NCBI GenBank assembly: GCA_003144275.1
Contig: NJBF01000028.1
Span: 30,001 to 62,000, forward strand
DNA: 32,000 nucleotides
Source of the DNA: Candidatus Heimdallarchaeota archaeon B3_Heim
GTDB lineage: Archaea > Asgardarchaeota > Heimdallarchaeia > Hodarchaeales > Hodarchaeaceae
Reading direction: 5' to 3'
The notes beneath the pieces were generated by a model. The model worked only from the letters and a program-made list of their open reading frames with translations, was not told where the DNA came from and ran no database searches. Below, one piece after another: positions 1 through 32,000 of the stretch; the stretch's first letter is position 1, and every line of letters begins with the position of its first letter. A program made the translations under genes and the position numbers.

Positions 1-1001
1 GTAATCGATACTTTGGATGCTAAGAATTCTAATGGGATTATCAGAGTTAATCCTATACCAATAAGGAATATTAAAGTAACAACGATTTGAGGGAGATTAT
101 ACTCTTCAAGAAATGGCGCCTTTTGAGTTAAAATTCGTGAAAATCTGTCTTTCAAATTTTTACGCCAGACAAACAGGAGATAAACCAGTCCGAAAACTAG
201 AAAAAAGACGGTAAAAGGAGTACCCAAAATTCCGAATATAGGAACGTTAAATACTGAGCTGATGAAACCCAGACTCCCAATGAGTAGGAAAATAATGCTC
301 CAACTAGTTGATAATATCATTGATAGTCGGTGGAGATCAACTTCAGGTTTAATTTGAGATAAAGACCTTATCACGAATAGAGATCCGAAGAATATTTCTA
401 GAAAAGCGATTGAGACTTCGTGCCAAAATAGTTCGAATGGTACCAATACTAGCAACCCTATTCCAGGGATGAGTACAATTAAATTTCTAGTCCTTCGTGA
501 AAGTAATGATATTAATGAATTGGTTTTGCGTGATAAAGTTAAGTATATGCTTGGGAGATCTTCTCGCCAGACATAAAGAAGGAAAACAAAACCATAAACA
601 AATGTGAAATAAGTTATCAAATTATCAGAGATACCGAATAGAGATATCCCAAGAACAGAGCTGAAAACCCCGATACTCCCAAATATTATGAATATAACGC
701 TCCAAATGACGGTTAGAAGTTTTATTATAGTATTAGTCAAGTAGTAAGGTTTAATTTTCTGGATTGCCCACAAGGCAATATAGGGACCAAATAACAGCTC
801 AAAAATTAGACGTAAATTGAAATTCTTAATTACAGGATAAGGAAAATTAATATTACCAAGTAGTGTGTGGCTCCAAGTAACAGTGATTCCTGAGGTAATC
901 AAGTCAAAAGGAATTGCTAAGATAACTATGCATCCAAGAAACAATACGAAAAAACGTACTATTAACGATTCTGAAGGTGAGGTTAACGTATTTGAAGACA
1001 T
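1..1001 (-). CDS. Multi-pass membrane protein with ~134-aa internal repeats (3' end runs off the window; not in the ORF track)
   Basis: Manual translation from ATG at 1001 gives 333 codons without a stop to the window edge: MSSNTLTSPSESLIVRFFVLFLGCIVILAIPFDL...VYGFVFLLYVWREDL...VFGLVYLLFVWRKNL...IGIGLTLIIPLEF. Highly hydrophobic. TATA-like element upstream at 1049-1057. Confidence 0.85.
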   Translation of the reverse strand, partial: MSSNTLTSPSESLIVRFFVLFLGCIVILAIPFDLITSGITVTWSHTLLGNINFPYPVIKNFNLRLIFELLFGPYIALWAIQKIKPYYLTNTIIKLLTVIWSVIFIIFGSIGVFSSVLGISLFGISDNLITYFTFVYGFVFLLYVWREDLPSIYLTLSRKTNSLISLLSRRTRNLIVLIPGIGLLVLVPFELFWHEVSIAFLEIFFGSLFVIRSLSQIKPEVDLHRLSMILSTSWSIIFLLIGSLGFISSVFNVPIFGILGTPFTVFFLVFGLVYLLFVWRKNLKDRFSRILTQKAPFLEEYNLPQIVVTLIFLIGIGLTLIIPLEFLASKVSI

Positions 1002-1048
1002 TGTTATATCACAACAGTGTTAAAACTCATACCCTGAGTTCTATTCGC

Positions 1049-1063
1049 TATAATAAACTTCCT
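1049..1063 (-). promoter_or_regulatory. Putative BRE/TATA promoter of the 1..1001 gene
   Basis: Minus strand reads AGGAAG-TTTATTATA about 50 nt upstream of the ATG at 1001. Confidence 0.35.
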
Positions 1064-1092
1064 AAATAGGTACAATAAAAGATTTTTTGATT

Positions 1093-1104
1093 AAAAAAAA
1101 AAAA
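1093..1104 (-). terminator. Oligo-T (T12) archaeal terminator after the substrate-binding protein gene
   Basis: A12 run on + (T12 on -) begins 6 nt past the stop at 1111-1113 and is preceded by a pyrimidine tract (TCCTTC). Confidence 0.6.
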
Positions 1105-1110
1105 GAAGGA

Positions 1111-2472
1111 TTACTTCTTAGTACGTTTCTTATAGAAGAGGAGGATTGCCACTCCGGCTAGACCGAATAAGATGGAAAATCCAGGTGCGGTGGTTTTCAA
1201 TTCGAAGTCCTCTGGATCGACAAAATTGCTGAATAATTCAACACCATCAGCAGACGACCAACTACCAACCGCTTTTACTGTACCATCTTGGAATTGCCAA
1301 ACGTCATATGTTGACTGGGTAACATCTCCAAGGCTAGAGAATGTTTTATTCCCTGTAGCTCCTATGTAACCTTTTCCTACTGCAGCGATTTCAGCATTAA
1401 CTAATTCACCATCATAGGCTCCAGCTTCTTCAATAGCAAGACATCCAACCATCATCGCGTCATATGCGAAATCTGAAAATAAACTGATCTTGCCACCAAA
1501 ATAAGCTAAGCCTGCAGCTTCTAAAGCTTGTAAGCTTGCGTTGAAATCATCAAACTTTCCTTCACCTGTTCCAAAGGAATGAGGTCGTGTCCCTAGAGTA
1601 TATTGAGCATCTTCCACTATGGTAGCTGTTGTTTCACTGGCATTAAGAATTGATGCATCGGCAATACCATCTGTTCCGAAAATGGGTAAATCTATACCTG
1701 CATTACGAACTTCAGTGATGAATGAACCTCCGTCTATAACGTAAGAAATCATTGCTATTGCTTCAGCATTAACTGCTGCTTTAATACTTGATACTGTGAC
1801 TGAAAAATCAGTAGTACCAGGGAAATAGCTAATTTGAGACGAAACATTACTTCCTAATCCACGGAATTCGGTTTTGAGACTATCTCCAAATCCAGTTCCA
1901 TAATCATCACCACGATGTACGATGACAATGTCTGTATAGCCTACTTCGTCTATTAATTCGGCCAATCCTTCAGCTTGTAACGAATCTTTTGGAACTGTTC
2001 TCCAGAAATAATCGTAAAGCGGATTAGACAACATTTCTGCTGTAGATGCATATGAGATCTGTGGAATGTGATCAACTCTGGCTAACTCAGCCACAGCTTT
2101 CGAAGCAGATGATCCTGCTGCACCAATGATCAGCTCGCAACCAGCAGCTTTCAAAACATTGTATGCTGTTACCGCTGCAGTTTCTTCTGCTTTAGAATCT
2201 TGGATATTTAATGTGACATTAAAGCCAAAATCAGCGGAACGATTGATTTCCCACGCTGCAGCTCGCACACCATCCAATAACCCTTGTCCTAAAGGTGCAA
2301 GTTCCCCTGAAATAGGAGCTAAAACTCCAATTTCATAGACAACAGTAGGAGAGCCAGTTGGTGTATTTACGACAGTTGGTTGTGCTTGTACGGTAGACAA
2401 TCCTATAAATCCGAGGAGAAGGAATGTCAAACCAAAAGTTTTTAATTTTTTAGATGTATTCACATTTTTCAC
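1111..2472 (-). CDS. Type 1 periplasmic-binding-fold (LIVBP/ANF-receptor-like) amino-acid-binding surface protein with signal peptide and PGF-CTERM-like C-terminal anchor
   Basis: N-terminal signal peptide (KKLKTFGLTFLLLGFIGLSTVQA). IGVLAPISGELAPLG, IIGAAGSSAS, PQISYASTA, YFWRTVP, DDYG, GTDG and YDA are typical of LIV-binding/Venus-flytrap domains. C-terminus is TTAPGF + hydrophobic helix + KKRTKK. Confidence 0.85.
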   Translation of the reverse strand: MKNVNTSKKLKTFGLTFLLLGFIGLSTVQAQPTVVNTPTGSPTVVYEIGVLAPISGELAPLGQGLLDGVRAAAWEINRSADFGFNVTLNIQDSKAEETAAVTAYNVLKAAGCELIIGAAGSSASKAVAELARVDHIPQISYASTAEMLSNPLYDYFWRTVPKDSLQAEGLAELIDEVGYTDIVIVHRGDDYGTGFGDSLKTEFRGLGSNVSSQISYFPGTTDFSVTVSSIKAAVNAEAIAMISYVIDGGSFITEVRNAGIDLPIFGTDGIADASILNASETTATIVEDAQYTLGTRPHSFGTGEGKFDDFNASLQALEAAGLAYFGGKISLFSDFAYDAMMVGCLAIEEAGAYDGELVNAEIAAVGKGYIGATGNKTFSSLGDVTQSTYDVWQFQDGTVKAVGSWSSADGVELFSNFVDPEDFELKTTAPGFSILFGLAGVAILLFYKKRTKK

Positions 2473-2928
2473 ATCATTTTCTTTTACTAAGAGTTCTTAT
2501 ACCAAATGCTTAGAGCGATTCTTGATTGATTCAAAATATTCCAAAAACATGACCTTTAATAATCACGATCAGCATTTGGAAAATTTTAAAGCACTGGAAT
2601 TACCAAGAACATATCGTAGATAACCCTCCTTAATCCAAACACCCAGATTGTATCACAAAACACAAGCAGTCGGTTCGGATTTAAGGAAGCTCACTGGCAT
2701 TAATATTAATACCAGTGCCAGATAATCTCAATAATTCTGCAGTCAAACAATCCGAATCGAATCATTAACATTCATGAAAAATCCTACAATATATTCTTTT
2801 TAAGACTTGTTTATATTGCAATTACATTTTCAAGCTAAGTTTTTTCCTTTAATTGGTAACTAAGTCAATTTAAGTGATACAACTGAGAATTATTAACTAG
2901 TTTTTAGTCATTTTGGTTATTTTTATCT

Positions 2929-3750
2929 TTAACCCTCATATTTTTCTCGATACTGGTTTGCAGCAGTCACAGCTTTTGACGTATCAACTGCTATGCGCTT
3001 CTGCCACCAGAATGTATCGATAGCATAGAAGAAAATTGCGGTAAGAAAGAAAATAATCGGTAGAGGATCAATTGGATTCTGTACTAGTAAGTCATAAGTC
3101 ATCTTCGCACCCATAAGAATTAATGAGTAGCCAAATGAAAGAAAGATAAAACTCAAGCTGTCAATATAGAGCCAATTCTTAATCCAGTTCACACCCGCAA
3201 ATTCGATGTATGATCCGACAAAAATTGCTATAAATAGCAAACCTAGTTCATCTGCAGAATAAAAAGCTAAGAATGCACACAAGGCGCGTAGATATAGGAA
3301 GTATTGATCTCTCCGTGTTTCACCAAATCGAGCTTCAAATATAATCATTGGTATAAGAAGAAGAATTCCAGGTAAGAAAAACCTATCTAAAGGGGCCTCT
3401 ACAATACGACTAATAGATAAAGTAAACATGCTAACCATGCCCCAAGCAAATCCTACATAGTAACTATATCCAAAAGTCGAATCCCACGGATGATATTTCC
3501 ATTTTTTAGAATTTACACCCCAGTAATCCGTTATATAACCAACTACTAGCCCAAACCAGAAAAATGCCCATAAATTAGGCCCTGGTCCAAAAACTATCTC
3601 ATAAAGAACCATATATAGAATACCTAAGCCTAAACAAATCCAATCATTTCGTGTTTTGTTATTTAACCAAAGGACGAATGGTACACCAAATAGAAAAAAA
3701 GCTAAATCCCACAAAGGAATAAGGGATACAAATTCTTCCGGTAATAGCAT
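2929..3750 (-). CDS. Uncharacterised multi-pass membrane protein with a duplicated G-x3-[DE]-x2-GVN...W-x-Y motif
   Basis: 273-aa ORF with many hydrophobic segments and an ATG start. TATA-like GAAGATATATC (minus) about 40 nt upstream. Confidence 0.75.
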   Translation of the reverse strand: MLLPEEFVSLIPLWDLAFFLFGVPFVLWLNNKTRNDWICLGLGILYMVLYEIVFGPGPNLWAFFWFGLVVGYITDYWGVNSKKWKYHPWDSTFGYSYYVGFAWGMVSMFTLSISRIVEAPLDRFFLPGILLLIPMIIFEARFGETRRDQYFLYLRALCAFLAFYSADELGLLFIAIFVGSYIEFAGVNWIKNWLYIDSLSFIFLSFGYSLILMGAKMTYDLLVQNPIDPLPIIFFLTAIFFYAIDTFWWQKRIAVDTSKAVTAANQYREKYEG

Positions 3751-4000
3751 GTACAGATCTCTCTTGACTATTAATCTTTAAACAAATCTGATATATCTTC
3801 TCTAGGAGGCAACCCTTATTAAAGGTCTCTCATTTCTATATTTGAAAGAGATATTTTAATATTATTGTGGATCAGCGGAGCATGACACTACGTAATAAAA
3901 CTACTGCGAATGGTTACATCTTCGTAGGAGAATTTTTATTGATAGGAGGAGTTTTCCGTCCATTAACTAAAAGATAACCAATAAAATCAAGGTGTTGCTA

Positions 4001-4336
4001 ATGGTATCCGTTATAACCGAGGAAGAGTTTGCCGAACGAATAAGGTCTAATGTTGCATCCAATAATCCCCGTCCCTTAGTTGTTGACTGTTTTACGGATT
4101 GGTGCCCGCCCTGTAAGGTATCGGCACCTGTTTATGAATCATTGAGCAAGGAATATACGGCAGCCGATTTTGTCAAAATAAATGTTGATAAAAATCCGGG
4201 TGTAGCTCACAAGTTAAATGTACGAGGAGTTCCAACTTTTGCAATACTTCGGGGTAATAAGATTATCGCTAAAATAGTGGGCGCAGATATGCGAAAAGTT
4301 GAGAGCAAGATAAAAGAAGCAATTAAAGAGTCTTAG
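4001..4336 (+). CDS. trxA: Thioredoxin
   Basis: VVDCFTDWCPPCK active site, FVKINVD, cis-Pro motif GVPTF, IVGAD. ATG 4001 is preferred over GTG 3992 because AAGGTG lies just upstream as an RBS. Confidence 0.92.
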   Translation: MVSVITEEEFAERIRSNVASNNPRPLVVDCFTDWCPPCKVSAPVYESLSKEYTAADFVKINVDKNPGVAHKLNVRGVPTFAILRGNKIIAKIVGADMRKVESKIKEAIKES

Positions 4337-4519
4337 AAGGGGTCTTGCTAGTGTGCTGTGGGGTGTAGATCCTAATCTCTTCTATTTCTTGACTTCTCTG
4401 AATATTTTTCTTCAGGTGAAAATAACCCCACTCCAATTAAATCATGAGTAATTCTGGTTTATTCGCTAGATTTATAATTTATATTACATTTAAACTTCTA
4501 ATGATAGCGAGTTCTTATT

Positions 4520-5395
4520 ATGTCATCTACTGATTACTACAAATCTTTAGGCGTCTCGAAAAGTGCTTCTAAGAGTGAAATAAAAAAGGCTTATCGTAAA
4601 TTAGCCTTAAAATACCATCCCGACAGAGCAGTGAAAAGTGGTATGGATCCTAAAGAGGCTGAAGAAAAATTTAAGGAAATTTCTGAAGCTTATTCTGTTT
4701 TATCAGATGAAACTAAACGACAGCAATATGATCAATTCGGTTCTGATTACTTTTCTCAATTCAGAGGTCAGAGTGGCTTTCGTACATCGGTCGATCCTTT
4801 TGAGATATTTTCTCAGTTTTTTGGGGGGTCTTCAGGAGGTTTTTCCTTTCAAAATATGGGGGGGTCTCCATTTTCAAGTTTCCAACAACAGACACGAGCC
4901 CAAAAAGGATCAGATATCCAAATTTCCTTTAAAGTGACATCTTCTGACTTGTCAATTAATGATTCAATCCTAAAGAAAGTCATAAGTCTGAAAAGACGAT
5001 TTGCTGATGGAAGTGAAAAAACAGAAAAAATTAGAATTCCTATCCCAAAGAATGTAGAAGATGGGAAAATTCTGAGAATCCCAAAGAAGGGAAACCAAGG
5101 GAAACAAGGTGGTCCACCTGGAGATTTATTGGTTAAAATCTCACTTGTTGATGATATTTTAGCCATTCCAATCTCAATCTTTCTTGCGATTCGAGGATCA
5201 GAAAGTCTTTCAATAAAATCTCCTTCAGGAGATAGTTTAAGGGGAAAAATCCCGCCCAATACCCGTGATGGAGATTTATTAAATTTTATATCCGATATTG
5301 GAGCTAAAAGAAAGATTCGGGTTGTATATCGATATCCTTCTCAATTATCAGAAGAGAAAATTGCGTTATTAAACGAGTTGATTGAATTAAACTAA
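4520..5395 (+). CDS. dnaJ: Class B (no Zn finger) DnaJ-family co-chaperone
   Basis: J domain DYYKSLGV...[13 protein letters not shown]...[16 protein letters not shown]-rich linker, C-terminal domain ([33 protein letters not shown]). No CxxCxGxG repeats. Confidence 0.88.
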
Positions 5396-5417
5396 AATAA
5401 CTTTGGTATCAGTCCTT

Positions 5418-5747
5418 TTAAACCTTTAAATTTGATGAACGATTTGTTAATTGTATTTTAATCATTATTTTTCTTCCAAGCTTATCTAAAATGGTATCGA
5501 GTCCTTGTTCAAGAATTTCTTCTACAGTATAGCGATAAGTCGGCTTCAGGTTGTGTTGAACGCTTTTTCCAAGAAATAATAATACGAATTTTACAGGAAA
5601 GGTTCCAAAATCAGTTTTGATGGACTTTGAGATGATTCCTACCGAAATACCAGTTGAATCGCTAAAGCTTTTCTCACAGTACTTATGAAAATAAGGCCAT
5701 TCACTGAATTGTCCAACTACTGAAAATGTAATGACTACTTGAGTCAT
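5418..5747 (-). CDS. Small hypothetical protein, possibly a degenerate Rab-like (pseudo-)GTPase fragment
   Basis: 109-aa ORF with ATG start, convergent with dnaJ. Order of beta1/switch-like segments resembles the N-terminal half of Ras-family proteins, but the P-loop is absent. Confidence 0.55.
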   Translation of the reverse strand: MTQVVITFSVVGQFSEWPYFHKYCEKSFSDSTGISVGIISKSIKTDFGTFPVKFVLLFLGKSVQHNLKPTYRYTVEEILEQGLDTILDKLGRKIMIKIQLTNRSSNLKV

Positions 5748-5962
5748 ATTTCTTCACACACCTTGTCATATAACGTTAAAACAGCTCAATTTTTTAAATA
5801 TTGTTTGATTAGGTTATATTACGGTGGTAAGTTACGATTCCTTGATAATAAATTTTTGCAACTAATGCCTAGGAGTTTTTAACCTTAGGTGAATTTTAAC
5901 TCTTAAATCCCTAGAAATTCAAATTTCTCAGATTACAGCAAGCAAGAAGAAAGGTAACAGCG

Positions 5963-7504
5963 ATGACCTATCGTCGAGAGACTTGGAATCGATTTTTACA
6001 AACAATTCTACAGCGGATACCCCCTTTAATCTCGAGTTATTCATCCTCTGACCAGATGATACTTAGGACTGTGTTTGAAATTCTTTCTATAGGTGGGGTG
6101 AGTACTAAAGAGGAACGGGATAGATTTCTTACTAACATGGATCAATTCGTAAGAGAAACAATAGATGAAATGGACTATTTTCAAACACCCTTTTTATGGT
6201 TTTCAATTACTTTTTTTCTCAATTCACAACGTCTATTAGTTGAAGCAAGTTTCCATGCAGATGATTTCATACAATATCTTGTCAGAGTATTGCGAGGAGA
6301 CACAAACACACAAGGTTTTTTCCAACTTTTACAAAACAAAACTCCTCTAAAGGATCTTAAATGGGAAGCACTACAATATTACTGTAATGAGATACATGAC
6401 CCCTTAACAGAGATCCAAATGGACATCCTACGAGTTATCTATTCTATGGTTAATTCAGATCCCCTCCGTGCGATGGATCAGCATTATATAACACGTGAAA
6501 TTGTCAAAAAAGTCCGAGTACCAAAACAATTCCGGGGTTTACATCATTTATTTTCCCGTCTTGACTCAAGATGGGGAGTATGGATGTTTCCTGAGGCATT
6601 TGGACTAAGTATTTTATTGTTCAGATTAACTTTGGCCAAAACGCGTGAACTAGAATCTTTAATCGACTTTCTCGCCCCAGAGAATGTTGTTCTTGCAATG
6701 AGTAATGTTTATTGTAATCCTAATGACCCCAAATCCTTTTTTGGGTTTATTTATACACCTAGTGAGACAGTTACTCAATTAATAGCTTACTTTGAACAAA
6801 TACTTGGTAATGATGATCTATCAGATTTTCTGATAGAGCCAGTTATTTCAGCGCAAGCTGGGTCTTCATTAGCATTATATTCTTCAGGTAACGGGTGGGA
6901 GGATGTGTACATACCTCAACAATTTAAGAATGCAATTGAAAGTCGAAGAAGTATTAATCCAAACGATGTATCGTTAAAAATGGGATGTGTAACACCCCAA
7001 TTATCTAACAGACTGAATTACAAGCTACTGGAGTCTCCACAACAGGCCATTAGCGTATATATTAAAGCATACAAGGCTTTTTCATTTGGAAATCTACCTA
7101 TAAAACTTGGTGTAGATTATCATAACTCAGTGTTTTCTCAGGCCGATCTGGCATTACTAGCTAAGTTCTTCTCTAAGAAAATTGCTGGACCCACTTTCAC
7201 GGTTCGGAATATCCTCAGCGAGTTTTCACTTGATATGTTTTGGGTCGAAATTCCTCCTAAATGGGAATGCATAGCACCCAGATTTCTCCATTGGTTACCT
7301 TGGGCTTCGATTCTTTCAACTGCTGATAAGACCATCCTCATTGCTCCTCTCACCTTAAATTTATTCAATTGGATTGAGAATCAATTATCTTGGCATATCG
7401 AACACATACACACAGTTTTTCGTTCCAAAGGTCTACAGGAGGCGTGGTACGATTATCAAAAGGTATCTTGGAAAATCCCTCACATTTTAGATCTCAACAA
7501 ATGA
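5963..7504 (+). CDS. Hypothetical 513-aa soluble protein, possibly containing an HTH plus AsnC/RAM-like domain
   Basis: Long ORF with ATG start. PLTEIQMDILRVIY resembles an HTH helix-1 start and FPEAFGLSILLF resembles the Lrp/AsnC linker. The domain call is weak. Confidence 0.7.
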   Translation: MTYRRETWNRFLQTILQRIPPLISSYSSSDQMILRTVFEILSIGGVSTKEERDRFLTNMDQFVRETIDEMDYFQTPFLWFSITFFLNSQRLLVEASFHADDFIQYLVRVLRGDTNTQGFFQLLQNKTPLKDLKWEALQYYCNEIHDPLTEIQMDILRVIYSMVNSDPLRAMDQHYITREIVKKVRVPKQFRGLHHLFSRLDSRWGVWMFPEAFGLSILLFRLTLAKTRELESLIDFLAPENVVLAMSNVYCNPNDPKSFFGFIYTPSETVTQLIAYFEQILGNDDLSDFLIEPVISAQAGSSLALYSSGNGWEDVYIPQQFKNAIESRRSINPNDVSLKMGCVTPQLSNRLNYKLLESPQQAISVYIKAYKAFSFGNLPIKLGVDYHNSVFSQADLALLAKFFSKKIAGPTFTVRNILSEFSLDMFWVEIPPKWECIAPRFLHWLPWASILSTADKTILIAPLTLNLFNWIENQLSWHIEHIHTVFRSKGLQEAWYDYQKVSWKIPHILDLNK

Positions 7505-7624
7505 GCCTCAACCCTAATCACTCTAAGAAAGGATAAATTCTTTTGAGAATATTTTTATATGAAAAGGGAAACATCAATTTGTTAGGAAACTTTATCTTAT
7601 GATTGAACAGGAGCTTGATGAGAC

Positions 7625-7906
7625 TTGGTTAGATTAATTTTCAAAAATCGAACGTTTTCAGAAGGTAGAGAAGAATCTGGGGATGCCGTTCTTATTCTTG
7701 ATGAAGCTACCCAAACTGGAAAGTTAGAATACTCTCCTGACGCTGGACTAGTCATGCGTAGAACAGCCCGAAGACAAGCTGAGAGTATTTGTAAATCAGG
7801 ATTCTTATTGGGGAGTGGTAAACGACTTGGAATTGGTTTCAAGCTTGAATCCGAAGAAGATTCGATTGGCGATCGATTGACTCAAATAGGTCACGAAAAT
7901 CGGTAA
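7625..7906 (+). CDS. Small 93-aa protein, possibly a single gelsolin-like domain
   Basis: ATG start, first gene of a tightly spaced four-gene operon. SGDAVLILDE followed by a beta hairpin and a long basic helix (LVMRRTARRQAESI). The CDS is well supported; the fold is tentative. Confidence 0.7.
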   Translation: MVRLIFKNRTFSEGREESGDAVLILDEATQTGKLEYSPDAGLVMRRTARRQAESICKSGFLLGSGKRLGIGFKLESEEDSIGDRLTQIGHENR

Positions 7907-7919
7907 ATTGGCATGTCCA

Positions 7920-8462
7920 ATGTCTGCTGGTGAGACGTTTAAAGTTTTAATATGCGGAGATTATGCAGTAGGTAAAACTACGTTTGTGAAAACATTTCTA
8001 GATGAGGATAAAGCATTTCTAGAAGGGTATAAACCAACTATAGGCGTAGATATTGCTCGAAAGACTTTCACTCTTGACTCCACAGAAATTTGTTTTCAAA
8101 TCTGGGATTTATCAGGCCAACAATCGTTCAAAACAATACGTCCTCAATTCTACAATAGAAGTGATGGAGTAATACTAGTTTTTGATATTACACGAAGAGA
8201 TTCCTTTACTAATCTCTCTTCGTGGCTTGAAGAAATTCTTGATCAAACAGGAAGAATCCCTATTGTAGTGGTAGGAAATAAAATAGATCTAGTGAATAAG
8301 ATTGAGGATATTGTTCCCCAACAAGAAGCTAAGGAATATGTTGATCATGTATCCTCGTTAACGGGAATAAACGCTCCGTATATACAAGCTTCTGCAATTA
8401 ATAGACAATATAATTTCGATCCGTTCATTACTTTAGGGAAACTTCTTATCGAAAAACAATGA
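7920..8462 (+). CDS. Rab-like small GTPase (Ras superfamily)
   Basis: G1 GDYAVGKT, G2 PTIG, G3 WDLSGQ, G4 NKID, G5 ASA. Rab-family-like segments IGVDI, FQIW, SFKTI, FYNRS, LVFDIT. ATG 7920 preferred over TTG 7908. Confidence 0.93.
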   Translation: MSAGETFKVLICGDYAVGKTTFVKTFLDEDKAFLEGYKPTIGVDIARKTFTLDSTEICFQIWDLSGQQSFKTIRPQFYNRSDGVILVFDITRRDSFTNLSSWLEEILDQTGRIPIVVVGNKIDLVNKIEDIVPQQEAKEYVDHVSSLTGINAPYIQASAINRQYNFDPFITLGKLLIEKQ

Positions 8463-8466
8463 ACAC

Positions 8467-9396
8467 TTGCATCAGAAGGTGAAAGGATTTCAGATATTAG
8501 CCCTAACGGACATTCACGGGAATGTAAAGGCTACCAGAAGCCTAGTTAAGCATTTAAATAAACATTCCTATAACATTGACTTAATAACAATAGCTGGTGA
8601 TTTACCTGCGACAACGTCATTGCCTGTTATGGTCCACTATATGATAAAGCATCCACTTAATGCATTGTCCAAAAAAAACTATACTCGCTGGGTATACAAA
8701 GGTAAAGGGAGAAAATCTTTTGTCAGTAAGCAAATTTCCTCTATTAAAGAGATACTAAACCTCTTATCTTCTCTTAAGATTCCCATAATTTACATACCTG
8801 GTAATGTGGATAGTTATGAAGCTATAAAATTCATTCGAGATTGGAAGAAGACAAAAATCAATGTTCTCGACTCAAATTCTTACGAAGGGCATGGAATGAA
8901 AATTATCGGGACAGGTGGTGCAATTATTCCTCCCTATTACTCAGAACCAATATGTGATCATGAATATCTTGAAGTGGACTATGCAGAGAAGTGGGATCGC
9001 GTGATTGAGGGTACTTCTTTCTCTAGCAAGGAAAAAATGAAGAATGTTGATATTCTACTTACTCATGAACCTCCACAGTTTGAAGCCGAATTTGATGATA
9101 AGAATGTTGTAAAAGGAGGATCTCAAAGAGTTTCGGAAATCGTGAAACAGACTAACCCAAGATTAGTTATTTTTGGTCATTATCATGAATTCTCTCTGAC
9201 TAAAAACGTAAATGAAGTCACTTATGTCAACCCTGGCCCATTAGCATGCTATTATTTTGCATTAATTAATATTACACCTGAAAAAGTCGAGGTTTCACTT
9301 AATGAGTTACCGCCAGCGAAGTTAGATAGCATAAATAAGATATATTCAAAAAGAACAGCCAAAAACGTCTTTTATCGCTCTGTACGGTTTGTCTAG
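8467..9396 (+). CDS. Calcineurin-like metallophosphoesterase
   Basis: Motifs DIHG, GD, GNVD, THEPP, FGHYHE, NPG. Confidence 0.88.
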   Translation: MHQKVKGFQILALTDIHGNVKATRSLVKHLNKHSYNIDLITIAGDLPATTSLPVMVHYMIKHPLNALSKKNYTRWVYKGKGRKSFVSKQISSIKEILNLLSSLKIPIIYIPGNVDSYEAIKFIRDWKKTKINVLDSNSYEGHGMKIIGTGGAIIPPYYSEPICDHEYLEVDYAEKWDRVIEGTSFSSKEKMKNVDILLTHEPPQFEAEFDDKNVVKGGSQRVSEIVKQTNPRLVIFGHYHEFSLTKNVNEVTYVNPGPLACYYFALINITPEKVEVSLNELPPAKLDSINKIYSKRTAKNVFYRSVRFV

Positions 9397-9398
9397 TC

Positions 9399-10373
9399 AT
9401 GGCTACACTCCAAAATTCCATTCAAGACTTTTTCACAATGCTCATGGATGACTTAGGACTACTATTTTCAGATCCTATCTCATTTTTCGATACTTATTTC
9501 TTTTCAGCTCCTGGGTATAACCTCTATAATACCATTACGTACACCACAATTGGTATTTTAGCTATTCTAATTGTGGGAAAGATTATTATCAATCTCAATA
9601 AGTGGGGGGTTCGACGCTGGGGTGAAGATTCATTTACTCCAGTACAAATGGATAATGAATTTTTCATTGCCATACTCCCTTACATTTTCATTGGTTCTTC
9701 ATTACGAGCATTACAGGATGTAGCGACTGACGGGAAGATTCTATCACCCTATGAATTTTTTGCGGATAGAGTCTTTGTCACTCCTGGAGTATATATTGTG
9801 ACCATACTCCTAACCATAATACTAGGAATTGCGTCCATAATTATTTCCCAGGAATATTTACAAGATCGTAAGCATGTTTCAAATTGGAGATTTACTTTTG
9901 CAGCAATCGGAATTGTGTTAGAACTCGTTCTAATTTTACCGTTCATCCCTCTATTGGTCGAAGATCAATCAAACATGTTCGGGGGCTTTGCAATTGTTTT
10001 GACAACTGGACTTTTCGCTGTTCTCTTTCATTATTCTGCTGATTGGTTCTCGCAAAAATTTTTCTCTGATGTTCCTATTAGAAGAGAGGAGAAATTTGCT
10101 ATGATTACTCAAATGTTTGACGCTACGAATACAGTGATTGCGATTGAGTTCTTTATGTACGAAGAAAAACACTACCTTCCTGCGCTTCTATTCCAATCAC
10201 CAGTTGGATCTTGGTCCTTTTTATTCATAAAATTTGGGGTAGTTTTGTTCTTTCTTTGGGCATTACGTGGATTTGAAAACAGGAATTTAGAACGCTGGTT
10301 ATTATGGGTAGTATTCCTTCTCGGGTTGGCAACAGGTACCAGAGATTTTCTTAGACTGATAACAAATACATAA
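9399..10373 (+). CDS. DUF63-family archaeal membrane protein
   Basis: GYNLYNTITY, PYIFIGSSLRALQD, VTPGVY, QMFDATNT, YEEKH, LGLATGTRDFLR match my recollection of DUF63 motifs. About 8-9 TM segments. Confidence 0.8.
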   Translation: MATLQNSIQDFFTMLMDDLGLLFSDPISFFDTYFFSAPGYNLYNTITYTTIGILAILIVGKIIINLNKWGVRRWGEDSFTPVQMDNEFFIAILPYIFIGSSLRALQDVATDGKILSPYEFFADRVFVTPGVYIVTILLTIILGIASIIISQEYLQDRKHVSNWRFTFAAIGIVLELVLILPFIPLLVEDQSNMFGGFAIVLTTGLFAVLFHYSADWFSQKFFSDVPIRREEKFAMITQMFDATNTVIAIEFFMYEEKHYLPALLFQSPVGSWSFLFIKFGVVLFFLWALRGFENRNLERWLLWVVFLLGLATGTRDFLRLITNT

Positions 10374-10390
10374 TCGAATTTCAAATTATC

Positions 10391-11170
10391 CTAGATACGC
10401 ACTGTTGTCTCTAATCGGATTCCCTTTCGATCGACTGTCATTGGGACGGATATTGGAAGAAGAACTGATTTCCAAGCTTTTTGTACGGAAAAATTAATAG
10501 AAATCTTTCCAGCCCCGACGCGCCCAAAAGAAATATCAAAGACAAAATCAGCAATATGAGAGGCTAGTACCTCAATGTTTGGATCATGTAAATTCTTTAC
10601 CATTAGTATAAAATGCAGTCCTGATCCTAAATCTCGAACGACGTATTTTAGTGTTTCGATTGCAATTGAGACACTTTCAATAGAATTTGTACGAAGTAAT
10701 GAGGAGATAGAATGAATACAGGTACATACATCATTGTATTGCATTATTTCAGGTATAAACCTTCTAGTGAAGAAACGAAGGGAATCTTGGGCATATCTAT
10801 CCTCTAGATCAACCCCTGCGTCAGATTGGTATCCAATTACTGCGCCTTCTGCAGCTATTCTGGCCGAAAATGCGTCCATGAATTGCCATTTTTCCCCAGC
10901 AACAACGTACGGTTCAAGTTGAAAATTATAAATGCCTAACTCCTCCACAATCTCGTTTGGCCTTCCATCATAATTTAGATAAACAACCTTTTCAGTAGCT
11001 CCTGTTTTTAGCATACTAAACAGAATTTGTTGAGTAAAAACTTCAAATTTTGTGCCAGGTTCTCCCAGAACGAGAATAACACTCTTGTTTGGTATACCAG
11101 GGTCATCTTCACCACCGAGAAACAGATCTATCGATTGAACCCCAGTTCGAATAGTATTTTCTGATTTCAT
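10391..11170 (-). CDS. RAD55/KaiC-like RecA-superfamily ATPase homologue, degenerate active site
   Basis: IRTGVQSIDLFLGG...GIPNKSVILVLGEPG N-terminus, single RecA domain, C-terminal ADFVFDI and GIRLE. Walker A reads GEPGTKFE and Walker B reads CIHS. RBS GGTGAAG. Confidence 0.8.
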   Translation of the reverse strand: MKSENTIRTGVQSIDLFLGGEDDPGIPNKSVILVLGEPGTKFEVFTQQILFSMLKTGATEKVVYLNYDGRPNEIVEELGIYNFQLEPYVVAGEKWQFMDAFSARIAAEGAVIGYQSDAGVDLEDRYAQDSLRFFTRRFIPEIMQYNDVCTCIHSISSLLRTNSIESVSIAIETLKYVVRDLGSGLHFILMVKNLHDPNIEVLASHIADFVFDISFGRVGAGKISINFSVQKAWKSVLLPISVPMTVDRKGIRLETTVRI

Positions 11171-11195
11171 TTCTTCACCGAGAAACCCATAAACT

Positions 11196-11215
11196 AAAAA
11201 GATATATATCTTTTT
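11196..11215. promoter_or_regulatory. Perfect 20-bp palindrome AAAAAGATATATATCTTTTT (symmetric BRE/TATA-like element) between divergent genes
   Basis: Read directly from the sequence; lies 26-45 nt upstream of the ATG at 11170. Confidence 0.55.
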
Positions 11216-11335
11216 GGAAATGATTAAAGGTCGTTATTTCTCTAACTTTACTGAATTTCCAATGTGCTACCTCTCGCGTTCCAATATCGTATAAACTGAC
11301 AGAGATCTTGTGAAAAAGCTGAAAGAGTGATTAAA

Positions 11336-12109
11336 ATGCATGATGTAGACCCCCTTGCCTTACCTTTCGAATTTCAAGGTACTGATGAAAATAAAAACAT
11401 TAGTTGTCTATTATTACACTCTTTTACTGCCTCACCAAGTGAAGTTCGTCCATTAGGCCTGTATCTTCGAAATAAAGGTTTTTCTGGGATTGCTCCCTTG
11501 CTTCCTGGTCATGGAAGTGTACCAGAAGATCTTGGAAACACCACATGGTTAGATTGGTATGCTGTCGCCCGTGATTCCTTATACTACTTGAAGGATTTAT
11601 ATTCACATGTTTTTGTTATTGGAGTTGCCCTTGGATCTGTACTCGCTACAATTTTGGCTGCTTCTCATCTTAGTGTAAGGATTAATGGTCTAATTTTAAT
11701 TTCCCCAAGTCAGCATTCTCCCTCAACACTAGTGAAAAATATTCTTCCCTTTGTAAAATTCTTTAAGAAGGATTTTGCCATGGTTGAAGAGAATGTGAGT
11801 GACGATCTTCGTGACCAGGGGCAATTTTTCTATTCCAAACGTCCTACTACAGCTCTAATTGAATTATACAGAGTAATTGGTTTTACTAATCATCGATTAG
11901 AAAATATTTTTCAACCTACTCTTGTTGTTAATACCCAAACTGCTGAAGGATCAGTTGATTTCATTTTTGATAAACTTACCAACGCGAAAGAAAAGAGAAA
12001 GTACACGATGAACACTTCCTCTTTACGCTGGTACTTAAATTCCTCAGAAGGAAAACCTGCTTTTAATGAAATTGCAGATTTTATGAAAAATACCATTAAA
12101 ATAGGTTGA
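11336..12109 (+). CDS. Alpha/beta-hydrolase (carboxylesterase/monoglyceride-lipase-like) homologue lacking the catalytic Ser
   Basis: CLLLHSFTASPSEVR, APLLPGHG, WLDW are typical of Est30-like esterases. Nucleophile elbow is GVALG (11621-11635). ATG 11336 preferred over GTG 11327. Confidence 0.8.
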   Translation: MHDVDPLALPFEFQGTDENKNISCLLLHSFTASPSEVRPLGLYLRNKGFSGIAPLLPGHGSVPEDLGNTTWLDWYAVARDSLYYLKDLYSHVFVIGVALGSVLATILAASHLSVRINGLILISPSQHSPSTLVKNILPFVKFFKKDFAMVEENVSDDLRDQGQFFYSKRPTTALIELYRVIGFTNHRLENIFQPTLVVNTQTAEGSVDFIFDKLTNAKEKRKYTMNTSSLRWYLNSSEGKPAFNEIADFMKNTIKIG

Positions 12110-12141
12110 AAAACTACAAATCGAAGAAAGATCTGTCCAAA

Positions 12142-13776
12142 TTAGCGATATCGCTTCGGTAAAACACGATAGAATATGCTGGCAATAGGTAAGCTAATCT
12201 TTAGGAACAGGTTCCAAGATAGGATTGGAAAGAAGCGTGGAATCCGCGTACTTTCAAGTTTTCCGGGATTAAAAATCTTATACGGATCCATTTTCTTTTT
12301 TAGTCTTTTGATTTTCCGTACATTTTCACCATCTTCTTTTTTTGGATAGGGACTGAGCCATAACCCACCGTTATTGTATGTTGAACCATTAACAGTCCAA
12401 GCAATACGAATTACTTGAAAAGTTCTGAACCAATGGAACAAATAGGGTATAGAACCTAGAATTGGTAAAGAGCGTTTGCGTTGATCGGTGGGAAACCAAA
12501 CCATAACCATGGAATTACGATTATTTAGCGCTACTATTTCCACACTGTATTTTTCTTCCTGAAACCACTTACTTAAGTAGGCTAAAAAGCTTCTCAGAAC
12601 GTCAGATGGAACAATGACTTCGCTAACAATTAATGAAGGACCCCCTCTCTTTAATCGCAGAGTGTAGAATCGATCATCCCATAATTCTTGTGCAATATTA
12701 GTTGGCAAAATATCGTCTAATAATTCCGACCCTCTTTGAGAATCACTCCAATCTGTCTCTAAGAAGGTTGCTGAAATCATACCAGAATCAGCATTCTTTA
12801 TGATCGATCCTAATTCCTCATCATTTGTGATCCACTTGAGGCTAACTTGATCAATATATCGTAAATAGAAAGGATTCATGGTTTGGAGTAGGTTAAACTT
12901 TTCCAAACCAATTTCACGTGATTTTGGTTGGATAGCAATATGATGTACGGGTATTTTTGGACGAACCTTCAAAGTTGCTTTCCAAATTACTCCTATAGTT
13001 CCAAAATTTCCTATAAAATCTGAAGGGTTATCTAAAACGAAAACTTCCCCATTAGTCCCTATTATTGATACAGAATGAACACTTTGAGTAATATCCCCAA
13101 ATTTACTACTGCCAATCCCATATCCACCAGAGGCTATCCAGCCCCCAATAGATGATGAAGGAGCCGAGGAAGGATAAGTGTAGAGGTCATACCCGTTTTT
13201 CTCTAAGAATTCTCTTAATCGTCTCCAAGTTATACCTGTTTCAACTTCTACAGTGTTTGTTTCTGTATTCACAGATAAAATTTCCTTAATCTGAGTGAAA
13301 ATAAGTATAATTCCATTTTGGGTAGGTAAAGCTCCCCCATATCCACCTGTTCCTGCTCCTCGAGGTATTAAAGGAATAGCAAATTCTTCACACAACCTAA
13401 TGATTGCTTTTACTTCCTGATGATCTTTAGGTTGCACTACGGCCAAAACATCGAAATCGTATAATATCTTACCAAGTTTTGGAAGATCTGCTACATCTCG
13501 GGAATATAATAATCTTTCAAACTTCTTACGATAAACTCGTAATCCTTCAGATTGCAGGTGATCTAATCGTCTATGAATCAAAGTTCTTTCTGTTCTTAAC
13601 CGAGAGAAATAGATTATTATACCTGAACCACCTAGAACTGTTACCATAATTGTGATTACCCATAAAATATTTACAAAGGATGGATCTAGGTTAATTAGTC
13701 TAGTTATAAGAAACATACCAGCACAGATAAGCAAAACGGTAATTATCTGTGTAATAATCTTATCGTATGTGTGCAT
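12142..13776 (-). CDS. FAD-binding oxidoreductase (GlcD/VAO FAD_binding_4 family) with two N-terminal TM helices
   Basis: VVQP...PLIPRGAGTGGYGGALP, VEVETGITW, YPSSAPSSSIGGWIASGGYG, GNFGTIGVI, KKKMDPYKIFNPGK. Confidence 0.88.
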   Translation of the reverse strand: MHTYDKIITQIITVLLICAGMFLITRLINLDPSFVNILWVITIMVTVLGGSGIIIYFSRLRTERTLIHRRLDHLQSEGLRVYRKKFERLLYSRDVADLPKLGKILYDFDVLAVVQPKDHQEVKAIIRLCEEFAIPLIPRGAGTGGYGGALPTQNGIILIFTQIKEILSVNTETNTVEVETGITWRRLREFLEKNGYDLYTYPSSAPSSSIGGWIASGGYGIGSSKFGDITQSVHSVSIIGTNGEVFVLDNPSDFIGNFGTIGVIWKATLKVRPKIPVHHIAIQPKSREIGLEKFNLLQTMNPFYLRYIDQVSLKWITNDEELGSIIKNADSGMISATFLETDWSDSQRGSELLDDILPTNIAQELWDDRFYTLRLKRGGPSLIVSEVIVPSDVLRSFLAYLSKWFQEEKYSVEIVALNNRNSMVMVWFPTDQRKRSLPILGSIPYLFHWFRTFQVIRIAWTVNGSTYNNGGLWLSPYPKKEDGENVRKIKRLKKKMDPYKIFNPGKLESTRIPRFFPILSWNLFLKISLPIASIFYRVLPKRYR

Positions 13777-13947
13777 ACAACTCCAGCAGTTTTTTTTTAT
13801 GTTAGAAGTTTATTAAAAAGTTATTGTACAAAGAATTTTTGAGTAGATGAAGACAAAGTCTCTTCAATCGAATGGATGAAGGCACACCTCCTAATAGTTC
13901 CCTTATGTTTGAATTACTTGATTAATTGACTGGAGCGCTTATTAAAA

Positions 13948-14589
13948 GTGGCAAACAAAGAGATAAAATATATCTTATTTGATTTTGACGGAACTCTAAT
14001 TGATAGTATGCCTTTCTTGGAAAAAAATGCTGTAACATTGTTAATGCGACATTTCTCTTACTCAGAACAGGAAGCACAGACTAAATATCGAGAAACAACT
14101 GGTTTACCTTTTATTCAACAGATGGAGATCATTGCCCCAAACCATACTCAAAATTCTACAATTGTTGATGAATTTGAAAAAATGAAACTGGAGCTTATAT
14201 ATGAACAGCATCCATTCAACGATGCATTGGCAGTATTACAAAGGTTGAAGGAACAAGGTTACTTATTAGGTATATCTAGTGGCACGATTGAATCAATTAT
14301 CACTACTTACCTAAAAAAAATAGATTTTGATTTGGTAAATGATATTCTAGGGTTTAGACAAGGATTCGAGAAGGGTGCTGACCATTTCAATTATGTCATG
14401 AAGAATCATTCACTTTCCCAATCACAAATCTTATTTGTCGGTGATTCCTTACATGACGCGAAACGCGCAAAAGACAATCAAATTACATTTATTGGACGAA
14501 TTGGAATGTTTACAAAATCGCATTTTGAAAATGTAATTCCCAATTGTCCTATCATCCACAAATTAAATGAGATCTTCAATCGATTATAA
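13948..14589 (+). CDS. HAD-superfamily hydrolase (phosphatase)
   Basis: Motif I LFDFDGTLIDS, motif II ISSG, motif III/IV K...FVGDSLHD. Confidence 0.9.
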   Translation: MANKEIKYILFDFDGTLIDSMPFLEKNAVTLLMRHFSYSEQEAQTKYRETTGLPFIQQMEIIAPNHTQNSTIVDEFEKMKLELIYEQHPFNDALAVLQRLKEQGYLLGISSGTIESIITTYLKKIDFDLVNDILGFRQGFEKGADHFNYVMKNHSLSQSQILFVGDSLHDAKRAKDNQITFIGRIGMFTKSHFENVIPNCPIIHKLNEIFNRL

Positions 14590-14595
14590 GAAAAT

Positions 14596-15054
14596 GTGAT
14601 AATTATGGACCTAAGTGCGAAATATCTCTATGGATCGGGTTTTCTAATAGGAGTATGGTTTATTGTATCCATATTTTCGATTAATTCTTCGTTGTTATTT
14701 AGTGACATCACTTCATCATACTATTATTTATTTTTCACCGCAGGGCCTCTTCCCTTCATTCTGATTGGATTATCCATTTCCACCATGGGAATATATTTCT
14801 ATGTTCTTTTATTCACAAAAGAACGAATTAGAGGATTAAACTTAGAGTTTGAAGCATCTCCTGATCTGAAAACATTCCGTGTAGTTAAAGATCATTCGCC
14901 CAATCGACTTACGAAGAAAGAAATCCCAGACACCGCCTATTGTGGCGCATGTGGTCGTGAGGTTCACAAACCCTTTCGATGTGCAGCTTGTGGACAATTG
15001 TTGTGTGCTACACACATATTAGCAGGTGATCATCGTTGTAAGGAGGGAATTTAA
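14596..15054 (+). CDS. Two-TM membrane protein with C-terminal AN1-type zinc finger
   Basis: CGACGREVHKPFRCAACGQLLCATHILAGDHRC = C-x2-C-x9-C-x2-C-x4-C-x2-H-x5-H-x-C. Alternative start ATG 14605. Confidence 0.85.
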   Translation: MIIMDLSAKYLYGSGFLIGVWFIVSIFSINSSLLFSDITSSYYYLFFTAGPLPFILIGLSISTMGIYFYVLLFTKERIRGLNLEFEASPDLKTFRVVKDHSPNRLTKKEIPDTAYCGACGREVHKPFRCAACGQLLCATHILAGDHRCKEGI

Positions 15055-15726
15055 TTGGCAGAAGAACCCGAGTGGAAAAAAGGACTAGAAAAACGAAATT
15101 TATTAGATAAGTTGAACCTATCCGTGCAGGAACTCTCGGAGTTAGGTATAGGGTGGTTAATAATGGCGGCCATACTTATATATCTCAGAAGAGATAGGCT
15201 CTCAGGAAGTCTGTTTGAATTTGAAATTTTCTTACTAGTCTTACTGGTCAGCTTTTTCACGCACGAATTAATGCATAAATTTACTGCTATTCGATTTGGA
15301 GCTCGTGCATACTTCCGGATATCAAAAGAAGGATTAATAATAACACTTCTATCTGTTATTATTGGATTTCCTATGCTTGCGGTAGGTGCAGTATTTTGGT
15401 GGGGAGAAGCGGCATCCTCTGTTGGTATAAGAGGTCGTGTTTCGGCAGCGGGCCCAATATCGAATTTGATACTGATCGGATTTTCATATATGCTTGTCGG
15501 TATAGGTTTCGCCATTCTACCTTCTAACCTAGAATTAGCATCTATTGTTCTACAAGTGGGGATAACGGGTGTATCATTAAATATTTTCATCGGACTCTTC
15601 AATCTTTTACCACTTGGTGTATTTGATGGTGCTAAAGTACTAGATTGGGATGGAAGAATTTGGATTGCTCTTATTGGATTATTCTTATTCTTTGGTTTCA
15701 TTGGTGGTGGTTTTGGATTATTCTAA
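15055..15726 (+). CDS. Site-2 protease (M50) family intramembrane Zn metalloprotease
   Basis: HELMH, AGPISN, FNLLPLGVFDG. TTG start preceded by RBS AGGAGG (15041-15046). Confidence 0.88.
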   Translation: MAEEPEWKKGLEKRNLLDKLNLSVQELSELGIGWLIMAAILIYLRRDRLSGSLFEFEIFLLVLLVSFFTHELMHKFTAIRFGARAYFRISKEGLIITLLSVIIGFPMLAVGAVFWWGEAASSVGIRGRVSAAGPISNLILIGFSYMLVGIGFAILPSNLELASIVLQVGITGVSLNIFIGLFNLLPLGVFDGAKVLDWDGRIWIALIGLFLFFGFIGGGFGLF

Positions 15727-15771
15727 CTTTTCACTGCCTTCAATTTGGTCCTCAACTAGAATCTGACAAAA

Positions 15772-17223
15772 TCATTCGATAATAGAAGACCAGGGATAAC
15801 GTTTGGCTATTTCTGAAAGCAATCGATCTACTTTTTTCTCCTCAAATGTATCTCGATAACACAATGTAAGAACTGTTCCACCACGAGTTCGTTTCATTCG
15901 CTGATACATAGTTTTAACGGTATTCACAACATCATACACGATTAGTAAGTCTGCTTGCGGAATATCTATATCTCGTTCTCCCACACCTGTCATAATTAGA
16001 ATAGTATTTCCCCTTTTCGTTGAATGACTTTTGAAGGCATTTAAAACTTCAGCTTTCTCCCGTACCTCGCCTGTAACTAAGAATGGGGTGAATCCTTTAG
16101 CTCTGACTTTCTCCACAAGTAAATGAGCGGTATCAAGATAGGAACAAAGGACGACAGTCTTTGAAGATACTGATCGTTCCGCAAGAAGTTGTAATATACG
16201 TTTAACTTTCGCATTCGTTTTAGGAATTGCATGAATCATCTGTTTCTCAATTCCAAATTTCTTAAGTCGATAGAGAAATTTCTTATATTTATCCACTTGC
16301 ATTGAAACTGCGTATTTACGCGTTAAAAGTAAACCATTATACTTCTGAGTGTCATTTGCTTCCAGCATTCCAGATACTAGCGCAAGCTGGGAAATAGGAA
16401 TCATTTCGAGGAGAGTAGGATTTTCAGCTTTTTGCTCTTCTAAAATAGCCTCTCTAAGCCCTTTAATCGCTTCATCAATATACTCTAGAATTGTACGTAA
16501 TGCTTCGCTTGGTTGGACTAAATCCTTTTTAATCTGAGTATACTGGATGTATGAATCAACATCTGTTTCTGCCATTAATTCGTCCATGGAAATGATTTCC
16601 AGATCAGGGATTCGTCTATCTAGAGTAATTTTCTCATCACGGATTTTAATTTGATCTTGTTGACGATCATAGAAAATGTGAGAATCACGAAGGGTTCCAG
16701 TCATGCCAACAATCCATGCATCTTGGACAAAATATGGAATTAATGTGTTGTATGGGAATACTAATAATCTTGAATCTCCTTGACGTCTAACAATTTTATC
16801 CACTTCATTTATAATAACCGCATCAAATTTAGGTCTATTTAAAGGGATTTTCTCGAACACATTAGCAAAAGTTTGAGGGGTTGAAGCAACAATTCTAGCC
16901 TCAGTGATTATTCGCTTTCGTAGCCAAGTAGGAGTTCGGGAAGAGAATGATTGGAACTCACTGCCCTTGAAACCTCCGTATTCTTTTTCAAAATAGTGGA
17001 TAGTTTCTAAATAGCTTGTAGTGGAGTGTAAAAGTAACAAGACTCTATGAGTGGGTAAGATCTCTTTGATAAGAAGATAAGTTAATACTCTCTTACCCAA
17101 GCCTGTGTCTACTTCAGCTATACAATGAATTTTTCTGTCAAAATTCTTTTTCAACCGTTTGAGAATGACAGATTGATATTCTCGCAGTTGAATCACGGTT
17201 TGGGGGGAGTTATTATCGTCCAA
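15772..17223 (-). CDS. SF2 helicase of the Hef/FANCM (ERCC4-related helicase) type with degenerate motifs and no nuclease domain
   Basis: LREYQ (Q motif), DTGLGKR, VASTPQ, NEVD, GMTGT, TGVGERDIDIP, QRMKRTRGG. Confidence 0.78.
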   Translation of the reverse strand: MDDNNSPQTVIQLREYQSVILKRLKKNFDRKIHCIAEVDTGLGKRVLTYLLIKEILPTHRVLLLLHSTTSYLETIHYFEKEYGGFKGSEFQSFSSRTPTWLRKRIITEARIVASTPQTFANVFEKIPLNRPKFDAVIINEVDKIVRRQGDSRLLVFPYNTLIPYFVQDAWIVGMTGTLRDSHIFYDRQQDQIKIRDEKITLDRRIPDLEIISMDELMAETDVDSYIQYTQIKKDLVQPSEALRTILEYIDEAIKGLREAILEEQKAENPTLLEMIPISQLALVSGMLEANDTQKYNGLLLTRKYAVSMQVDKYKKFLYRLKKFGIEKQMIHAIPKTNAKVKRILQLLAERSVSSKTVVLCSYLDTAHLLVEKVRAKGFTPFLVTGEVREKAEVLNAFKSHSTKRGNTILIMTGVGERDIDIPQADLLIVYDVVNTVKTMYQRMKRTRGGTVLTLCYRDTFEEKKVDRLLSEIAKRYPWSSIIE

Positions 17224-17342
17224 CTTGTATAAGAGATTTCTTATCCACTTTTTTGTATTCTTTGATGTTTCTGGTATTTTATCGAACTACTAAAAAAATT
17301 AACTCGTTTGAACAAATTATGTCTTAAATAGGTGTTATAGTT

Positions 17343-18284
17343 ATGGAAAGAAGAGTATTCTGGGGTTATTTAGTAACAATTGCTGCAGGACTCTCGTTTG
17401 GATTCATCCCAATCATAGTTGCGCTCCTTCGAGACTTAGACGTTTCTATCCTTGAACAGACATTTCTTAGATTATTTTTCGGGGGTATTACTGGATTTCT
17501 CGGTTTAATGGGATATATAAAATGGAAAAGAGAGGAATTCGACCTCGGGATCAGAAAAGAGGTCCAAAAAACGTATATCTGGCAAGGACTAATTTTTACA
17601 ATTGCAATCATGGTGTACATTGGATCTATTATCCTCGATACACCTGTTGGAGAAGCAGCTCTTCTTATTCAGGTTCATCCTCTCGTAACACTAATTTTAG
17701 GTGCTCTCCTCTTAAACGAAATAGTAGATAGAAGAAAAATATACTCTCTGGTACTTGGATTTACGGGTTTAATTCTCCTTACCCGTCCATGGGAATGGGA
17801 GGAATTTTTCTCTTCATTTCTCGGAGACTTTTTAGCAACTCTAAATGGGGTATTATACGCCATTTATCTTGTAATCGGTGCATCAAGTGTGAAAGTTCGT
17901 GCAAAAATACCCCCTTCTTTGTCTATATTCTGGGTATTAGTCTGGGGGTTTGTTTGGGGAATAATGATTATCGTGATTCTATATTTACTTCCTCTTAATT
18001 CCGAATTCTTATCTTTCAATCTACAAAGCCTAACTCTAACATCCGTATTAGTCTTAGGAGTGTTTTTAGCTATCCTAGGGAGTATCTTACCATATGGTTT
18101 AATCATGCTTTCGAATAAATATGAGGTTGAATCATCAATCCAATCAATACTTCTCTTGGGAGAACCAATTGCAGCCATAATTCTTGGTTATTTAATTTTA
18201 ACCGAACCTATTACATCGTGGTATTTAATCGGAGGATTTTTTCTACTCCTTGCGATCATTAATATTCTTTCCACAGCAAACTAG
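17343..18284 (+). CDS. EamA/DMT-family transporter
   Basis: About 10 TM segments in two EamA-like halves; PVGEAALLIQVHP, GEPIAAIILG. Confidence 0.88.
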   Translation: MERRVFWGYLVTIAAGLSFGFIPIIVALLRDLDVSILEQTFLRLFFGGITGFLGLMGYIKWKREEFDLGIRKEVQKTYIWQGLIFTIAIMVYIGSIILDTPVGEAALLIQVHPLVTLILGALLLNEIVDRRKIYSLVLGFTGLILLTRPWEWEEFFSSFLGDFLATLNGVLYAIYLVIGASSVKVRAKIPPSLSIFWVLVWGFVWGIMIIVILYLLPLNSEFLSFNLQSLTLTSVLVLGVFLAILGSILPYGLIMLSNKYEVESSIQSILLLGEPIAAIILGYLILTEPITSWYLIGGFFLLLAIINILSTAN

Positions 18285-18307
18285 CAAATGAATAACAATA
18301 GCGCTAT

Positions 18308-19096
18308 TTAAGACGGTTTACGGGCATATGCATAAAAAACAGGCATAAAAGACATCATTTCTGATGGTTTAGTTAGTGATATGCTTTGTTGGAGATCTTT
18401 CAACTTTGATCTTAATTTTCCTGGAAGAAACAATTTTAAGGAGTTAATTTCGTCATTGTACATCTCTTTTACAATATCAGAGATTTGAACGACTGATTGA
18501 AGTCCGACTGTTGCCTGAAGTCCAGCTAGAGAAAACAATTGAGGTAATTTTCTACCTACATTTGGATCCGATGCAGAGAGAGAAGAACATAGCAGTTCCT
18601 TCCATTCTTCACCATATGGATGATCTATTCGTCCACCATAATCGGGTTCAGCCAAACAAGCGATCCATCCACCTGGTTTGGTTACGCGATAGAATTCTTT
18701 AATCAGCTGAACTGGATTGTCGAGCCATAAAAGAAGGTAATTACACAATGTTACATCAAAAACATCATTTTGGATTGGTAGTTTGTTCCCGTCGCCTTGA
18801 ACGAGTGATGAATGATTATTTTTCCTACAATATCCTAAAGCTATGGGATTAAAATCAATTCCAAGAATATCTGCCTTACTTAGAAGATCATTTAGCTCTT
18901 GGAGTAGTGCCCCTGTTCCTGAGCCAACTTCTAGGATTTTTTCAGCCTTGAGTAAATTTATTCTCCTATAAAGATAGTTTCTTGTAGATTTAGTCCAGCT
19001 GAGTTGTCTCCTGTACAAATTATCAAAAAAAGACGCCTTTTCGGTAGAGAGAAGGATATCATTTGGTGTTAATCGTTCGCTTTGCTTTCGGGACAT
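18308..19096 (-). CDS. Class I SAM-dependent methyltransferase
   Basis: ILEVGSGTG, GIDFN, GDGNKLP...FD, KPGGWI. ATG 19096 with RBS GGGAGG; overlaps the radical SAM gene by 28 nt. Confidence 0.88.
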   Translation of the reverse strand: MSRKQSERLTPNDILLSTEKASFFDNLYRRQLSWTKSTRNYLYRRINLLKAEKILEVGSGTGALLQELNDLLSKADILGIDFNPIALGYCRKNNHSSLVQGDGNKLPIQNDVFDVTLCNYLLLWLDNPVQLIKEFYRVTKPGGWIACLAEPDYGGRIDHPYGEEWKELLCSSLSASDPNVGRKLPQLFSLAGLQATVGLQSVVQISDIVKEMYNDEINSLKLFLPGKLRSKLKDLQQSISLTKPSEMMSFMPVFYAYARKPS

Positions 19097-20391
19097 ATAT
19101 ATTCCTCCCGAGTATAACTCAAGGGACATCCAGCTCCACATAGGTTAAGTTGGCCACAGGTCTGACATTCGTCAGGAACATTGCTTTGGGTACGTATTTC
19201 AATAGAAAGGGGATGATTCCATATTTTTTCCCAAGGATCCTTTAGAATGTTACCTAGTCCTTCGTAATAGCTCTGACATGGGATAACAGTTCCATTAGGT
19301 TCGATGGCCATAGCTAGGTGAGAAGCTGAACATCTTTTAACTCCAAGCCCCAAATTTACAGGGTCAATATCACAATAACGGGTTGGAGTATACCAAATGA
19401 ACTCCATTCCATAATCATCTGCTGAATCTTGAATTCGTTCCAGTACTGGTAATAGTTCTCTTTCGTTCAACGCAAGTTTAGAAACATTTTTCCCTTTACC
19501 CGCATAAATTATAGAATTACAGGCAAATTGTTCTACTTCTAGTTCATTTAATAGTCCTATGGTATCAATTATGGTTTCTACATTTAACTTAGTAAGGGTT
19601 GTATTGGTTAATGTATAAATCGGAGTTTCCACAGCATTTTTTATACCTGCAATGGTTTCATTCCAAGCTAAATCACTACCCACCATTTGATTATGAATGG
19701 ATTCATTTGCACTTTCAAGAGTAATTTGAAAATGATCAAGACCGGCTTCAACAAGGTTGTTAACATAATCTTGCTCTTTTAATTTCCGACCGTTGGTAAT
19801 AAGTCCAGTTACGATACCAATAAGTTCAGCACGTTCTATTAGCTGTGATAAATCTTGTCTTAGTGTCGGTTCCCCACCTGTAAATGTCACATGAGGTATT
19901 GAAATCTCCCAAAGTCTTTCCAGTATATCTTTCCATGTATTGGTTTCTAGTTCGGACGCATTTGGAGATTCTGTTTGATTGTAACAGTGTGAACAAGTAT
20001 TATTACAACGATAAGTTAATGCAAGATCCATTCTGAGAGGAGCTGTAAGATTTAATTCTGCAATATTAGATTCTTCTACATTTAATGAATGTATAGGGCA
20101 TATATCTTCCGTAGTTGAAAGGGAGGTGATCATGTCCTTTAGTGCATTAAGATCAGTTTTTGCTTGATGATCTGTCACGCGATAGAGAGATTTCAGCTCA
20201 TTGAGGATTTTCTGCTCTGGAGTTCCATCTAGAATTCTTTCAACGAAGAACGTTGCTGTTTGGTTTAGTTGTAAAATCCTAGATGCATTAATAACAAGGA
20301 GCCCATTTTCACCCTGTTTTCGTAAATGGAGACGAATCTCACCGAATTGTCCTTCTCGCTGATGAATTAATGAAGACTTCTCTTGGTTCAT
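19069..20391 (-). CDS. Radical SAM/SPASM-domain maturase with N-terminal PqqD-like RiPP recognition element (RRE)
   Basis: RRE pattern GLLVIN...LNQTATFF...G...ILNEL...YRV...AKTDL. CNNTCSHC (CxxxCxxC), FTGGEP, TNG. SPASM C-x12-G-x4-C...C-x2-C-x5-C-x3-C-x10-C. True start is probably ATG 20391, 2 nt after the upstream stop. Confidence 0.92.
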   Translation of the reverse strand: MNQEKSSLIHQREGQFGEIRLHLRKQGENGLLVINASRILQLNQTATFFVERILDGTPEQKILNELKSLYRVTDHQAKTDLNALKDMITSLSTTEDICPIHSLNVEESNIAELNLTAPLRMDLALTYRCNNTCSHCYNQTESPNASELETNTWKDILERLWEISIPHVTFTGGEPTLRQDLSQLIERAELIGIVTGLITNGRKLKEQDYVNNLVEAGLDHFQITLESANESIHNQMVGSDLAWNETIAGIKNAVETPIYTLTNTTLTKLNVETIIDTIGLLNELEVEQFACNSIIYAGKGKNVSKLALNERELLPVLERIQDSADDYGMEFIWYTPTRYCDIDPVNLGLGVKRCSASHLAMAIEPNGTVIPCQSYYEGLGNILKDPWEKIWNHPLSIEIRTQSNVPDECQTCGQLNLCGAGCPLSYTREEYICPESKAND

Positions 20392-20393
20392 CG

Positions 20394-21923
20394 TTATCGA
20401 CCACCACCTGCGCACGCGCACGCACAGCCTGCGCAAGCGCAAGCACATCCTCCACCGCCTGATCTACCCCGTCCTCTCCCAATTGGTTGAACTGGAGGAG
20501 GATAGCTTCTTCTTGTTACTTTTTCTTGAAATGATCGACCTCTTGGAACCCAATACCATGAATGATAGTGATAGGTATAATACCAAGGAATATATTCTAG
20601 ATTCTGTGTTACCTCGATATCAAATTCTGGTTGATAATTTTCATCTAATACAGCCCAATACCAGGCTTCAGTTGTTACCGTTTCAAGATCCTCACTTTGC
20701 TTTGAAGTTATTTGCAATACTGATTTGTCTATTAATGATTCATAGAATTGAACTGTTTTATCGTAAGAGTACCCTTTCATCCTACCTCGAGTTAATTTTA
20801 CAAGAGCCGCGATAGAGCTAATCAAATCCTCCTCCTTAATACTAAACTCATCACGTAACGATTGCAAGAGAATTTTCTGATATTTCTTTAGATAACGAAG
20901 TGATGATCCTTCCATCAACTGAGGATCGGGATATTCTTCCGATAATGGTTTAATTAGATCTTTTTCGATTAAGGAAAGAATGATCATAGAAGTTGTGATT
21001 TCAACGGGCTTTTCCAATATCACAGCAACCATTTCTCGCGGGAGATCTGTTCTTGGTCCCGCTGTTGGAACAGATACAAAGGGAGGTACATAATCGAGAA
21101 GACGCTTTTCCAGTTTTATTTTTCTGGAACGACGAACTATGAAAGAACCAATTACTGCAATAATTATGAATACAACAACTCCACCAATTACTAACCCAAG
21201 AATAATTTCCTCTGCAGTAAGTGGAATTCCTTTAAACCATTTAACCCCCTCTTTTGGAAAAGATATACCATATTTATACTGTTGAGATGGGGAAGCGGTT
21301 GGTTCATGCCATTCGTGTACTTTACGGCCATTTTGAAGAAAAAAGGTGCGAGTGGGGGCTTTTTGATGATATTTTGTATAAGTTGTATCGTCAACAGTAC
21401 CTGGAAATACCATTCGTGTTGTCAGATTAACAGTTCCAGTTGTATAAGCTGCACCCCACCATGTATTCCCAAACTGACTAGAAGCCATATCTGATTCTTC
21501 TGTATCCCCAAATACCATGTATGGTTGATTACCTTTGACATGGAGCGTCCCTCTATCAGAAATTGCATACGAATGAAGGTGAATTTCCACACCTACATCG
21601 ATAACTTCGCTTTCCCGAATATCATAGAGTGGTTGTCCGTCAAGATCAGCTGATATACTACTCAGCTCATAATGCTTGTTTGGAAATCCTATATCAATTA
21701 TATCAATATCCTGTCCAGATCCTTCTACTTTAAAAGTGATCCAGTATTCAATATCAGCCGAACCATCTAAGTTAATTGTGACCTCTACTAATTCATCTGG
21801 GACTGAAAAATAATAATTCTGAATATTACTTTCACTAGATTCTCCTACAGTAATTATATTGAAGGGTATTAATAGGAGAATAAGGAGTAAATAGATCCGT
21901 GCGAGGGTATTGACTTTTCTCAT
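20394..21923 (-). CDS. Single-pass membrane protein (signal peptide, extracellular beta-rich domain, TM, cytoplasmic domain; DUF2207-like layout) with a Gly/Cys-Ala-rich C-terminal tail
   Basis: Signal peptide MRKVNTLARIYLLLILLLIPF. TM IILGLVIGGVVVFIIIAVIGSFIV followed by RRSRKIK. Ends GRGRGRSGGGGCACACAGCACACAGGGR*. Confidence 0.88.
   Translation of the reverse strand: MRKVNTLARIYLLLILLLIPFNIITVGESSESNIQNYYFSVPDELVEVTINLDGSADIEYWITFKVEGSGQDIDIIDIGFPNKHYELSSISADLDGQPLYDIRESEVIDVGVEIHLHSYAISDRGTLHVKGNQPYMVFGDTEESDMASSQFGNTWWGAAYTTGTVNLTTRMVFPGTVDDTTYTKYHQKAPTRTFFLQNGRKVHEWHEPTASPSQQYKYGISFPKEGVKWFKGIPLTAEEIILGLVIGGVVVFIIIAVIGSFIVRRSRKIKLEKRLLDYVPPFVSVPTAGPRTDLPREMVAVILEKPVEITTSMIILSLIEKDLIKPLSEEYPDPQLMEGSSLRYLKKYQKILLQSLRDEFSIKEEDLISSIAALVKLTRGRMKGYSYDKTVQFYESLIDKSVLQITSKQSEDLETVTTEAWYWAVLDENYQPEFDIEVTQNLEYIPWYYTYHYHSWYWVPRGRSFQEKVTRRSYPPPVQPIGRGRGRSGGGGCACACAGCACACAGGGR
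20409..20447 (-). repeat. (Cys-Ala)3-Gly-(Cys-Ala)3 coding repeat
   Basis: Minus strand: tgt gct tgc gct tgc gca ggc tgt gcg tgc gcg tgc gca. Synonymous third positions vary, so conservation is at the protein level. Confidence 0.9.
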
Positions 21924-22086
21924 TTCAAATCCTTTCTTAAATGGAATATTTATCCCTTTTACCTTTCGTACTGATTAAATATATTTTCATAACCGAACTT
22001 CAGTATTTCTTACAACCACTTTCCTTTCTTGAGATATTCATTTATGTTTAATTTTCAAGACATCTAAGTTTTCGAAAATTAGCAAC

Positions 22087-24072
22087 TCAGCGTAGATCTT
22101 TGATTATTTCTTTGGTAGTAGTCGTGATTTGTTTGACGGAGCTTGTAATATTGTCTGAGTTTGTGGTTACATTATTTTTGAAATTATCAACCGAGGAATC
22201 AATACTACTCTGAACCTCTTCAAACTGAACATCGATTTTTCTCCTTTGATCATCTATATATTCACGTTGATCATGAGTTTTTCCTATGAAATTATCAGAA
22301 GTATTTTGCACTTCAGTGAAGAATTCAGCAAATCGCTCTTGTAGCGAGGAGCTATATTTATCTAATGTATCCTGATGATCAGTAATTTTCTGTGATGTAT
22401 CAGACCGAAATTGAATAAGGGAATTTTTATGCTCATCTTCCAAGCTTCCTACTAATACTGTTGTTGATTCCTCACTATCCTTCACCGCTTGATCGAGTTT
22501 ATCATTGGTAATCGATACTATGTTTTGAATAGCAACCAGTCCATCTTGTTCTATAGTTCGAATTTGTTTTCTTAGATCATCGAATGCGGCCGTACTGGAC
22601 CGTTTTATTTCGGAATTCTTGGTCTTGATGACTTCACGATTAGTTTCTACCACTGTATCAGCAGTAGGGGCTATTGATGAAACTGTTGTAAGTAATTCGC
22701 TCTGTTTTGACTGTAAAGTGCGTCTCACGTCTGTTAATGTTATTTCAATATTTTTTTCTTGACTTGTTTGAATTTCCTTGAACTGCTGACTTATTCCTTC
22801 TTGTAGGTCTCCAAGAGTAGTTTCATGTTTAATCAAGACATCTTTCATTCCATCTTGGGATTTTTTAAAGAAGCCCATTAAGGATCCATTAAGGTCTGAT
22901 GTTGTATCTTCTAACTTGGATTTGGTTTTTACACCAAATTGTTCAAATGAGCTATTGATATTTGCGTACCAGTTTTCAAATGCTTTTGTCAATGTCTCAG
23001 AGGTTCTAAGACGCTTTTTACTAAAATCTGAAGAAACACGTGAGAGTGAAGAAAGTATTTGTTCCTCTAATTGACGAAAACCTGATTTGAGCGAATTTTC
23101 AAATTCCGTGGTGACTTTAGATTGCAGCTCTTCATTTGTTTTTAGTGCAGATATAAAAGATTCGAAAACATTTTCCTTGATATTACTAATGGTCTGTTTT
23201 TGTTCCTCCTGGTATTTCTGCCACTCACTATAATATCCATCAACTCCCTTCTCAATTTTTGTTTTTACTCCTTCCCTCTCTTCTTTAATAATTTCGATAA
23301 CTCTTTGCTGAGACTCATTTAGTAATTCTTTTTGACGAATAAGATTATCATCCAGACGTGCTTTAAGACCATCAATTCCTGCGAGTAAATCTTCTTTAGC
23401 AATTTCTAGTCTGGAAACAGATTGTCTCAAAGTATTCGCAAAAACATTGTCCAGTTCATTCTCTTTAGCATCACTAATTTGTGTCACACGATTATTAAAT
23501 TCATCCAACGCTTGAAGAAAGGATGAGGCTACGCTATCTGACATCTCCCCAATATTTGCATTTTCTCTCTCGACGGTACTAACGAATTCCTTTTGTACGT
23601 CCGCTAACTTGTTGGAAATTTGATCTTGAAATTCCTTGATCTGTTTATACTGATGAGAATAGATATCATCCAATCCAGTATTCACTTTACCAGCCATTTC
23701 CCCATAGATTTGGGAAATGTCCTCTTCTTGCTTTTTTGTAAGTGAATTTAATTGTTTTTGCAGAGTAACTGTCCCTTTCTGCAATTGGTCAAGTAATTTT
23801 TCTAAACGAGAGCCGAAATCTCCTTTCTCTGATTCAATATCGGTTTTGAGACCTTTCAAGTTATCTGTTAAATCACTAACAGTTGTTGCCAAATTGGCTA
23901 TTTGCGATAAAATATCCGTTTTACCTTGGTCAATATTTCGTGAAACAGAACTAGTTTGTTTCTTAATGTCTTGTTGAAAATCCTTCACTCGATTCTCATA
24001 TTGACCACCCTCACTTTCAAGCTTCGCAAGATGATCTTTTATTACATTTACTTTGTTATCTTGTTCAGACAT
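22087..24072 (-). CDS. Long alpha-helical coiled-coil/apolipoprotein-like protein (661 aa)
   Basis: Rich in E/K/Q/S/D, one Pro, no Cys, no TM segment or ATPase motif, 11-residue hydrophobic periodicity. RBS AGGTGA. Confidence 0.85.
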   Translation of the reverse strand: MSEQDNKVNVIKDHLAKLESEGGQYENRVKDFQQDIKKQTSSVSRNIDQGKTDILSQIANLATTVSDLTDNLKGLKTDIESEKGDFGSRLEKLLDQLQKGTVTLQKQLNSLTKKQEEDISQIYGEMAGKVNTGLDDIYSHQYKQIKEFQDQISNKLADVQKEFVSTVERENANIGEMSDSVASSFLQALDEFNNRVTQISDAKENELDNVFANTLRQSVSRLEIAKEDLLAGIDGLKARLDDNLIRQKELLNESQQRVIEIIKEEREGVKTKIEKGVDGYYSEWQKYQEEQKQTISNIKENVFESFISALKTNEELQSKVTTEFENSLKSGFRQLEEQILSSLSRVSSDFSKKRLRTSETLTKAFENWYANINSSFEQFGVKTKSKLEDTTSDLNGSLMGFFKKSQDGMKDVLIKHETTLGDLQEGISQQFKEIQTSQEKNIEITLTDVRRTLQSKQSELLTTVSSIAPTADTVVETNREVIKTKNSEIKRSSTAAFDDLRKQIRTIEQDGLVAIQNIVSITNDKLDQAVKDSEESTTVLVGSLEDEHKNSLIQFRSDTSQKITDHQDTLDKYSSSLQERFAEFFTEVQNTSDNFIGKTHDQREYIDDQRRKIDVQFEEVQSSIDSSVDNFKNNVTTNSDNITSSVKQITTTTKEIIKDLR

Positions 24073-24226
24073 CTTTATTCACCTGATTAACTCTAAGACT
24101 ACTATTATAATCAGTTATTTTTTCTTATGAAATTATAGTTATTGCCAGTAAGATTCTTTATTTAAGTTCAGGTCAATTTCCGTCCATCAATTTGTAATAC
24201 TTATACATTCTTCTTGAGATGTTGTT

Positions 24227-27200
24227 ATGGACTATAAAAAACTACAGACATTGGATCAATTTGAAGGTAAAATCCAACCCATTAATCTTGATGCTGATGC
24301 TAAAAAACTAGCTACTTTTTTTAACGAGATTGATGATCTGTGGCCAGGGACTTTTACACAAGGCATTAAATTTGACGAAAAACGTACTAGAGATTTTATA
24401 GGAAAAAGAAAAGCTTTAGAAGCGTATGTAGCGTTCGACCCCTCAGACAGGATAGTTGGACTCTGTTCTGTGCATAAACGGATGGAGGAACCAAATGTTT
24501 CATATATTGGAATTCTAGGTGCACATCCAGATGTTTTATCAAAAAAATATGGAAAACATCTTCTTCTAACCGCTATAGAATTTAGTGTAGCCAATGGAGA
24601 TTTACGTCAGGACTTACACACTTGGGCATCCAATATGAAAGCGGTTCCTTTATATAAAAAGATTGGTCTCCAATGGGTTCCAGATACTTCAGTTTACATG
24701 CAGAATTATATCCCAGCAATCTTACAAGATAGTTTCTGTAAACCGTATTTTGATAAACATCCTGATTGGTATTTAAATCAAAAACGGGAGTTAACTCAAG
24801 CTCCTGATGATGATTCCTTCGGAAAAATGAAAGTATTCAACTATTATTTTGAAAATAAAGGTGATTATCTAAAAGTAATGATTGATAGGTATAGTCGATC
24901 AATCATGGGAATAACACGAAGTCTGGATGGAGAAGAGCTAAGTCTTGTTCTTCAGTATGATGAGCATGATGTTTTTACAGGTATTGAGAAACCATTTTTC
25001 CTTAAGGTTGAAAACAAAACGAATAAGGAATTCTCTTTGAATGTAGCGTTCGAACCCTCTCTAGAAATAACGCCCCAAAAATCCCAAATGAGTCGACACA
25101 TCCCGATTGGTAATGTGAGCATTGAAAATTATTATTCGGTCATCGATACAACCATAGATTCTAGTATTTATCGAAAAACACCAAGTATCAAAGCAAGGGT
25201 CACTTTAAACGGGAATGACCTAATTTTAGAATCAGGAGTGAGGGCAAAACAACCCGTTGATATTAATTCTTCAGATTTAACTAGGTGGATACCTTCAGGG
25301 AAACAAGAAGTTGGAATAAATATTAATAATCGGACTACTGAATCCATTCAGGGTGAGCTGATTTTCTGGACGGATTCCGATGTTACAATACTTAATCCTG
25401 TAAATCAGATCAAAATTGATCCAGAGAGCTTTATTGGTCTTCGAATAACTCTTAAAGTTCCTGAATATAAAGAAGATAACGCAGTTACTCTTTTTTGCCA
25501 GTTGAGGATGGAAAAGTCAAAAAGCAGAGTATTTGAAATTCCTGTATTCATTTCCGAGTATCCGTCTGTTGCTGCGCGTATCCAAAAGGATAAAAAACGA
25601 GTGATATTACAAAACCAAAATGTTCGATCTATCATACATCTGGAAGGGGCACGTGCTACCTTAAAATCTACCGAAGATTCAGCAATGGCAATTAGTGCTA
25701 ATATCCTAGATTTTGGCCCTCCTTTTGGATTTAGTGAATTTAATCAAGTGAAATTTGAACCAGAAATAATCTATGAAAACAACTCAATTAGAGTAAAACT
25801 CACTAAACAGAGTAGATCAAAAGAAAGTTTAATTTTTTCCCGGAATTTTGAATTAAGGCCAGGTGATAATCATATTTCTGTATGGGAAGAGATTCAGAAT
25901 TTAGGAACGATCAAAGATCAAGTTACGATTCTAATGCAACCATCCTATAGTGATGGAATAAATATGCCAATGGGTAATAGATATCTTGTTTTTGAAGATG
26001 AATTGATAGTAGGACCTAATTATCTTTGGCCTATAAGAGAAGGAGATCTTCCAGAAGGAACAGAACAGTATGAACCTTGGGTTTGTGTTGAAGCTGGTGA
26101 TGTTACCTATTACCACATTTATCAAACAGAAAATACTTTAGCCAACCCGAGTCGAGGAGCCTTAACAACATTAGAAAAATCTGTTTTCATCCCTGCATTA
26201 TCTTTAGCCTCGTCCCCAAAAAGCTGGATAGGGTGCAGTTTAAGAGGGAAATGGAAAGATGTGAGGGAATTATCCTATTACCTAAGTAAAAAAACTATTC
26301 TTCCACATTCAGAGAAGTCCGTTCATCCGAAGTCTTATCTAAATATCGCAATCCCTAATGAAGAACTGCTACTGGGAAAAAAAGTCAATGACATACAGGT
26401 CAACGTCACTTCAACTAGGTTTATGCCTGTGACAGGAAAGATTTCATTAGATCTCCCTGATGACTGGATATGTACTCCTAAGAGTCAAGAGATTTCTGAA
26501 CTGAATTTAAAGAACCCCCAAAACTTCACTTTTCAGATTCAACTTCCTGAAATTACCGTATCACGAACTAGTAAATTAAAAGTCAAGATTACTTCTCCAT
26601 CAGGAGAATTATCTGAAGAAATATCTGTACTCGTATTTAACAATTCATTAAAACCAAAAATAGAAAATCTACCCCCTATTGGAGAGAAAAATGTTACTAA
26701 AGTACAGAATGAGTCACTCGCGATTACAAGTTCCAAAGATTTTGTCGGTACTCTGACATCTATCAAATATAAAGATACGGAATATCTACATTCAAATTTT
26801 CCTACCATGGTGCCATCTCTATTCTTTAATCAGGACCCTGGAGGCCTACTGACAATCTTACTTGGAGGAAATGATGATTTAAGTGACCTCAAGTTCTTTA
26901 ATGAAAAATTCCAACAATCAGAGGTTCAAAATGATCCATGGTATGGTGTGGAATATACCGTTACAGTAGCTGAACGAAAGTCATTGAAAGGATTAGTCTT
27001 CAAAACCTCTTATTCATTATTGAGTGGAGATTCGCAACTCGTTAAAATCAGATTGCATATTTCCAATCCTACTTCTGCCACATTTCAATTTTTATCACTA
27101 AGCCTCCTATCACCTGCTATTAATGGATCTATTGAAGATATGATTGCTCAACTTGAGACCACAGATACATCGATTATTCATACTTTCACTAGAGATAATC

Positions 27201-27460
27201 CTCTACCAATCTTTGCACTAGGTACGGAACATCTTAAAAGATTAAACTACGTTAAGGAGGGAAAAAGTCTTTCCATAGTTTCTCCTCACTCAGACGCAAA
27301 TTTATTCCCTCTTGACGCCGGTAAAATGATTCTTGGGGGAGGAGTTGCCAAATCCTGGTTTTTAGAACCTGGTGAATCAAGCGAATGTATCTTCTTCTTA
27401 ATTCTAGGCTCTTCGGATAGATTGAAATTTGAAGAATTGTCTTCGATATTCCAGAAATAA
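24227..27460 (+). CDS. Large GNAT-family N-acetyltransferase-domain protein with extended beta-sandwich C-terminal region
   Basis: N-terminal GNAT: YIGILGAHPDVLSKKYGKHLL (acetyl-CoA loop) and LHTWASNMKAVPLYKKIG. The remaining ~850 aa are beta-strand-rich. Confidence 0.85.
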   Translation: MDYKKLQTLDQFEGKIQPINLDADAKKLATFFNEIDDLWPGTFTQGIKFDEKRTRDFIGKRKALEAYVAFDPSDRIVGLCSVHKRMEEPNVSYIGILGAHPDVLSKKYGKHLLLTAIEFSVANGDLRQDLHTWASNMKAVPLYKKIGLQWVPDTSVYMQNYIPAILQDSFCKPYFDKHPDWYLNQKRELTQAPDDDSFGKMKVFNYYFENKGDYLKVMIDRYSRSIMGITRSLDGEELSLVLQYDEHDVFTGIEKPFFLKVENKTNKEFSLNVAFEPSLEITPQKSQMSRHIPIGNVSIENYYSVIDTTIDSSIYRKTPSIKARVTLNGNDLILESGVRAKQPVDINSSDLTRWIPSGKQEVGININNRTTESIQGELIFWTDSDVTILNPVNQIKIDPESFIGLRITLKVPEYKEDNAVTLFCQLRMEKSKSRVFEIPVFISEYPSVAARIQKDKKRVILQNQNVRSIIHLEGARATLKSTEDSAMAISANILDFGPPFGFSEFNQVKFEPEIIYENNSIRVKLTKQSRSKESLIFSRNFELRPGDNHISVWEEIQNLGTIKDQVTILMQPSYSDGINMPMGNRYLVFEDELIVGPNYLWPIREGDLPEGTEQYEPWVCVEAGDVTYYHIYQTENTLANPSRGALTTLEKSVFIPALSLASSPKSWIGCSLRGKWKDVRELSYYLSKKTILPHSEKSVHPKSYLNIAIPNEELLLGKKVNDIQVNVTSTRFMPVTGKISLDLPDDWICTPKSQEISELNLKNPQNFTFQIQLPEITVSRTSKLKVKITSPSGELSEEISVLVFNNSLKPKIENLPPIGEKNVTKVQNESLAITSSKDFVGTLTSIKYKDTEYLHSNFPTMVPSLFFNQDPGGLLTILLGGNDDLSDLKFFNEKFQQSEVQNDPWYGVEYTVTVAERKSLKGLVFKTSYSLLSGDSQLVKIRLHISNPTSATFQFLSLSLLSPAINGSIEDMIAQLETTDTSIIHTFTRDNPLPIFALGTEHLKRLNYVKEGKSLSIVSPHSDANLFPLDAGKMILGGGVAKSWFLEPGESSECIFFLILGSSDRLKFEELSSIFQK

Positions 27461-27571
27461 GTTCTGGAGCATTATTGTGATGTATTTCAAGTCACAATAA
27501 TTATTACTTTTTCCCTCTATTTAATTTTCTGTCCTCTACTCCGTTCTAACCATGATTTTTTTTGATTAAAA

Positions 27572-28297
27572 ATGACTCAAAAACTCGATAAATCTGCTAA
27601 AGTAATTTCAAAAATGTTCACTTCCTTAGCTCCACGTTATGATTTAATGAATGACGTGATGACAGGTTTCACTCATCGCCACACACGAAAATTTGCTCTA
27701 GAGCTAATAGGGATTGTAAAAGGGGGACTAGTCTTAGATCTCGCCTCTGGAACAGGAGATTTTGCATTTCTTCTTCAAAATTTAATGAAATCAAATACTC
27801 TGATCATTGGATGTGATTTTTCGATAGGAATGTTGGAAATGGCACGTCATCGTCTGAAAACAATTCAAGATGTATCTGAGGTGAACAATCTGGCATTCGC
27901 CAGTTCGGATATCAATCACCTTCCATTTTCAGATGAAATTTTTGATGTTTGTTCAATTATTTATGGATTAAGAAATGTCCAAGATCCATTAAGTGTCCTG
28001 CAAGAAATAAATCGTGTAACTAAACCGAGTGGTCGTTTCTTCATTGTGGAATCCATTATCCCAGACAACCCTTTCATTCGGTTTTCACTGTCATTTTATT
28101 TTAAGAATGTCGTCCCTATGATTGCCTCTTTATTCGCATCGAATGTTCAAGCCTATGATTATTATTTTAATTCTGTAGAACAATTTGGAACTCCAATTGA
28201 GACATTAAAATTACTGAAAAAAACACATTGGAAACGGGTCACCATTTACCGATTATTATTTGGATCAGTTATTGTTTACCAGATTTTCAAAAGATGA
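27572..28297 (+). CDS. menG: UbiE/MenG-family quinone C-methyltransferase
   Basis: MFTSLAPRYDLMND, VLDLASGTGD, GCDFSIGML, LPFSDEIFD...YGLRNV, KPSGR. Confidence 0.8.
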   Translation: MTQKLDKSAKVISKMFTSLAPRYDLMNDVMTGFTHRHTRKFALELIGIVKGGLVLDLASGTGDFAFLLQNLMKSNTLIIGCDFSIGMLEMARHRLKTIQDVSEVNNLAFASSDINHLPFSDEIFDVCSIIYGLRNVQDPLSVLQEINRVTKPSGRFFIVESIIPDNPFIRFSLSFYFKNVVPMIASLFASNVQAYDYYFNSVEQFGTPIETLKLLKKTHWKRVTIYRLLFGSVIVYQIFKR

Positions 28298-28426
28298 AAT
28301 AGTTATAAAACTCACTCCTCAATAAAAAACTGAAAAAGAATTTATTACTACGTCATGTTTCGCTGTATATTCACTGCAGTCTTCGAAAAATCAAGATGAA
28401 ATAATTCACAGAAGGAAGATCCAATC

Positions 28427-29776
28427 ATGGTGTCAGAATCTACGCATATTGACGAGGTCAACCAATTATTGATTACTTTGGTTCAGAATAAGTGTATTAA
28501 TCCTCCAGGTACGGAACTTAGATCAATTCGTACAATTGAAAATCATCTAAAACAGCGAAATATTCCTTGCAAAGTAATTGAAACAGCTCCAGATCGAGGT
28601 AACTTAATTGCGGAAATAAAAGGTGAAAATGCTGGATCCTCTCTTATGTTTGGGCCTTCTCATGTTGATGTTGTTCCAATTGGCAACAAATCTGCTTGGG
28701 AGGTGGATCCATTTAGTGGAATCATTAAGGATGAACATATCTGGGGTCGAGGAACTCTTGACATGTTGTTCATCGTTGCCACACAGGTTCAAGCATTCGC
28801 ACGCCTTTTCGAGGAAGGATTCAAACCAAAAAGTGATCTTAAGCTCTGTATAGTTGCAGATGAAGAAGCTGGGGGAATATTTGGGACAGAATGGTTAATG
28901 AAACATCAACCCGATTTCATGAGTGTTGATTATGCATTAAGTGAGGCGGGGGGAATACCAATTGCACCTGGTAGACTATTGTTGGGTATTGGAGAAAAGG
29001 GCGCTGCTTGGAAACGTGTGTCATTCAAAGGAACCCCTACTCATGGTTCAATGCCATACAAAAGCGATAATGCCGTCATAAAAGCAGCTATAGCTGCAGA
29101 GCGGCTCAATAAATATACACCACCAATTAATCTGGATTATATCAAACTAATGGCCAATGGTCTTGGTTTGAGTAAAATTACACAACTAATGCTGAGTCAT
29201 CGGATATTCCTTCCTTTAGTCCTTAAAATGGCTCATAAACGAAACCCAGTCATGGCACGTTTATTGCACGCCCTCTCACGAATGACTATTTCCCCTAACA
29301 TCGTTCATGGTGGAACGAAAACCAACATTGTTGCAGGAGAAGCCTATCTTGATGTGGATATTCGTATTTTACCAAACCAGGATGATGATTTCGTTGTTAA
29401 ACACTTACGAAAGGCAATGGGTGAGATGGGAAAAGAGGCCATAATTGAGCGCCCTCCTGATCAACCAGGTTTTTTCACTTCTGAGGGGACAGCAAGCGAC
29501 CCAAATTCAGAAATTGTACCCTTTATGTGTAAAGCGGTTGCAGAAGTGTATCCAAACGCTCAATTTGTTCCATTGATAGTTGCTGGAGCTACTGATCTTA
29601 GGTATCTCCGAGAGCGAGGAACTCAAGCATATGGGTTCTCTCTTTTTGATCCTGAAACTCCTCTCAACACAATGGCTACATTGCCCCATGGTCCGAATGA
29701 ACGAATTAGTTTAAAGACTGTAGAATACTCTTTGATGGCATACTATAACCTAGCCAAAGAATTTCTCAACCAGTAA
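28427..29776 (+). CDS. M20/M25/M40 family metallopeptidase/amidohydrolase
   Basis: SHVDVVP, WGRGTLDM, ADEEAGG, SEAGG, HGSMP, GGTKTN, GATD, HGPNE. Confidence 0.9.
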   Translation: MVSESTHIDEVNQLLITLVQNKCINPPGTELRSIRTIENHLKQRNIPCKVIETAPDRGNLIAEIKGENAGSSLMFGPSHVDVVPIGNKSAWEVDPFSGIIKDEHIWGRGTLDMLFIVATQVQAFARLFEEGFKPKSDLKLCIVADEEAGGIFGTEWLMKHQPDFMSVDYALSEAGGIPIAPGRLLLGIGEKGAAWKRVSFKGTPTHGSMPYKSDNAVIKAAIAAERLNKYTPPINLDYIKLMANGLGLSKITQLMLSHRIFLPLVLKMAHKRNPVMARLLHALSRMTISPNIVHGGTKTNIVAGEAYLDVDIRILPNQDDDFVVKHLRKAMGEMGKEAIIERPPDQPGFFTSEGTASDPNSEIVPFMCKAVAEVYPNAQFVPLIVAGATDLRYLRERGTQAYGFSLFDPETPLNTMATLPHGPNERISLKTVEYSLMAYYNLAKEFLNQ

Positions 29777-29794
29777 GCATAAAAGGTATGTATC

Positions 29795-30727
29795 ATGGCT
29801 GGAGAAATTTTAGCAGTAGCCACCGCAATCACATTCCCCCTAGCGAACGCAATGTTCAAAAAAGTTGATAATCTGTTTACTCCCTCTCAAATAAATGCAA
29901 TAAGAACTTCGGTCGGAGCAATTTTCTTTGTTTTGTTTATTCTAATCCTTGATCAATGGAAATTTCTCCCTTTGGTTACTACAGGTCTATTGGTTCTTCT
30001 CCTTGTTAGTATCTTTTTTGGCCAAGTTATTGGGGATACAGCTTATTTTATTGGTCAAGAATCTCTTGGTACAACAATCGCTTTAGCGATATCAGGTACT
30101 ATGCCCTTTTTCACATTTCTGATATCCCTCCTTATCGGTGAAGACATTTCGGTAACTTTCTACCTTTCTGGAATTATCATTGGAGCAGGAATTTTCCTAA
30201 TATCTAAAAGTCAGATCTCACGAGAAGAATCATCATTTAATCGAAATGGTTCAAAATATATCTTCATGGTTATTACTTTGTTAATCGCTTCATTTTCATG
30301 GGCTATTGCTATTGTGCTTACAGATATTGGATTTAATGCACTGGGTAACCTCCTTCCTCAAGGAGAACAAACTTCATTTTTGGGGAATGCCATTCGGCTT
30401 CCATTTGCTGCGGTGATCCTATGTGTAATGGGATGGAAATCAAGATCCAAAAATAAACAAAATTCAGATTCACTATACAAAAACCCCTTTGATGGGAAGG
30501 TTATTACTATTTTACTCGCAGCTTCGATAATTGGAACAGCTTTAGGCATTCTTTTATATTCAGAAGCCGCTCGATTGGCTGGAGCTCCTTTTACTTCATT
30601 AATACTAACCGCAAGTCCGTTATTTTCCATACCCATCTCATGGGCAATTAATAAAGAGAAAATATCATTTCTAGAATTAATCGGCTTATTGTTAATTCTT
30701 ACAGGAGTAATACTGATTTTATTGTAA
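29795..30727 (+). CDS. EamA/DMT-family transporter
   Basis: About 10 TM segments; IGDTAYF, SPLFSIPISWAINKEKIS. Confidence 0.88.
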   Translation: MAGEILAVATAITFPLANAMFKKVDNLFTPSQINAIRTSVGAIFFVLFILILDQWKFLPLVTTGLLVLLLVSIFFGQVIGDTAYFIGQESLGTTIALAISGTMPFFTFLISLLIGEDISVTFYLSGIIIGAGIFLISKSQISREESSFNRNGSKYIFMVITLLIASFSWAIAIVLTDIGFNALGNLLPQGEQTSFLGNAIRLPFAAVILCVMGWKSRSKNKQNSDSLYKNPFDGKVITILLAASIIGTALGILLYSEAARLAGAPFTSLILTASPLFSIPISWAINKEKISFLELIGLLLILTGVILILL

Positions 30728-30754
30728 TTCAATGAAAAGAAGACTCAACTTAAC

Positions 30755-30763
30755 AAAAAAAAA
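30755..30763 (-). terminator. Oligo-T terminator after the ABC permease gene
   Basis: Minus strand CTTTCTCTGCCCTTTCC-T9 directly after the TGA at 30784, between convergent genes. Confidence 0.5.
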
Positions 30764-30783
30764 GGAAAGGGCAGAGAAAGCAT

Positions 30784-32000
30784 TCAGGTAAGAATACTTT
30801 CACGCTCGAAGACGCGAGAGGCAATATACAGAGAAATAAAGATAACTACGACTAAGAATCCAAGATGGAAAAGTAGATCAGTCGCAATACTACCTGTTAT
30901 CGCACTCGAAGCATATGTTTGTGGATATAACCCTTTACTTAATATCGCAATTGCATGTGACCAAGGAATGAGATAAAGGAGGATTCCAGCACCACCAAAT
31001 GATTGTTCAGGTAATGCACCAAACAGCGAAGTCATTCCTACAATCAAAGAGGGGACCATCATCACCATGCTGTACAAGGATTCTGCAGATCTAACATCCT
31101 TTGTCAAACTTGCAATGGAAATACCTATTCCTATGGCTACAAATGCTGATAGAAACATGGTTATTCCAACGAGTAACAAAAGATTAAGCGTAGGATTAAT
31201 TGAATACATTGCAGAGACGTTATAAGCCTCAGAACCACCAGAATCAGCTAAACCAAGAATGAATGAAAATCCCATAAGTCCTACCATGTTCATTACTGCA
31301 AAAATCGAAACTAACACCATACCTGCTAATACCTTCCCAAAAAGAATGCTGAAACGAGAAATAGGCAACGCTAGTAAGGATTCCATGGTTTTCTTCTCTC
31401 TTTCACCAGCAAAACTTGTGCTAACGAATGGAGCAGGTGCCATGACTGCAATGAGGATTGAAATAAATCCAATAAATCCCGCTCCAAACCCACTCGCAGC
31501 TGCTTCTTCCCCTGGAAAGGTGATTGTTGTCTGTGATAGGTATGCTGCCTTTTCAATAACTACCTGTGTGAAAGGTGGCTGTGATAAAACCATTCCCACA
31601 CCTGCTTCAAGAAATTCTGATCCAATAATACCTCCAGGAAGTGTATACATTTCCACGACGGGAATGATATTTAAACTGAGGTTAAATGCATTAAACACTG
31701 ATGTGAAGTTCTCAGGGATGATAATCAGTGGCATTACATCGCTAGCAATATCTGGGTCATTTATCATCTGCATTAGTGACGAGTAGCTCTCATCTGCGTA
31801 CAACGTGTCATTAATAACTGCCCCTTCGAGAAAAGAACCGTTAATTTCAGTACTAGCTTTAAGTTTGTTGACAAACTTATCACCATAATTATCAGTAATA
31901 TTGCCCAAATCAAAATTTACTACGTAAACCGTTTCTCCTTCTTGTGTAGATGTTAAAGACACACCTACAAGCAACTGTATTCCTCCCTGCATACCCCACA
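30784..32000 (-). CDS. ABC-2 type (NatB-like) exporter permease, 5' end beyond the window
   Basis: SFAGEREKKTMESLLALPISRFSILFGK signature and 5 C-terminal TM segments. The frame stays open to the window edge (tgg ggt atg), so ATG 31992 is probably internal. Confidence 0.85.
   Translation of the reverse strand, partial: WGMQGGIQLLVGVSLTSTQEGETVYVVNFDLGNITDNYGDKFVNKLKASTEINGSFLEGAVINDTLYADESYSSLMQMINDPDIASDVMPLIIIPENFTSVFNAFNLSLNIIPVVEMYTLPGGIIGSEFLEAGVGMVLSQPPFTQVVIEKAAYLSQTTITFPGEEAAASGFGAGFIGFISILIAVMAPAPFVSTSFAGEREKKTMESLLALPISRFSILFGKVLAGMVLVSIFAVMNMVGLMGFSFILGLADSGGSEAYNVSAMYSINPTLNLLLLVGITMFLSAFVAIGIGISIASLTKDVRSAESLYSMVMMVPSLIVGMTSLFGALPEQSFGGAGILLYLIPWSHAIAILSKGLYPQTYASSAITGSIATDLLFHLGFLVVVIFISLYIASRVFERESILT

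Follow-up and report, generated by a model that had tools for sequence, protein, structure and literature searches.

A minus-strand locus of a Candidatus Heimdallarchaeota archaeon (contig NJBF01000028.1, positions 30,001 to 62,000, a stretch of 32,000 nucleotides referred to here as the window) raised the question of what a radical-SAM enzyme of the peptide-maturase type modifies when its gene lies between those for a membrane protein with a cysteine-rich end and a methyltransferase. Three coupled genes were found at window positions 18308-21923, in the order tail membrane protein, RRE/radical-SAM/SPASM enzyme and class I methyltransferase:

20394..21923, minus strand: tail protein gene (509 aa; DUF2207-like, single-pass membrane protein; proposed substrate)
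19069..20391, minus strand: RRE/radical SAM/SPASM enzyme gene (440 aa; from Pfam, alignment and AF2 model)
18308..19096, minus strand: class I SAM methyltransferase gene (likely start 19096; mechanical ORF start 19141)

The tight coupling of these genes, claimed in a preliminary description of the locus, was borne out by both junctions. The first reads cga-TAA-cg-ATG with a gap of 2 nt, and the start of the enzyme was therefore placed at 20391, corresponding to M20 in the mechanical ORF. A GGAGG lies ahead of the ATG of the methyltransferase at 19096, and the region between this ATG and the enzyme stop (19069-19071) forms a 28-nt overlap. The third gene was assigned to the class I SAM methyltransferases by Methyltransf_11 (72.5 bits) and Methyltransf_25 (62.1 bits) in Pfam, and no NCBIfam equivalog was reached (BioC, 65.7 bits against a cut-off of 185). 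Its orthologue was present in 50 of 65 assessable loci. The genome of the window contained one such tail and one such radical-SAM enzyme.

The domain structure and topology of the tail protein were derived from the AF2 model and the sequence:

21846..21923, minus strand: N-terminal signal peptide or signal anchor, residues 1-26 (AF2 helix 2-26)
21255..21809, minus strand: extracytoplasmic beta-sandwich domain, residues 39-223 (AF2 pLDDT >94)
21102..21215, minus strand: transmembrane helix, residues 237-274, followed by RRSRKIK (AF2 helix; basic cluster in the sequence)
20652..21038, minus strand: cytoplasmic helical domain, residues 296-424, of DUF2207_C/TIGR04222 type (AF2; weak hits of relatives)

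In the alignment, the signal segment of bacterial homologues closed with AxA-Q-like signal-peptidase sites. Structure comparison of the AF2 model showed that the fold of the beta-sandwich domain resembled the N-domain of M1 aminopeptidases, ribophorin I and the N-domains of DUF2207 proteins. One or three transmembrane helices followed the ectodomain in the relatives, and the tail region, located after the helical cytoplasmic domain, was predicted to be disordered. The model and these helix counts support the cytoplasmic placement of the tail proposed earlier. More than 500 homologues were found, and searches of the 509-aa protein against Pfam and NCBIfam assigned it to no family. The relatives scored only sub-threshold, 12-17 bits, against DUF2207 (PF09972/PF20990), including weak DUF2207_C hits, and the top AFDB clusters in Foldseek were DUF2207 proteins with E values of 1e-16 to 1e-9. 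We read the tail protein as a distant DUF2207 relative, judging from the modelled fold, and not as a member of the Pfam family. For TIGR04222, the cut-off of 43 bits was not reached by a bacterial type-1 relative (19.3 bits) or a type-2 relative (38.1 bits), and the tail protein of the window gave no match.

The features of the radical-SAM enzyme were as follows:

20113..20370, minus strand: PqqD-like RRE (winged helix), enzyme residues 8-93 (PF05402; four strands and three helices in AF2)
19984..20007, minus strand: CNNTCSHC, radical-SAM [4Fe-4S] motif with C129, C133 and C136 (invariant in 38 orthologues)
19126..19374, minus strand: SPASM region, C340 to C422 (PF13186; seven invariant Cys)

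Pfam matched PqqD (PF05402) at 25.4 bits, barely over its cut-off of 23.4, Radical_SAM (PF04055) at 85.7 bits, and SPASM (PF13186) at 39 bits against a cut-off of 21.5. In the alignment of 38 orthologues the RRE motifs HLR and LNxTA were conserved, and the SPASM cysteines C340, C354, C372, C409, C412, C418 and C422 were invariant; these matches and residues confirmed the PqqD-like RRE, CxxxCxxC motif and seven-Cys SPASM domain that had been recognized beforehand. The AF2 model (pTM 0.88) found its best PDB folds in SuiB, SkfB, PqqE and CteB, and its barrel matched SuiB, SkfB and PqqE. The closest over the full length were the RiPP maturases SuiB and SkfB (TM 0.63-0.73), and the core resembled the lipid-acting GDGT-MAS too. 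None of the 75 NCBIfam matches reached its curated cut-off, the best being PqqE with 130.7 bits against 381, and TIGR04463 (the CrpC family) was absent from the best 25 of the 75. The enzyme scored below the cut-offs of the named SPASM equivalogs PqqE, SkfB, StsB, MftC, AlbA, PapB and ACGX and of TIGR04463, and it is roughly equidistant from all characterised SPASM families. Being equidistant and far below the PqqE cut-off, its homology gives no indication of the chemistry.

The C-terminus of the 509-aa protein reads ...GRGRGRSGGGGCACACAGCACACAGGGR, arranged as GGGG-CACACAG-CACACAG-GGR with the core (CA)3-G-(CA)3-GGGR, and all six cysteines of the protein are located in it. Two elements were distinguished:

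20397..20447, minus strand: core tail C493-R509, CACACAGCACACAGGGR (proposed modification site; invariant across domains)
20493..20531, minus strand: leader-like motif F465-x3-V-T-x2-S-x-P-P-P (conserved; proposed RRE recognition sequence)

Among the best 120 of the more than 500 homologues, nearly all retained the tail at an overall identity of about 30%. The identical 17 residues were encoded by 72 different DNA strings in 72 loci, with every synonymous codon used at every position; synonymous sites being saturated in all 72, selection therefore acts on each tail residue. Judged by this retention and these 72 DNA versions, the tail is not a product of chance. Within the leader-like motif, F465 was nearly invariant (at least 90%) and P475 invariant. 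The motif occurred in 104 of the 120 homologues, 13-21 residues ahead of the first Cys, from which it was separated by a Gly/Ser/Arg-rich linker.

A leader-like motif, a linker and a C-terminal core are the layout of a RiPP precursor, and the Arg/Gly-rich linkers could be protease sites. The 509-aa protein might accordingly be a giant precursor from which the modified core is cleaved to give a free, small RiPP natural product. We consider this improbable, as the cassette has no conserved protease, transporter or immunity gene, the N-terminal 440 residues make up a conserved and well-folded membrane protein that is itself under selection, and the tail is predicted to be cytoplasmic with no export route encoded.

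Sactipeptide and ranthipeptide maturases have a short, free, leader-bearing precursor encoded beside them, and none was present in this operon, where the 2-nt gap and the 28-nt overlap leave no room for one. In the 163-nt spacer upstream of the operon, the only ORFs were two on the plus strand (22 and 36 aa), neither of which contained a Cys motif. Across loci, the gap between tail gene and enzyme gene ranged from -54 to about +330 nt, none being gene-sized, and no conserved small ORF was found beside the cassette in the loci compared or in the window. Every short tail-bearing hit was a C-terminal fragment of the same tail protein family. The earlier remark that no small precursor ORF lies nearby was consistent with all of this, and, no free precursor peptide having been found, comparative genomics therefore supports the earlier reading of the substrate.

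The bacterial cassettes contained in addition a conserved zinc-ribbon membrane protein and a cluster-less radical-SAM paralogue, which counts against that reading; neither was found in the cassette of the window, which represents a minimal Asgard version. The true substrate could lie elsewhere, namely in the zinc-ribbon protein ending in EEPKW or in an unannotated micro-ORF. Of 75 assessable loci, 69 had the zinc-ribbon gene immediately 5' of the tail gene, and the C-terminus of its product was invariant. However, no Asgard type-1 locus contained this gene, nor did the genome of the window as a whole, while the radical-SAM enzyme, RRE included, was still 45-50% identical to its bacterial orthologues. 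The short intergenic gaps given above likewise speak against a micro-ORF, and a substrate of either kind seems very unlikely to us.

The linkage of the two genes, which the preliminary description had proposed to check, was scored in loci spanning Asgard archaea, Methanomassiliicoccales and about ten bacterial phyla. In 63 of the 72 loci that could be assessed, an orthologue of the enzyme was encoded directly downstream of the tail gene and in the same orientation; in 4 more (6 with two contig-end or weak-match cases) it lay upstream. The genes were unlinked in a single Asgard family and in some bacteria, which counts against the membrane protein as substrate. Where no linked enzyme was found, all five genomes carried a single orthologue elsewhere (E 1e-171 to 1e-198). 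Among 201 Asgard genomes, 70 had both genes, 2 the tail only, 13 the enzyme only and 116 neither; nine of the 13 enzyme-only genomes belonged to one family of fragmented MAGs. Within the genus of the window, six genomes had both and four had neither. Likewise, among 151 Anaerolineae genomes of 90% completeness or more, the tail protein and the enzyme were encoded by an identical set of 22. The phyletic profiles of the two proteins matched almost perfectly in these two independent lineages. The type of tail was also reflected in the enzyme: a sister enzyme clade (100% SH-aLRT) adjoined (ACHS)n-tailed membrane proteins in Asgard and Chloroflexi, and the '3+4' tail variant had a separate clade, so that enzyme clade tracked tail type in both domains.

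Related genomes share gene order, and on this general caveat alone adjacency might be inherited synteny without functional meaning. This is scarcely credible here, since the linkage persisted over two domains and some ten phyla in spite of varying neighbouring genes, both genes co-occurred even where unlinked, and gains and losses matched inside one genus.

The view put forward earlier, that the substrate would be the tail of the full-length membrane protein and not a free peptide, thus drew support from adjacency, co-occurrence, the match of enzyme clade to tail type and the lack of a precursor. The recurrence of the pairing in numerous anaerobes, both bacterial and archaeal, points to an enzymatic modification carried by an entire membrane protein, and the operon probably serves post-translational modification of the membrane protein's own C-terminus by the radical-SAM enzyme and the methyltransferase. 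In the proposed mechanism, the beta-sandwich domain would lie outside, and after one transmembrane helix the helical domain and the flexible Gly/Ser/Arg linker would extend into the cytoplasm, where the radical-SAM enzyme, with three predicted [4Fe-4S] sites and an N-terminal RRE, is expected. The RRE may grip the F-x3-V-T-x2-S/T-x-P motif about 16 residues upstream of the core, and this binding would offer the core to the active site. The enzyme would then abstract hydrogen atoms and put covalent changes on the Cys/Ala/Gly core, most likely thioether crosslinks from Cys sulfur to carbon. By analogy, these might be sactionines to the C-alpha of Ala or Gly, as in the CxCxC-GxGxG hairpin of StsA, or ranthionines as in CrpA. 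The acceptors in ranthionines are typically Asp, Glu, Asn or Thr, and the core has none of these, which counts against a ranthionine-type product. The co-transcribed methyltransferase may subsequently add at least one methyl group, for which the candidate targets are a thiol left free or the terminal carboxylate, which is strictly conserved. The modified product would stay on the membrane protein because no protease or exporter is conserved, and the tail may act as a rigid metal- or redox-active knob.

More tentatively, and with less confidence than in the modification itself, a modification of ancient origin, common to Archaea and Bacteria, can be suggested, in which the dedicated radical-SAM enzyme, aided by the methyltransferase, would crosslink the invariant (CA)3G(CA)3GGGR end of the DUF2207-like protein by novel Ala/Gly-acceptor chemistry into a protein-borne metal or redox cofactor. 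If true, this modification and the sister (ACHS)n system would together establish a whole class of "membrane-protein-embedded RiPPs" found in anaerobes, among them the Asgard archaea related to eukaryotes.

Several known systems were compared with the cassette. CrpC, an archaeal RRE-radical-SAM-SPASM enzyme with a 7-Cys SPASM domain reported in 2026 from Methanococcus voltae, installs thioethers on the 28.8-kDa CrpA and thereby provides a whole-protein precedent (PMC13692751). As with the candidate target here, its target is a large Cys-rich neighbouring protein and not a short peptide; the ranthionine crosslinks were demonstrated by mass spectrometry, and the product is possibly metal-related (PMC13692751). 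CrpA is soluble, its N-terminal region is leader-like, and it contains C-x-x-Q/D in ten repeats of 17 residues (PMC13692751), whereas the candidate substrate here is integral to the membrane and has a single short core, (CA)3G(CA)3GGGR, at its C-terminus, in which acidic and amide acceptors are lacking. CrpC is a member of TIGR04463, while the enzyme here reaches no NCBIfam cut-off, and the present cassette has a methyltransferase in addition. StsB joins C-x-C-x-C, the donor motif also seen in this tail, to Gly C-alpha; in StsB/StsA and BlaB/BlaA, the S-to-C-alpha links form nested hairpins that end on small residues (Gly) lying a few positions further downstream, and full processing requires an RRE (PMC10288494). 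However, the StsA precursor is short and free and has three Cys, its RRE (StsC) is a separate protein, and the system is from Actinomycetota (PMC10288494); the StsB match of the enzyme here (79.5 bits) was far under the cut-off of 625 bits. QhpD and anSME are SPASM radical-SAM enzymes that act on Cys in proteins that remain proteins (PMC5682303). QhpC is the gamma subunit of quinohemoprotein amine dehydrogenase, in which the QhpD acceptors are Asp or Glu, and the anSME reaction on sulfatases is oxidation of Cys to formylglycine. The substrates in these cases are soluble enzyme subunits whose catalytic roles are known, and neither a membrane substrate nor a repeat core is among them.

For MNIO (DUF692) enzymes and TIGR04222 membrane proteins, whole-protein modification has been proposed from bioinformatics; these proteins share with ours a DUF2207_C/TIGR04222-type domain, an unstructured, Cys-containing, Gly/Ser-rich C-terminal tail and genetic linkage to a RiPP-type modifying enzyme (PMC12452194). 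They are mostly from Actinomycetota, their tails vary and are predicted to lie in the periplasm, and the association is loose, one third of genomes being without the enzyme (PMC12452194), whereas the tail here is invariant and predicted to be cytoplasmic, and the association near-obligate. Moreover, MNIO is an oxygen-dependent multinuclear iron enzyme, in contrast to the anaerobic radical-SAM enzyme here. Haft's repeat-peptide systems in NCBIfam (ACGX-repeat and CXXX-repeat) likewise pair SPASM maturases with Cys-repeat targets, and the sister (ACHS)n tails can formally be classed as CXXX repeats. According to the NCBIfam descriptions those targets are short peptides. Their target-family models gave no match to the tail proteins, and TIGR04340 was weakly matched at 62-100 bits, all far below its curated cut-off of 400 bits. 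No published description of an enzyme-made modification on such a Cys-Ala-tailed membrane protein was found in the literature. The preliminary statement that such tails had no described function still stands; as an idea, the action of RiPP-type enzymes on whole proteins already has precedents (QhpD; CrpC/CrpA; the MNIO/TIGR04222 proposal).

Runs of C-x-C are a classic type of ligand for metals or Fe-S clusters and need no covalent modification, which counts against a modified tail. The Cys-Ala tail could then be an unmodified, metallothionein-like metal or iron-sulfur site, the membrane protein being a partner, anchor or cluster/metal donor of the radical-SAM enzyme, with the enzymes acting on a lipid, a small molecule or another protein. 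The commonness of C-x-C-x-C as a metal-ligand pattern, the pairing of Cys with His in the sister (ACHS)n tail and the similarity of the enzyme core to GDGT-MAS fit this explanation, and the related bufferins and CrpA are thought to handle metals (PMC12452194, PMC13692751). We nevertheless regard it as rather unlikely, given the N-terminal RRE and the full-length fold match to peptide maturases, the leader-like motif at a fixed distance ahead of the core, the absolute invariance of Ala and Gly positions beyond the usual needs of metal ligation, and a minimal Asgard operon that holds no other conserved candidate substrate gene. Metal binding by the tail and its covalent modification are compatible with each other.

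The tail protein encoded in the window had been proposed, in the preliminary description, to offer its own C-terminal tail, rather than a free peptide, as the substrate of the neighbouring RRE/radical SAM/SPASM enzyme (rSAM). The statements made there on the operon sequence were rechecked on the window DNA and all of them were correct. The genes were located as follows.

18308-21923, minus strand: three-gene operon
20394-21923, minus strand: gene 1, tail protein, 509 aa
20391 (start), minus strand: gene 2, rSAM
19096 (most likely ATG start, with GGAGG before it), minus strand: gene 3, methyltransferase

The gene 1 product ended in ...GRGRGRSGGGG-CACACAG-CACACAG-GGR, and its six cysteines were all inside this tail. 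Based on the DNA at the junction of genes 1 and 2 (cga TAA cg ATG), the start of gene 2 was set at 20391; this position corresponds to M20 of the mechanical ORF, which opens at 20448, and matches the point where all orthologue alignments begin. With its start at 19096, gene 3 overlaps the gene 2 stop by 28 nt. The promoter and terminator scan of the window, a bacterial-type scan on an archaeal host, gave counts not above those of shuffled controls. Among the sequencing runs listed for the window, only DNA metagenomes matched parts of it, in small shares. The source genome (3.95 Mb, 36% GC, 94% complete) contained a single copy each of the tail gene and the rSAM gene. The nearest homologues were labelled Hodarchaeales, Promethearchaeota (Asgard) or "Candidatus Thorarchaeota". 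The earlier naming of the host as a probable Asgard archaeon was reasonable.

More than 500 homologues of the tail protein were retrieved by word-indexed protein search. Such a search favours proteins sharing tail words; the matches nonetheless spanned 78-98% of the query. Nearly all of the best 120 homologues, with overall identities of 26-76% to the tail protein, terminated in CACACA(CA)0-2-G-CACACA-GGGR, and in the homologue alignment the columns C493-R509 were invariant or nearly so against a mean column identity of 36%. In 104 of the 120 proteins the first Cys was preceded, at a distance of 13-21 residues (median 16), by a second conserved island, F465-x3-V-T-x2-S/T-x-P, and the intervening linker consisted of 34% Gly, 28% Ser and 11% Arg. 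The identical 17-residue core in 72 loci was encoded by 72 different DNA strings, in which every synonymous codon was used at each core position and the minimum pairwise DNA identity was 0.67. This indicated that the invariance results from selection on the peptide and not from a shared DNA cassette. The island, linker and Cys core are arranged like the recognition sequence, the spacer and the core peptide of RiPP precursors; that the core is freed as a small RiPP was considered very unlikely. In a Methanomassiliicoccaceae MAG (L057:~11500-11690, plus strand), the tail (…HCACACACACACAGGGR) was out of frame with the gene body, the cause being a frameshift or a misassembly within the GC-rich linker.

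A scan for the tail protein, in which each GTDB species was represented by a single genome, gave relatives in at least 225 species. For the linkage analysis 80 loci were kept together with as much as 10 kb of sequence to either side; they derived from archaea (Hodarchaeales-like and Heimdallarchaeota members of Asgard, and Methanomassiliicoccales) and bacteria (Chloroflexota, mostly Anaerolineae; Acidobacteriota and Aminicenantes; Zixibacteria; Cloacimonadota; Fermentibacterota; Planctomycetota; Armatimonadota; and a deltaproteobacterial bin). The adjacency of tail and rSAM genes held across this set: a same-strand rSAM orthologue (350-650 bits, tblastn) was found just after the tail gene in 63 of 72 assessable loci, starting from -54 to about +330 nt from the tail-gene stop. 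Four to six further loci carried a variant cassette with the tail CACACAG-CACACACA-GGGR; here the rSAM lay upstream of the tail gene, which was often present as a tandem pair, and the methyltransferase lay downstream. Five loci lacked a linked rSAM; each of these genomes encoded exactly one strong orthologue at another location (E 1e-171 to 1e-198), and one of them had a second tail gene beside the distant rSAM. The methyltransferase orthologue was present in 50 of 65 assessable loci. Among the carriers of the cassette is a cultured organism, Leptolinea sp. HRD-7 (locus L053).

The presence of the two genes was also compared genome by genome.

Co-occurrence of the tail protein and rSAM
Asgard-phylum genomes, n = 201: both 70; tail only 2; rSAM only 13; neither 116
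Anaerolineae genomes, at least 90% complete, n = 151: both 22; tail only 0; rSAM only 0; neither 129

The 22 Anaerolineae genomes with the tail protein were exactly the 22 with rSAM at E 1e-165 or better, and in the genus of the window both genes were found in six genomes and neither in four. The possibility that the adjacency is meaningless synteny was given hardly any credence. Nine of the 13 rSAM-only Asgard genomes came from one family of fragmented MAGs, and tail genes cut at contig ends appear to have inflated the number of such genomes. Split tail genes in the Asgard family f16 were considered as real short forms and rejected, the genes being broken at contig ends. In three genomes of one Asgard family (G048, G057 and G101; loci L088-L092), the tail-gene body and the tail repeatedly lay on different contigs; short-read assemblies apparently tend to break within the linker and tail.

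A sister system, type 2, was recognized by an rSAM scoring only 320-375 bits against the profile of the (CA)n-tail system (type 1). Such an rSAM was found in many Asgard genomes and in 26 more of the 151 Anaerolineae genomes. In all eight loci fetched this rSAM adjoined a membrane protein of 580-930 aa.

L095:2694-4886, minus strand; L096:4929-7115, plus strand; L098-L103: type 2 loci of Asgard archaea and Chloroflexi

The type 2 membrane proteins gave a weak TIGR04222 match and no named family, and ended in (A-C-H-S)n repeats, e.g. ...ACHSACHSACHSACVHDACHSACV.... In a quick maximum-likelihood search (IQ-TREE), the type-1 and sister rSAMs formed separate clades with 100% SH-aLRT support, each containing archaea and bacteria, and the "3+4" tail variant had its own rSAM clade. 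On these sequences the rSAM lineage tracks tail type and not taxonomy, as would be expected of an enzyme and its substrate.

The rSAM matched the Pfam families PqqD (25.4 bits, cut-off 23.4), Radical_SAM (85.7 bits) and SPASM (39 bits). The alignment of 38 archaeal and bacterial orthologues showed C129, C133 and C136 (CNNxCxHC) and the seven SPASM cysteines to be invariant, together with an N-terminal HLR motif and with LNxTA, a signature of PqqD-like domains. The AF2 model (pTM 0.88) displayed a winged-helix domain of four strands and three helices at residues 8-93, followed by a barrel and the SPASM region. Its best matches among solved structures were RiPP maturases sharing this three-domain build, namely SuiB (TM 0.63-0.65 over about 450 columns) and SkfB (TM 0.65/0.73), followed by PqqE, CteB and anSME, and a PDB sequence search agreed. 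The rSAM was below every NCBIfam equivalog cut-off (best PqqE, 131 bits vs 381). By its sequence it falls within the radical SAM and SPASM classes and, on its PqqD-like domain, probably among the RRE-fused maturases, and it stands outside all named equivalogs, so it belongs to an unnamed SPASM family whose chemistry is not readable from homology. The gene 3 product was assigned to the class I SAM methyltransferases (Methyltransf_11, 72.5 bits); it likewise reached no NCBIfam equivalog.

Even with the E limit relaxed to 10, the tail protein matched no Pfam or NCBIfam family. Its AF2 model (mean pLDDT 81) was divided as follows.

Residues 2-26: hydrophobic N-terminal helix
Residues 39-223 (window 21255-21809, minus strand): beta-sandwich ectodomain, very confident (pLDDT above 94)
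Residues 237-274: single long TM helix, then RRSRKIK
Residues 296-424: helical domain
C-terminal end: disordered

Foldseek grouped the tail protein with DUF2207 proteins (E 1e-16 to 1e-9), and its relatives showed sub-threshold matches to DUF2207_N, DUF2207_C and TIGR04222. The ectodomain alone matched the N-terminal beta-sandwich (N-domain) of M1 aminopeptidases, and ribophorin I. The match to ribophorin I of the human oligosaccharyltransferase was whole-length with low TM; given the Asgard host, the ectodomain may merit comparison with reported Asgard ribophorin homologues. Bacterial homologues contained signal-peptidase sites of AxA-Q type, and one or three TM helices after the ectodomain, from which we infer a tail on the cytoplasmic side. 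There it would be within reach of an oxygen-sensitive Fe-S enzyme.

Further cassette components were identified outside the Asgard type-1 loci. A zinc-ribbon protein some 120 aa long, with two TM helices, a C-terminal zinc ribbon and the invariant end ...Y-Q-x-x-E-E-P-K-W, was encoded immediately before the tail gene in 69 of the 75 loci that could be assessed, the carriers being bacterial and Methanomassiliicoccales cassettes. Anaerolineae cassettes included a second rSAM paralogue without CxxxCxxC and without SPASM Cys; in "3+4" variant cassettes the paralogue retained 4-5 Cys in the C-terminal (SPASM) region.

L021:9569-9925, plus strand: zinc-ribbon protein, example
L021:13007-14185, plus strand: cluster-less rSAM paralogue, example, between the active rSAM and the methyltransferase

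Neither component was found in Asgard type-1 loci, and no significant match to the EEPKW protein was obtained anywhere in the genome of the window; the best candidate, at E 0.0098, was a generic zinc ribbon that lacked TM helices and was rejected. Because both parts are absent, the Asgard form in the window is a minimal version consisting of tail protein, rSAM and methyltransferase. The only partner common to all cassettes was the tail protein, which argues for it as the substrate; that some other product serves the rSAM was regarded as highly improbable. There was no room for a precursor gene between the operon genes, and the spacer upstream of the operon contained no plausible precursor ORF. 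A standalone peptide form was rejected: when the tail search was limited to proteins under 279 aa and its scoring to the final 50 residues, every hit was a C-terminal fragment belonging to the tail-protein family. The FT..VT..TNPPP motif was kept in every tail-bearing fragment inspected.

Judged from these sequence comparisons, the rSAM probably modifies the tail covalently. The RRE would dock on the conserved F465-x3-V-T-x2-S/T-x-P motif, the core would be modified while still part of the membrane protein, and the methyltransferase would act afterwards on the rSAM product. The predicted complex of rSAM with tail-protein residues 440-509, modelled from the two alignments, gave a median ipSAE of 0.23 vs a mark of 0.32 and was counted neither for nor against this reading. 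An alternative, in which the Cys-rich tail is an unmodified metal or Fe-S site and the rSAM acts elsewhere, was considered unlikely. For covalent modification of the tail, thioethers were tentatively favoured as the likeliest chemistry, since they are the usual RRE-SPASM outcome on Cys-rich cores (PMC5682303) and by analogy to StsB and CrpC. StsB produces a nested hairpin in which a C-x-C-x-C run is tied to the C-alpha atoms of Gly residues (PMC10288494); compared with its substrate, the core here comprises two C-x-C-x-C runs, Gly-flanked and Gly-split. CrpC puts thioethers on a whole 28.8-kDa archaeal protein (PMC13692751). The linked residues of StsA and CrpA were mapped by NiCl2/NaBD4 desulfurisation and MS/MS, which separates the CID-fragile sactionines from ranthionines.

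Among the features that define sactipeptide and ranthipeptide systems is a short free precursor, a feature absent from the tail/rSAM system, which would work most like CrpC/CrpA and QhpD/QhpC with their protein-borne thioethers. CrpC/CrpA (2026) is the sole experimentally shown archaeal precedent on a large protein, but CrpA is soluble and has a different repeat. The nearest published concept is the proposal that TIGR04222 membrane proteins with Cys-containing tails are MNIO substrates (PMC12452194); it differs in enzyme class, in its variable periplasmic tails and in the loose association. No description of the (CA)n-tail/rSAM pair was found in the literature or curated family models. Literature searches returned no papers on CACACAGGGR, nothing relevant on CACACAGGG with radical SAM, nothing on radical SAM for DUF2207, and nothing on this system for RiPPs in Asgard. 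If the rSAM does modify the tail, this would represent widespread RiPP-type radical chemistry on an integral membrane protein; the tail protein was recorded in at least 225 species-level genomes from about ten phyla and both prokaryotic domains. Given its strict conservation, the modified 17-residue core probably has a precise structural or cofactor role, which, once solved, would give function to part of the large DUF2207-like class, which has no established molecular function. The system is small, with two or three genes, and directly amenable to co-expression and mass spectrometry.

Other genes of the window were also recorded. A Cys-free, highly charged, repeat-rich and coiled-coil-like protein of 661 aa (22087-24072, minus strand) was encoded 163 nt upstream of the operon on the same strand; two related Hodarchaeales-like loci, L001 and L002, do not conserve it beside their cassettes. 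At 14596-15726 (plus strand), two proteins were encoded back to back in one frame, separated by one stop codon: the first, of 152 aa, has a Cys/His zinc-finger-like C-terminus, and the second, of 223 aa, is a multi-pass membrane protein with the site-2-protease-like motif HELMH.
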